A stretch of DNA of 45,430 nucleotides from contig JAFZRM010000030.1 of NCBI GenBank assembly GCA_017619885.1, forward strand, positions 1-45,430, written 5' to 3'. Source of the DNA: Clostridia bacterium. Lineage in GTDB: Bacteria > Bacillota > Clostridia > Oscillospirales > CAG-272. Shown here piece by piece: positions 1 to 45,430 of the stretch (the first letter of the stretch is position 1; each line of letters begins with the position of its first letter). A program made the translations under genes and the position numbers. The notes under the pieces are model-generated. The model did not search any database, was not told the origin of the DNA, and saw nothing but the letters and a program-made list of their open reading frames with translations.

Positions 1-164
1 CCGTCGGACTTTACTCAATGCTTTTCGGAACACACCCCGATACGAACCTGTTCACACAGTTCGCCGCGGGCTGCGTGATAGTGGCGATACCGATCGTCAC
101 GCTGTTCATGTTCCTGCAGAAGTATTACGTGGAGGGCGTGACCGCCGGAGCGGTAAAAGGATAA
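1..164 (+). CDS. carbohydrate ABC transporter permease (MalG/CUT1-type), 3' fragment; start lies upstream of window
   Basis: Frame 3 reads ...LFTQFAAGCVIVAIPIVTLFMFLQKYYVEGVTAGAVKG followed by TAA at 162-164. This tail is typical of sugar ABC permease C-termini, and malQ is nearby. Confidence 0.7.
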   Translation, partial: VGLYSMLFGTHPDTNLFTQFAAGCVIVAIPIVTLFMFLQKYYVEGVTAGAVKG

Positions 165-168
165 ATAC

Positions 169-393
169 AAAAAGAGCTGCTAGCGGTGTACTTCGTAAGG
201 AAGTACACCGCAGCTAAATTCGCCGCGAGCGGCGAGCTAAATTATGCTCCGCATAGCTAAATTTGCTTCGCAAGCTAAATTCGCTGACGCGAGCTGAAAG
301 AGGATAACCCACTATGACACTTTCTATAATTGAAAGGTATCACAGTGGGTTTGTTTCTTCTTTATATAGTCTCTCCCTGCGGCAGCTCTTTTT
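169..393. repeat. composite 225-bp repeat unit bounded by 12-bp inverted repeats (AAAAAGAGCTGC at 169-180 / GCAGCTCTTTTT at 382-393)
   Basis: Contains a perfect 12-bp stem hairpin (183-194/200-211), the AGCTAAATT array (212-300) and an 87-nt hairpin element (292-378). The reverse complement of that element recurs at 45185-45271. Confidence 0.7.
212..300. repeat. short-period array: constant 9-mer AGCTAAATT alternating with variable mini-hairpins (5 units)
   Basis: Units start at 212, 235, 255, 273 and 292; the last is degenerate (AGCTGAAAG). Intervening segments are small palindromes: CGCCGCGAGCGGCG, ATGCTCCGCAT, TGCTTCGCA, CGCTGACGCG. Confidence 0.8.
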
Positions 394-395
394 GA

Positions 396-535
396 GTGAA
401 ATATTCCGCATGAGCGGAATGTGAAATTTGACTGTCGTCAAGTGAAATACGCTGCGCGTGTGAAATCCGTCCGCTTACTCGAACGGGTGAAAGAGGTGTC
501 GCTTGCGCGACGTTCGGTGCGCTTCGCGCGTTGGG
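396..535. repeat. second short-period array: constant GTGAAAT alternating with variable mini-hairpins (5 units)
   Basis: GTGAAAT at 396, 421, 442 and 460, then GTGAAAG at 487. Spacers are hairpins: ATTCCGCATGAGCGGAAT, TTGACTGTCGTCAA, ACGCTGCGCGT, CCGTCCGCTTACTCGAACGG, GTCGCTTGCGCGAC. Confidence 0.8.
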
Positions 536-540
536 GACTC

Positions 541-1070
541 CCCCGCCCCCCTTCTACCGCCCCCAAACCCCCACCTCCCCCCCAATATGAATTGGGGCTT
601 TTGCAAAATGCAGTAATTGGAAATATTTGGGAATTGTAAAAACCATCCATGCGGCTTTAGCCGCGCGTGCGGGCGCCCCCACCACCACCCGCGCGCTTAC
701 CTTTTATTCTTTACTGTTTGTTTGGTGAAGCCTTTAGGCGACGGGTCGTCGAGGGCGCCGACCCCTACGGCTGCCGCTGCCCCCTCATTCGTAGAATGAC
801 GGGAGCCGGGGTTCCCCGCTGCGAACAGCGGTGGGGGTTCCCGGGAGGGGAACAGGGGGTTTGGGGGGCGACGAGCATTGCGCCGCCCGGGGCGGATGAA
901 GCAATGCGAGGAAGGCGCAGCGGTCGAAAAAATCGAGCATGGTCACGGTAGTGACGCGATGATTTTTTCGGGTCACCGCAAGCGGGTTTGAGGGGTGGGA
1001 AACCCCCAAGATCGTCGGCGCATAGGGGTTCCCCGCCGCGAACTGGAGAGCGGTGGGGGTTCCCGTAGCC
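541..1070. repeat. GC-rich non-coding segment with C-tracts (541-583), G-tracts (832-868) and two copies of GGGGTTCCCCGCYGCGAAC...GCGGTGGGGGTTCCCG (807-844, 1025-1065)
   Basis: Read directly from the sequence. All ORFs here are overlapping Pro/Gly/Arg-rich shadows in several frames with no SD sites. Confidence 0.6.
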
Positions 1071-1084
1071 GACTCCGCTTGCAT

Positions 1085-1114
1085 AATAAAAAACAGGCGA
1101 CCGATGGTCGCCCG
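1085..1114 (-). terminator. rho-independent terminator of malQ
   Basis: The minus strand reads GGCGACC-ATC-GGTCGCC followed by TGTTTTTTATT, about 20 nt after the malQ stop. Confidence 0.75.
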
Positions 1115-1130
1115 TTCATTTTGCGCAGTA

Positions 1131-2600
1131 TCAGAAAAACTTGCCTCTGTTGCTTTGGATGTTGAGCATGCGGACCTTTTCGGCGACTTTGCCGTAATCG
1201 ACCGGGAGCATCCTCCACAGCCAGTTGCAGCCGACCGTGCCTGGCACGTTCATCCGGCATTGCTCTCCCAGGTTGAGCAGATCCTGCATCGGTACTACCG
1301 CGGTGTCGGCTTCGGCGGTGAACGCCGCTTCAAGCATGGCGTCAACTATATCGTCGCCGTCTTTCATCTGCAGGACTTTTCTCACTCTCGCCTTGACCTC
1401 GGGGGCCGCACTTTCCCACCAGCCGAGCGTTGTGTTGTTGTCGTGCGTGCCGGTGTAGACGAAACAGTTTTTCGTATGTGTTTCGGGAAGTTCTCCGTCG
1501 ACTTCGGCGTCAAACGCGAACTGAAGCACCTTCATTCCCGGATAGCCGCAGTATGCGAGCAGATCGCGCACCGTCTGATTGACGACGCCGAGGTCCTCCG
1601 CGACGATCTTCAGTCCCGGAAGTTCGGCTTTTATTCTGTCAAACAGTTTTTTGCCGGGTCCGATCTCGTATTTTCCGTGCAGAGCCGTCGGCTCGCTCGA
1701 AGGTATGGCGTAGTAGTTTGCGAAGCCGATGAAATGGTCGATCCTCAGAATATCGAACATTTCGCCGAGGGCTCTCAGCCTGCTGATCCACCACGAATAT
1801 CCGTCCGCTTCATGCCTGTCCCATGCGTATAACGGATTGCCCCATCTCTGCCCGTTCTCGGAGAAATAATCCGGCGGGACTCCGGCGATCCTTATGGGCC
1901 GGCATTGCTCGTCAAGCTCGAACATCTGCGGATTGAGCCAGACGTCGGCAGAGTCCTCCGCCACGTAGATCGGCAGATCGCCCATCAGCATAACGCCCCT
2001 GCTTTTTGCGTATTCGTGCAGCTTTGACCACTGATCGAAGAAAACGTACTGCTCGTATACGTAAAGGTCAATTTGCTTTGCGAGCTCTTTTTTGTACTTT
2101 CTTACCGCCGCGGGCTTTCTCAGGCGTATCTTCTGATCCGGCCACTGCATCCACGAGTCTTCGTTATAAAGCGATTTAATCGCTCTGAACAGTCCGTAAT
2201 CGCGAACCCACGGATGACTTTTCTCAAATTCGCGGATGCTTTTGCCGAGTTTTTCGTAAGAGTATTCAAACGACAGCTTTATCAGTTCGTGATTCTGTTT
2301 TTTCACCGCCTCGAAATCGACGTTCTGCAGGATCGGCAGCGGCTCGTACGAGCCCTTCGGCAGAAGGTCCTCCGCCTCGAGCATCTCAAAGTCGATGACG
2401 AGCGGATTGCCCGCAAAGGTAGAACTGCTCTGGTACGGCGATTCGGCGTAGCCGGTGGGACCGAGCGGCAGCATCTGCCATATCGTCATGCCGGAATCCT
2501 TTACAAAATCGACGAAATCGTACGCGGCTTTGCCGAGCGTTCCGATGCCTCCGTCCGACGGGAGCGAGGTAATATGAAGAAGTACTCCGCTTTGTCTCAT
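1131..2600 (-). CDS. malQ: 4-alpha-glucanotransferase (amylomaltase, GH77)
   Basis: The N-terminus MRQSGVLLHITSLPSDGGIGTLGKAAYDFVDFV...WQMLPLGPTGYAESPYQSSSTFAGNPLVID is the classic MalQ signature. GGAGG lies 7 nt upstream of the ATG at 2600. Predicted length 489 aa. Confidence 0.92.
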   Translation of the reverse strand: MRQSGVLLHITSLPSDGGIGTLGKAAYDFVDFVKDSGMTIWQMLPLGPTGYAESPYQSSSTFAGNPLVIDFEMLEAEDLLPKGSYEPLPILQNVDFEAVKKQNHELIKLSFEYSYEKLGKSIREFEKSHPWVRDYGLFRAIKSLYNEDSWMQWPDQKIRLRKPAAVRKYKKELAKQIDLYVYEQYVFFDQWSKLHEYAKSRGVMLMGDLPIYVAEDSADVWLNPQMFELDEQCRPIRIAGVPPDYFSENGQRWGNPLYAWDRHEADGYSWWISRLRALGEMFDILRIDHFIGFANYYAIPSSEPTALHGKYEIGPGKKLFDRIKAELPGLKIVAEDLGVVNQTVRDLLAYCGYPGMKVLQFAFDAEVDGELPETHTKNCFVYTGTHDNNTTLGWWESAAPEVKARVRKVLQMKDGDDIVDAMLEAAFTAEADTAVVPMQDLLNLGEQCRMNVPGTVGCNWLWRMLPVDYGKVAEKVRMLNIQSNRGKFF

Positions 2601-2648
2601 TATCATACCTCCGGACAAAAATTGCAGACTTTGCGTCTTTACTTTTTT

Positions 2649-2677
2649 ATTTTAGCATATTTTATCCGATAAGTCAA
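2649..2677 (-). promoter_or_regulatory. candidate sigma-70 promoter for malQ
   Basis: Minus strand reads TTGACT-17 nt-TAAAAT. Confidence 0.4.
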
Positions 2678-2695
2678 CCGAAGTGTCAAATAATC

Positions 2696-3766
2696 TTATT
2701 TTTTATTGCAAGTGTGATCCAGGTAACAGAATAACGGTTGATTATTTGTATAGTCCCACGTATGTGCTGAATCTCCTCCGCAAATAACACGTTCCGGGCA
2801 ATTTATACATTTTAAGCAATCTGTCGTCCTATCTCTTCTGAAGACCTCAAAACGATTTTGCCATGCTGACCAGAAGTCGTCTGTATGTATATTTCCTTGC
2901 GTCAGCTCCGGTTTATTTATGATGTCCAGACAAGCACAAATATCCCCGTTGCTTCGTACGCTTGCGGTTAATATGCCCGCTCCGCATAAGAAGTAATGAT
3001 CGCGCACCATCCTTTCATGTTCTGACCCGAGATAATGCGAACAACCAAAAGTAACCTCCATACCACATTCGGGATCAAATCGCTTTTCGCGGATAAATGA
3101 CAGCAAGTATGTAAATTGTTCCGGCGTCAGCATAAGATCGTCGTATTCACATGCCCGTCCGATCGGCTCGATATTGACCGGGCGCCAACTTCTGACGCCT
3201 ATAGTCTTGAGAAACTCGTATGTTTTTTCGAGTTCGTCGATATTATTCCGGTGAATGACCGTTGTGACCTGAGGTTCAAAACCTGCTTTTTGCAGCAGTT
3301 CCAATCCGCGGACCGCAAGACGCCATGCTCCCTTATATCTTCTCAATGAATCATGGGAAGCTTCCAGCCCGTCCAGACTGACAGATACAGTCGACATTCC
3401 GGTTTGCTTGAGACTGTTTGCCGTTGCTTCGTTTATCAGAGTGGCATTCGTAGTCATTCCCCATAAAAAGCCCAGAGACCGTACACATTCGGCGATCTCA
3501 AAAAAACCTTTATGTAATAAAGGCTCCCCTCCGGTCAAGCAGATCGAAGGCTTTTCATCTCTGATAGATAGCAGCGTGGTCCTGACGTCTTCAATCGCCA
3601 GGTCTTGTCCTTCTGAAGAACAACCGCTGCCGCAATGCGCGCATTTTAGATTGCATCTGTTCGTTATTTCGAAAAAGAGCCATCGAAGATGCGGGGCGGT
3701 CTGCAGATACTTTCTATGCTGAGCAACACGTTCAAGCTGAGAGCGCTTTAATGCTATTATGTCCAT
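2696..3766 (-). CDS. radical SAM enzyme with C-terminal SPASM/twitch Cys clusters (peptide/protein-modifying type)
   Basis: CNLKCAHC (CxxxCxxC) near the N-terminus. GGEPLL. C-terminal CGAGILTASVRSNGDICAC and CLKCINCPERVICGGDS. The ATG overlaps the stop of the upstream zinc-ribbon gene by 10 nt. Confidence 0.85.
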   Translation of the reverse strand: MDIIALKRSQLERVAQHRKYLQTAPHLRWLFFEITNRCNLKCAHCGSGCSSEGQDLAIEDVRTTLLSIRDEKPSICLTGGEPLLHKGFFEIAECVRSLGFLWGMTTNATLINEATANSLKQTGMSTVSVSLDGLEASHDSLRRYKGAWRLAVRGLELLQKAGFEPQVTTVIHRNNIDELEKTYEFLKTIGVRSWRPVNIEPIGRACEYDDLMLTPEQFTYLLSFIREKRFDPECGMEVTFGCSHYLGSEHERMVRDHYFLCGAGILTASVRSNGDICACLDIINKPELTQGNIHTDDFWSAWQNRFEVFRRDRTTDCLKCINCPERVICGGDSAHTWDYTNNQPLFCYLDHTCNKK

Positions 3767-4059
3767 ATATCATCATCTTTTGATAGAATAAAGCTCTCAA
3801 ATCTGGTTTCTTTATAGTTTTTTGCCGGAGCAGAACCCCCGCACTGCGGACACCACCGCTGCTTGTCATCCATTTGATTCGTTTCCCACGAGAATCCGCA
3901 GTTGGCGCACGTATGGACTCTCCTGATCGGCGGAGGTCCGTAAAGGCACGCAAAGCGTTCTTCAATAAAATCTGGTTTTCCCATCGGAGCACCGCAAAAA
4001 CGGCAGTACTTATCTCCTTCAATATATGTGTTCTTGCAATTTGAACAAACTTTACGCAT
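3757..4059 (-). CDS. 100-aa double zinc-ribbon, Cys-rich protein
   Basis: MRKVCSNCKNTYIEGDKYCRFCGAP...HTCANCGFSWET...RWCPQCGG contains four CxxC pairs plus one extra Cys. AAGGAG lies 8 nt upstream of the ATG at 4059. The longer TTG start at 4077 was rejected because the SD lies inside it. Confidence 0.75.
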   Translation of the reverse strand: MRKVCSNCKNTYIEGDKYCRFCGAPMGKPDFIEERFACLYGPPPIRRVHTCANCGFSWETNQMDDKQRWCPQCGGSAPAKNYKETRFESFILSKDDDIWT

Positions 4060-4106
4060 ATATCTTTCTCCTTGCAATTTATGATTATTATTTAACTACG
4101 CGAATT

Positions 4107-5519
4107 TTAATTATTATTTTCCAATTTTTCAAGTTCTCTTCGATGATATTCAATGCTCCGTTCTTTGCAAAACTCTTTAGCATAGCCGTAATAGTTGTTA
4201 TCTTTCGGTATCATTTCGATTATTTCTTCCAGCTCCCTGATCTCGGAAACATAGTCATATTCGTCTTCTTTTTTATCAGACCCTATCGATTCCACGTATC
4301 GCAACCGGCAGCAATTATAGCGAGCCGTCGGGAAGATCGACGAGAGATACGAAAGATTTTGTTTTAATTCGATATATTCGGCATATGAGATCTCTTCTCC
4401 CGGTCCTTCCCTGCCTGGCAGCTTCTTATTTTTCTTAACACACAAATCATTCACCAAACCGGTGGTTATACCGTTAAGATATACAAGATTCGCTTTTGAT
4501 TTTGCGATACTCTCCATTTCGTTTTTTATTTCATCTTTTTTGTCATCCGGCAAAGAAATATCCTTTCGGATGATCATCGCAGAAGCGCCGTTTGCAGCCA
4601 GATCGTTATTCTCTTTTATAGCATAAACGTATAGTATTCTGAATGCCAATGCTAGATCATCGTGATCGCTTTTTATATCGTTCAAAAAACTGAATTTTGG
4701 ATCTGAATCAATTATCTTTCCGATTTTTCTTTCAATAGAAGTTTTTACTTCATAATAGGCTTCAATAACATCGTTTTCAGTCACGACCCCCATTTTCAGA
4801 CTGTTCCTGTTTTTCCGCAAAAACAATCCTATATCGATCATCACGATAGGAGAGCGGCTGTATGATTTATATATCCTTGCCGCTTCGGCCAATCTTCCGA
4901 CGTTTGAGCAGTAATCCCCGGCCAGCAATGAAGCTTGCTCATTATATCCGGCAAAACGCCGCAAAATGCTGTAACGCGGTTCCTCATCAAATCTGAACAC
5001 GTAGCTTTGGTTGATCATATTCTGAGCATGCATATGCGGCATAAAAAACGGTTTATTGAATCCGTGTACAATAACAGTATAAAAGACGTCAAGACAAGCA
5101 GTTTCCTTCGTCTCATCCGATGCTTTTTCGTCTTGCAGCACTTTTCTGCAGTTTTCGATCGACGCCATCTCATCGCGTTCAAAGAAACGGTATCTGGCAT
5201 CTTCAGTCATCTTCAGCGCCAGATAATATTTGGCGTCACGATCGATCAGATCTGTTATACGTGATACATTGTTTTTTAATTGAGCGCTTTTTTTCGTTAA
5301 ATCGCTGAACTTTGAAATCAGCGTGCCGCACTCCGATTGAACGCATTTAATATACTTGCTCTTCATCTTCTGCTCGACAAGTCCATCCAATAGTATGCCC
5401 AGCACCTGAACGATTTTTGTCATACCTTCGATGTTTTCGGCCAGCTTTTCGCAAACTGTTTTGATATTCAGTTTATCATAGATTTCTTCTGTTTCTACAC
5501 TGCTCTTTTGAATTTTCAT
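4107..5519 (-). CDS. hypothetical protein, 470 aa, predicted all-helical, no family recognised
   Basis: Long ORF in the AT-rich island. GGAG/AAGGGG SD upstream of the ATG (MKIQKSS). A consensus promoter lies immediately upstream. First gene of the minus operon. Confidence 0.7.
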   Translation of the reverse strand: MKIQKSSVETEEIYDKLNIKTVCEKLAENIEGMTKIVQVLGILLDGLVEQKMKSKYIKCVQSECGTLISKFSDLTKKSAQLKNNVSRITDLIDRDAKYYLALKMTEDARYRFFERDEMASIENCRKVLQDEKASDETKETACLDVFYTVIVHGFNKPFFMPHMHAQNMINQSYVFRFDEEPRYSILRRFAGYNEQASLLAGDYCSNVGRLAEAARIYKSYSRSPIVMIDIGLFLRKNRNSLKMGVVTENDVIEAYYEVKTSIERKIGKIIDSDPKFSFLNDIKSDHDDLALAFRILYVYAIKENNDLAANGASAMIIRKDISLPDDKKDEIKNEMESIAKSKANLVYLNGITTGLVNDLCVKKNKKLPGREGPGEEISYAEYIELKQNLSYLSSIFPTARYNCCRLRYVESIGSDKKEDEYDYVSEIRELEEIIEMIPKDNNYYGYAKEFCKERSIEYHRRELEKLENNN

Positions 5520-5538
5520 ATCATCACCCCTTTTCTCC

Positions 5539-5567
5539 ATTATACAACACATTCTTGGAATTGTCAA
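5539..5567 (-). promoter_or_regulatory. consensus sigma-70 promoter of the minus operon
   Basis: Minus strand reads TTGACA (5567-5562), 17 nt, TATAAT (5544-5539). It sits about 20 nt upstream of the ATG at 5519, so the leader is very short. Confidence 0.6.
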
Positions 5568-5615
5568 CTATAGAATATGATTATTTTTTTGATTTTCCGT
5601 AATATTATCACGACT

Positions 5616-5719
5616 TTTCCAGATTATTCTCAAGAATACTTGACAGATTTTGATGTTATTCTTAATTTCGCTGGCCAACAGAAAATTTTTTCCAGATAAT
5701 TCTCGAATACTATTGACAA
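5616..5719. promoter_or_regulatory. two copies of an imperfect 31-bp direct repeat (5616-5646, 5689-5719), candidate operator pair
   Basis: TTTTCCAGATTATTCTCAAGAATACTTGACA versus TTTTCCAGATAATTCTCGAATACTATTGACA. Each ends in TTGACA and contains a small ATTCT..AGAAT / ATTC..GAAT dyad. Confidence 0.5.
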
Positions 5720-5741
5720 ATCCAGAAAATAGTATATAATA
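5714..5741 (+). promoter_or_regulatory. sigma-70 promoter of the six-gene plus operon
   Basis: TTGACA (5714-5719), 16 nt, TATAAT (5736-5741). This implies a 5' UTR of about 150 nt before the ATG at 5899. Confidence 0.55.
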
Positions 5742-5898
5742 TATGTTGACGTTTCTTAAAATCAGTATCATCGTTAGTTATGATCCACGTGCTTTGGTAA
5801 GCGATCACTTATTACGTTACTACATCAAAATACGATTCATATATATATGCGCTCTCATGTGCAAATCGTTATACAGAATCAATTGAAGGAGACCTGAA

Positions 5899-7164
5899 AT
5901 GGAAATAAAACGCTGCGGTGATGACGTCGTCGATTACAAGATAGATATTTGTGATCCGTATTCATTCAGAAAGCTTAAGCAAGACGTCTTCAGCTCATAT
6001 CGAAACAAGAGAAATGCCGGGTTCGATATATCTAACGTATACGAAGACTTCGGAGAAATGCTCGTAATGGGTGTGAACACGCTTGTTCTTGATTACTATT
6101 ATCTGATCAGTGAGCTGTCAAAAAAATTCAAGGTCATAATGCTCGGAGAAGACTTCGGGCTCTCATCCGTTTCTTATCTTTTGGGGTTGAGTACCTATAA
6201 TTCCGGCCAGCTCAAAACAAACATTGAATACGGGCAGTTTTGGCCGTCGCGTCTCAGCTTTGGAATCGACAGAAGTAAAGCGTCGGATTTTGAAGAAGCA
6301 ATACGAGCTTTTGATACCGACGAGCACGGGAATCTGCCCGGTGTAAACGAAAAGTACGGCGAGGATTCAAACCGCGTTGAAACCATAAAGATGGGCCAGA
6401 GACCCGTAACGATCAAGGTCCGTTACATCGACACAAAGCGCTTTCGTTTGTTAACAGACAACGAACCAGATTATTCAGCTCTGCCTTTTCCGAAAATCGC
6501 AGCGGATACGTTATACGATCTGCTCGATGGTAAAACTGAATGTTATCGCATAGGAGAGGAATCTGCAGAATTGATCGAACCCCTCCTGACCATGTTCAAA
6601 CCTGAATCGTTTAAGGAGCTTGAACAGGTCTGCGCTCTTTTGCTGGCAAGCAGAGATTCGGCGGATGTCATACTCAAAAGGAGAGAATCCGGCTTTGAAC
6701 ACTGGGAGATGTACTTGTCAAAAGAGAGCTTTGCACGCTTTGTTTTCGGGATCGACGGCTATTATGATGACGCCGTCCGACTGATCTCAAGAATGGACGA
6801 CGGAACAGTCGGCGATGAAGATATCGAAATACTTAAAGATCTCGGTACAAGCGATGACGTGATCAACGATATCTGTAAGATGCGCAGCATTCCTTGCAGA
6901 GCTTTTGCAGCAGATCTTGCCAGGATCGTGTGGCGCAGTCAGCTTGAGAAAAACGCGATATCTGAGCTTCGTGACTTCTGGCCCTTGTCGGATGATCCCG
7001 ATACTGACGATCGCGAGCAGGAGATCCTTGACCGTATTCCCTGCACTGACGAGGGCATGAAAGCTGTAAAAGACTATCTCGAATCTTATGAAAGCTATCA
7101 GGCTCGCGATCGGTTAAGAGAAATACGTGAGGAACTGAACTGGCGGCGCTTTGCCGGCATATAA
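5899..7164 (+). CDS. hypothetical protein A (421 aa); by-eye resemblance to a truncated DnaE/PolC (Pol III alpha) palm-fingers core
   Basis: AAGGAG 7 nt upstream of the ATG. Motifs occur in DnaE order: GEDFGLSSVSYLLGLST (cf. [19 protein letters not shown]), QFWPSRLSFGID (cf. RFLNPERVSMPDIDID), VRYIDTKRFRLLT (cf. VKFDFLGLRTLT), YRIGEES (cf. GVFQLES), FKPESFKELEQVCALLLASRD (cf. LKPDRFEDIIALVALYRPGP). The coding call is solid; the homology call is tentative. Confidence 0.8.
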   Translation: MEIKRCGDDVVDYKIDICDPYSFRKLKQDVFSSYRNKRNAGFDISNVYEDFGEMLVMGVNTLVLDYYYLISELSKKFKVIMLGEDFGLSSVSYLLGLSTYNSGQLKTNIEYGQFWPSRLSFGIDRSKASDFEEAIRAFDTDEHGNLPGVNEKYGEDSNRVETIKMGQRPVTIKVRYIDTKRFRLLTDNEPDYSALPFPKIAADTLYDLLDGKTECYRIGEESAELIEPLLTMFKPESFKELEQVCALLLASRDSADVILKRRESGFEHWEMYLSKESFARFVFGIDGYYDDAVRLISRMDDGTVGDEDIEILKDLGTSDDVINDICKMRSIPCRAFAADLARIVWRSQLEKNAISELRDFWPLSDDPDTDDREQEILDRIPCTDEGMKAVKDYLESYESYQARDRLREIREELNWRRFAGI

Positions 7165-7195
7165 AACTACAATACTTGAACAGGAGGCCTTTGCT

Positions 7196-8248
7196 ATGAT
7201 AAATATCAGCGATGATTTTGCTGACGTCAAACGTGTTGAAGCGTTCATTGACAAGCTTCCGGTACAGCCCGATCCTTCCGGTTTAATCGAGCTCAGCACG
7301 GACAACGGGAACAAGACGTATCGATATTACGTCGAAAACGACATACATAACGACAAGCTGTTGATCTTTGAGCCGATCAAAGGCATAAAACACGTCGTCT
7401 ATAGATCTCTGAGAGAAGATGAAAAACTGAAATATGCCGCAACTCCCGACGGTCGTGTTTTCTATTCAAATAACGCGCCCGGGAGCCACCGCATGTTTAT
7501 CAACAGGCTTCTCAGGCTGAATATACTGTCATGCTTCGACCCGAACGGGTTTGTAGCCGGATGCAATTATGATCCTATATGTTATCTCGGCGCAGATACA
7601 GATCACGTTGTATTTTCGGACGATAAAAACGTCATTAAGGCCGCGTCGGACGGAACGGAGACCGTTCTTTTCGAAGCTCCGTATGACTCTGATCTCTACC
7701 AGTATCTTGACCGCGACCATATTTTCGTATTTCACAAGAGTATACATAACAAAGTTAAGTACTGCGAATTTTATGACGAAACGGGAAAACTGCTGGATGG
7801 CCCTACCGACAGTTCCCGTGTTCTCGCTGTAGCGGGTTATCTCGTAAAGCTGATCATCGACGAAGACTCGTTTGTTCGCCTTATATTTAAGCGCCGCAGA
7901 AAAGCTGAGCAGAAAGTCGCCGACTTTCTCGAAAACGGATTTGAAGAAGATACCGTCACATACAACGTCTTATTCTCAATGATTAACGCGTGCACGCAGG
8001 CGCACGTCGTGACCGATCATAAGCTGCGTAATAATCTCGTGAAGGTTCTTAACTTTTACATACAGCTCGGGATCAGCGCCGATGTCTTCACCATGGCGTT
8101 TTTCGATATTTATAATCACTACGACGACTTAAACGAGGAAATGGTATCATGCCTCGAAAAGCTCGCAAACGACACGTCGCTTTCCTTTGAGGAAAGGCGC
8201 GCAATAGCTGCAAATGCTGATAAATTTATTAAATACAAGGAGAAATAA
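7196..8248 (+). CDS. hypothetical protein B (350 aa): beta-rich N-terminal half, helical C-terminal half
   Basis: AGGAGG 8 nt upstream of the ATG (MINISDDF). Same strand and composition as neighbours. No family recognised. Confidence 0.75.
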   Translation: MINISDDFADVKRVEAFIDKLPVQPDPSGLIELSTDNGNKTYRYYVENDIHNDKLLIFEPIKGIKHVVYRSLREDEKLKYAATPDGRVFYSNNAPGSHRMFINRLLRLNILSCFDPNGFVAGCNYDPICYLGADTDHVVFSDDKNVIKAASDGTETVLFEAPYDSDLYQYLDRDHIFVFHKSIHNKVKYCEFYDETGKLLDGPTDSSRVLAVAGYLVKLIIDEDSFVRLIFKRRRKAEQKVADFLENGFEEDTVTYNVLFSMINACTQAHVVTDHKLRNNLVKVLNFYIQLGISADVFTMAFFDIYNHYDDLNEEMVSCLEKLANDTSLSFEERRAIAANADKFIKYKEK

Positions 8249-8249
8249 C

Positions 8250-9344
8250 ATGAACACGAATCACGAAACCGAAACGGCGCGCGAACTCACGAAAGAGTAT
8301 TGCGGAACGATCATCAACGTTATCAACGACCGGAATCAAGTCCGTCTGTTAAGAAATGTCATACGGTCTTTCAGGCGCATCGGCATCGAAGACTACGAAA
8401 TGCCTGAAGCCATCGCCATTGTGATCGAAAACGGCTCCTTGAAGGAAAAGCTGATCAAAAACATAATCCGGATAGAAAAAAGAGGCGGTATGGACCGTGA
8501 TCAGAAGCTGGAATATGTAAAGGGACTCATTGCAGCAAAAAATTCCGAAAAATTCGCGTCGCTTTGTCCGGTCATCAAAGAGCCTTTCGAGGATTCTGAC
8601 GGTCATGACGATCCTGACGATCCTTACGATATTTATAAACCGCTCGAAAAACTCAGAAGATTCTCGTTCGATCCGGATCCTTTTGAAACGGGGGACCTCA
8701 TCGATTTTACAGACGTTGTACTGAGGCGTTATGACAAATACAAATTCAGCACAAATGAACGCGTAAAAGAGTTCTGGGTCACCAATGCAATAAAAATCTC
8801 CGAGGAACTCAGCCAGCACACAGACCGGAACATATCGGCAGTAACGGACGATCTCATTCTGAATACGGTATGCAGGATGGTAAGCGATGAGGTTAACAGT
8901 CACAAGATTTCCGTCCCTGAAATCGACTGGATCATGATGTCTGAAACCGTCAAATCTGTTTTTGACAGTTGGTACGATATCAATTATCTCTGCTTCTATT
9001 GCGACAGTCCTTACGCTAAGCTTCTCAAAATAGGAAATTATCTGCGTATAAACTATGACGATGGTTCTGAAACAGAAGACGACGATTCGTCTGGCAGCAT
9101 CTGGTCCTTAGACCGTTTTGAAAACAACAATAGAATCATATATCAGATCGTTTCACGCCCTGAGAGATATGAAAACATAGACGAAATGATTGCTGTCAGG
9201 AAGAATCCGAGGGACGGCTATCCCGGCAGAACGATCATGGTAGAGAATTGGATCAATTCATATGACGTGCATTCGATGGATAAGAATGAAGCCGGTCTTT
9301 ACGCGGTTAACGTCAAACGCGTTCATTTCAGTGACAACATATAA
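8250..9344 (+). CDS. hypothetical protein C (364 aa), acidic
   Basis: AAGGAG upstream. The ATG lies 1 nt after the stop of B (ggagaaaTAAcATG). Confidence 0.75.
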   Translation: MNTNHETETARELTKEYCGTIINVINDRNQVRLLRNVIRSFRRIGIEDYEMPEAIAIVIENGSLKEKLIKNIIRIEKRGGMDRDQKLEYVKGLIAAKNSEKFASLCPVIKEPFEDSDGHDDPDDPYDIYKPLEKLRRFSFDPDPFETGDLIDFTDVVLRRYDKYKFSTNERVKEFWVTNAIKISEELSQHTDRNISAVTDDLILNTVCRMVSDEVNSHKISVPEIDWIMMSETVKSVFDSWYDINYLCFYCDSPYAKLLKIGNYLRINYDDGSETEDDDSSGSIWSLDRFENNNRIIYQIVSRPERYENIDEMIAVRKNPRDGYPGRTIMVENWINSYDVHSMDKNEAGLYAVNVKRVHFSDNI

Positions 9345-9357
9345 TACGGAGGTTAAT

Positions 9358-11109
9358 ATGAAAGAGTACGCCACACGCTGGTTGTCCCCCTATTTATACA
9401 GAGACACCTCAAATCTCAGGCTTATGTACTGCAATTCCGTTATCGGCAGAAGAAAAAGCAGAAAGCAGGAAGAGCGGATAGACGAGGAAACAAGAATATT
9501 TGAAAATAACCCTCGTCTTGCAAACCGGTGCTTAACTTCGGTTTACTATCTGAAGTACCTTAATGAAAAAATCTCGGCCAACGGTTGTGTTATGCCGTGG
9601 AACGAGCCCTTGTGGTCGAGCGAAATCGTTTCTGCCGCTTTAGGCACTCCTTTTTCGCCCGTTGAAAACGAGCTGCCTTTCATTGACAGGGACTTCAATC
9701 AGCTCGTTATGTTCCCCGAGCCGGAAGATCTCCCCGAACTGATCGTCCTTGCGAATGAAAACTGTATGGGAGAGGTCAAAAAACTGACGGACGACTTCAA
9801 GAAAATTATAACTGATCCCGATATTATTGACACTGCGGACAAGCAGAAGTTTTTTGTCCGGGTCATCCCCATCAGCACCGATAGCCTCGCTTTGCTGTCG
9901 TGTTTCCAGAAAAACTATAAAAAGAGCATACTTAAGCGCCTTCCGCTCATGGATCTGGATCGCATCCCGAACGAAGTCCGTTATCTTTTCCCGTTCGTCG
10001 TCAACAAGGTCAAGCTGGACGTAGGAGTTGAGCCGTCATTCTCTTACTGTGTTGACGATCTGGCAAAAAAACTCATGTATGAGTACGGAGACGTCAGTAA
10101 ATCGTTCGCTTTGGTGTTCGTCAACTACGTTTATTCGCTTTGTTTGTCTGACGCTCTCGATAAAGCCTCCGGAAACGAAAAACAGTATCTTGAGTTGCTT
10201 CCGGAGAATACTCTTCTCGGCTACAGACATCTCGTTAAACATAACGCCGTTTACACGACCAAAGAATCCGTGGAACATCTGCTGTTTCATTTCAAGAATT
10301 ATCCGACAAAAAGCGAATATGAACGGAAAATGCTGCTTGAACGCTCATATTACACTTACTACGAGGATAAATGGCTTGAAGAAGAAGCCCGGCAATACAT
10401 ATACAAAGAAATCAAGCAGATCTGCAACGAATGGCCCTGCTATGATTTTCCGTGTGTCGTTGTCGAAATGTTGAGAGATAAGAAGAACGAAGTGGCGGAT
10501 ACAGTCCTTTCTTGGACCGGATCCCGCAATGTCGATCAGATTAATAAGCAAACGCTCCGCGAATATATCGGAGAGGCTGCCGCGGTACTTTATCGGAGCT
10601 GCTTTTCGCCTAAATCCATAGTATTCTGCGATGAATCGACCGAAGGTATTCCTTACGAAGAAGTAAGCTATCTGGATTACGTTGACTACGTTTCCAACTT
10701 GAATCTTATCCCCGACGATAAAGAATTCAAGCATTTTGATCATGCATCGTGGATACTCGTTTATAACCCCGATGATTTGGAGATGACGTGTTCTAAGATT
10801 TGCAATTTCATAACGGTATCCGCGGCTTCTGACAACACGCAAAAGCGTACTTTCCAGGTAGTTCGTCGCCGTTTATACAGCAGCATCGAGGATGCGATGG
10901 ATGATCTTGGGACGGAGCCTCTCGGCTTTGCAAACACAAGCGAAAAAGAAGCGATCAAAATAATCAAAAAGGCGAATGCACGGCACGAAATAGCAGATGA
11001 AAAAGAGGGGGTCATCGCTCTTAAGCTGATGCCTTTCAACGAAACACTGTTCGACCCGGCAGCAGCCGAACGGGATGGGGAGGAAATCAAACATGAAAAA
11101 GCACTCTGA
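9358..11109 (+). CDS. hypothetical protein D (583 aa)
   Basis: GGAGG 6 nt upstream of the ATG at 9358 (MKEYATRW). Long uninterrupted ORF. No family recognised. Confidence 0.75.
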   Translation: MKEYATRWLSPYLYRDTSNLRLMYCNSVIGRRKSRKQEERIDEETRIFENNPRLANRCLTSVYYLKYLNEKISANGCVMPWNEPLWSSEIVSAALGTPFSPVENELPFIDRDFNQLVMFPEPEDLPELIVLANENCMGEVKKLTDDFKKIITDPDIIDTADKQKFFVRVIPISTDSLALLSCFQKNYKKSILKRLPLMDLDRIPNEVRYLFPFVVNKVKLDVGVEPSFSYCVDDLAKKLMYEYGDVSKSFALVFVNYVYSLCLSDALDKASGNEKQYLELLPENTLLGYRHLVKHNAVYTTKESVEHLLFHFKNYPTKSEYERKMLLERSYYTYYEDKWLEEEARQYIYKEIKQICNEWPCYDFPCVVVEMLRDKKNEVADTVLSWTGSRNVDQINKQTLREYIGEAAAVLYRSCFSPKSIVFCDESTEGIPYEEVSYLDYVDYVSNLNLIPDDKEFKHFDHASWILVYNPDDLEMTCSKICNFITVSAASDNTQKRTFQVVRRRLYSSIEDAMDDLGTEPLGFANTSEKEAIKIIKKANARHEIADEKEGVIALKLMPFNETLFDPAAAERDGEEIKHEKAL

Positions 11110-11644
11110 TGTATTTCGCATTGTCGGATCCGCATTCGGGCCTGTTTTGGGATTTATCATACTTTATCTTTTTGGACTTAACTTTATGATGCGTTTTCTG
11201 ATTTACATCAACATCGCAATACACTATGATACGGGCTCTTATCCTTTATTCGAATGGTCAAACGAGCACCTGGCTTACCTCAATCTGGCACTGACAATAA
11301 TAATCGTTTTCTGCGGTATACGTTTTTTAACGAAGATCAAATCATATAAAACGCTGTCCGTTATCGCCTTGTCCTTCTGTGCGTTTTACACGATCATCTT
11401 CTTCGTTTTGAACACATACATTAAAGCGCTGAATGCAGAGCAAATATTCTACACTTGCGAACCGTTCTCATTCATATGGGACGAATACTGCCATGCCGAA
11501 TTATCATCTCCGAGAGGATGGGGACTGTTATCGTTGGCATTCTTCGGCATTTCCGTCCCGCTCTCGATCGTCATTGTCATAAAGCCGGTCATAAGCCGCC
11601 TTATCAATAAAATCGGAAAGAGGTTTTCACATGAAAAAGAATAA
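11093..11644 (+). CDS. small integral membrane protein E (183 aa, about 4 TM segments)
   Basis: Four long hydrophobic stretches. GGAGG upstream. The start overlaps the end of D by 17 nt. Confidence 0.7.
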   Translation: MKKHSDVFRIVGSAFGPVLGFIILYLFGLNFMMRFLIYINIAIHYDTGSYPLFEWSNEHLAYLNLALTIIIVFCGIRFLTKIKSYKTLSVIALSFCAFYTIIFFVLNTYIKALNAEQIFYTCEPFSFIWDEYCHAELSSPRGWGLLSLAFFGISVPLSIVIVIKPVISRLINKIGKRFSHEKE

Positions 11645-12194
11645 GCTGTTTCTTGTTTTAATTACGTCTGTCATACTGTGCGTCGTCCTGATCGTTTCTC
11701 TTCCCTCCTGTATCGTTACCTCAAAAAGCTCGGATACAACCGAAGAGAATACCGACGAGGGATCTGATGTAACCGTCGACATTGAAGGTTATTCATTTGA
11801 TGATATAGACGAGCTTCTCAGCGATGATTATTCTGAAGGAAACTATCAGCATAATCATAAAATTGAGATCTCGATCGAACTGGTAAAAGTACGGATCAAA
11901 GAGACGTATAACGATATACTTAAACAACTGGATGAGCTTTACGTCGCGATGTCCGAGAATGAGTACTTGCTTCACTATGAACGCGAAGACTATGACGCCC
12001 GCTTCGTCGTTCCGTTCAAGGAGTACTATACCAAGCAGATGAGCGTTCTGGCGGAGGGAGAAACCGCGCTTTCAGCGTTGGCCGGATTGTCTACGATGGG
12101 CGGAACAGCCGGGACTTCTATCGGATTGATGAAGATCTATACTCAGTATCGTAACTTTTATGATCTTCTGCTCGAGATCGATGGTATGTTTTAA
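11631..12194 (+). CDS. secreted/lipoprotein-like protein F (187 aa)
   Basis: MKKNKLFLVLITSVILCVVLIVSLPSC is a signal peptide with a lipobox-like LPSC, followed by an acidic linker. The start overlaps E by 14 nt. Confidence 0.7.
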   Translation: MKKNKLFLVLITSVILCVVLIVSLPSCIVTSKSSDTTEENTDEGSDVTVDIEGYSFDDIDELLSDDYSEGNYQHNHKIEISIELVKVRIKETYNDILKQLDELYVAMSENEYLLHYEREDYDARFVVPFKEYYTKQMSVLAEGETALSALAGLSTMGGTAGTSIGLMKIYTQYRNFYDLLLEIDGMF

Positions 12195-12306
12195 GCAGTA
12201 ACACTATTGGACCGTCGTATAAGCGTTAAAACGTTTTCATACTACCCAAACAACGTCAAACATAATACTTATGAGAATTTTATAACAATCAAAGGAGAAA
12301 CGAAAA

Positions 12307-12954
12307 ATGCCCACTTTTGCAACAGCAAGAATGAAATGCGCCGTGTGCGGCAAAGAAAGCGCTCACAGGGTCATATACAGTACCAACTGTTTCGGCTCTT
12401 CCGATCTGGACACGCGTCCGCCCGAAATGAAAAGAAGCACGATGGATTTCTGGGTTCAGGAATGTCCGAAATGCGGTTTTGTATCCGGGAGAATTGACGA
12501 CAGTACATCCATAACGCCCGAATTTCTTGAATCATCATCGTATAAAACGTGCGATGAGCTTTCGTTCAACTCGAAACTCGCGTCACGTTTTTACAGGCAA
12601 TACATGATCAAAGCATACGAAAACAACGAACGGGAGGCTTTCTTTGCATTGCTGCACGCTGCATGGGCATGCGACGATATGAACGACACCGAAAATGCGG
12701 CTTATTGCAGACGGGCTTCATAGCCATTTCTTGAGAGATTGATCGAACAATGCTCGAAAGACGCCGATCAACTCAGAGTTCTGAAAGCCGATGTAATGCG
12801 CCGTGCTTCATTATTTGAAGAACTTGCAGAAGAGTATGCGACCGTGCGTTTTTCCGACGATATACTGAATCACATCATCTCTTACCAGCTGTTTTTGGCT
12901 GCAAAAAAAGATACCGCGTGCCACAAGGTCGCAGACGCGGTAAACTTCCACTAA
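12307..12954 (+). pseudogene. zinc-ribbon + helical-repeat protein (DUF2225-like?) interrupted by a single in-frame TAG at 12721-12723
   Basis: ORFs 12307-12723 and 12739-12954 are in the same frame (both coordinates are 1 mod 3), separated only by TAG plus 5 sense codons. AAAGGAG SD upstream of 12307. CAVCGK...CPKCGF ribbon. Confidence 0.6.
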
Positions 12955-13003
12955 GCGAACAACAACGACGGTCAAGAAATAACAAACTGTCGGTCACATT
13001 CGA

Positions 13004-13789
13004 TCATTCGAACGTCTTCAACGGGAACCTCGGCTGCTCTTTTTCCAGAAGGCTCTTGACAGTATTGTACGTGTTAAGCCAATGATCTATGTTCAGATAC
13101 TCATCTCCGGTATGCTCATTGCAGTATCCGACACTGAAATTGACGCCGCAGATCTTTCTGCATAAAACCACGATATCCGTCCTCGAGGTTCTTCCCGCAT
13201 CGACGAAAGAAGTCTGCGATTCGATATAATCGCGGAATTCGTCTGTGACCGGCAGCGAATACGTTTTATAGTCGTTTCCGTTTCTTCTGTCAAGCTGTAT
13301 CATGTAATTATGTTCGTTTATTTCTTCAGCGATATCCGGATAATTCGACATCAGAAAATGCGCTCCTATCTGACCGTGCTCTTCACCGTCTGTCACCAAG
13401 AGGGAATGTCCGCTTTTTCTGAGCAGCCACAGCATTGCACAGCCGGCCCTGTCGTCTGCGCCTATTCCCCAGACATCCGATCCGCCCTGCCGTATGATGT
13501 TGCCGTCAATGGATATGCGATGTATCCTGTGCATCATATTCTTTTCCTCGAAATAGGCTTTCCAGGGATCCGAAGAATAGTATTTGTCCCATACGGTATC
13601 CGCGTGCGCGACAAGCAATACACGGTCTTTTCGCGTTCCCGGAACATAGACAAAATTATTTTTACCGCCGCCAAGAACCGGTATCGCCCCATCTAGCGAT
13701 AGAAACTTATCAAAAACCGGCATAGAATCTTCCAAATCACATGAAAGAAAACCGAATAATATCATTTTCTCAAGCAATTTATTACTCAT
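13004..13789 (-). CDS. M28/M42-like metallopeptidase-fold protein (261 aa)
   Basis: VLLVAHADTV..., GIGADDRAGCAML..., TDGEEHGQIGA... and a late NEH/IDH match the His/Asp/Glu-Glu metal-ligand pattern of the M28/M42/M20 clan. GGGGAGG SD upstream of the ATG at 13789. Confidence 0.6.
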   Translation of the reverse strand: MSNKLLEKMILFGFLSCDLEDSMPVFDKFLSLDGAIPVLGGGKNNFVYVPGTRKDRVLLVAHADTVWDKYYSSDPWKAYFEEKNMMHRIHRISIDGNIIRQGGSDVWGIGADDRAGCAMLWLLRKSGHSLLVTDGEEHGQIGAHFLMSNYPDIAEEINEHNYMIQLDRRNGNDYKTYSLPVTDEFRDYIESQTSFVDAGRTSRTDIVVLCRKICGVNFSVGYCNEHTGDEYLNIDHWLNTYNTVKSLLEKEQPRFPLKTFE

Positions 13790-13904
13790 ATATATCCTCC
13801 CCATAGTTAATAAGCAATCGGGCAATATAAAGGCAAAACGATCTGCGAGGCATTCATCTCGTCCACGCCTGAAGACGGTCGTTTGCACATTTCAATAATA
13901 CTCT

Positions 13905-14594
13905 TCAGATCTGCTTTTTGACCCACATTACAGGCCGGACTCCGATCTCAGATGAAATGTTTATACCGTCTCTCTGAATTTCGCCGTCGGCAGAAACGAA
14001 GGCAGCTTTGCTGTAATCAGAACCCGGCGAACGCAGCCACCAGCGACAGGCTCCGTGTGCGTCACTGTTCTTTCGTTCGGCATATTCCGTCGCTGTGCAT
14101 TTTAAATATCGGCTCATTCTAAGAGAAAAAACCATGCGCGCTTCATAGTAACTAAACAAAAAAACTTTGTCTTTCGTATCCTCTTCAAAATCCTGCCGTT
14201 CATCAGGACAGCACCAAGCCGGTCGTATAAGTTTTTTTTCTTCCGGAGAAAATGCGGAGTTGTAAAAATCATCGTTCAGCCATTTTCTGATAGATGAGTC
14301 TGCCCAAGTTATATCCTTGTGACTATCGTCATAACTTCGTATGTCCAGGGCATTTTTGGTGATAACAAGATACTTTTCTGTGTTATCATGTTCAATCCAC
14401 TCTTGCAAGATGATCCATTCAAGAGGCGTCTTCACTGCACCGACAGATTTCGTGAATTGCCCGAACGTCAGTGTTGAACCAACTTTCTGCGATCCGTAAA
14501 CCAGCTCCGGCATTTTCTTCTCCAGTTCTTCCGATATGATCGGTTCTTCGATCTTGGAAAAATCGTACTTTTTGGTCTTATTTGCGGAATTCAT
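13905..14594 (-). CDS. DUF6273 domain protein (229 aa)
   Basis: LEWIILQE..., ITWADSSIRKWLNDDFYNSAFSPEEKKLI, DKVFLFSYYEA, CRWWLRSPG and GVRPVMWV are hallmark strings of the Firmicutes DUF6273 family. GGAG 8 nt upstream of the ATG at 14594. Confidence 0.7.
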   Translation of the reverse strand: MNSANKTKKYDFSKIEEPIISEELEKKMPELVYGSQKVGSTLTFGQFTKSVGAVKTPLEWIILQEWIEHDNTEKYLVITKNALDIRSYDDSHKDITWADSSIRKWLNDDFYNSAFSPEEKKLIRPAWCCPDERQDFEEDTKDKVFLFSYYEARMVFSLRMSRYLKCTATEYAERKNSDAHGACRWWLRSPGSDYSKAAFVSADGEIQRDGINISSEIGVRPVMWVKKQI

Positions 14595-14613
14595 TTTTAT
14601 TTCTCCGATCTCT

Positions 14614-14751
14614 TTATTTGTTGTTTGTTCCATACAGGGGATAACGGTAACAAGCCCAAATCTCCTTCTGACATTTTGAGCAGTTTGTATAATTTGCATA
14701 TCGGCTAAGTAAAACTTTCAGAGCGAGTACGCGGGCAGAAATCGTTTTCAT
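14614..14751 (-). CDS. candidate 45-aa small ORF upstream of the DUF6273 gene
   Basis: Not in the supplied track (under 60 aa). Hand translation gives MKTISARVLALKVLLSRYANYTNCSKCQKEIWACYRYPLYGTNNK. AAAGGAG lies 8 nt upstream of the ATG. The stop is 20 nt before the next gene's ATG. Confidence 0.3.
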   Translation of the reverse strand: MKTISARVLALKVLLSRYANYTNCSKCQKEIWACYRYPLYGTNNK

Positions 14752-15015
14752 TGTGTTTTCTCCTTTCGTTTTGAAGACGGTTCTCCGTCTTTCTGCTTAT
14801 TATTGTATATGTTTATGCGACGCTGCGATCAGTCAAATTTTCGCGTTTCCGATGATATTTACGATCACATAATATCATTTCCGAGATTAGCGCATTTGTA
14901 TTATAGCATGTTTTTAGGAATTTGTCAAGACGATCTTCAAACTTTTTCTACGATTATTGTCTTTTGCTTCAGAAGACTTGTATTCAACTGTTTATCATAT
15001 AACAATGGCAATGTC

Positions 15016-15216
15016 ATGAAAGAGATTCAATGTGGCAAAACAGGCAGAGGGCGTGATTATATTTCAGAAGTTATTTATGATCCTTATGTACAATATGATA
15101 AAACAAATATTCTCCTTAATCACACGCTTACCGTTTACGGAATGAGACATCCGTCCTCCAAATGCGGTTACGATCCCGAAAAATATTCAGTTTTTTTGAA
15201 ATCAAAGCTGAATTGA
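15016..15216 (+). CDS. possible small hypothetical protein (66 aa, MKEIQCGKTG...)
   Basis: The ORF ends 16 nt before a strong bidirectional terminator, which argues for some plus-strand transcription. There is no SD and the start is uncertain. Confidence 0.2.
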   Translation: MKEIQCGKTGRGRDYISEVIYDPYVQYDKTNILLNHTLTVYGMRHPSSKCGYDPEKYSVFLKSKLN

Positions 15217-15231
15217 TAAATATGATAATTC

Positions 15232-15269
15232 AAAAAGCGTCTTTCATATCATCGTGAAAGACGCTTTTT
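15232..15269. terminator. bidirectional rho-independent terminator
   Basis: AAAAGCGTCTTTCA-8 nt-TGAAAGACGCTTTT forms a 14-bp stem with A/T runs on both sides, between convergent ORFs. Confidence 0.8.
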
Positions 15270-15324
15270 ATGTAAAGTTCCCGTGTTTTGACGTGCTCCC
15301 GCTTTCATAAGTTGTTGTTTTATG

Positions 15325-16629
15325 TTAAAGTGATACAAGAACAACACGGCAATTTGATTTTATCTTTTCTATATCCGCTGCGGTGAGATAGCTTTTTTCA
15401 AACAGAGCTTTTGCAATACCACATAACAGATCGTTGTTTTTCGCAAGTATTTCTTTTGTCTTGCGGTAAAGGCGTTCAATTTCAACCGCAGCCGCCGGAT
15501 CAACTCTTGCTTCGGTTTCATCCGGATTTTCAAATCTATCGAGGTGAAGATTAAAGCCGCCGGAGCAACATCCACCGATCAGCATCGTTACCGTACGGAA
15601 GGCTTGTTCAAGGTCACGTGAAACACCTATATCTGTTATACCGAATTTCTGCTCAAGCGCAGCTTTACCGGCAAGTGAAATACAAACGTCAGCCATTCTG
15701 TATTCTATAATGCCGTTATTTCCGTTATTATACTGAGAAGTGAAGCCTCCGGAGCTTTTATTGCCGCTGTATGCGGAAACAAGGGTAACGCTGCCCGGAT
15801 CAAGCACTTCGGCAACTGCAGCGTGTCCCGCTTCGTGCCATATAACACGTGTGACTTGCTCGTTTGCATCATATATGTCAACGTCTAAATGACCTCTGTT
15901 CAACACGTCGTTCGGTATGTCGTGAACAGTGTGCAGACAAGCTTTTATTACGTGATCCATCGTTATGACGTCCGCACGCTCGTAGCCCGCTAACAAGCCC
16001 GCCTCGTTTATTGCAGTTTCAAGTTCCGCACACGAGCAGCCGTCCAGCAGACGCGCAACGACTGCCGCATCTATCTCGCCGACGCACTTTTTTTGTTTTA
16101 TATAATGGGCCATTATATTTACAGCATCGTCGCCGCGGGGATTGCACACCTCGATCACGCGGTCAAATCTGCCTGCACGGAGCAGCGATGAAGGAAGAAC
16201 GTCAATATCGTTTGCGGTCGCTAAAACGAAAACGTCTTTGCCCTTTATGTTATCGATGCACGACTGCACCGTGACGTATTCCTCCTGATCACGACGGCGT
16301 GAATCTCCGTTTGCGAACTTGTCCATATCGTCAAGAAAAATTATTGACGGCGCGGTTTCTTTCGCTTCTTTGAAAGCGGCTTTTAACGCTTTTACAAAAT
16401 CGCCGTTCGGCTTGTCCTTGCGGCAGATTATCGCTTTGCGTCCGCTTGCTTCCATCAGAGCGCTCGCCATAAGAGTTTTTCCGACTCCGGGATCGCCGTG
16501 AAGCATCAAACCGCGCGGAGCTGTGACTCCGAGCTTTTTATACGACTCATTGTTTTTCAGCACGTCGCCTATCTGCATAAGCTCTTTTTTGATTGCATCG
16601 TAACCTATGACCTTGTCAAATTCTTTCAT
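15325..16629 (-). CDS. FtsH-like AAA+ ATPase fused to M41 zinc-protease domain, without transmembrane segments (434 aa)
   Basis: Walker A GDPGVGKT. Walker B IIFLDDMD. SRH ATANDIDVLPSSLLRAGRFDR. HEAGHA zinc motif. LAGKAALEQKFG...SRDLEQA. No N-terminal hydrophobic segments. AAGGAG SD. Confidence 0.85.
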   Translation of the reverse strand: MKEFDKVIGYDAIKKELMQIGDVLKNNESYKKLGVTAPRGLMLHGDPGVGKTLMASALMEASGRKAIICRKDKPNGDFVKALKAAFKEAKETAPSIIFLDDMDKFANGDSRRRDQEEYVTVQSCIDNIKGKDVFVLATANDIDVLPSSLLRAGRFDRVIEVCNPRGDDAVNIMAHYIKQKKCVGEIDAAVVARLLDGCSCAELETAINEAGLLAGYERADVITMDHVIKACLHTVHDIPNDVLNRGHLDVDIYDANEQVTRVIWHEAGHAAVAEVLDPGSVTLVSAYSGNKSSGGFTSQYNNGNNGIIEYRMADVCISLAGKAALEQKFGITDIGVSRDLEQAFRTVTMLIGGCCSGGFNLHLDRFENPDETEARVDPAAAVEIERLYRKTKEILAKNNDLLCGIAKALFEKSYLTAADIEKIKSNCRVVLVSL

Positions 16630-16940
16630 CTTTTTTTCTCCTTGCTTTGTTTTTCGCTGGCTAAATTATCGTAAATTTTTCTGTTTTTGGTCGGAAATCG
16701 GCACTGTTAACATAATATTAACATTTATTTCAGCTCGCTTATATTTTTATTTTATTATTTTCTGTAGCTTGATCGGCAAATATCATCGATCATATACCGA
16801 ATCTGCCTGTATAAAAACACCGCGGATCCGGCAAAGAACGCAGGGCTTACGGTGTTTTGTTATCTACTGTGACCGTTGATCAGGTTGCTTTTTTGACGTA
16901 CTGAAAGTCGAAAAATACTTCATTTATTTGTTCACACCCA

Positions 16941-16969
16941 TTGACAATTATTATACGGTTATGTATAAT
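16941..16969 (+). promoter_or_regulatory. consensus sigma-70 promoter
   Basis: TTGACA-17 nt-TATAAT, about 30 nt upstream of the GTG at 17001. Confidence 0.6.
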
Positions 16970-17000
16970 GTATATAATATCACGCGAGGCGTGAGGATTT

Positions 17001-18185
17001 GTGTCGATCGGAGATGATAAAACTCAAATGGAAGAAGTTACAATAGAAAAAAAGAAGCCGTTGACTCGGTTCGGCGAGATCGAGCTGCTGAAGGCGATCG
17101 CGATACTCGGACTGCCCGCCGTCCATCTGATGGAGGAAGCGCTTGAAGGCGGCTTTGCCAGCGAAAAGCTGACGAGCATCGGCATGGCGATAATACTTTT
17201 ATGCGCGTTCGGTCCCTCGGTATTCATGATCTGCATGGGCTTCGGCATCGGCGGCGGCAAGACGTCGCCGAAGAGCATCCGCAAGAACGGCATCCAGTTC
17301 CTTTTGATCGGGGCTATACTGAACGTTCTGCGCTGGCTGATCCCGGGCATTATCCAGATGATCGTTCTGAAGACGCCTCTGATCGAGGACGTCAAATTCT
17401 GCCTGCAGTCGGACATCTACTATTTCGTCGGCTTGTATTTCATCCTCTACTCTTTCCTCATCCAGTGGAAGATGAAGGCGCCGGGCATCGTCATGCTCAG
17501 CGTAATAATGCTTACGGCGAACACTCTGCTGACGCCGCTCACGCAGAAATACGTGACGAACGACATCGCCGCTTCACTTCTCGGCAACGTCGTCTACGTC
17601 AACGAAACGAGCTGCTTCCCGCTGCTGTCGTGGGCCATTTTCCCGAGCGTCGGCGTGCTTCTCGGCGAGATACTCAAGAAATCCGACGAGGAAAAGCGTG
17701 AGAACATCATGCGCCGTCTGCTCGACTTCTCGGCGGTGCTGTTCGGTTCGTTCTGCGTATTCCTTTATTTCTACAAGATTGACATTATAAAAGTCCTCGT
17801 CTCTCCGGCAAACGAATACATAACCGACCTGCCGAACGTCATACTGCTCCTCAGTCTGGCGATGTCGCTGCTCTCCCTCAACTACTATCTGTGCAAAAAG
17901 ATCGGCGCGTCGAAGTTCATGGAGTTCATGCTCCGCATATCGACGTTCATCATCCCGTTCTATCTGCTGCAGTGGGTCATCATTTCCTGGATATTCTACA
18001 CGATGAACATTCTGAAAGCGCCCGCGGGCTGCTTCAACGTCTGGATCTACGTCGGCTGCGTCATAGCCGTCACGGCGATCTGCATATTCGTGACGATCAA
18101 ATTCGGTATGAAGATAATGAAAGTTCTGCTCAAGATCACAACTTTCAAAAAGCGTAAACCTAAAAAGAAAAAGGAGACACAATAA
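17001..18185 (+). CDS. polytopic membrane protein, acyltransferase-3/DUF1624-like
   Basis: About 10 hydrophobic segments. The N-terminal RFGEIELLKAIAILGLPAVH resembles the R..D..RG.A....H opening of membrane acyltransferases. The start (GTG 17001 or ATG 17028) is uncertain. The stop overlaps the next ATG (TAATG). Confidence 0.6.
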   Translation: MSIGDDKTQMEEVTIEKKKPLTRFGEIELLKAIAILGLPAVHLMEEALEGGFASEKLTSIGMAIILLCAFGPSVFMICMGFGIGGGKTSPKSIRKNGIQFLLIGAILNVLRWLIPGIIQMIVLKTPLIEDVKFCLQSDIYYFVGLYFILYSFLIQWKMKAPGIVMLSVIMLTANTLLTPLTQKYVTNDIAASLLGNVVYVNETSCFPLLSWAIFPSVGVLLGEILKKSDEEKRENIMRRLLDFSAVLFGSFCVFLYFYKIDIIKVLVSPANEYITDLPNVILLLSLAMSLLSLNYYLCKKIGASKFMEFMLRISTFIIPFYLLQWVIISWIFYTMNILKAPAGCFNVWIYVGCVIAVTAICIFVTIKFGMKIMKVLLKITTFKKRKPKKKKETQ

Positions 18186-19792
18186 TGGCAAAACGTAAAA
18201 ACGGAGCGTACCCGTTATACGACCGCATGCCCCCTATAGCCAGTATTTCCGAAATGCTCGAGCTCAAAGCGAAGACGGTCCCGGACAGCATCGCTTTCCG
18301 GTTCAGAAAAGGACGCGACCAGATAGAGGAAAAGACGTATTCCGACGTTTACCGTGAAGTGAGAAAAGCCGCGTCGTGGATCGAGCGCAATATCGGCAAA
18401 AATCAGCATATAGCCGTGATAGGCGAAAACTCTTACGAATGGCTGATCGCGTTTTTCGCCGTGCTCGGCTCAGGCAACGTTGCCGCCGCGATCGACAAGG
18501 AGCTTCCCGCGAATGAAGTCGCGTGGATGGTCGGCAAAGCGGACGTCACCGCGGTATTCATCTCGAAAACGTACAGCGACCTGGTCGAGGGTATCGACGG
18601 CCTTAAGGTCAACACGCTCAAAGGACTTTTGTCCGCCTCCGAGGAGGAGAGCGATGAATACGCGCTTTATCAGCCCGGCCGCGACGAGCCCGCCAGCATA
18701 TTCTTCACGTCCGGCACCTCCGGCCGCAGCAAGGCGGTAATGCTCAGCCACGGCAATTTGGCGTCCGAGATCACCGACGTCAGCAAGCTGTTCGACCCGG
18801 AAGACGCTAAATCCGTTCTCGCGGTGCTCCCATTCCATCACACGTTCGGTCTCAACGTCGCAATACTCATGGCGTATTATTACGGCGTCGCCATTTTCCT
18901 CAACAAGAGCCTGAAGACAGTTCAGGACGACCTGCTTCTCGCGAAGCCGGACGTCATCATGCTCGTGCCGATGTTCATCGAGGTGCTTTACAAGAAGATA
19001 TACGAAGGCATAAAGAAGAACGGCAAGGAAAAGAAAGTCGAAAAGGGCGTGAAGCTCAGCAATTTTCTGCTCAAGCTCGGCATCGACGCGCGCCGTAAGC
19101 TGTTCAGAGAGATCATCGACGTATTCGGCGGCAATCTGAAATATATCATATCGGGCGGCGCATTCCTCGATCAGATGTACGTCAAGTCGTACCGCGAATT
19201 CGGCATAGAGATACTTAACGGTTACGGCACGACGGAATGTTCGCCCTGCGTCGCGGTCAACCGCAACTATCACAAATACGACGGCAGCGTCGGCATGATC
19301 GTGCCCGGCACCGACGTCAGGATATCGCCGGACGGCGAGGTCCAGGTCAAAGGTCCGGTCACCATGATGGGTTACTACAACGACCCCGAAGCCACGAACG
19401 AAGTCCTTCAGGACGGCTGGTACAGCACGGGCGATCTGGGATACGTAAACGACGAAGGATTCATATTCTTAACCGGAAGAAAGAAAAACCTGATAATATT
19501 AAGCAACGGCGAAAACATCTCGCCCGAGGAGCTTGAGCAGGATTTCCGCAAGGATCCCGGCGTAAACGAGGTCCTCGTATACGACAGAAAGAACATGATC
19601 GTGGCCGAGATACTCCCCGAGGCGGACTACATGGGCAAAACGGAATACTTCGACGCACTGATGGAAAAGGTCAACGAAGGCCGTCCCGCTTACAAGCGCG
19701 TCGCGAAAGTCGTTCTGCGCACGGAAGACTTCATACGCAACACTTCGAAAAAAATAGTCAGATATAAAAACATACCCAAAGAGGAGGATTAA
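18185..19792 (+). CDS. AMP-dependent synthetase/ligase (long-chain fatty-acid-CoA/ACP ligase type)
   Basis: FFTSGTSGRSKAVMLSHGNL, GYGTTE and WYSTGDLGYVNDEGFIFLTGRKKNLIILSNGENISPEELE are adenylate-forming enzyme core motifs. AAGGAG SD. Confidence 0.88.
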   Translation: MAKRKNGAYPLYDRMPPIASISEMLELKAKTVPDSIAFRFRKGRDQIEEKTYSDVYREVRKAASWIERNIGKNQHIAVIGENSYEWLIAFFAVLGSGNVAAAIDKELPANEVAWMVGKADVTAVFISKTYSDLVEGIDGLKVNTLKGLLSASEEESDEYALYQPGRDEPASIFFTSGTSGRSKAVMLSHGNLASEITDVSKLFDPEDAKSVLAVLPFHHTFGLNVAILMAYYYGVAIFLNKSLKTVQDDLLLAKPDVIMLVPMFIEVLYKKIYEGIKKNGKEKKVEKGVKLSNFLLKLGIDARRKLFREIIDVFGGNLKYIISGGAFLDQMYVKSYREFGIEILNGYGTTECSPCVAVNRNYHKYDGSVGMIVPGTDVRISPDGEVQVKGPVTMMGYYNDPEATNEVLQDGWYSTGDLGYVNDEGFIFLTGRKKNLIILSNGENISPEELEQDFRKDPGVNEVLVYDRKNMIVAEILPEADYMGKTEYFDALMEKVNEGRPAYKRVAKVVLRTEDFIRNTSKKIVRYKNIPKEED

Positions 19793-19795
19793 AAA

Positions 19796-20023
19796 ATGTT
19801 TGAAAGAACCGTAGCGATACTCGCCGATCATTTTGACGGCGACGCATCGGAGATCACAAGAGAAAGCGCGCTCGTCGACGATCTCGGCCTCAGCTCGCTT
19901 GAAGTCATCACGATCGTGTCGGAATTCGAATCCGAATTCGATATCGAGGTGCCGGACCGCGTCATCCCGACGCTTCGCACCGTCGGCGACATCGTTGATT
20001 ATCTCGAAAAGAACGCCGAATGA
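19796..20023 (+). CDS. acyl carrier protein (75 aa)
   Basis: LVDDLGLSSLEVITIVSEFESEFDIEVP is a DSL-type phosphopantetheine attachment motif. GAGGAGG SD. The gene starts 4 nt after the ligase stop. Confidence 0.85.
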   Translation: MFERTVAILADHFDGDASEITRESALVDDLGLSSLEVITIVSEFESEFDIEVPDRVIPTLRTVGDIVDYLEKNAE

Positions 20024-20038
20024 TCTGAAACGAACAGA

Positions 20039-20085
20039 CTCCCGGGTCCTGATCTTATCCAGGGTCCGGGAGCCGTTTTTATTTT
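20039..20085 (+). terminator. rho-independent terminator after ACP (also lies after the convergent giant gene)
   Basis: 13-bp stem 20039-20051/20060-20072 with two G-U pairs on the plus-strand RNA, followed by CGTTTTTATTTTTG. Confidence 0.7.
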
Positions 20086-20088
20086 TGT

Positions 20089-23000
20089 TTATTCTTCGTT
20101 TTTCTTTCTGCGCTTTTTGTTTAACAGCGCAAATCCGAGTCCGGCGAACATCACATCATACTTCTCAAGTCTGCTGCGGCGCGATCCGGCGTCGCCTTTG
20201 TCCCCGTCCGGGGTCCCGGGCGTACCGGAATGTTCTCCGCTCCGCTCCATGCTGTTGTCTGCCGCCGCCTCGTCGCGCAGCCAGTTCTTGTCGTTTCGGC
20301 TGTTTGCGAACGCCGCCTCGGCAGCCTCGCCCGCGGTCACGGTCACGCCGACGTTGTCCGCGCCGCTTCGCTCGTATTTCCAGCTCCAGCCGGTCTGTGT
20401 GACGCGATACGTACCGGGCTCGACTCCGACGATCTTTACGGAGCCGCTGCCGTGTATCACGACGGTGAGTTTTTGGAACCCGGTATCGCCGCCGGTCCGC
20501 TCGATCTCGTACACGAAGGCGTCATCCGTGTCGTCACCCGTCACGGTGTTGACTATCACGAGCTCGCCCGTCATGCCACTGCGCGTGTTTTTGACGTTAT
20601 ATCCGCTGATCTGTGCGGTATAGCCCTGCACGAGATCCTCCGTTATCGTGTACGTTATCAGACGCTCTCCGCTGTATTTCGGCATCCCGCTGAAGGTCCA
20701 CCCCCAGCTTCCGTTAGCGCTGACGGTCTTCGACGCGACCTCGACGCCGTCCGCCAGAAGGCGTATCGTGATGCTCGAAGGACGCATTCCGTCCGCGTCG
20801 TCATCGTCGTCCCAGATCTTATGACCCGTGATATCGACGGTCTGCTGCGGCGTCGGCGTGTGTTTGTTCGTTATATTGTATCCGTCGATCACGGCGGTAT
20901 ATCCGGGGACTTCGTCCTCGCGTATCGTGTATTCGATCTTGTTCCCGTCTTCGCCTATCGGAAGCTCCGAGAACGTCCATTTCCAGCCTTCGTTTTCCGT
21001 CACGGTCACAGAAGCCGTTTCCTCTCCGTCGGCGAACAGGTGGACGGTTATGCTCGAGGGGCGTATGCCGTCGGCGTTGTCGCCGTCGTCCCAGGATTTG
21101 TGGCCGGAAACGGTCTTCATCCCGGTATACGTGTTCGTTATATCGTATCCGTCGTAGCTTGCCTCGTAGCCGTCCGGGATCTCCTCTTCGATCTCGATAT
21201 CCTTGTACGCTACGCTGCTGTTCTCGCCGTCCTCAGTCACGACCGCGACATCGTTCAACGGTATATCGAGCGACCACGACCAGTCGTTTTCCGCCGTCAC
21301 CGTGACGGGCGAACCCGTTATCTCGGTCCTGCTCCCGTCGTCGCCTTTCGCGTAGACGTGGATCTTTATCTCGGATGGGCGGTCGTCTTCCGTGTCGCCC
21401 TCCCAGGTCTTCTTTCCGCTGATCGACGTCGGGGCGTCATCGGAATGGAACTTGATGTTTATCACGTTGCAGGTCAGCTCGTAGTCATGAAGCAGGCTCA
21501 GCGCGTAGCCCTTGATGCTCCAGCACTCGTTTATCGGGTCGTACATGACCGGGCAGTGGATCTTCGGTATGCCGAGCGCCTTGATGAGCGCGTCGATCAC
21601 CATTTCCATCAAGCCCGTGACGAGTTCTGTGCCGGCGAAATCCATCGGCACGCCGAACGCGCCGTATTTCTTGACGCCCATCCATGCCCACCAGTCGGTA
21701 AGCGGGTTGCTGCCCTCGTCGTCGACCTCCGCTATCGCGATGCCGGTGTTGGTGTATTTTTGTATCACCGTTTTGATGACGGCTGATGCTACGGTGCTGA
21801 GGATCAGCTCGTCGCCGAGAAGTGCTTTGAGACCGTCCTTTATCGCGTCATTCAGTACGCCGTCCTCTCCTCCGGGAATGGAGAGCAGGTTGATCTGATC
21901 TCCGTATACGACGGTAGCGACGGGAGTGTAAATGTTATACTCGCTGAGTCCGAGCCGTTCGGCGTAATCCTCCTGGACCTTGCTGACGAGCATAAGCCAT
22001 ACGGAATCGGGCATATCGTCCTCTTCAAAGTTGATCCAGCGCTTGAAGATACTTACGTCGAACACCGCGGTGTTCGTTATGGACGTCTTGTGTGTGCCGC
22101 TGTCGTGGCTGTACTTGACGTCGTACTGCGTTTCATGCTCTTCAATCCTCTTGCCTATCCCGTCCGTGTATTCGTCGATTTCGGCGACGAACTGGGAACG
22201 CGGTATGAAGACCGTCTTTGCCTGAAGATTTACCCAGTCGGTCGTGTCGTCGACCGTCCATGCGTTCTCCGGGTCCGCGAGCTCTATCATGTTTTTGATG
22301 AAAGGCTTGTCGAGGTCGAGCCAGTCGTATATAACGCGCTCTTTCGCGTCCTGCAACTGTTGTTCTTCGTCCTGCGGTTGAGGATTTTCCTCTTCTTCAT
22401 CGTCGTCCGGCTCGAGCAGACGCACGCGGTATTTGTACTGCACGAACGTGCCGGTCGTCTGGTTTACCGTACCGACGGGCACGGGCTCGAATTCGCCTTG
22501 CCAGTTGTTTGCCTGGTTTACTGTCAGTATCTGGAGCACTTCCCAGTCGAATATGTTGACACGGCGCTGCAGCACGACTTCCATTTCGTCGATACGGTCC
22601 TGATCCCACATGTCGATATCCCAGCCGAGCTCTACGGAATAGACCTTGCTGCTCTGATTCGTGATCGTCGTGTGCGTACCGTTTTCTTCTCTTTCGTATG
22701 ACACGAGGTAGCCCGTGTCGGCGCCGTTGACCGTAAGTATCACGGACGGCACGTCGCTCGCGTAGTATTCGTCGTCACTGTCGAGCACGACGATACCGTC
22801 TTTGTCAAGCTCTCTTATGCGGAACAGATCACCTGCGCCGTCGTTCGGTGCGGCGACGTACGTGAACGTGCCGCGCCAGCCGCCTTCGGCATTGAGCGTA
22901 AGCGTCTGCACCGTCCTCCAGCCGCCGTTTTCGCGGTGCTGAAGCACGGCGCTGACGGACTCCGGAAGCGGCTCGTCTTCGCCCGCGGTCTGCCATTCTA

Positions 23001-26000
23001 TGCTTACCGTGAAAGCCTTCGTCCATTTGGCGTAAACCGTCGTATCCTCGGTCACGCGCTGATCAAAGTCAAATTCAAGCGTAAGCCCTTGATCCGCGAA
23101 CCAGCCGACGAACGTGAAGCCGTCGCGCACGGGATCCGGCTCGGGTCTGACGACCGCGCCGCCGACGTCGACGGTGCGGCGCACGCGGCCGGTCTGACCG
23201 TCAAGTGTGCCGCCGTTGAGTTCGTATATTATTACGTTTCCGTGCTCGAGCACGATGTGATTTACCCTTGCGGGTTCGATGTCGGCGGGAAGAACTCTTG
23301 TCGCATACGTGAATTCAGTGACGACGAGTCCTTCTTCGATCGTGATCTGACGGTAGCCGAACGATCTGTTTCCGTTCGCCTCGACGCGTACCGATTCGGC
23401 GCGAATGATCAGGTCGCCCCCGGCGAGTATGCCGTGGCTTCCGCCGTTCACGGTTATCGTGCCGTTTGATACCGTCACGTCGTATTCGGCGTGCAGAGCG
23501 TTGACCGTCGCGGTCTGCGCAGTCTTAAGATCTCCGCCGACCGTCAGCGCGCCGGCTTTTACGTATATCGCGTATCCGAACGCCGGACCTGCGAAAACCG
23601 CGGTGCCGGTGACGGTAAGATCGAAGCCGTCCGCGTATATCAGAGCGCCTTCGTGAACGTTGTCAAACGAAGGACTGCCAAGCGTAAGCGTGAACGTGTC
23701 GGGGTCGTAAACGGCGCTGCCGTCGCCCAGGATATCGTCCTTGTTTTCCGAGTCGACGCGCACACCGCTGACCCACAGGTTATACCTGTTGTCCGCGGTC
23801 CATTTCGCCGTGAATTTTATATCGGTCTCGGGATTGAGCTTTTTCCCGGCGGGATAGACCCGGACCTCGCCGTCGACCGTGCACGACCAGCCCGCGAACA
23901 CCGCTCCGGCAGGCGCCGTGAAGACGCAGGCGGGCAGCGTGAATTCTGATCCTTTTCCTACGACGCGACGGCTCATATAGCCGGTACCGTCGCCGGGATC
24001 GAACGTCATGAAAACGCGCTCGTGACCGCAGCGGTTGCAGTCGTGATCGTCGCTGTCGTCGTATTCGTGCGTCTCCGTGACCTGCGAGGCGCCGCAGTGC
24101 GGGCAGGTGAACGTATGATGAGTATCGGTTATATTAGTGTATACCGCGTTTGTGTGCGGGCATTTGCGTATTTCAACGTAGAGGTGTGTCCTGCACGATT
24201 CGGCGCGCACGTCGTAGTTGACGTATTCCGCGTCGTTGTTGTCCGTGCCGGCCTTGACCGCGTAATTCCCGGGCAGGCTTATGGTCCCGTCGGACGAAGA
24301 CATACTTCCGCCGCCGACCGCTTTTCCGCCAGCGCCCGCGTTGCTTATCACAACGCCTCCTCGCACGATAAGCGTGCCGCCGTTTCCTTTGAAACCGCCG
24401 CCGATCGCGCCGGACGAGACGTCTTCGGGATCCGAGAATATCAGTTTTCCGAGCAGGGCGCCCAGCGCCGCGGCGAAGCCTTCCGCCGCATCACCGGGTA
24501 CGTCGGTGCTGACGTAGTTGACCCAGTCGTATGAGAACGAGCCGGACGTGGATACGACGTAGCCGCCTTCCACGGTGAGCTTGCCTCCGTCGCCGCCTTT
24601 GCCGGTCCCGTCGTCCGTCGCGCCGCCGCCTATGCCGGCGCCGACCGCCTCCGACGCCGCGAACACGTATCCGCCGGTAATGGTGACCGTGCCGCCGTTG
24701 CCCTGTTTATTGCTTCCGGCCTGTCTTCCGCCTCCGCCGCCTATGCCCGCGGCGTAGCAGCTCGTCGCGTAGACCTCGCCGCCTCTTATGATGACTTCTC
24801 CGCCGTCTTTGCCGTACAGACCTCCGCCGCCGATACCGGCGCCGTACTGGCTGTGCGCCTCTACGTAACCTCCGGTTATCTCAACGGTGCCGCCCTGCGC
24901 GGCTCCCGTGCCGCCGCCGATGCCGGCTCCGCCGTAAAGTGTATGATCGTTAGGGGTCGATATGGTGCCGGCGATGACCCTGCCGCCTTCTATGCGGACA
25001 AGCGTGATCCCGCCGAGACTGCCGCCGCCGATCGCCGCGCCGTGGAAGGACGCCAGCGCCTCGACGTCGCCGCCGTAAATGTAGATCGGGCCGGCGTCTG
25101 CCGGGTGTTTGATATCGCCGCCGCCGCTGCCTATGGCCGCGCCTTCAGACGATTTCTCCACTTCCGCACGGACTGTGCCGCCGTAGATATAGATCGGACC
25201 GCTTTTCTGGAATTCGCCGCTTCCGATGCCGGCGCCGCCGCCGTTCATGTCGAGCAGGTCGCTTTTGCCGCCGTGCGCGTGAACGGTGCCGCCGTATATC
25301 GTGATCGACCCGGCCTTGTTGTTCGGGTTCTCCTGACCGCCGCCGATACCCGCGGAGCAGCTTCCGCCGATGGCTTCGACCGTGCCGCCGTATATCGTGA
25401 TGGGGCCGTAGCCGCTGTTTTCTTCCTGACCGCCGCCGATGCCCGCGGCGTCGGTGCCGCCGTTCGCGGTGATCATGCCGCCTTTTATGATTATTTCGCC
25501 CGACGCGTGATTTATGTCGCCGCCAATGCCGGCGTTCCCTCTCGATCCGGTCGTTATCAGCTTGCCGGTGCCGCCGCTCTGCCCGTAAACCGTCAGAGTC
25601 GAGCCCTCCGGGACGAACAGGCCTTTGCCGACCGTCAGCGTGACGCCGTCGCACAGCACGAGCCCGACGTCGCCGCTGACCGACAGTCCGTCGGAGAACG
25701 TCAGATTCTGCCCGACGATCCAAAGTCCGGACGTCAGCGTCGTTGTGCCCGCGCCGACGAAGCGGTATTCGAGAGGACTTTTGACGTCGTCGACGACGCT
25801 CGAGCCGTTCCACCTGCGGTCGACGTACGCGAGATCCGAGACGAGCCCGACCGTCACGCTGTGCGCCGGCATGGTGAAGCTTATGCGCCCGGGAACCGAC
25901 GGGTCGACGGTGAACGGAACGCTGACAGGCTGACCGTTTTCGTAGTATACGACGCTCCATACCCAGCCGTCGAACGTTTCACCGAGATCGGGATCGTTCA

Positions 26001-27615
26001 GGCGGGCGGACGCCGTGATCGTGTCGTCCTCAAAGGCGACTTTACTGCTCGTGTCGATGACGTATCCCGCGTATTTTTCCGTGAACACGGAATAAGACGG
26101 CTGCGTCTGCATGTGGATCGTCACGTCCGCGTCCGGCATGATGAAATCGCCGGAGAGCGCCATGTTTTCGTCGTAGCGGAAATTCGTCATATCCTGACGT
26201 TTCGTCTCGCCGTCCTCGACCCAGGTTATCCAGGCGCCGGTCACTGAATAATCGCCGATCGTGTCGCCTTTATATGCCGTCATTTTCGCGGCGGTGACCG
26301 TGTCGCCCGGGACCGCTCTTTCGTTATGCGGCGGGATAGATATGTTGTACGAGCCGACCTCGCAGTGATAATGCGGGAAATGATCCTCTATCTGCGGATC
26401 GAGCACCGCGCCGGTGATCTTTCTGCCGATCTTAAAAAAATCGGCGCTGACTCGGACGTCGTGCTCGGGCATGACGAACGTATACGTGTCGGTCGTTTTG
26501 CCCGGGTAGACGAGGCTTCCCACGGTATATGTGTAATCGAGTTCGTGGCGCTGACCTTCGCCGTCGAGCCAGTAGATCGAGATCCCGTCGCCGTCAAAAT
26601 CGGTGGCGTAAAGCTTCGTGACGCTGACGGTGACCGACTCGCCGAGTCCCGCCTGCGATTTGTCGAGCTCTATCGTGTTGCCGGTGTTGTCAGGGTCGTC
26701 GTACGGGTCGACCGTGACCGTGTTTTCCCCGTGCTCGAATTCGGCGTAAACGTAGATCTTCTTGTTAGTCGGCTCTATGTAATCGGACAGCCGGTCCGGG
26801 AGCGTGACGGTGTAAGTGTTTTCGTCGACTTTTTCCCACTGCAGATCGACGTATCCGTCGAAATAGTTTTCGTTCTGCTCGTAACGTATGCGAGGATACT
26901 GCTTACCTTCGGATCCGGCGTAAGGATAGTATTTTCCGAGCACGGTGCCGGGCTTGCGGTCGACCGTGATCGTTATCGTTTCCCCGCCCGTCGCGGTGGT
27001 CTTGTCGACCGAGATCGAGCTGCCGGAACCGGTAAGGTCCTCGAACGAGCATTCGACGGGATAACCCTCTCCGGTGTACTCGAATACAGCCTTGACTTCA
27101 AAGATATATGATACGTCGAAGTTTTCGACTTTATAATAATAGTAACTGTATCCGTATTCGGTCCAGTCTTCAAATTCAAGAGAATACTCTCCGTAATTTC
27201 CTCCGATTATCTGCCTGACCTGCCATTCCTTGAATATCCAGCCCTCGTCGGGAACGGGATAAAAATGGATCTCGGCGCGGTACGGCAGGCTTTTGCCGGT
27301 GGTGCCGGACGCTACTATTCCCTGGTCGTCCGTAAACGTTCCGCCGACCATGTCGGTCGCGGCGATAAACCGCTGATTTTTTCCCTGAGTGCCGGTAGGC
27401 GGCGGGTTGGCGTTCAGGCCGTCGCTTTCCGGGGCTGTATTGCCCGGCGCCGCCGCGGGCGCGTCGGCGCTTCCCTGCACGTTATTCCCGGCGTCGTATA
27501 TCACGACCGATCCTTTTTCAGGCTGCGCGGAAAAATCCGCGGCGCACGCGAGGACCGCGCAGATATTTGAGATAAGCATCACAAAAACAAGAAGTGCGGA
27601 AATATATTTTCTCAT
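20089..27615 (-). CDS. giant secreted cell-surface protein (2,508 aa): signal peptide, beta-rich modules, Gly-rich beta-solenoid repeats, Flg_new (Listeria-Bacteroides) repeats, CnaB-type repeats, C-terminal TM anchor
   Basis: MRKYISALLVFVMLISNICAVLACA signal with GGAGAGG SD. About a dozen GG.V.A....GAGIGGG units. FTFVGWFADQG...VYAKWT. G(H/K)K.W.D.D.ADG.RPSSIT..L.ADG repeats. Tail VMFAGLGFALLNKKRRKKNEE. Confidence 0.9.
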   Translation of the reverse strand: MRKYISALLVFVMLISNICAVLACAADFSAQPEKGSVVIYDAGNNVQGSADAPAAAPGNTAPESDGLNANPPPTGTQGKNQRFIAATDMVGGTFTDDQGIVASGTTGKSLPYRAEIHFYPVPDEGWIFKEWQVRQIIGGNYGEYSLEFEDWTEYGYSYYYYKVENFDVSYIFEVKAVFEYTGEGYPVECSFEDLTGSGSSISVDKTTATGGETITITVDRKPGTVLGKYYPYAGSEGKQYPRIRYEQNENYFDGYVDLQWEKVDENTYTVTLPDRLSDYIEPTNKKIYVYAEFEHGENTVTVDPYDDPDNTGNTIELDKSQAGLGESVTVSVTKLYATDFDGDGISIYWLDGEGQRHELDYTYTVGSLVYPGKTTDTYTFVMPEHDVRVSADFFKIGRKITGAVLDPQIEDHFPHYHCEVGSYNISIPPHNERAVPGDTVTAAKMTAYKGDTIGDYSVTGAWITWVEDGETKRQDMTNFRYDENMALSGDFIMPDADVTIHMQTQPSYSVFTEKYAGYVIDTSSKVAFEDDTITASARLNDPDLGETFDGWVWSVVYYENGQPVSVPFTVDPSVPGRISFTMPAHSVTVGLVSDLAYVDRRWNGSSVVDDVKSPLEYRFVGAGTTTLTSGLWIVGQNLTFSDGLSVSGDVGLVLCDGVTLTVGKGLFVPEGSTLTVYGQSGGTGKLITTGSRGNAGIGGDINHASGEIIIKGGMITANGGTDAAGIGGGQEENSGYGPITIYGGTVEAIGGSCSAGIGGGQENPNNKAGSITIYGGTVHAHGGKSDLLDMNGGGAGIGSGEFQKSGPIYIYGGTVRAEVEKSSEGAAIGSGGGDIKHPADAGPIYIYGGDVEALASFHGAAIGGGSLGGITLVRIEGGRVIAGTISTPNDHTLYGGAGIGGGTGAAQGGTVEITGGYVEAHSQYGAGIGGGGLYGKDGGEVIIRGGEVYATSCYAAGIGGGGGRQAGSNKQGNGGTVTITGGYVFAASEAVGAGIGGGATDDGTGKGGDGGKLTVEGGYVVSTSGSFSYDWVNYVSTDVPGDAAEGFAAALGALLGKLIFSDPEDVSSGAIGGGFKGNGGTLIVRGGVVISNAGAGGKAVGGGSMSSSDGTISLPGNYAVKAGTDNNDAEYVNYDVRAESCRTHLYVEIRKCPHTNAVYTNITDTHHTFTCPHCGASQVTETHEYDDSDDHDCNRCGHERVFMTFDPGDGTGYMSRRVVGKGSEFTLPACVFTAPAGAVFAGWSCTVDGEVRVYPAGKKLNPETDIKFTAKWTADNRYNLWVSGVRVDSENKDDILGDGSAVYDPDTFTLTLGSPSFDNVHEGALIYADGFDLTVTGTAVFAGPAFGYAIYVKAGALTVGGDLKTAQTATVNALHAEYDVTVSNGTITVNGGSHGILAGGDLIIRAESVRVEANGNRSFGYRQITIEEGLVVTEFTYATRVLPADIEPARVNHIVLEHGNVIIYELNGGTLDGQTGRVRRTVDVGGAVVRPEPDPVRDGFTFVGWFADQGLTLEFDFDQRVTEDTTVYAKWTKAFTVSIEWQTAGEDEPLPESVSAVLQHRENGGWRTVQTLTLNAEGGWRGTFTYVAAPNDGAGDLFRIRELDKDGIVVLDSDDEYYASDVPSVILTVNGADTGYLVSYEREENGTHTTITNQSSKVYSVELGWDIDMWDQDRIDEMEVVLQRRVNIFDWEVLQILTVNQANNWQGEFEPVPVGTVNQTTGTFVQYKYRVRLLEPDDDEEEENPQPQDEEQQLQDAKERVIYDWLDLDKPFIKNMIELADPENAWTVDDTTDWVNLQAKTVFIPRSQFVAEIDEYTDGIGKRIEEHETQYDVKYSHDSGTHKTSITNTAVFDVSIFKRWINFEEDDMPDSVWLMLVSKVQEDYAERLGLSEYNIYTPVATVVYGDQINLLSIPGGEDGVLNDAIKDGLKALLGDELILSTVASAVIKTVIQKYTNTGIAIAEVDDEGSNPLTDWWAWMGVKKYGAFGVPMDFAGTELVTGLMEMVIDALIKALGIPKIHCPVMYDPINECWSIKGYALSLLHDYELTCNVINIKFHSDDAPTSISGKKTWEGDTEDDRPSEIKIHVYAKGDDGSRTEITGSPVTVTAENDWSWSLDIPLNDVAVVTEDGENSSVAYKDIEIEEEIPDGYEASYDGYDITNTYTGMKTVSGHKSWDDGDNADGIRPSSITVHLFADGEETASVTVTENEGWKWTFSELPIGEDGNKIEYTIREDEVPGYTAVIDGYNITNKHTPTPQQTVDITGHKIWDDDDDADGMRPSSITIRLLADGVEVASKTVSANGSWGWTFSGMPKYSGERLITYTITEDLVQGYTAQISGYNVKNTRSGMTGELVIVNTVTGDDTDDAFVYEIERTGGDTGFQKLTVVIHGSGSVKIVGVEPGTYRVTQTGWSWKYERSGADNVGVTVTAGEAAEAAFANSRNDKNWLRDEAAADNSMERSGEHSGTPGTPDGDKGDAGSRRSRLEKYDVMFAGLGFALLNKKRRKKNEE
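24545..25560 (-). repeat. coding tandem repeats (about 25-30 aa period) for the Gly-rich beta-solenoid region of the giant protein
   Basis: Units such as ITIYGGTVEAIGGSCSAGIGGGQEN, ITIYGGTVHAHGG..., IYIYGGTVRAE..., VEITGGYVEAHSQYGAGIGGGG, VIIRGGEVYATSCYAAGIGGGGG. Confidence 0.8.
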
Positions 27616-27923
27616 ACCGCCTCTCCTTTCACGCGCACCCCGGCGCCTGGAATAAAGTTCAGATAAGCCATGATACAGGACCCGTTTCATTCTATGTTTT
27701 GCCCTGCGCCGCGCTTGCCGCGCTGAGTCGCCGGACCGTTATTATCGGAGTTTATAATCCTTCAGTTTATATTATATCAGCGGCACTGTAATAAATCCAC
27801 CGTTCAATGATTGAGAGAATGTGAATTCAAATTTTATTTTTATTTTATAATATTATAATACTGATATTGTGAGAATTTCATTATTATATGAAAGGATTTA
27901 AAATAGCCGTCGGCAATTAAAAT

Positions 27924-27970
27924 GCCGCATATCCGGTGAAGATACCGGATATGCGGCGTCTTTATTTTTT
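27924..27970. terminator. terminator hairpin downstream of the dockerin-protein gene
   Basis: GCCGCATATCCGGT-6 nt-ACCGGATATGCGGC forms a 14-bp stem. T-runs follow on the plus side (GTCTTTATTTTTT) and ATTTTAATT on the minus side. Confidence 0.7.
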
Positions 27971-28000
27971 GTTTGGACTTATGCCGGTCAGATCATTTTT

Positions 28001-29320
28001 TTATTCAGCATACGGCACGCTCGACAACTCAACGTTCGCACCGCTGACGTATCTGAACAGGAGTACGACGTCCAAGTTGGTCGCATCTCCGTCGCCGTCG
28101 GGGTCAAGCGCCACTTTGACGACTTCGACTTTTCCGCCGCTGACGTATCTGAACAGCGCGACTACGTCCTGGTTGTCGACCGAACCGTCGCCGTTGACGT
28201 CGCCCGGTTCAAACGTATTATGACTTGATTGCGTGTCGGCGGTTATCGTTATTGAAGCCTCTACGTCCTGATCCGGTACAGAAGCGGTTATCGTCGCGGT
28301 CCCTTTTGACACCGCGGTGATCGTACCGTCGTCTGAAACCGAGACCGCTGACGGATTGCTGCTCTTCCACGTCAGTCCGGCGTATACGTTCCCGAGTCCG
28401 TACGACAATCCGAACACACCTCCGGAGGTCTTAACAGTCGCTCTGGCGATAACTTTTGAAGTCTGTCCGACGACTATTCCGGCGTCTGCCGACAGGCTGA
28501 GTTCACTTATCAGCGACGGCGCGACCTCGATCTTCTGCGCTACACGCCCGCCGATCCCCGCGATATCTTCCCTGATGTTAGGATCCGACTGCCACGAAGG
28601 TCTGGCGAATTGCGCGGCGACGGTCGTATACCTGTATGTGCTATCAGTACCGAGCATATTCGGATTCCAGAAACCCGACAATCCGATGTACAGATTATAC
28701 GGATTGATCATAGCCGTGTAATGACCGGTGACCGCGCCGGGAGTCTCGTTGACGTAATCGCTCTTTTCGCCGTACCACTGGTCGACCGCTTCAAGAAGCG
28801 CCGCCGTGTTATCGCGGTTCCAGTTCCATGCTATGACTTCACTGCAGGCTTTGATCCCGTATCCGTTATCGAAGGTCGACTGTGTATTTCCCCACTGCGT
28901 CGCCCCGATCCTTCCGTGCATACAATAAACCGATGCTTCAACGGCGCGCATCGCGGCTACCAGTTCAAGAAGCGTCGACCATTTTATCGGCACGTAATCT
29001 GACTCGGAAAGCGTCTTGCTTGAGTTTTCGGGATTCACCAGATGCTCTTTACAGGCTTCGAGCCTGATCTCGTTGACCCTGTCAAGCACGTCATTTTTCT
29101 CGTTTTCGCCTAACGTAACGAAAGACCCTTCTATAGCAACGACAAGGCTGCCGCCGCGAGGCGCCGACGTGAAATCGCCTTCACGAACGGTGTATTCATT
29201 ATCTGACGAGTCGGCTGCCCGGACGCGCGTCTGCTGCGAAGGCGCCGAGCTTATGATGATCATCGTGATGCAGATCAGTAAAACAGCGAACTTTTTAATT
29301 AAAACCTGTGCTTTTTTCAT
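28001..29320 (-). CDS. secreted CAP/SCP-domain protein with Big_2 Ig-like domain and C-terminal type-I dockerin (439 aa)
   Basis: Signal MKKAQVLIKKFAVLLICITMIIISSAP. CAP strings VNEIRLEA..., EVIAWNW, GHYTAMINP. Big_2 LTWKSSNPSAVSVSDDGTITAVSKGTATITA. Dockerin duplication GDVNGDGSVDNQDVVALFRYVSG / DPDGDGDATNLDVVLLFRYVSG. GGAGG SD. Confidence 0.85.
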   Translation of the reverse strand: MKKAQVLIKKFAVLLICITMIIISSAPSQQTRVRAADSSDNEYTVREGDFTSAPRGGSLVVAIEGSFVTLGENEKNDVLDRVNEIRLEACKEHLVNPENSSKTLSESDYVPIKWSTLLELVAAMRAVEASVYCMHGRIGATQWGNTQSTFDNGYGIKACSEVIAWNWNRDNTAALLEAVDQWYGEKSDYVNETPGAVTGHYTAMINPYNLYIGLSGFWNPNMLGTDSTYRYTTVAAQFARPSWQSDPNIREDIAGIGGRVAQKIEVAPSLISELSLSADAGIVVGQTSKVIARATVKTSGGVFGLSYGLGNVYAGLTWKSSNPSAVSVSDDGTITAVSKGTATITASVPDQDVEASITITADTQSSHNTFEPGDVNGDGSVDNQDVVALFRYVSGGKVEVVKVALDPDGDGDATNLDVVLLFRYVSGANVELSSVPYAE

Positions 29321-29454
29321 TGTGTTGACCTCCGGGTGTTGTTCAAGCAATCAGCGGTTTAATTTATTGACCGTTCAACGGAGCGGTCGTATTTTTATAA
29401 GAGTATAACGCAGCGGCCGTATGCGTTGTCGTCCCGCGTGAGATTATCAGTTTA

Positions 29455-29500
29455 CCGGCTGAAACAATGAACAACATCCCTTGTTTCAGCCGGTTTTTCA
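29455..29500 (+). terminator. strong hairpin + T-run oriented on the plus strand, between two minus-strand genes
   Basis: CCGGCTGAAACAA-13 nt-TTGTTTCAGCCGG followed by TTTTTCA. The minus-strand side lacks a U-run. Confidence 0.45.
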
Positions 29501-29546
29501 TAAATTGTCCTAAAATCTACGCGGACGGTTCGGGGGATGAGACGGC

Positions 29547-30701
29547 TCAAACCTCCGGGATGTCGACGGTGATCTCTTTGCCGAGTGCGGCGGAGCGGAC
29601 GATGCCGTCGATGATCGCCTGGTTGATGACGATCTCGCTCGAGGGCACGGTCGGCTTTCCGCCGAAGCGGATCGAATCGACGAACGCGCGCAGCTTCTTG
29701 AAGAACAGGTCGCCCGACGGTTTGAGCGGGACCTTGTATTCGATCTCCTCGCCGCAAAGCGTCTTGTAGATCGTCAGCGGAGCGCCGAAATCGCCGTTCC
29801 AGCAGTCGGTCGACGGGATCCTCAGACCGCCCTTCGTGCCGAGTATCAGCGCGTCGCCGGACGTATTCATATTCATCGCCCACGAGATACGGAAGTCGAG
29901 GATTATATCGCCCTCGAGTCTGACGAATCCGGCGGCGAAGTCGTCGACGCCGAACTTATCGGCATATTCCGGATGGCCGGGATAATACTCGGGATCCTTG
30001 CCGAAGAACGACGAGGTGTAGCCCGAGACGGTGAGCGGCTTCGGATATCCGACGGCTCCGAGCAGCATATCGAGCGAATACGTTCCGATATCGCCGACTG
30101 CGCCGATGCCGCCCGTGTTCTTTTCGATGAACGACGTTCCGAACGGCGTCGGGATGCCTCTGCGTCTGCCGCCGCCCGCCTGGATGTAATAGATCTTGCC
30201 GAGCTCTCCGGACTGCACGATCTTCTTGATCATCCGCATGTTCTCGCTCATTCTCGGCTGGAAGCCGATCGTGAGTATCTTTCCGCTGCGCTTCTCGGCG
30301 CGCATGACCTCGATCGCCTCGTCGAGCGTGACGGTGAACGGCTTTTCGAGCATGACGTTTATGCCGTGATCGAGCGCGTGTATCGCGCAGGGCGCGTGCT
30401 GGCAGTTGTAAGTGCAGATGCTGACTCCGTCAAGATCCTTTTCGTTTTCGACGAGCGCCAGATCGCTGTCGTAGATCCTGCAGTTTTTGATGCCGAACTG
30501 ATCAGCGAACTTCTGCGCTTTGCCCGGGATAATATCCGCGAGCGCGACGATCTCGACGTCGTCCATCTTCAGATATTCCTCGGCGTGCATGCCGGCGATC
30601 CAGCCGGTGCCGATGATGCCTATCCTGATCTTTCTGCCGGACACTTTCTTCTCTGTCTCATGGATCTGAGTGAAAGCGTCCAATCCTGCTGCTTTTCCCA
30701 T
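29547..30701 (-). CDS. Gfo/Idh/MocA family NAD(P)-dependent oxidoreductase
   Basis: IRIGIIGTGWIAGMHAEEY Rossmann opening. EKP motif (MLEKPFTV). GGGAG SD upstream of the ATG at 30701. Confidence 0.85.
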   Translation of the reverse strand: MGKAAGLDAFTQIHETEKKVSGRKIRIGIIGTGWIAGMHAEEYLKMDDVEIVALADIIPGKAQKFADQFGIKNCRIYDSDLALVENEKDLDGVSICTYNCQHAPCAIHALDHGINVMLEKPFTVTLDEAIEVMRAEKRSGKILTIGFQPRMSENMRMIKKIVQSGELGKIYYIQAGGGRRRGIPTPFGTSFIEKNTGGIGAVGDIGTYSLDMLLGAVGYPKPLTVSGYTSSFFGKDPEYYPGHPEYADKFGVDDFAAGFVRLEGDIILDFRISWAMNMNTSGDALILGTKGGLRIPSTDCWNGDFGAPLTIYKTLCGEEIEYKVPLKPSGDLFFKKLRAFVDSIRFGGKPTVPSSEIVINQAIIDGIVRSAALGKEITVDIPEV

Positions 30702-30789
30702 AGTTTTACTCCCTTTTTTAATATTTTGAGGCGTGCCGCACAACGGTCGGCGCGCCGTATTTACGTTGTAAGACTCTTTTTGCGAGCGC

Positions 30790-31962
<1,173 letters not shown>

Positions 31963-31982
31963 TTATTTTTTCCTTTCGGGGC

Positions 31983-33347
31983 TCATATCATTTTTTCGGG
32001 CCGTACTATGCCGTCGAATTCTTCCGTCGTCAGATAGCCGAGGCGCACCGCCTCTTCGCGGATCGTCGTGCCGTTTTTATGCGCGGTCTTCGCGATCACG
32101 GCGGCGTTGTCGTAGCCGATCTTCGGCGACAGACACGTCACGGTCATCAGAGTTTTGCTCAGGTTCTCCGCCATCTTCTCCCGGTCGGCTTTTATGCCCG
32201 CGAGGCAGTTCGACGTAAACGACCTCACCGCGTCGGACAGAAGCGTGACCGACTGTATGAAGTTATACGCGATCACGGGGATATAGACGTTCAACTGAAA
32301 ATTCCCCTGCGACGCCGCAAAACCGACGGTCACGTCGTTTCCCATGACCTGCGCGGCGACCATCGTCAGCGCCTCGCACTGCGTGGGGTTGACTTTTCCC
32401 GGCATTATCGACGATCCCGGTTCGTTTTCCGGGATCCTGATCTCGCCCAGGCCGCAGCGGGGGCCGGACGCGAGCCAGCGCACGTCGTTCGCTATCTTCA
32501 TCAGGTCGGCGGCGAGCGCTTTCAGCGCTCCGTGGGCCACGGCTGCGTCGTCTTTCGATGACAGTGCCCGGAATTTGTTTTCCGCCGTGTGGAAGGGGAT
32601 ACCGGTCAGCCCGGACACCGCGTCAGCCGCGGCCTCCGCGAAGCCGTCGGGACAGTTGAGGCCGGTCCCGACGGCTGTGCCGCCGAGCGCGAGGCCGGAC
32701 AGACCCTGATACGTTCCGCAGATCGCCGAAAGGCATCTTTCGATCATCGATCTCCAGCCGCCGATCTCCTGCGAGAACGCGATCGGGACCGCGTCCTGAA
32801 GATGCGTGCGGCCGACGGTGATCACGCCTTCGTTCTCTTCTTCAAGCCGCACAAGCGTCGTTATCATCTCCCCGAGCGCCGGCTCGAGCTTTCCGCGCAG
32901 CAGCTGCATCGCGGATACGTGAAGCGCCGTCGGGAACGTGTCGTTCGAGCTCTGGCTGAGATTTACGTGGTCGTTCGGGTGGAGCAGTTTTTCTCCCGCC
33001 AGCTCGTTGCCGCGGCAGGCGATGACCTCGTTCATATTCATGTTCGTCTGCGTGCCGCTGCCGGTCTGCCAGACGGACAGCGGGAAGTTGCCGTCAAGCG
33101 TACCGGCGAGTATCTCGTCGCAAACAGAGTAGATCAGCGCGGCGCGTCCGGAATCGAGCAGACCGAGCTTTTCGTTCGTCATCGCGCACGCCTTTTTTAT
33201 CACGGCGAACGCCTTTATTATCTGATCCGGCATCTTTTCGGCGCCGATCCTGAAGTTCTGCAGGCTCCTCTGTGTCTGTGCGCCCCAGTACCGGTCCGCC
33301 GGGACGTTCACCGATCCCATACTGTCTTTTTCGGTCCTGTATTCCAT
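31983..33347 (-). CDS. fumC: class II fumarate hydratase
   Basis: GSSIMPGKVNPTQCEA signature. MEYRTEKDSMGSVNVPADRYWGAQTQRS N-terminus. GGAGGAG SD directly upstream of the ATG at 33347 (the GTG at 33359 lies within that SD). Confidence 0.92.
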   Translation of the reverse strand: MEYRTEKDSMGSVNVPADRYWGAQTQRSLQNFRIGAEKMPDQIIKAFAVIKKACAMTNEKLGLLDSGRAALIYSVCDEILAGTLDGNFPLSVWQTGSGTQTNMNMNEVIACRGNELAGEKLLHPNDHVNLSQSSNDTFPTALHVSAMQLLRGKLEPALGEMITTLVRLEEENEGVITVGRTHLQDAVPIAFSQEIGGWRSMIERCLSAICGTYQGLSGLALGGTAVGTGLNCPDGFAEAAADAVSGLTGIPFHTAENKFRALSSKDDAAVAHGALKALAADLMKIANDVRWLASGPRCGLGEIRIPENEPGSSIMPGKVNPTQCEALTMVAAQVMGNDVTVGFAASQGNFQLNVYIPVIAYNFIQSVTLLSDAVRSFTSNCLAGIKADREKMAENLSKTLMTVTCLSPKIGYDNAAVIAKTAHKNGTTIREEAVRLGYLTTEEFDGIVRPEKMI

Positions 33348-33451
33348 ACGCTCCTCCACGGCTTATCATCTACCTGTAATTGTACCACGGATAAGACGAT
33401 TTGTCAATGAAACAACGGTTAAAACAGATGAAAGAAAATAAAAAATCTCCC

Positions 33452-33480
33452 TTGCAAAACCGTGTTTTATGTGTTATAAT
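33452..33480 (+). promoter_or_regulatory. sigma-70 promoter
   Basis: TTGCAA-17 nt-TATAAT, 30 nt upstream of the ATG at 33511. Confidence 0.55.
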
Positions 33481-33510
33481 CAGATCAATAACATCCGCGG
33501 GAGAACGATC

Positions 33511-35376
33511 ATGATATCAGCAACTTTAAAACAGCGTTTTATTAAGATCATATCCGTATTTCTGCTGCTATACCTGTGCGCGCCGGTCTTAGCCGGATGC
33601 GGCGGCGACACGGAGATGACGGAGGCGGGACCGGCAGACATCACCACCGTCACGGTAACGGATACCAAAGAGATCACGACGGGCACCGAAGCGGCGGCGA
33701 CGGATACGGAACCGGCGGCGACCGATACGCAGACCGACGCTGACGGTACGGCCGCCGCGCCCGACACCGAATCTGCCGCAACGGAGCCGGTCACGACGGA
33801 AGAGCAGACGACAGAGCCGGAAATGACGGCGCCCGAAACGACCGAGCCGGAAACCACCGCGCCTGAGACCACCGCGCCGGAAACGACGGAGCCGGTGACG
33901 ACGGAGCCCGAGACTACGGCGCCGGCGCCGCTCGAGCCGCTCGACGTGATAAAGGTCGGCGCGGACAACGCCGCGGATCTGCTTAAGTTTTTCAGCCGCG
34001 AGCGCTACTGCAAAGCCGAGGCGGCGGACGACGAGTCCGAGGGTAAAGCGATCCGCATAACGACGCGGGGCGTGATCTCGGCAAATACCGCGTGCCCGGT
34101 CATATACTTCGACTATAAGGGATACTGCGCCTCGGTCGGGAAAGCGAACGTGAACGTCGCCGAGGCGCCGTTCGTCGTCCTCAAGGTCAGACTTGTCGAC
34201 GCGCACGACCGCAGATTCGGGCTTCTCGGCCTGGCCGAGCCCGGCGAATCCGCCGCGACGCGCACCGAGATATACACGGTCGTCCCGTCATCGGGAAAAT
34301 GGAGCTACATCTGCTTCGACTTCTCGAAGGCGACCCGCCCGGACGACATCGGCACGTTCCGCATCGATTTTGAGCAGAACGCCGGCGGAAACGGCGAGAG
34401 CGTGCTCATCAGCGAGATCCGCGTCTGCACGAAGGCCGAGGCGGAAAAGCTCGTGACGCCCGACGTATACCCGATACTGGACCAGACGACGATCCGTCTG
34501 CTGCAGTTCAATATACAGACCGAAAACGGCAACAACGCGCCGTTCATCGTCAGAGCCGAGCTTTACCGCCGGCTCCTTGACGAGCTGATGCCCGACGTCG
34601 TCGGCATGGAGGAGGTCACCACGACCTGGCGCAAGTGGCTTGACGAATACGTATTCAACGATTCGTACGCGTCCGTGGGCGAGCCGCGTTCCGCCGGCGG
34701 CGAGGCGAACCCGATCTACTATCGCAAGGACAAATACGAGCTCGTCGACAGCGGCACGTTCTGGCTGTCGGACACGCCGGACAAGGTCGGCTCGCTGACG
34801 TCCGTCGTCGTTGAAGAAAAGGAATACAAGTCAAATTATCCGAGGATCTGCACCTGGGCGGTCCTGCGCGACAAGGCGACCGGGACCCGGTTCATCCACA
34901 TGAACACGCATCTCGACCACAACGGCAACAACAGCTCCTCGGTCGGCAACAACATAAGAAAAGCCCAGATAAAAGTCATCATCAAGTTCGCGCAGAAATA
35001 CAAGGATATGCCGATGTTCTTATCCGGCGACCTCAACAACCGCCGCACCACGGGCGAGGGCAAGACGTACGCGCTTATAAAGATGATCAGCGGACAGAGC
35101 GTGATCAAAGAGGAGGACGGCACGACTTATTCGATCGCGCTCTCCGACTCGCGCCTCGACGCGCCGGTGACGGTCGACGAGAACCATACCGCGACGATGA
35201 CGAAATACTACGACGAGTCGAGCTCCGCGTACGAGCCGACGCGCGAACCGATCGACTACGTGTTCTACAACAAGGAAAACACCGACGCGCTGACGTACGA
35301 AACGTTCCTTATCTCACGCGACGGGCTGTGGATCTCAGACCATCTGCCGGTGTTCACGACGTTCAGGCTCAAATAA
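33511..35376 (+). CDS. lipoprotein with Thr/Glu/Pro linker and C-terminal endonuclease/exonuclease/phosphatase (EEP) domain
   Basis: Lipobox LAGC after the signal. TEPETTAPETT repeats. EEP strings LLQFNIQTENG, HMNTHLDH, SDHLPVFTTF. Confidence 0.85.
   Translation: MISATLKQRFIKIISVFLLLYLCAPVLAGCGGDTEMTEAGPADITTVTVTDTKEITTGTEAAATDTEPAATDTQTDADGTAAAPDTESAATEPVTTEEQTTEPEMTAPETTEPETTAPETTAPETTEPVTTEPETTAPAPLEPLDVIKVGADNAADLLKFFSRERYCKAEAADDESEGKAIRITTRGVISANTACPVIYFDYKGYCASVGKANVNVAEAPFVVLKVRLVDAHDRRFGLLGLAEPGESAATRTEIYTVVPSSGKWSYICFDFSKATRPDDIGTFRIDFEQNAGGNGESVLISEIRVCTKAEAEKLVTPDVYPILDQTTIRLLQFNIQTENGNNAPFIVRAELYRRLLDELMPDVVGMEEVTTTWRKWLDEYVFNDSYASVGEPRSAGGEANPIYYRKDKYELVDSGTFWLSDTPDKVGSLTSVVVEEKEYKSNYPRICTWAVLRDKATGTRFIHMNTHLDHNGNNSSSVGNNIRKAQIKVIIKFAQKYKDMPMFLSGDLNNRRTTGEGKTYALIKMISGQSVIKEEDGTTYSIALSDSRLDAPVTVDENHTATMTKYYDESSSAYEPTREPIDYVFYNKENTDALTYETFLISRDGLWISDHLPVFTTFRLK
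33781..33930 (+). repeat. coding 15-nt-period repeats (ETTEP/ETTAP linker)
   Basis: TEPEMTAPETTEPETTAPETTAPETTEPVTTEPETTAP. The same linker type is encoded on the minus strand at about 42850-43000. Confidence 0.8.
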
Positions 35377-35391
35377 TATCCGAACTTCAAC

Positions 35392-35431
35392 AGAAAAGCG
35401 GGCTGAAAACCCGCTTTTCTGTTTTGTTTTT
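35392..35431. terminator. terminator between convergent EEP-lipoprotein gene and pncB
   Basis: AGAAAAGCGGG-7 nt-CCCGCTTTTCT followed by GTTTTGTTTTTT. Confidence 0.8.
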
Positions 35432-36628
35432 TCAGCGCTTTTCCCTGTTGATCCTGAACTTCACGGCGCTCTTCAGATATTCGAGATATCCCTCGTCGCT
35501 GCACATCGCCTTGCCGACGTCGTCGGACAGCTTCGCGACGGGTCTGCCGTTGACGTACTGGAGCTTGATTATGATGTTAAGCGCTCTCTCGCACGTGTCG
35601 TTCGATACGAAGGTGCCGATACCGAAAGATACTTTCGTTTTGTTGCAGAAATACTCGTGCAGCTTCTGCGCGCGGTCGAAATCGAGGCTGTCGCTGAACA
35701 GCAGCAGCTTCGTCTTCGGGTCGACGCCGTAGCTCTCGTAATGGCGGATTATCTTCTCGCCCCATACGTACGGGTCGCCGCTGTCGTGGCGGACGCCGGT
35801 GTAGTTGTTTACCATCGAGCGGTCGAAATCGAGCAGGAACAGGTCGGTCGTGATCGTGTCGGTCAGCGCCGTTCCGTTATCGCCCTTGTACTCGTTATAC
35901 CAGTCCTGCATCGCGTAGTGATTCGTGTAGGAGAGCGGGATAGAGTCGATGCCCTGATACATCTGCACGAATTCGTGCGCGTACGTTCCGATCGGCGTCA
36001 CGTTGTATTTCATCGCGAGATATACGTTCGAGGTACCGACGCAGTTCTTCGTCTCGGCGCAGAAGCGGCGCACGACGACGTCCTCCCATTCGCGCGAAAG
36101 ACGCCTGCGGCAGCCGAATTCGGCGAACTTGAACGTGTATTTGCCCTCGTTGAACGCCTTTATCTTGGCGTTGAGGCGCTCCTCGGCGGAAGCCCTCAGC
36201 GTTTCGTAATCGTATTTCATGCGGAAATACACTTCGTTTATTATCTCGAGCAGATATATCTCGAACTGCATCGCCGAGAAAAGCGGGCCGTCGACCACGA
36301 CGGAAAGCTCACCCGAATCGAGCAGCTTCACCGTCACGTAATCCCTGATGGGATGCCAGAGACGCAGAAATTCCACGTAGTCGGCCTTGATGAATCTGAT
36401 CGAGCGCAGATATTCAAGCTCTTCCTTTCTGAACCGCAGCGTGCAGAGATGATCGACCTGCGCGTTGATCTCGTCCGCCATCTCCTGCGTAAACACGACG
36501 TCCTTGTTGCGGCATCTGAAATAATACTGACCGCAAAGGTCAGTGTGTTTGTGGAAGATCACCTGATCCATGTTGAATTTGTAAAGGTCGGTATCGAGCA
36601 GCGATACCACGATGGGCTCAAGCTTCAT
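35432..36628 (-). CDS. pncB: nicotinate phosphoribosyltransferase
   Basis: SLLDTDLYKFNMDQVIFHK, GTYAHEF and DSGDP motifs. GGAGG SD upstream of the ATG at 36628. Confidence 0.9.
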   Translation of the reverse strand: MKLEPIVVSLLDTDLYKFNMDQVIFHKHTDLCGQYYFRCRNKDVVFTQEMADEINAQVDHLCTLRFRKEELEYLRSIRFIKADYVEFLRLWHPIRDYVTVKLLDSGELSVVVDGPLFSAMQFEIYLLEIINEVYFRMKYDYETLRASAEERLNAKIKAFNEGKYTFKFAEFGCRRRLSREWEDVVVRRFCAETKNCVGTSNVYLAMKYNVTPIGTYAHEFVQMYQGIDSIPLSYTNHYAMQDWYNEYKGDNGTALTDTITTDLFLLDFDRSMVNNYTGVRHDSGDPYVWGEKIIRHYESYGVDPKTKLLLFSDSLDFDRAQKLHEYFCNKTKVSFGIGTFVSNDTCERALNIIIKLQYVNGRPVAKLSDDVGKAMCSDEGYLEYLKSAVKFRINREKR

Positions 36629-36688
36629 TTTGCACCTCCGGTAAAATGACGTCACTCGCCGTTTTTCGATTTAATTTGTCGTATCCTA

Positions 36689-36717
36689 TTGACAAATCAG
36701 ACGACGGGTGATATAAT
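36689..36717 (+). promoter_or_regulatory. consensus sigma-70 promoter
   Basis: TTGACA-17 nt-TATAAT, about 120 nt upstream of the ATG at 36841. Confidence 0.55.
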
Positions 36718-36840
36718 AAAATTCAGATATTTATTATCGTTATTCGATAATCCGCGCTCGGCCGCGGCAGCTCGTCCGCGCCGTGTGCGCTGATTATATT
36801 ATACACAAAATAAAGGATTTGTCAATACCGGAGCGGCCAT

Positions 36841-37887
36841 ATGTTGAAAAACAGCTACGATACAGTAATAATCGGCGCGGGTCCCGCGGGGCTTTCCTGC
36901 GCCATGCAGCTTAAAAGGCTCGGGGCAAGCGACCTACTCGTCGCGGAGCGCTGCGAATTCCCGCGCGACAAGTGCTGCGCCGGATACATAACGAACAAGA
37001 CGAAAAAGGCGTTTGAAGATTTCGGGCTCGACGTCGGCGGCTGCGGCTACACGCTGATAGACGATTTCAGGCTCATTTACAAAAACCGCGAAAAACAGAA
37101 GATAAAAAACAGATTCCTCTACACCGGGCCGCGGATAAACCGTGTTGAGCTCGACGACGCGTTCTTCCGGCTCGCCGTGAACAATGGCATTTCAGTAGCC
37201 GAAAAGACGGCGGTGATATCGCACGACGCCGACGCACACACCGTGACGTTTTCGGGCGGCGTGACCGTATCATACAAACATATCGTATTCGCCGACGGCA
37301 CGCTCGGCTTCGGGAGCAGATATCAGGACCGTCGCCGCCGCAACATCGCGATGCAGCTGATATTTCCGACAAACCGCGAAAACGGCATAAACATAATCTT
37401 TGGCGCCTCTCCGAAGGGCTATGGCTGGCAGAGCACGTACAACGGCCTGTGCAATATAGGGCTGACCGATTACTACGATAAAAACAGGGATTACCGGGCG
37501 CTGTTTGAAGGATACATGAAGTCGCTCGGGATCGAGACCGACGTCTCCGGACTTTACGCGGCGTTCACTCCGGCGAGCGTCGGCAAGCCCGTGATCGGCG
37601 ACGTTTACTTCGTCGGCGACGCGCTCGGCGCGTGCGATCCGCTGACGCTTTCCGGTCTGCGCTACGGTGTCGGCAGCGGCAAGGCGGCCGCCCAAGCGAT
37701 CGCGGCGTCGGACCCGAAGATTCTATACCGTTACGCCGCCGCCATGCGCTTCAAGTTCGCGATCTCGTCGGCTTTGATGCGGGTCTTCTATCTGCGTCCG
37801 GTACAGTTCCTCGTCTTCAACGTCGGCTGTACGGTGCTCCGCCCGTTCGTTACGTTCGCGTTCAACAGGTTTTTGTGCCGCAAATAG
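36841..37887 (+). CDS. FAD-dependent oxidoreductase (geranylgeranyl-reductase-like family)
   Basis: YDTVIIGAGPAGLSCAMQLKRLG dinucleotide-binding opening. FVGDALG late motif. The gene ends in TAG. Confidence 0.75.
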   Translation: MLKNSYDTVIIGAGPAGLSCAMQLKRLGASDLLVAERCEFPRDKCCAGYITNKTKKAFEDFGLDVGGCGYTLIDDFRLIYKNREKQKIKNRFLYTGPRINRVELDDAFFRLAVNNGISVAEKTAVISHDADAHTVTFSGGVTVSYKHIVFADGTLGFGSRYQDRRRRNIAMQLIFPTNRENGINIIFGASPKGYGWQSTYNGLCNIGLTDYYDKNRDYRALFEGYMKSLGIETDVSGLYAAFTPASVGKPVIGDVYFVGDALGACDPLTLSGLRYGVGSGKAAAQAIAASDPKILYRYAAAMRFKFAISSALMRVFYLRPVQFLVFNVGCTVLRPFVTFAFNRFLCRK

Positions 37888-37904
37888 CATTTTGGAAAAA
37901 CCTC

Positions 37905-37933
37905 TTGCATTTTCGTCTTCTTTGTGATATAAT
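37905..37933 (+). promoter_or_regulatory. sigma-70 promoter with extended -10
   Basis: TTGCAT-17 nt-(TGa)TATAAT. Confidence 0.55.
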
Positions 37934-37960
37934 GAGACATCTTTTTAACAGGAGTTTTTT

Positions 37961-39295
37961 ATGAGCAAAGAAGGCAAGCAGAAACCCAGCCTGCAGCAGA
38001 AGCTTGAAAAGCGCAAATTCAGGATACCGAGCCGCACGGTGACCGGGCTTTACAACGCCATCGGTTCGACCGTGCTTTTACCGAAATACGCGCCTCATTT
38101 TTCATCCGAAGTTGACATAAACGACCGCGAGGGAGCCTGCTTTCTCGTCTGGAACCATCTTTCGCGCCTCGACCATCTTTACACGATGAAGCTCGTGTAT
38201 CCGGGCAGATACAACATGGTCGCCGGATACAGCGAATTTTTCAGATCGCACCTTCATACGGTATTCAGACTCAACTGCATACTGCCGAAAAAGGTCTACA
38301 CGCAGGACCGCCTCGGCATCAAAGCGATAAACTCGATCATCAAACAGGGCGGTATCGTAACGTTTTCGCCCGAGGGCATGAGCTCGATCTACGGCACGAA
38401 CCAGCCCGTGGTCCCCGGCTCCGGCCATTTCCTGAAGCACTACGGCATCCCGGTTTACTGCGTGCGCATGCGCGGACAGTATCTGACGAGCACGAAGCAC
38501 TATCTTGAAGAGCGCAAGGGGCGCACGGAAGCGCATCTGTTCCTGCTCTTCACGCCCGAACAGCTCAAAAGCATGACCGACGAGGAAGTCGAGGACGCGT
38601 TAAACGAAGAATTCCGCCACGACGAATTCGAGTGGACGTACGAGCGCGGCATCAAATGGGAGATGCACGGGCGCAGCTGCGAGCATCTCGACGAGATCTG
38701 CTACCGCTGCCCGAAATGCGGAGCGGAGCTTTCAATGGAAGCCGAAGGCGACAGCATAAGATGCAAGGTCTGCTCCAACGGCGCCATGATGAACGACAAA
38801 TATGAATTCATCCCGTTCAACGGCTCCTGCGTCATACCGCGCTCGCCCTCTCAGTGGGTGCTCGACGAGCGCGCCGCTGTGATAAAGCAGATAAGAGAAG
38901 ATCCGGAATTCTCTTTCTCCGAGCACGTCACGCTCGGATATCTGCCGCCCGACAAATACGTGAACAAGATGAAGACGAGCGAGCCGTGCGGCGACGGCGT
39001 CTTCACGATTGACCATAAAGGGCTGCGCTTCGAGGGTACGAAGAACGGCGAACCGTTCTCGTTCGAGCTCGGATATTCCACGATCTACTCGCTCGCCATT
39101 ATGACGAGCACGGCGAGATTCTCGCTGTATATAAACGGCGCGTTCTACGAATTCACGCCCGACCGCCGCAGCGTCGGCAAGATGCTGCTGCTGACCGAGG
39201 AGATGCACCGGTATCACTACAACTCCTGGCGCAACTTCAAATGGTACGACTATCTGTACGAGGGCGTACGGCTCGGCATCGACCGTGAACAATAA
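37961..39295 (+). CDS. PlsC-family (lysophospholipid) acyltransferase with embedded 4-Cys zinc ribbon and C-terminal extension (444 aa)
   Basis: VWNHLSRLDHLY (HxxxxD), FSPEG block, CYRCPKCGAELS...CKVCSNG. AGGAG SD. Confidence 0.8.
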   Translation: MSKEGKQKPSLQQKLEKRKFRIPSRTVTGLYNAIGSTVLLPKYAPHFSSEVDINDREGACFLVWNHLSRLDHLYTMKLVYPGRYNMVAGYSEFFRSHLHTVFRLNCILPKKVYTQDRLGIKAINSIIKQGGIVTFSPEGMSSIYGTNQPVVPGSGHFLKHYGIPVYCVRMRGQYLTSTKHYLEERKGRTEAHLFLLFTPEQLKSMTDEEVEDALNEEFRHDEFEWTYERGIKWEMHGRSCEHLDEICYRCPKCGAELSMEAEGDSIRCKVCSNGAMMNDKYEFIPFNGSCVIPRSPSQWVLDERAAVIKQIREDPEFSFSEHVTLGYLPPDKYVNKMKTSEPCGDGVFTIDHKGLRFEGTKNGEPFSFELGYSTIYSLAIMTSTARFSLYINGAFYEFTPDRRSVGKMLLLTEEMHRYHYNSWRNFKWYDYLYEGVRLGIDREQ

Positions 39296-39300
39296 AAGTA

Positions 39301-39362
39301 AAAGACCGGCTGATAAGCATCGTCAGCCGGTCTTTTCTGCGGCGCATAAGCCGCTTTTTTTA
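39301..39362. terminator. tandem hairpins between convergent genes
   Basis: AAAGACCGGCTGA-9 nt-TCAGCCGGTCTTT, then GCGGC-6 nt-GCCGC followed by a T-run. Confidence 0.7.
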
Positions 39363-39578
39363 TTCTTTGTCGCCGCCTTCGGGTTTATCGGCTTCGTCTT
39401 TTATGACGATGTCGTCCTCGACCTCTTTTCCGGCGTTCTCGTCTATACCGAGCGTTTTGGACACTTTCTGCTTAGCCTTGCGGAAACGCAGGAAAAGCCA
39501 CGATCCTATACCGACGGCTACGCCCGCGATCAGCGGGATGGCGTATGAAAACGCGCTTATATCGATATATAACAGCAT
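39360..39578 (-). CDS. small single-TM protein (72 aa) with acidic tail
   Basis: AIPLIAGVAVGIGSWLFL is a TM segment. The ATG overlaps the upstream stop (TAATG). Confidence 0.55.
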   Translation of the reverse strand: MLLYIDISAFSYAIPLIAGVAVGIGSWLFLRFRKAKQKVSKTLGIDENAGKEVEDDIVIKDEADKPEGGDKE

Positions 39579-41659
39579 TACTTGTTCTCCTTCCTTTGCT
39601 TTTGCATCTCGGATAATCTTCTGAGTATATATCTGACGCCCTCGGCTCCGTTCGTGTTGTAGGAGTAGAGGTGGCAGAGCTTCAGTTCGTTTATTTTGTC
39701 GTGATATTCGGCGCTGTGCGCTATCAGATCGTCCGCGGCGGCCTTCACGCCGTCTTCAAGCTCCGACTTTTCGAGCGCGTGACCGATCTGCGGACGCAGA
39801 TAAATCTCGGCCGGCGTCTCCCCGATCTCCTGCCAGTCGGGGTTTTCGACCTTCATCTTCGTGTTCACGAAGAGCACCGGCTTTTTGGTGGCGAACGCGA
39901 ATTCATACGCGATGCCGGACCAGTCCGTGATCAGCAGGTCGGACGAGTAAATAGATTTGTTTACCGTGAAATCGAGCTCGAAGCTGAGTTTTTCCTCCGG
40001 CACGTCCTTATACTTCTCCACGAGCGCGTTAAGTTTTTCCTTGTAGCGCTTGCTGTATTCGGGATGCGGTCTGACCGTCACGTGATATTCGTCGCATATC
40101 AGGCGCGATATCAGGGTGTCGACGCAGCTGTCGAGCAGGTTGTCCTCCTGCCATGACGGCGCGATCAGTATCTCTTTTCTGCCGCCGCTCTGCTGAGGCT
40201 TCGACTCGTACGCCGCCTCGAGCTTCTCCGCGAGCGGATAACCGAATTTCACGATCGTCTTCTCCGGCAGGTTGTACCGTTTCTCGGTCGCCCTGACCTC
40301 GCGCTCCACGTGCGGTCCGGTCGCGAATATCGTGTCGAAATAATCGAGCGAGCCCTTGCGGAAGCCCATGTGTACGCTCATCATGTCGTGAGGCACGAAG
40401 ATATATTCCGTGTCGCGGCGGACAAGCGAGCGTTTGATATAATAATTCTGCAGATCCGGCGTCGTCATTATCACCATATCCGCGTCCATCCTCATCATCA
40501 CGGTGATGAGTTTTTTGATGCTCACGTAATACGGCTTGATCCTCGGCTCCGTCTCGGCTTTTTTGAATATCGCGTCGTCGGGGTCGTTCGTGATGTAGTG
40601 CACCACGAGGTTCGAGCCGGACAGCAGTCCGTCGATCAGCGCCTCATAATACTTATAGAAGCCGCTGCGCTCGCTCCAGATGACGACGTGCTTGTTCACG
40701 ATCTTGAAAAAGCGCTTGCAGTCGGCTTTTTCGCGTTTGCGGTGTTCTCTGTAATCGGCGTCCTTTTTGTTTTCCGCCCCGACCGCTTCGATCTTACGCA
40801 GCTCTTCTCTGCTTTTTTCAAGCTGTTCGTAGTCGACGTGCTTCTTCGGGTTGATCGCGGCGTTGAGCAGCAGCTGCTGTATCACCGCGAATATGTTGCC
40901 GGCGACCCAGTAAAGCGCGACGCCGGTATAAACGAAGAAGCCGAGGTACAGCGACAGTCCGACGGACAGCGCCGTCATGCCGTATTTGTTCAGTTTGCTC
41001 TGCTCCATCTGCAGTACGTTCGCTTTGTTCTGAACGTAGCAGAGCAGATAAGCGGACGCCGCGGCGACGAACGGGACGAGCGTGTACCAGCCCCAGACCT
41101 GGGACGCGACGTTGTCGAGCCTTATACCGATAAAATCGAGATCGAACGTCTTTATGAGGTTCATCGCCTCGACGACATCGACTCTGTCCGATATCGTCAT
41201 CGGGATCGTTCCGTCCTGAACGGCGCGGATTATCGCGAGCTGATCCGCCCGGTAATCAAGGTTCATATTATTGAAGCCGGCGAACAGCTTCAGGACGTCG
41301 TCGCTTATATGGAAAATATGGGTGAGCGGTTCTTTTATGATATACAGCACCGCGAACAGCAGGATTATCTGCAGCGCGAGCGGTATGATATTGATCAGCG
41401 GATTGTACTTTTCGCGCTTGTGGAGCTTGTTTTCCTCTTCAAGTATGCGGTCCTTGTCGCCGTAGTACCTGACCTTCAGGAAGTTTATCTCCGGCTGCAT
41501 CCTGACCATCTTGATCGAATTCTTGTGAACCCAGACGGAGAGCGGCAGAAGCAGCAGTTTCGTTACGAGTGTGAACAGGATTATCGCGAAGCCGTAGTTG
41601 TGTACGAGCTCCCAGCACCATTTCATCAGATACCCGAACGGGTAGCAAATATAATCCAT
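39578..41659 (-). CDS. fusion protein: N-terminal YidC/Oxa1-type membrane insertase + C-terminal CDP-glycerol glycerophosphotransferase (TagB/TagF-like) domain (693 aa)
   Basis: N-terminal part: GFAIILFTLVTKLLLLPLSVWVHKNSIKMVRMQPE...YNPL...ALYWVAGNIFAVIQQLLLN. C-terminal part: ILIAPSWQEDNL, VRPHP, SDLLITDWSGIAYEFAFATKKPVLFVN. Confidence 0.75.
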   Translation of the reverse strand: MDYICYPFGYLMKWCWELVHNYGFAIILFTLVTKLLLLPLSVWVHKNSIKMVRMQPEINFLKVRYYGDKDRILEEENKLHKREKYNPLINIIPLALQIILLFAVLYIIKEPLTHIFHISDDVLKLFAGFNNMNLDYRADQLAIIRAVQDGTIPMTISDRVDVVEAMNLIKTFDLDFIGIRLDNVASQVWGWYTLVPFVAAASAYLLCYVQNKANVLQMEQSKLNKYGMTALSVGLSLYLGFFVYTGVALYWVAGNIFAVIQQLLLNAAINPKKHVDYEQLEKSREELRKIEAVGAENKKDADYREHRKREKADCKRFFKIVNKHVVIWSERSGFYKYYEALIDGLLSGSNLVVHYITNDPDDAIFKKAETEPRIKPYYVSIKKLITVMMRMDADMVIMTTPDLQNYYIKRSLVRRDTEYIFVPHDMMSVHMGFRKGSLDYFDTIFATGPHVEREVRATEKRYNLPEKTIVKFGYPLAEKLEAAYESKPQQSGGRKEILIAPSWQEDNLLDSCVDTLISRLICDEYHVTVRPHPEYSKRYKEKLNALVEKYKDVPEEKLSFELDFTVNKSIYSSDLLITDWSGIAYEFAFATKKPVLFVNTKMKVENPDWQEIGETPAEIYLRPQIGHALEKSELEDGVKAAADDLIAHSAEYHDKINELKLCHLYSYNTNGAEGVRYILRRLSEMQKQRKENK

Positions 41660-41669
41660 TATCCGCCCC

Positions 41670-43646
41670 TTATCTGTAGAACGATCCGGGGAGTTTAGTG
41701 CGGGAATCGATGCTCCAGTTCTTGAAGTCGGTGCCCGTGCCCGTGACCTTGAACGTTACTATTTCGTTGTATTTGTTTCCGGAAAGCTGGAATTTATGAT
41801 ATCTGACCGTGTTCTCGCCCTCCGGCACCTCGAAATACGAGCGTCCGTAGTCGTGACCGGTGCTTATGCCCGCGGATTTTACGAGCGTCGGGATCAGGTT
41901 CGCCTGGCTTACCTGAGCGTTAGAATACTTCAGCTCGCCTCTGTCGCCGGCACCTTTGACGAACAGCGCCGTGAGTCTCGGCTCGCCCGGTACCGCCTCG
42001 TCGTCTCTGGCTCTCGGATGGTCGCCGGTGATGACTATCGTCGCGTCGTCGTATACGTCGAGCTGTTTCATCTGGTCAAGATAATAGTTTATCATCTTGA
42101 AGCAGCCTTTGAGCTGTTCTTTGGAGTTGGCGTCCTTGGTGCGTTTTGCGTTGCTGTCCATGTTGTACGGCGAATGACAGCCGTTGAGATGGATGAATAT
42201 ATAGGAGTTGCCGTCTACGTCGAAGCTGAGTCCGTTTTCAAGTATCTGACCGCAGACAGCCGGGTCGTCTATCTCGTAAAGCGGCGCGGTGCCGTTGAGC
42301 TTGACGATGCCGTTAAACGACGCCGTCGAGATGTTGATGTCCTCTTTCAAAAACGTCGGCAGGTATCTGTAAGCGGACAGCGAAATGAGGTTGTCCACGA
42401 GCGCCTTGGTGCTCGAGATCCTGTATCCGCTCGAGATCGAGATGTTGTCGGCGACGCCTACGAGCGGCGTGCCCTCTCTGTAGCAGTAATAGCTCTGGGT
42501 ATAGATCTTTATCTGATATCCGTTGGCGCGAAGATCGTGAAGGAAGTTCGAACCCTGATAGGCGTTATGGAAGTATTCCGACGAGGTCTGCGCCGTCCAG
42601 TCTATGTCGACGCCGGTGATCATCGTCGTGACGCCGGGATACGTGCGGGAATATAGCGAGACGTTGTCTCCGAAATACGTGAAGCCGTCAAGGCTGTCGA
42701 AGAATCCGGGATCGGATTTCACGAGGCTCTGATAATAGCTTACGTCGAATCTGTCTATCAGGAATATGACGATGTTCTTGCCGGTAGAGACCTGATCGAG
42801 TCCCTGCTTCGTCAGATACGCTTTGGACGGATCCGTCTTGCCGGGATCTTCGGTCACCGGCGCGGTGGTCTCGGGCGCGGTGGTCTCGGGAGCGGTCGTC
42901 TCCGGCTCCGTCGTCTCCGGCTCCGTGGTGACAGGCTCCGTAGTCTCCGGTTCCGTCGTCTCCGGTTCCGTCGTCTCCGGCTCGGTCGTATCGGGCGAGT
43001 CCGTCGTGCCGGGCGTCTCGAGTCCCGAGATCGTCTCCGGATCAGTCGTTTCGGCGGTGACGTCGTCCGTGTCGGCTTCCGTATCCGTTATCTCGGGATT
43101 GCCGGTAGCCGGGTCGCGGGTGATATCGCCGATATTTGTGACGCAGCCCGTGATCTGCATGACGAGCAGCATAATCATCGCGATTATGAATATACGTCTG
43201 AATACGTTCTTCCTTTGCATAACGAAAGCTCCTGCAACGATAATAATGCCTGCGACTATCCAGATTATCGCATCGAAAACGGCAAATCCGACGTTCAGCT
43301 TACTGCTCGTGTCGCCGCCGAGCGATCCGCTGCCGTTCAGCAGCAGCGCCTGGACGTAGCCCATGACGGAGATCCACGCTGACACGCCGAACACGGCGTT
43401 TGACGCCGGCTCGGGCAGAAACATGATCAGAACGCCTATGACGAGCGATACGGCAAGCGCTATCAGCAGTATATATATGCCGAAATCGCCGACGGCGAAC
43501 TTGAATTCGTCTCTGTTCCCGGCGAACATCTCGAGGATGCCGAAGAAGAAAAACATGAATGACGGCGTCACCGCGCCGAGCAGGGCAAACGGCAGACGCT
43601 GTTTAAAGGTCTTTTTATTGAATATTTTTTTGAGTGCTTCGTTCAT
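41670..43646 (-). CDS. LTA-synthase/sulfatase-family membrane enzyme (phosphoglycerol-transferase-like) with ETTEP linker (658 aa)
   Basis: About 5 N-terminal TM segments, a TEPETT x8-type linker, and alkaline-phosphatase-superfamily strings NIVIFLIDRFD and IVITGDHP. Confidence 0.8.
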   Translation of the reverse strand: MNEALKKIFNKKTFKQRLPFALLGAVTPSFMFFFFGILEMFAGNRDEFKFAVGDFGIYILLIALAVSLVIGVLIMFLPEPASNAVFGVSAWISVMGYVQALLLNGSGSLGGDTSSKLNVGFAVFDAIIWIVAGIIIVAGAFVMQRKNVFRRIFIIAMIMLLVMQITGCVTNIGDITRDPATGNPEITDTEADTDDVTAETTDPETISGLETPGTTDSPDTTEPETTEPETTEPETTEPVTTEPETTEPETTAPETTAPETTAPVTEDPGKTDPSKAYLTKQGLDQVSTGKNIVIFLIDRFDVSYYQSLVKSDPGFFDSLDGFTYFGDNVSLYSRTYPGVTTMITGVDIDWTAQTSSEYFHNAYQGSNFLHDLRANGYQIKIYTQSYYCYREGTPLVGVADNISISSGYRISSTKALVDNLISLSAYRYLPTFLKEDINISTASFNGIVKLNGTAPLYEIDDPAVCGQILENGLSFDVDGNSYIFIHLNGCHSPYNMDSNAKRTKDANSKEQLKGCFKMINYYLDQMKQLDVYDDATIVITGDHPRARDDEAVPGEPRLTALFVKGAGDRGELKYSNAQVSQANLIPTLVKSAGISTGHDYGRSYFEVPEGENTVRYHKFQLSGNKYNEIVTFKVTGTGTDFKNWSIDSRTKLPGSFYR

Positions 43647-43924
43647 TTTATACCTGACGTGTCACAGTTGCGCCGCTGCAGTACGGCTTCGGATAATAAG
43701 TCGCGGCGGAGTGCGTCCATGTCACTTTTTTTCTCGTATTTTTTCTTTTTTTATCGTTTTTATGCGCGCAAAAAACGCCCGCGCCATAATTGCGCTTTGT
43801 AATTATACTACATAAATTGGTATAAGTCAAGTCTTTTCGGTATATTTTTCGCAACCGCGATTTTTACGGCGCAAAAAAACGGCGCCGCCGGAATAATGGC
43901 GACCCGCGTTTCATAACGTTTACC

Positions 43925-45172
43925 ATGAATACAGCCGAATTTATAGATACGTACGCGGCGTCGCCGGTACTGCTCACTTTTCTGACGGTATGCGGGACGT
44001 ATTTTGCCGTGCGGTGCAGACCGTTTCTGCCGAAAAGAAGCAAATCCGACGTGACGGGGGTGACCGGCGGCGGCATCTCCGCCGCCTCGTCGCTATCGGT
44101 CGCGCTCGCGGGGACGCTCGGCGTCGGAAACATAACCGGAGTCGCAGCGGCGATCTCGCTCGGCGGCGCCGGGGCGGTGTTCTGGATGATGGTCTCGGCT
44201 CTGCTCGGCGCGCCGCTGAAATACTGCGAAGCGTACCTGTCCGTAAAGCACAGAAGACGCGGCGGGATCGGCGGATCGCCTTATTACACGGCGGATATAT
44301 GCGGCAGGCGCGCGGGCGTTCTCGTCGCGGTCCTGTGCCTTCTGACCTCGTTTTTCTCAGGTCCTTTCATACAGTGCAGCGCCGCGTCGTCGGCGCTTTA
44401 CGTGAGTCTCGGCGTGCCGAAGCCCGTCACCGGCGTCGTGTTCGCCGTAATCTGTCTTCTCGTCGTCCGCGGCGGGATGAAGCGCGTTTCGGATCTTTTG
44501 TCGGCGGCGATGCCGGTCTTCTGCGCCGTTTTTGCCGCGATCTCGGTCATTGCGATCTGCATGAGGATAAACGAAGTCCCCGCCGTGATCTGCCGCATTT
44601 TTACCGGCGCGTTCGGGCTGCGGCAGGCGGCGGGCGGATTTTCCGGCGCGCTGATCGCCTCCGCCGTGCGGTCCGGGCTGTCGAAGGGCGTTTTCTCGCA
44701 CGAGGCGGGATGCGGCACCTCGTCTTTCTCGCACGCCGCCTCGTCGGTCACCGACCCGAGAACGCAGGGGATGATCGGCGTCGCCGAGGTGTTCGCGGAC
44801 ACCGTGTTTTTCGGCGGCCTTACGGCGCTGACGGTGCTTCTTGCGCCGGGAGCGGACGCGGCGGAGGGCACGGCTTCGGCGATATACGCATACGGTTATT
44901 TTTTCGGGCCGGCGGCGGGACATATACTGACGGCTCTGACTGTCTTCTTCGCGTTCGCGTCCGTGCTGTGCTGGGCGTATTACGGCACGTGCGCCGCCGG
45001 GTTCATCAGCCCGAAGCTGACTTCGCGCTACCGCACCGCGTACTGCGTATCCGTCGCCGCGGGCGCCGTGATCGCGCCGTCTCTGATCTGGACTCTGTCC
45101 GATCTGACGTGCACGGCGATGCTCGCCGTCAACTGCACGGTCATGATGATCGCACGCAAGACCGTAAAATAA
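43925..45172 (+). CDS. alanine/glycine:cation symporter (AGCS family)
   Basis: SSLSVALAGTLGVGNITGVAAAISLGGAGAVFWMMVSALLGAPLKYCEA is the conserved AGCS core. Polytopic. No clear SD, so the start is tentative. Confidence 0.8.
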   Translation: MNTAEFIDTYAASPVLLTFLTVCGTYFAVRCRPFLPKRSKSDVTGVTGGGISAASSLSVALAGTLGVGNITGVAAAISLGGAGAVFWMMVSALLGAPLKYCEAYLSVKHRRRGGIGGSPYYTADICGRRAGVLVAVLCLLTSFFSGPFIQCSAASSALYVSLGVPKPVTGVVFAVICLLVVRGGMKRVSDLLSAAMPVFCAVFAAISVIAICMRINEVPAVICRIFTGAFGLRQAAGGFSGALIASAVRSGLSKGVFSHEAGCGTSSFSHAASSVTDPRTQGMIGVAEVFADTVFFGGLTALTVLLAPGADAAEGTASAIYAYGYFFGPAAGHILTALTVFFAFASVLCWAYYGTCAAGFISPKLTSRYRTAYCVSVAAGAVIAPSLIWTLSDLTCTAMLAVNCTVMMIARKTVK

Positions 45173-45184
45173 AAAAGCGGCGAA

Positions 45185-45271
45185 ACGGAGAGACAACATA
45201 AAGAAGAAACAAACCCACTTTGACATCTTTCGATTTGAGAAAGTGTCATAGTGGGTTATTTTCTTTCAGCT
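45185..45271 (+). repeat. 87-nt hairpin element, inverted copy of 292-378
   Basis: A gapless alignment with the reverse complement of 292-378 gives 76/87 identical positions (hand count). The core is a stem of about 19 bp, AACCCACTTTGACA..TGTCATAGTGGGTT, followed by ATTTTCTTTC. It sits directly after the transporter stop, so it may act as its terminator. Confidence 0.8.
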
Positions 45272-45310
45272 TGTTCTAACCGCTCTGATATTAAGAATGA
45301 TTTTGAAAAC

Positions 45311-45430
45311 AGCTAAATTGCTCGCAGTCGCTCGCAGCTAAATTATCTCACTGCGTTCGATAGCTAAATTGTCCCATAGGGACAGCTAAATTAAATTCGC
45401 CTTTTTCAGCTCGGCAAAGCCGAATTTAGC
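45311..45430. repeat. AGCTAAATT + variable mini-hairpin array, truncated by the window edge
   Basis: AGCTAAATT at 45311, 45336, 45362 and 45384. The window ends in the complementary AATTTAGC. Spacers include GTCCCATAGGGAC. Confidence 0.8.

Follow-up and report, generated by a model that had tools for sequence, protein, structure and literature searches.

Radical SAM/SPASM enzymes that rewrite an entire protein, and not a leader-tagged peptide, are few; anSME and QhpD are examples. The NCBIfam models TIGR04133 (rSAM_w_lipo) and TIGR04134 ('radical SAM-associated putative lipoprotein'), both hypothetical equivalogs without known chemistry, describe an enzyme and its small partner from a superfamily often encountered in lipoprotein loci of the gut Bacteroidota type. 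Among systems with known chemistry, radical SAM/SPASM spliceases cut out tyramine (C8H9NO, −135.06 Da) at X-Tyr-Gly sites (PMC11414181, PMC11626197, PMC11002830), X-Tyr-Gly being the published definition of the splice-site motif (PMC11414181, PMC11002830), and this net loss yields an α-keto-β-amino residue (PMC11626197). Leu is a native residue at position X (PMC11626197, PMC10533398), and the PlpA-derived splice tag, ...RP-L/G-YG-LPI, is also of the form Y-G-x-P (PMC10533398). In the known systems the splicease depends on the binding of an activating helix, which comes from a Y protein or from the leader of the precursor; some systems are binary and contain no RRE protein, and leaderless folded proteins have been shown to be spliced (PMC11414181). 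The spliceotide systems comprise PlpX/PlpY-PlpA and PcpXY-PcpA (type I) together with RhaX-RhaA, RcsX and RasX (type II), and correspond to TIGR04103/IPR026482.

The locus described here lies in a 45,430-nucleotide stretch (the window) of a Clostridia bacterium genome, contig JAFZRM010000030.1 of assembly GCA_017619885.1. The original prediction recognized three open reading frames, namely a radical SAM enzyme with a CNLKCAHC motif and C-terminal Cys clusters (rSAM), a zinc-ribbon protein with nine Cys and four CxxC pairs (ZR) whose gene overlaps that of the enzyme by 10 nt, and a 470-residue protein upstream of both. The coordinates agree with the ORF list, the Cys positions and the Pfam Radical_SAM and SPASM matches corroborate the enzyme, and the features of ZR can be read directly in the sequence (Table 1). 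The overlap is real because the rSAM ATG (3766–3764) falls within the last ZR codons; at other loci the junction consists of 1-nt overlaps or short gaps. ZR itself is read from an ATG at 4059, with an AAGGAG Shine-Dalgarno sequence 8 nt 5′ of this start, to a stop codon at 3757–3759. Also as predicted, Pfam, NCBIfam and PADLOC detected no leader-type peptide, protease or exporter near the three genes.

Table 1. Features of the locus (positions in the window).
Feature	Position	Strand	Details and basis
Radical SAM/SPASM gene (rSAM)	2696..3766	-	356 aa; ORF list, Pfam, NCBIfam
CNLKCAHC, Cx3Cx2C motif binding the radical-SAM [4Fe-4S] cluster	3632..3655	-	Residues 38-45
SPASM auxiliary-cluster region of rSAM	2726..2986	-	Residues 261-347; Cys positions, invariant columns, Pfam
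N-terminal α-helix of rSAM, ahead of the barrel	3698..3760	-	Residues 3-23; AF2, invariant columns
Zinc-ribbon (ZR) gene, proposed rSAM substrate	3757..4059	-	100 aa; sequence, RBS, Pfam, conservation
Leu39-Tyr40-Gly41-Pro42-Pro43-Pro44 codons, proposed modification site in the ZR inter-ribbon linker	3928..3945	-	Motif conservation
10-nt overlap of ZR stop and rSAM start (translational coupling)	3757..3766	-	Read from sequence
Promoter-like TTGAAA-17-TAAAAT before ZR	4104..4132	-	Consensus scan, 10/12 matches
470-aa near-orphan gene, outside the conserved cassette	4107..5519	-	No family match; one distant relative
Perfect promoter consensus TTGACA-17-TATAAT before the 470-aa gene	5539..5567	-	Consensus scan, 12/12 matches

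The enzyme matches Pfam Radical_SAM (PF04055) with an E value of 5e-23 and 82.5 bits (cut-off 29.5), and SPASM (PF13186) at residues 261–324 with 24.9 bits (cut-off 21.5). Among 24 orthologues C38, C42 and C45 never vary. The C-terminal Cys residues are located at positions 261, 277, 279, 317, 320, 323, 329 and 347, giving the spacing C261-x12-G-x4-C279, then C320-x2-C323-x5-C329, then C347. Compared with the seven-Cys reference motif for SPASM domains (CX9-15GX4C ... CX2CX5CX3C ... C), the enzyme retains six Cys and has an invariant Ser, Ser333, at the CX3C position, indicating that one auxiliary-cluster ligand of the enzyme is unusual. rSAM lacks an RRE domain. In the AlphaFold2 (AF2) model (pLDDT 82, pTM 0.83) residues 3–23 are predicted to form a helix, in which K7, Q10, A15, R18 and L21 are invariant. 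The structural neighbours of this model, SkfB, anSME, SuiB, BlsE, CteB and PqqE, are peptide- or protein-modifying SPASM/twitch enzymes, which is consistent with such a role for the predicted fold; BlsE is also the top PDB match by sequence.

The best NCBIfam match of rSAM is the uncharacterised TIGR04133, which aligns over near full length (residues 8–349 against model positions 4–346 of 350) with 250.4 bits, below the curated cut-off of 425. AhbD (TIGR04545, 146 bits) and NirJ2 (TIGR04055, 141 bits) follow in second and third place, also near full length. The PlpX family, TIGR04103, reaches 126.6 bits (cut-off 725) and matches the rSAM core only (residues 28–295 against model positions 5–280 of 412); it nevertheless outscores the other characterised peptide-modifying families. 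The anSME, AhbD, NirJ, PqqE and MftC models all lie far under their cut-offs. An identity as an anaerobic sulfatase maturase was rejected, as TIGR03942 gives 69.5 bits against a cut-off of 349 and a sulfatase gene is not nearby. Similarly, the PADLOC prokaryotic viperin model (pVip, 70 bits) covers only the generic radical SAM core, residues 32–222, and the SPASM domain is foreign to viperins. In a phylogenetic tree the rSAM orthologues group in a separate clade that has strong support and a long stem. On this evidence the enzyme belongs to a distinct clade within a TIGR04133-like superfamily.

The nine Cys of ZR comprise four CxxC pairs and Cys38. The Pfam matches of the protein are marginal, with 27.6 bits for DZR (cut-off 27.3) and 25.0 bits for Zn_Ribbon_1 (cut-off 25.0). 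All eight ribbon Cys are invariant in 24 metagenome homologues, in which Y40, G41, P42 and P44 are near-invariant and Cys38 is variable, several ZR proteins having Thr, Ala or Leu in its place. These residues lie in the linker between the two ribbons (residues 33–45), which is predicted by AF2 to lack secondary structure. The linker contains [I/L/V]-Y-G-P-x-P in 50/50 ZR copies, most of which read C-I-Y-G, with Cys two positions ahead of the Tyr; the corresponding sequence in the present protein is C-L-Y-G-P. As a measure of background, [VIL]YGP[PAE] occurs in 11 of the 25,151 reading frames of the source genome. ZR homologues are ∼90–100 residues long and ∼65% identical across phyla, with conservation along the entire length; signal peptide, lipobox and TIGR04134 match are all absent from ZR.

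At 44 of 45 genome loci, which span Bacillota, Planctomycetota and Chloroflexota, ZR is encoded directly upstream of an orthologous rSAM, and the single unpaired locus is at a contig end that retains just 162 nt of upstream sequence. The pair is also present in metagenome contigs. As judged from these counts, the association is far beyond chance. The two computational tests by which the original prediction could have been refuted both failed to refute it: rSAM belongs to no subfamily whose substrate is known and unrelated, and ZR is conserved beside it. Two ZR genes precede the single rSAM gene at one locus (L009) and three at another (L032); RiPP clusters likewise contain several precursor genes per enzyme. 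No further conserved neighbour or second candidate substrate gene accompanies the pair across the loci, and among 123 neighbouring proteins each Pfam or PADLOC family recurs at most twice. The cassette is missing from 40 relatives of the source genome. The planctomycete and Chloroflexi copies are nested inside those of Bacillota, which indicates horizontal transfer. The conserved unit is thus, from these comparisons, a horizontally mobile two-gene cassette common to rumen and gut bacteria, and its broad horizontal spread among these anaerobes suggests a selectable function. The cassette is often located in variable regions that also contain defence genes.

The sister enzymes of the clade provide a comparison in which the partner differs. 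All ten sister rSAMs (34–49% identity) adjoin a gene for a small lipoprotein, otherwise unrelated to ZR, that contains one to four copies of VYGPP or, at one locus, of YGVP. The YGPP-type motif is the only feature common to ZR and these proteins. Several of the lipoprotein repeats read C-V-Y-G, while many repeats lack that Cys. More widely, 50 of 79 testable metagenome loci encoding TIGR04133-like enzymes possess an adjacent same-strand small ORF with Y-G-x-P, compared with approximately one locus in 79 expected by chance from a background of 4 in 1701 ORFs. A signal or lipobox-like N-terminus is present in 49 of these 50 partner ORFs, and one partner of a TIGR04133-like enzyme matches TIGR04134, weakly. 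Tyr-Gly is the only invariant pair across the superfamily; the preceding residue varies (E, K, M, L, C, A or V) and Pro is conserved at +2. The ZR cassette thus resembles TIGR04133/TIGR04134 in being a two-gene unit of an enzyme and a small partner, in an alignment that takes in the N-terminal helix and in the occurrence of X-Y-G-x-P in the partners. It differs in that the TIGR04134-type partner is an exported lipoprotein with the site right behind the lipobox, whereas ZR is a cytoplasmic double zinc ribbon with one site in the inter-ribbon linker.

This family and, for the target motif, the X-Tyr-Gly spliceases are closer to the locus than QhpD/QhpC and anSME, the analogues that had been put forward originally. 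The concept of the QhpD/QhpC pair is similar, a SPASM enzyme encoded alongside an approximately 100-residue Cys-rich protein; however, QhpD-type families are missing from the 25 best NCBIfam matches of rSAM, qhp dehydrogenase genes are lacking, and the conserved site is Tyr-Gly and not Cys-Asp/Glu, with the ribbon Cys of ZR appearing to be metal ligands. anSME (PDB 4K36-4K39) is the best full-length structural match of rSAM (363 aligned columns, TM 0.68), is likewise a compact SPASM enzyme of ∼360 residues without an RRE and modifies a protein, not a leader peptide. In contrast to the anSME system, the C/S-x-P-x-R target motif and the sulfatase gene are missing, and one SPASM Cys is the invariant Ser. 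As in the spliceotide systems, a radical SAM/SPASM gene adjoins that of an X-Tyr-Gly protein, the residues here being Leu39-Tyr40-Gly41. The differences are that rSAM scores outside TIGR04103 and that ZR lacks a leader of the Nif11 or NHLP type and is instead a folded protein that is conserved, binds metal and contains one site. In addition, protease and exporter are missing, and the product is presumably intracellular. A Y/RRE gene and a leader are also absent, and rSAM carries a conserved N-terminal helix of its own.

Collectively these data support the view that ZR is very probably the substrate of rSAM and is modified at the Tyr-Gly loop, as distinct from a classical leader-core RiPP precursor; the comparative evidence here supports this central part of the original proposal. 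The sequence-level evidence comprises strict pairing, a conserved motif, the presence of this motif in unrelated partners, tandem substrates and horizontal transfer. From it we infer how the two proteins would dock, which reaction would occur and what the product would do, as follows. The two folded zinc ribbons would act as docking handles for rSAM and would present the flexible linker, with its X-Tyr-Gly-Pro-x-Pro sequence, to the active site, where the 5′-deoxyadenosyl radical would attack the Tyr-Gly site. As X-Tyr-Gly is the published splicease target, the best guess at the product is a ketoamide (−135 Da): a tyramine equivalent would be excised and Leu39-Tyr40 converted to an α-keto-β-leucine (ketoamide) residue. 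Tyramine splicing, proposed by analogy with these enzymes, is put at slightly short of even odds. The product would be a cytoplasmic mini-protein with an electrophilic ketoamide. It might plausibly inhibit a Ser/Cys protease in a covalent-reversible manner, although such a function is doubtful. The proposal as a whole, of a mobile cassette in which ZR is the substrate of rSAM and splicease-type chemistry at the Tyr-Gly loop is the likeliest, is given a probability of roughly 0.6.

The clade offers a compact, highly conserved pair of enzyme and probable substrate in which the candidate site is single and sharply delimited. If tyramine splicing is correct, the known reaction would gain a natural substrate that is folded, binds metal and has no leader. 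The role of the TIGR04133/TIGR04134 superfamily would also be indicated, and the enzyme would provide a naturally leader-independent splicease for placing β-amino-acid ketoamides in proteins. More speculatively, and at rather low odds, the cassette may produce an intracellular 'spliceoprotein', a leaderless ZR with an electrophilic α-ketoamide at its single Tyr-Gly whose ribbons would serve first to dock the RRE-less splicease and later for targeting; such a protein could be a covalent-reversible inhibitor, for example of a Ser/Cys protease from phage or host, or a protein-borne carbonyl cofactor. Were this so, the spread among unrelated phyla, often into variable regions with defence genes, would reflect a role in conflict or protection.

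The most serious alternative retains ZR as the substrate and the Tyr-Gly loop as the site, with a chemistry other than tyramine splicing. Among the candidates are C-C or C-O cross-linking inside the motif (a Tyr-x-Pro cyclophane like those of triceptides, for instance), a thioether from Cys38 to the backbone, L-to-D epimerisation of Ile/Leu or Tyr, and β-hydroxylation; the Y-G-x-P site would fit cross-linking, epimerisation or hydroxylation too. The splicease kinship of the enzyme is weak, since AhbD and NirJ2 slightly outscore TIGR04103, to which rSAM is no nearer than to several other SPASM families. Furthermore, its structural neighbours include enzymes that form thioethers (SkfB, CteB) and Lys-Trp (SuiB) or Glu-Tyr (PqqE) cross-links, Cys is frequent two residues ahead of the Tyr, and Pro at +2 is conserved. 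Against this, Tyr-Gly with a variable preceding residue is precisely how the splice site has been defined, and the replacement of Cys38 in ZR proteins, together with its loss from many lipoprotein repeats, rules out a Cys thioether as the essential reaction. A different chemistry is considered unlikely, if still worth weighing; it would amount to a new reaction on a Tyr-Gly-x-Pro motif.

It is improbable that ZR is no substrate but a rubredoxin-like Fe/Zn accessory subunit, acting as an electron donor or as an adaptor for a nucleic acid or protein target. Dph3/Kti11, the electron donor for the Dph1-Dph2 radical SAM cluster, is a precedent, and the four CxxC knuckles, some of them CPxCG-type, resemble rubredoxin and zinc-ribbon metal sites. 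The equal conservation of ZR and rSAM and their translational coupling would fit a stoichiometric complex, and the full-length conservation of ZR exceeds the need of a passive one-site carrier, such that a function of its own or a place as a stable enzyme subunit is possible. It would, however, be odd for a redox partner to occur as two or three tandem paralogues beside a single enzyme, and no second candidate substrate gene is conserved near the pair. Moreover, the sister partners are Cys-poor exported lipoproteins whose only resemblance to ZR is YGPP, which makes the motif, not a metal site, the shared element.

The predicted three-gene operon, which in its widest form would have the 470-residue protein working with rSAM and ZR as, for example, an HEPN-like effector or scaffold, gave way to a two-gene unit on comparative data, by which it is largely refuted, and is accorded very little probability. 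The ORF extends from an ATG at 5519 to 4107, ending in ...KERSIEYHRRELEKLENNN. Given the shared strand, the perfect promoter consensus, the 47-nt gap to ZR and the absence of a predicted terminator, co-transcription of the three genes is plausible at this locus. Yet the 470-residue gene is absent from all of the ∼60 other pair-bearing loci. Pfam, NCBIfam and PADLOC return no family match for the protein, a word-indexed search finds only the protein itself, and 1.84 billion representatives contain one relative (30% identity), whose locus lacks the rSAM-ZR pair. The C-terminal RSIEYH string, whose HEPN-like R-x4-H spacing the original prediction had itself rated as very weak evidence, lies outside the region aligned with this relative, the tail of which lacks R-x4-H, and no HEPN family matches; an HEPN identity was thus rejected. 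The GC content also differs, at 0.395 for the 470-residue gene versus 0.45–0.46 for the cassette, and ZR is preceded by a separate promoter-like site. The least probable reading, in which rSAM acts on a small molecule, as a tetrapyrrole- or nucleoside-type decarboxylase or dehydrogenase (compare AhbD, NirJ, BlsE), and ZR is incidental or regulatory, draws on the ranking of AhbD, NirJ2 and BlsE among its matches, but the AhbD and NirJ2 scores fall far below cut-offs of 400–500 bits, genes for haem and other tetrapyrrole pathways, d1 or nucleoside antibiotics occur near no locus, and it would be left unexplained why enzymes throughout the superfamily are so strictly inherited together with a protein that bears the motif.

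The promoter-like site of ZR coincides with the very end of the 470-residue gene and, as a pattern match only, may be the cassette's own promoter. As a terminator is not predicted between this gene and ZR, read-through into the cassette is also possible.

The gene arrangement at the locus (table below) is as originally predicted: the coordinates, motifs and overlap, together with the missing leader, protease and exporter, were all verified. In the radical SAM/SPASM enzyme, residues 38-45 are CNLKCAHC and the C-terminal region is rich in Cys. Its smaller partner, the zinc-ribbon protein (ZR), contains nine Cys with four CxxC pairs and matched Pfam DZR and Zn_Ribbon_1 at threshold. The ZR stop codon lies 10 nt inside the enzyme gene, and an AAGGAG sequence 8 nt 5' of ATG 4059 favours that start. 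Searches with Pfam, NCBIfam and PADLOC found no leader-type peptide, protease or exporter encoded near the three genes, and the RSIEYH string is present in the translation of the neighbouring 470-aa ORF.

Coordinates of the genes discussed, in the window, at loci from other genomes or contigs, and at L063 on contig C150 of the window's own genome
Location	Feature	Position	Strand	Details
Window	radical SAM/SPASM gene	2696-3766	minus	356 aa; matches Pfam Radical_SAM and SPASM
Window	ZR gene	ATG 4059 to stop 3757-3759	minus	100 aa
Window	ZR C-terminal tail	3757-3800	minus	DDDIWT
Window	470-aa ORF	4107-5519	minus	C-terminal end ...RSIEYH...
Window	FtsH-like gene	15325-16629	minus	434 aa; AAA and Peptidase_M41 domains
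L009 (Thermoguttaceae)	two tandem ZR paralogues	5013-5285, 5348-5791		before a single enzyme gene
L032 (Solobacterium MAG)	three tandem ZR paralogues	1167-1481, 1529-1825, 1873-2163		before a single enzyme gene
L041 (Christensenella MAG)	ZR gene	2688-2951
L041	two unrelated ORFs	3021-5132		304 and 339 aa
L041	radical SAM gene	5629-6723
L056	genes around cassette	3818-11754		WYL, HIRAN, AAA_15/AAA_21 ATPase, ADP-ribosylglycohydrolase, GmrSD/HNH
L060	genes near cassette	4993-7281		Fic, PemK
L060	ZR gene	7638-7994		third zinc ribbon at N-terminus
L063 (C150)	genes of a second system	520-879, 918-1514, 1507-2529

Relatives of the enzyme fall in >120 database clusters at 61-72% identity, and the genome records that contain them are nearly all rumen or gut metagenome-assembled genomes. 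In a species-representative genome collection an orthologue is encoded at 45 loci, belonging to Bacillota (Oscillospiraceae, Lachnospiraceae, Acidaminococcaceae, Anaerovoracaceae, Christensenellales), Planctomycetota (Thermoguttaceae) and Chloroflexota (Anaerolineaceae). This survey bore out the conserved pairing of ZR with the enzyme: ZR is directly upstream at 44 loci, and at the remaining one the upstream sequence stops after 162 nt. Clustering of all flanking ORFs identified the enzyme and ZR as the only ORFs common to the loci; of the 123 proteins encoded alongside, none belonged to a Pfam or PADLOC family that appeared more than twice, and neither an exporter, a protease nor any other partner recurred. 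Every other locus lacked the 470-aa protein and the remaining genes of the surrounding low-GC island, and the three-gene operon envisaged originally is thus not borne out as a unit. The lack of linkage of the 470-aa protein elsewhere, the sharing of only the enzyme and ZR, and a weaker promoter-like site directly before ZR indicate that the functional unit is a two-gene cassette. At L041 the two genes are ∼2.7 kb apart, which may reflect an insertion into the cassette.

A word-indexed search with the 470-aa protein matched only itself, and a full HMMER search, covering 1.84 billion representatives, returned one real relative (30% identity), encoded at a locus without the enzyme-ZR pair. As judged from these searches the protein is close to an orphan, and the RSIEYH string, earlier noted for its HEPN-like Rx4H spacing, is not kept in the relative. 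The GC content of its gene is 0.395, compared with 0.45-0.46 for the cassette. Because a perfect consensus promoter stands before the 470-aa gene, co-transcription with the cassette is possible in the window's genome; promoters and terminators were called by pattern matching alone.

ZR is ∼65% identical across phyla, with the eight ribbon Cys and other residues invariant. The linker between the ribbons has the consensus F-A-C-[I/L]-Y-G-P-P-P, and every one of the 50 ZR copies taken from the loci has [I/L/V]-Y-G-P-x-P in its linker. This region (residues 33-45) lacks secondary structure in the AF2 model of ZR (pLDDT 69), and [VIL]YGP[PAE] is rare in the window's own genome, occurring in 11 of 25,151 reading frames. 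A ZR profile searched against PDB sequences gave only chance-level zinc-ribbon matches. Cys38, which precedes the Leu-Tyr-Gly of the window's ZR, was rejected as the essential modified residue because it is substituted in several copies.

A class-wide genome search recovered ten sister enzymes with 34-49% identity to that of the window. All ten lie next to a gene for a small protein bearing a signal peptide and lipobox; apart from the motif, these partners are unrelated to ZR. (C)VYGPP(P) is found in nine of them, at one to four copies each, and ALYGVP in the other. A metagenome scan with a sister-enzyme profile added 80 TIGR04133-like loci, and in 50 of the 79 that were testable an adjacent same-strand small ORF contained Y-G-x-P, compared with about one such locus expected by chance from the background of 4/1701 ORFs. 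Of these 50 partners, 49 begin with a signal or lipobox-like N-terminus, and one partner weakly matched TIGR04134, 'radical SAM-associated putative lipoprotein'. Typical partner sequences are ...C-E-Y-G-T-P, T-K-Y-G-P-P-P and P-M-Y-G-V-P, the residue before Tyr varying across the superfamily (E, K, M, L, C, A, V). Tandem ZR paralogues precede a single enzyme at L009 and L032, and multiple substrate genes per enzyme are a familiar pattern in RiPP clusters. The ubiquity of the linker motif in ZR, its rarity in the genome, the sister and superfamily partners and the tandem copies indicate, at the level of sequence comparison, that the Tyr-Gly loop is the feature tracked by the enzyme family. They also bear out the original suggestion of ZR as a substrate, which it very probably is, and argue against an electron-donor or adaptor role.

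Several ZR proteins display variations outside this core. One diverged copy at L032 has the linker IYGPLP and has lost the C-terminal CGGxAP, and L058 and L060, from the subclade nearest the window's enzyme, contain IYGPPF instead of IYGPPP. A third, N-terminal zinc ribbon is present in some members, including P0126 (161 aa). The C-terminal tails are variable, many ending in an acidic run followed by Trp and 0-2 residues (DDDIWT in the window's ZR; EEEWM, EEEWL, EEEWE and DEDEW in alignment A1 and loci L011, L028, L029, L052 and L058), and resemble acidic-aromatic docking tips such as the SSB C-terminus.

The Tyr-Gly loop recalls the substrates of spliceases, radical SAM/SPASM enzymes (PlpX; IPR026482, equivalent to TIGR04103) whose α-keto-β-amino product residue inhibits proteases. 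Some splicease systems are binary, without an RRE protein; splicing of folded proteins can proceed leader-free, an enzyme-binding activating helix is important, and a census scoring YG motifs beside rSAM-SPASM genes detected such systems in 189 genera, with 27 enzyme-substrate pairs confirmed (PMC11414181, PMC11626197, PMC10533398, PMC10849128, PMC11002830). The reaction removes a tyramine equivalent (C8H9NO, −135.06 Da) at X-Tyr-Gly (PMC11414181, PMC11626197, PMC11002830). The substrate side of the spliceotide definition, X-Tyr-Gly, is found in ZR, since its motif agrees with published splice sites: the PlpA-derived tag ...RP-L/G-YG-LPI is also Y-G-x-P (PMC10533398), and Leu-Tyr-Gly, present in the window's ZR, is a native splice site (PMC11626197, PMC10533398). 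The enzyme side, however, is defined by TIGR04103 membership, and the window's enzyme falls outside that family (127 bits vs 725). We place the probability of tyramine splicing at roughly 0.45; the main rival is a different reaction at this loop, such as cross-linking or epimerisation. Splicing would yield a cytoplasmic ketoamide-bearing mini-protein, for which protease inhibition would be the simplest role, although an unlikely one.

The top NCBIfam match of the enzyme is TIGR04133 ('rSAM_w_lipo'), aligned over the full length and scoring 250 bits where the cut-off is 425. AhbD (146), NirJ2 (141), TIGR04103, TIGR04053 and MftC follow, all far under their cut-offs, and the anSME model scores 69.5; the subfamily assignment called for at the outset thus reached no family with a known unrelated substrate. 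No close solved structure was found by sequence, and the enzyme contains no RRE domain. In its AF2 model (pLDDT 82, pTM 0.83) a helix of 21 residues at the N-terminus precedes the rSAM partial barrel and SPASM region. Loops 201-207 and 245-257 are the lowest-confidence parts of the model and are almost wholly invariant (EPIGRACE, HYLGxExERMVRDH); they are candidate substrate-binding loops. Foldseek neighbours were SkfB, anSME (end-to-end, TM 0.68), SuiB, BlsE, CteB and PqqE, which, with the exception of BlsE, target peptides or proteins. Six of the seven canonical SPASM Cys are present; the fourth Cys of CX2CX5CX3C is replaced by an invariant Ser (residue 333), so that one auxiliary cluster would have either an unusual ligand or an open site.

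The enzyme was found in none of 40 relatives from the window's genus, family or order, and among 399 genomes sampled from its class only the window's own encodes a ZR-type orthologue. The cassette is at the edge of the low-GC island (0.38-0.47 vs 0.55 genome-wide). The ZR-paired enzymes form a monophyletic group in the enzyme tree (support 100), on a long stem branch, with the Planctomycetota and Chloroflexota sequences placed within Bacillota diversity. This distribution indicates that the cassette spread by horizontal transfer. One cassette, on the 5.8-kb contig L031 recorded as Escherichia coli isolate H07611-L1 cleanbin, groups with the Clostridiales MAGs L005 and L033 (support 97, short branches), and is most likely on a mis-binned contig rather than an E. 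coli gene.

Kaur et al. described 'FtsH ternary' conflict systems, built from a helical protein, an rSAM enzyme, a peptide and an FtsH-like ATPase (PMC7159879); these were considered because the island encodes a soluble FtsH-like protein. This identity was rejected, as MoxR and vWA genes are absent, the rSAM type is different and the pair occurs alone elsewhere; the FtsH-like protein is unlinked to the cassette in other genomes. A defence-system assignment was likewise rejected, PADLOC giving only generic rSAM-core pVip matches for the three proteins and the island genes. A phage origin of the enzyme is unsupported, as IMG/VR viral contigs contained no relative. Some metagenome contigs place the cassette amid defence- or toxin-type genes, as at L056 and L060; scattered PADLOC matches at other loci (TnpB/Cas12f-like, PDC-S01, PDC-S41, type II REase) were not recurrent.

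No description of a zinc-ribbon substrate of a SPASM enzyme, or of the VYGPP motif, was found in the searchable literature, which also yielded nothing relevant on TIGR04133 or YGPP, and no NCBIfam model covers the ZR-type enzyme clade or ZR. A splicease census is reportedly contained in Scott et al. 2022 (Chem 8:2659). That census may already include the lipoprotein-type superfamily; the ZR-type clade, restricted almost entirely to metagenome-assembled genomes, is probably absent from it. The window's own genome contains a second system, L063, whose 340-aa radical SAM/SPASM enzyme matches TIGR04103 (226 bits; the family of the spliceases) and TIGR03913 best in NCBIfam. Two proteins bearing 3-4 V-Y-A-G-P repeats are encoded ahead of this enzyme, and the second has a double zinc ribbon at its C-terminal end (KKCPACG...FCAGCG...FCPCCG...FCTECG).
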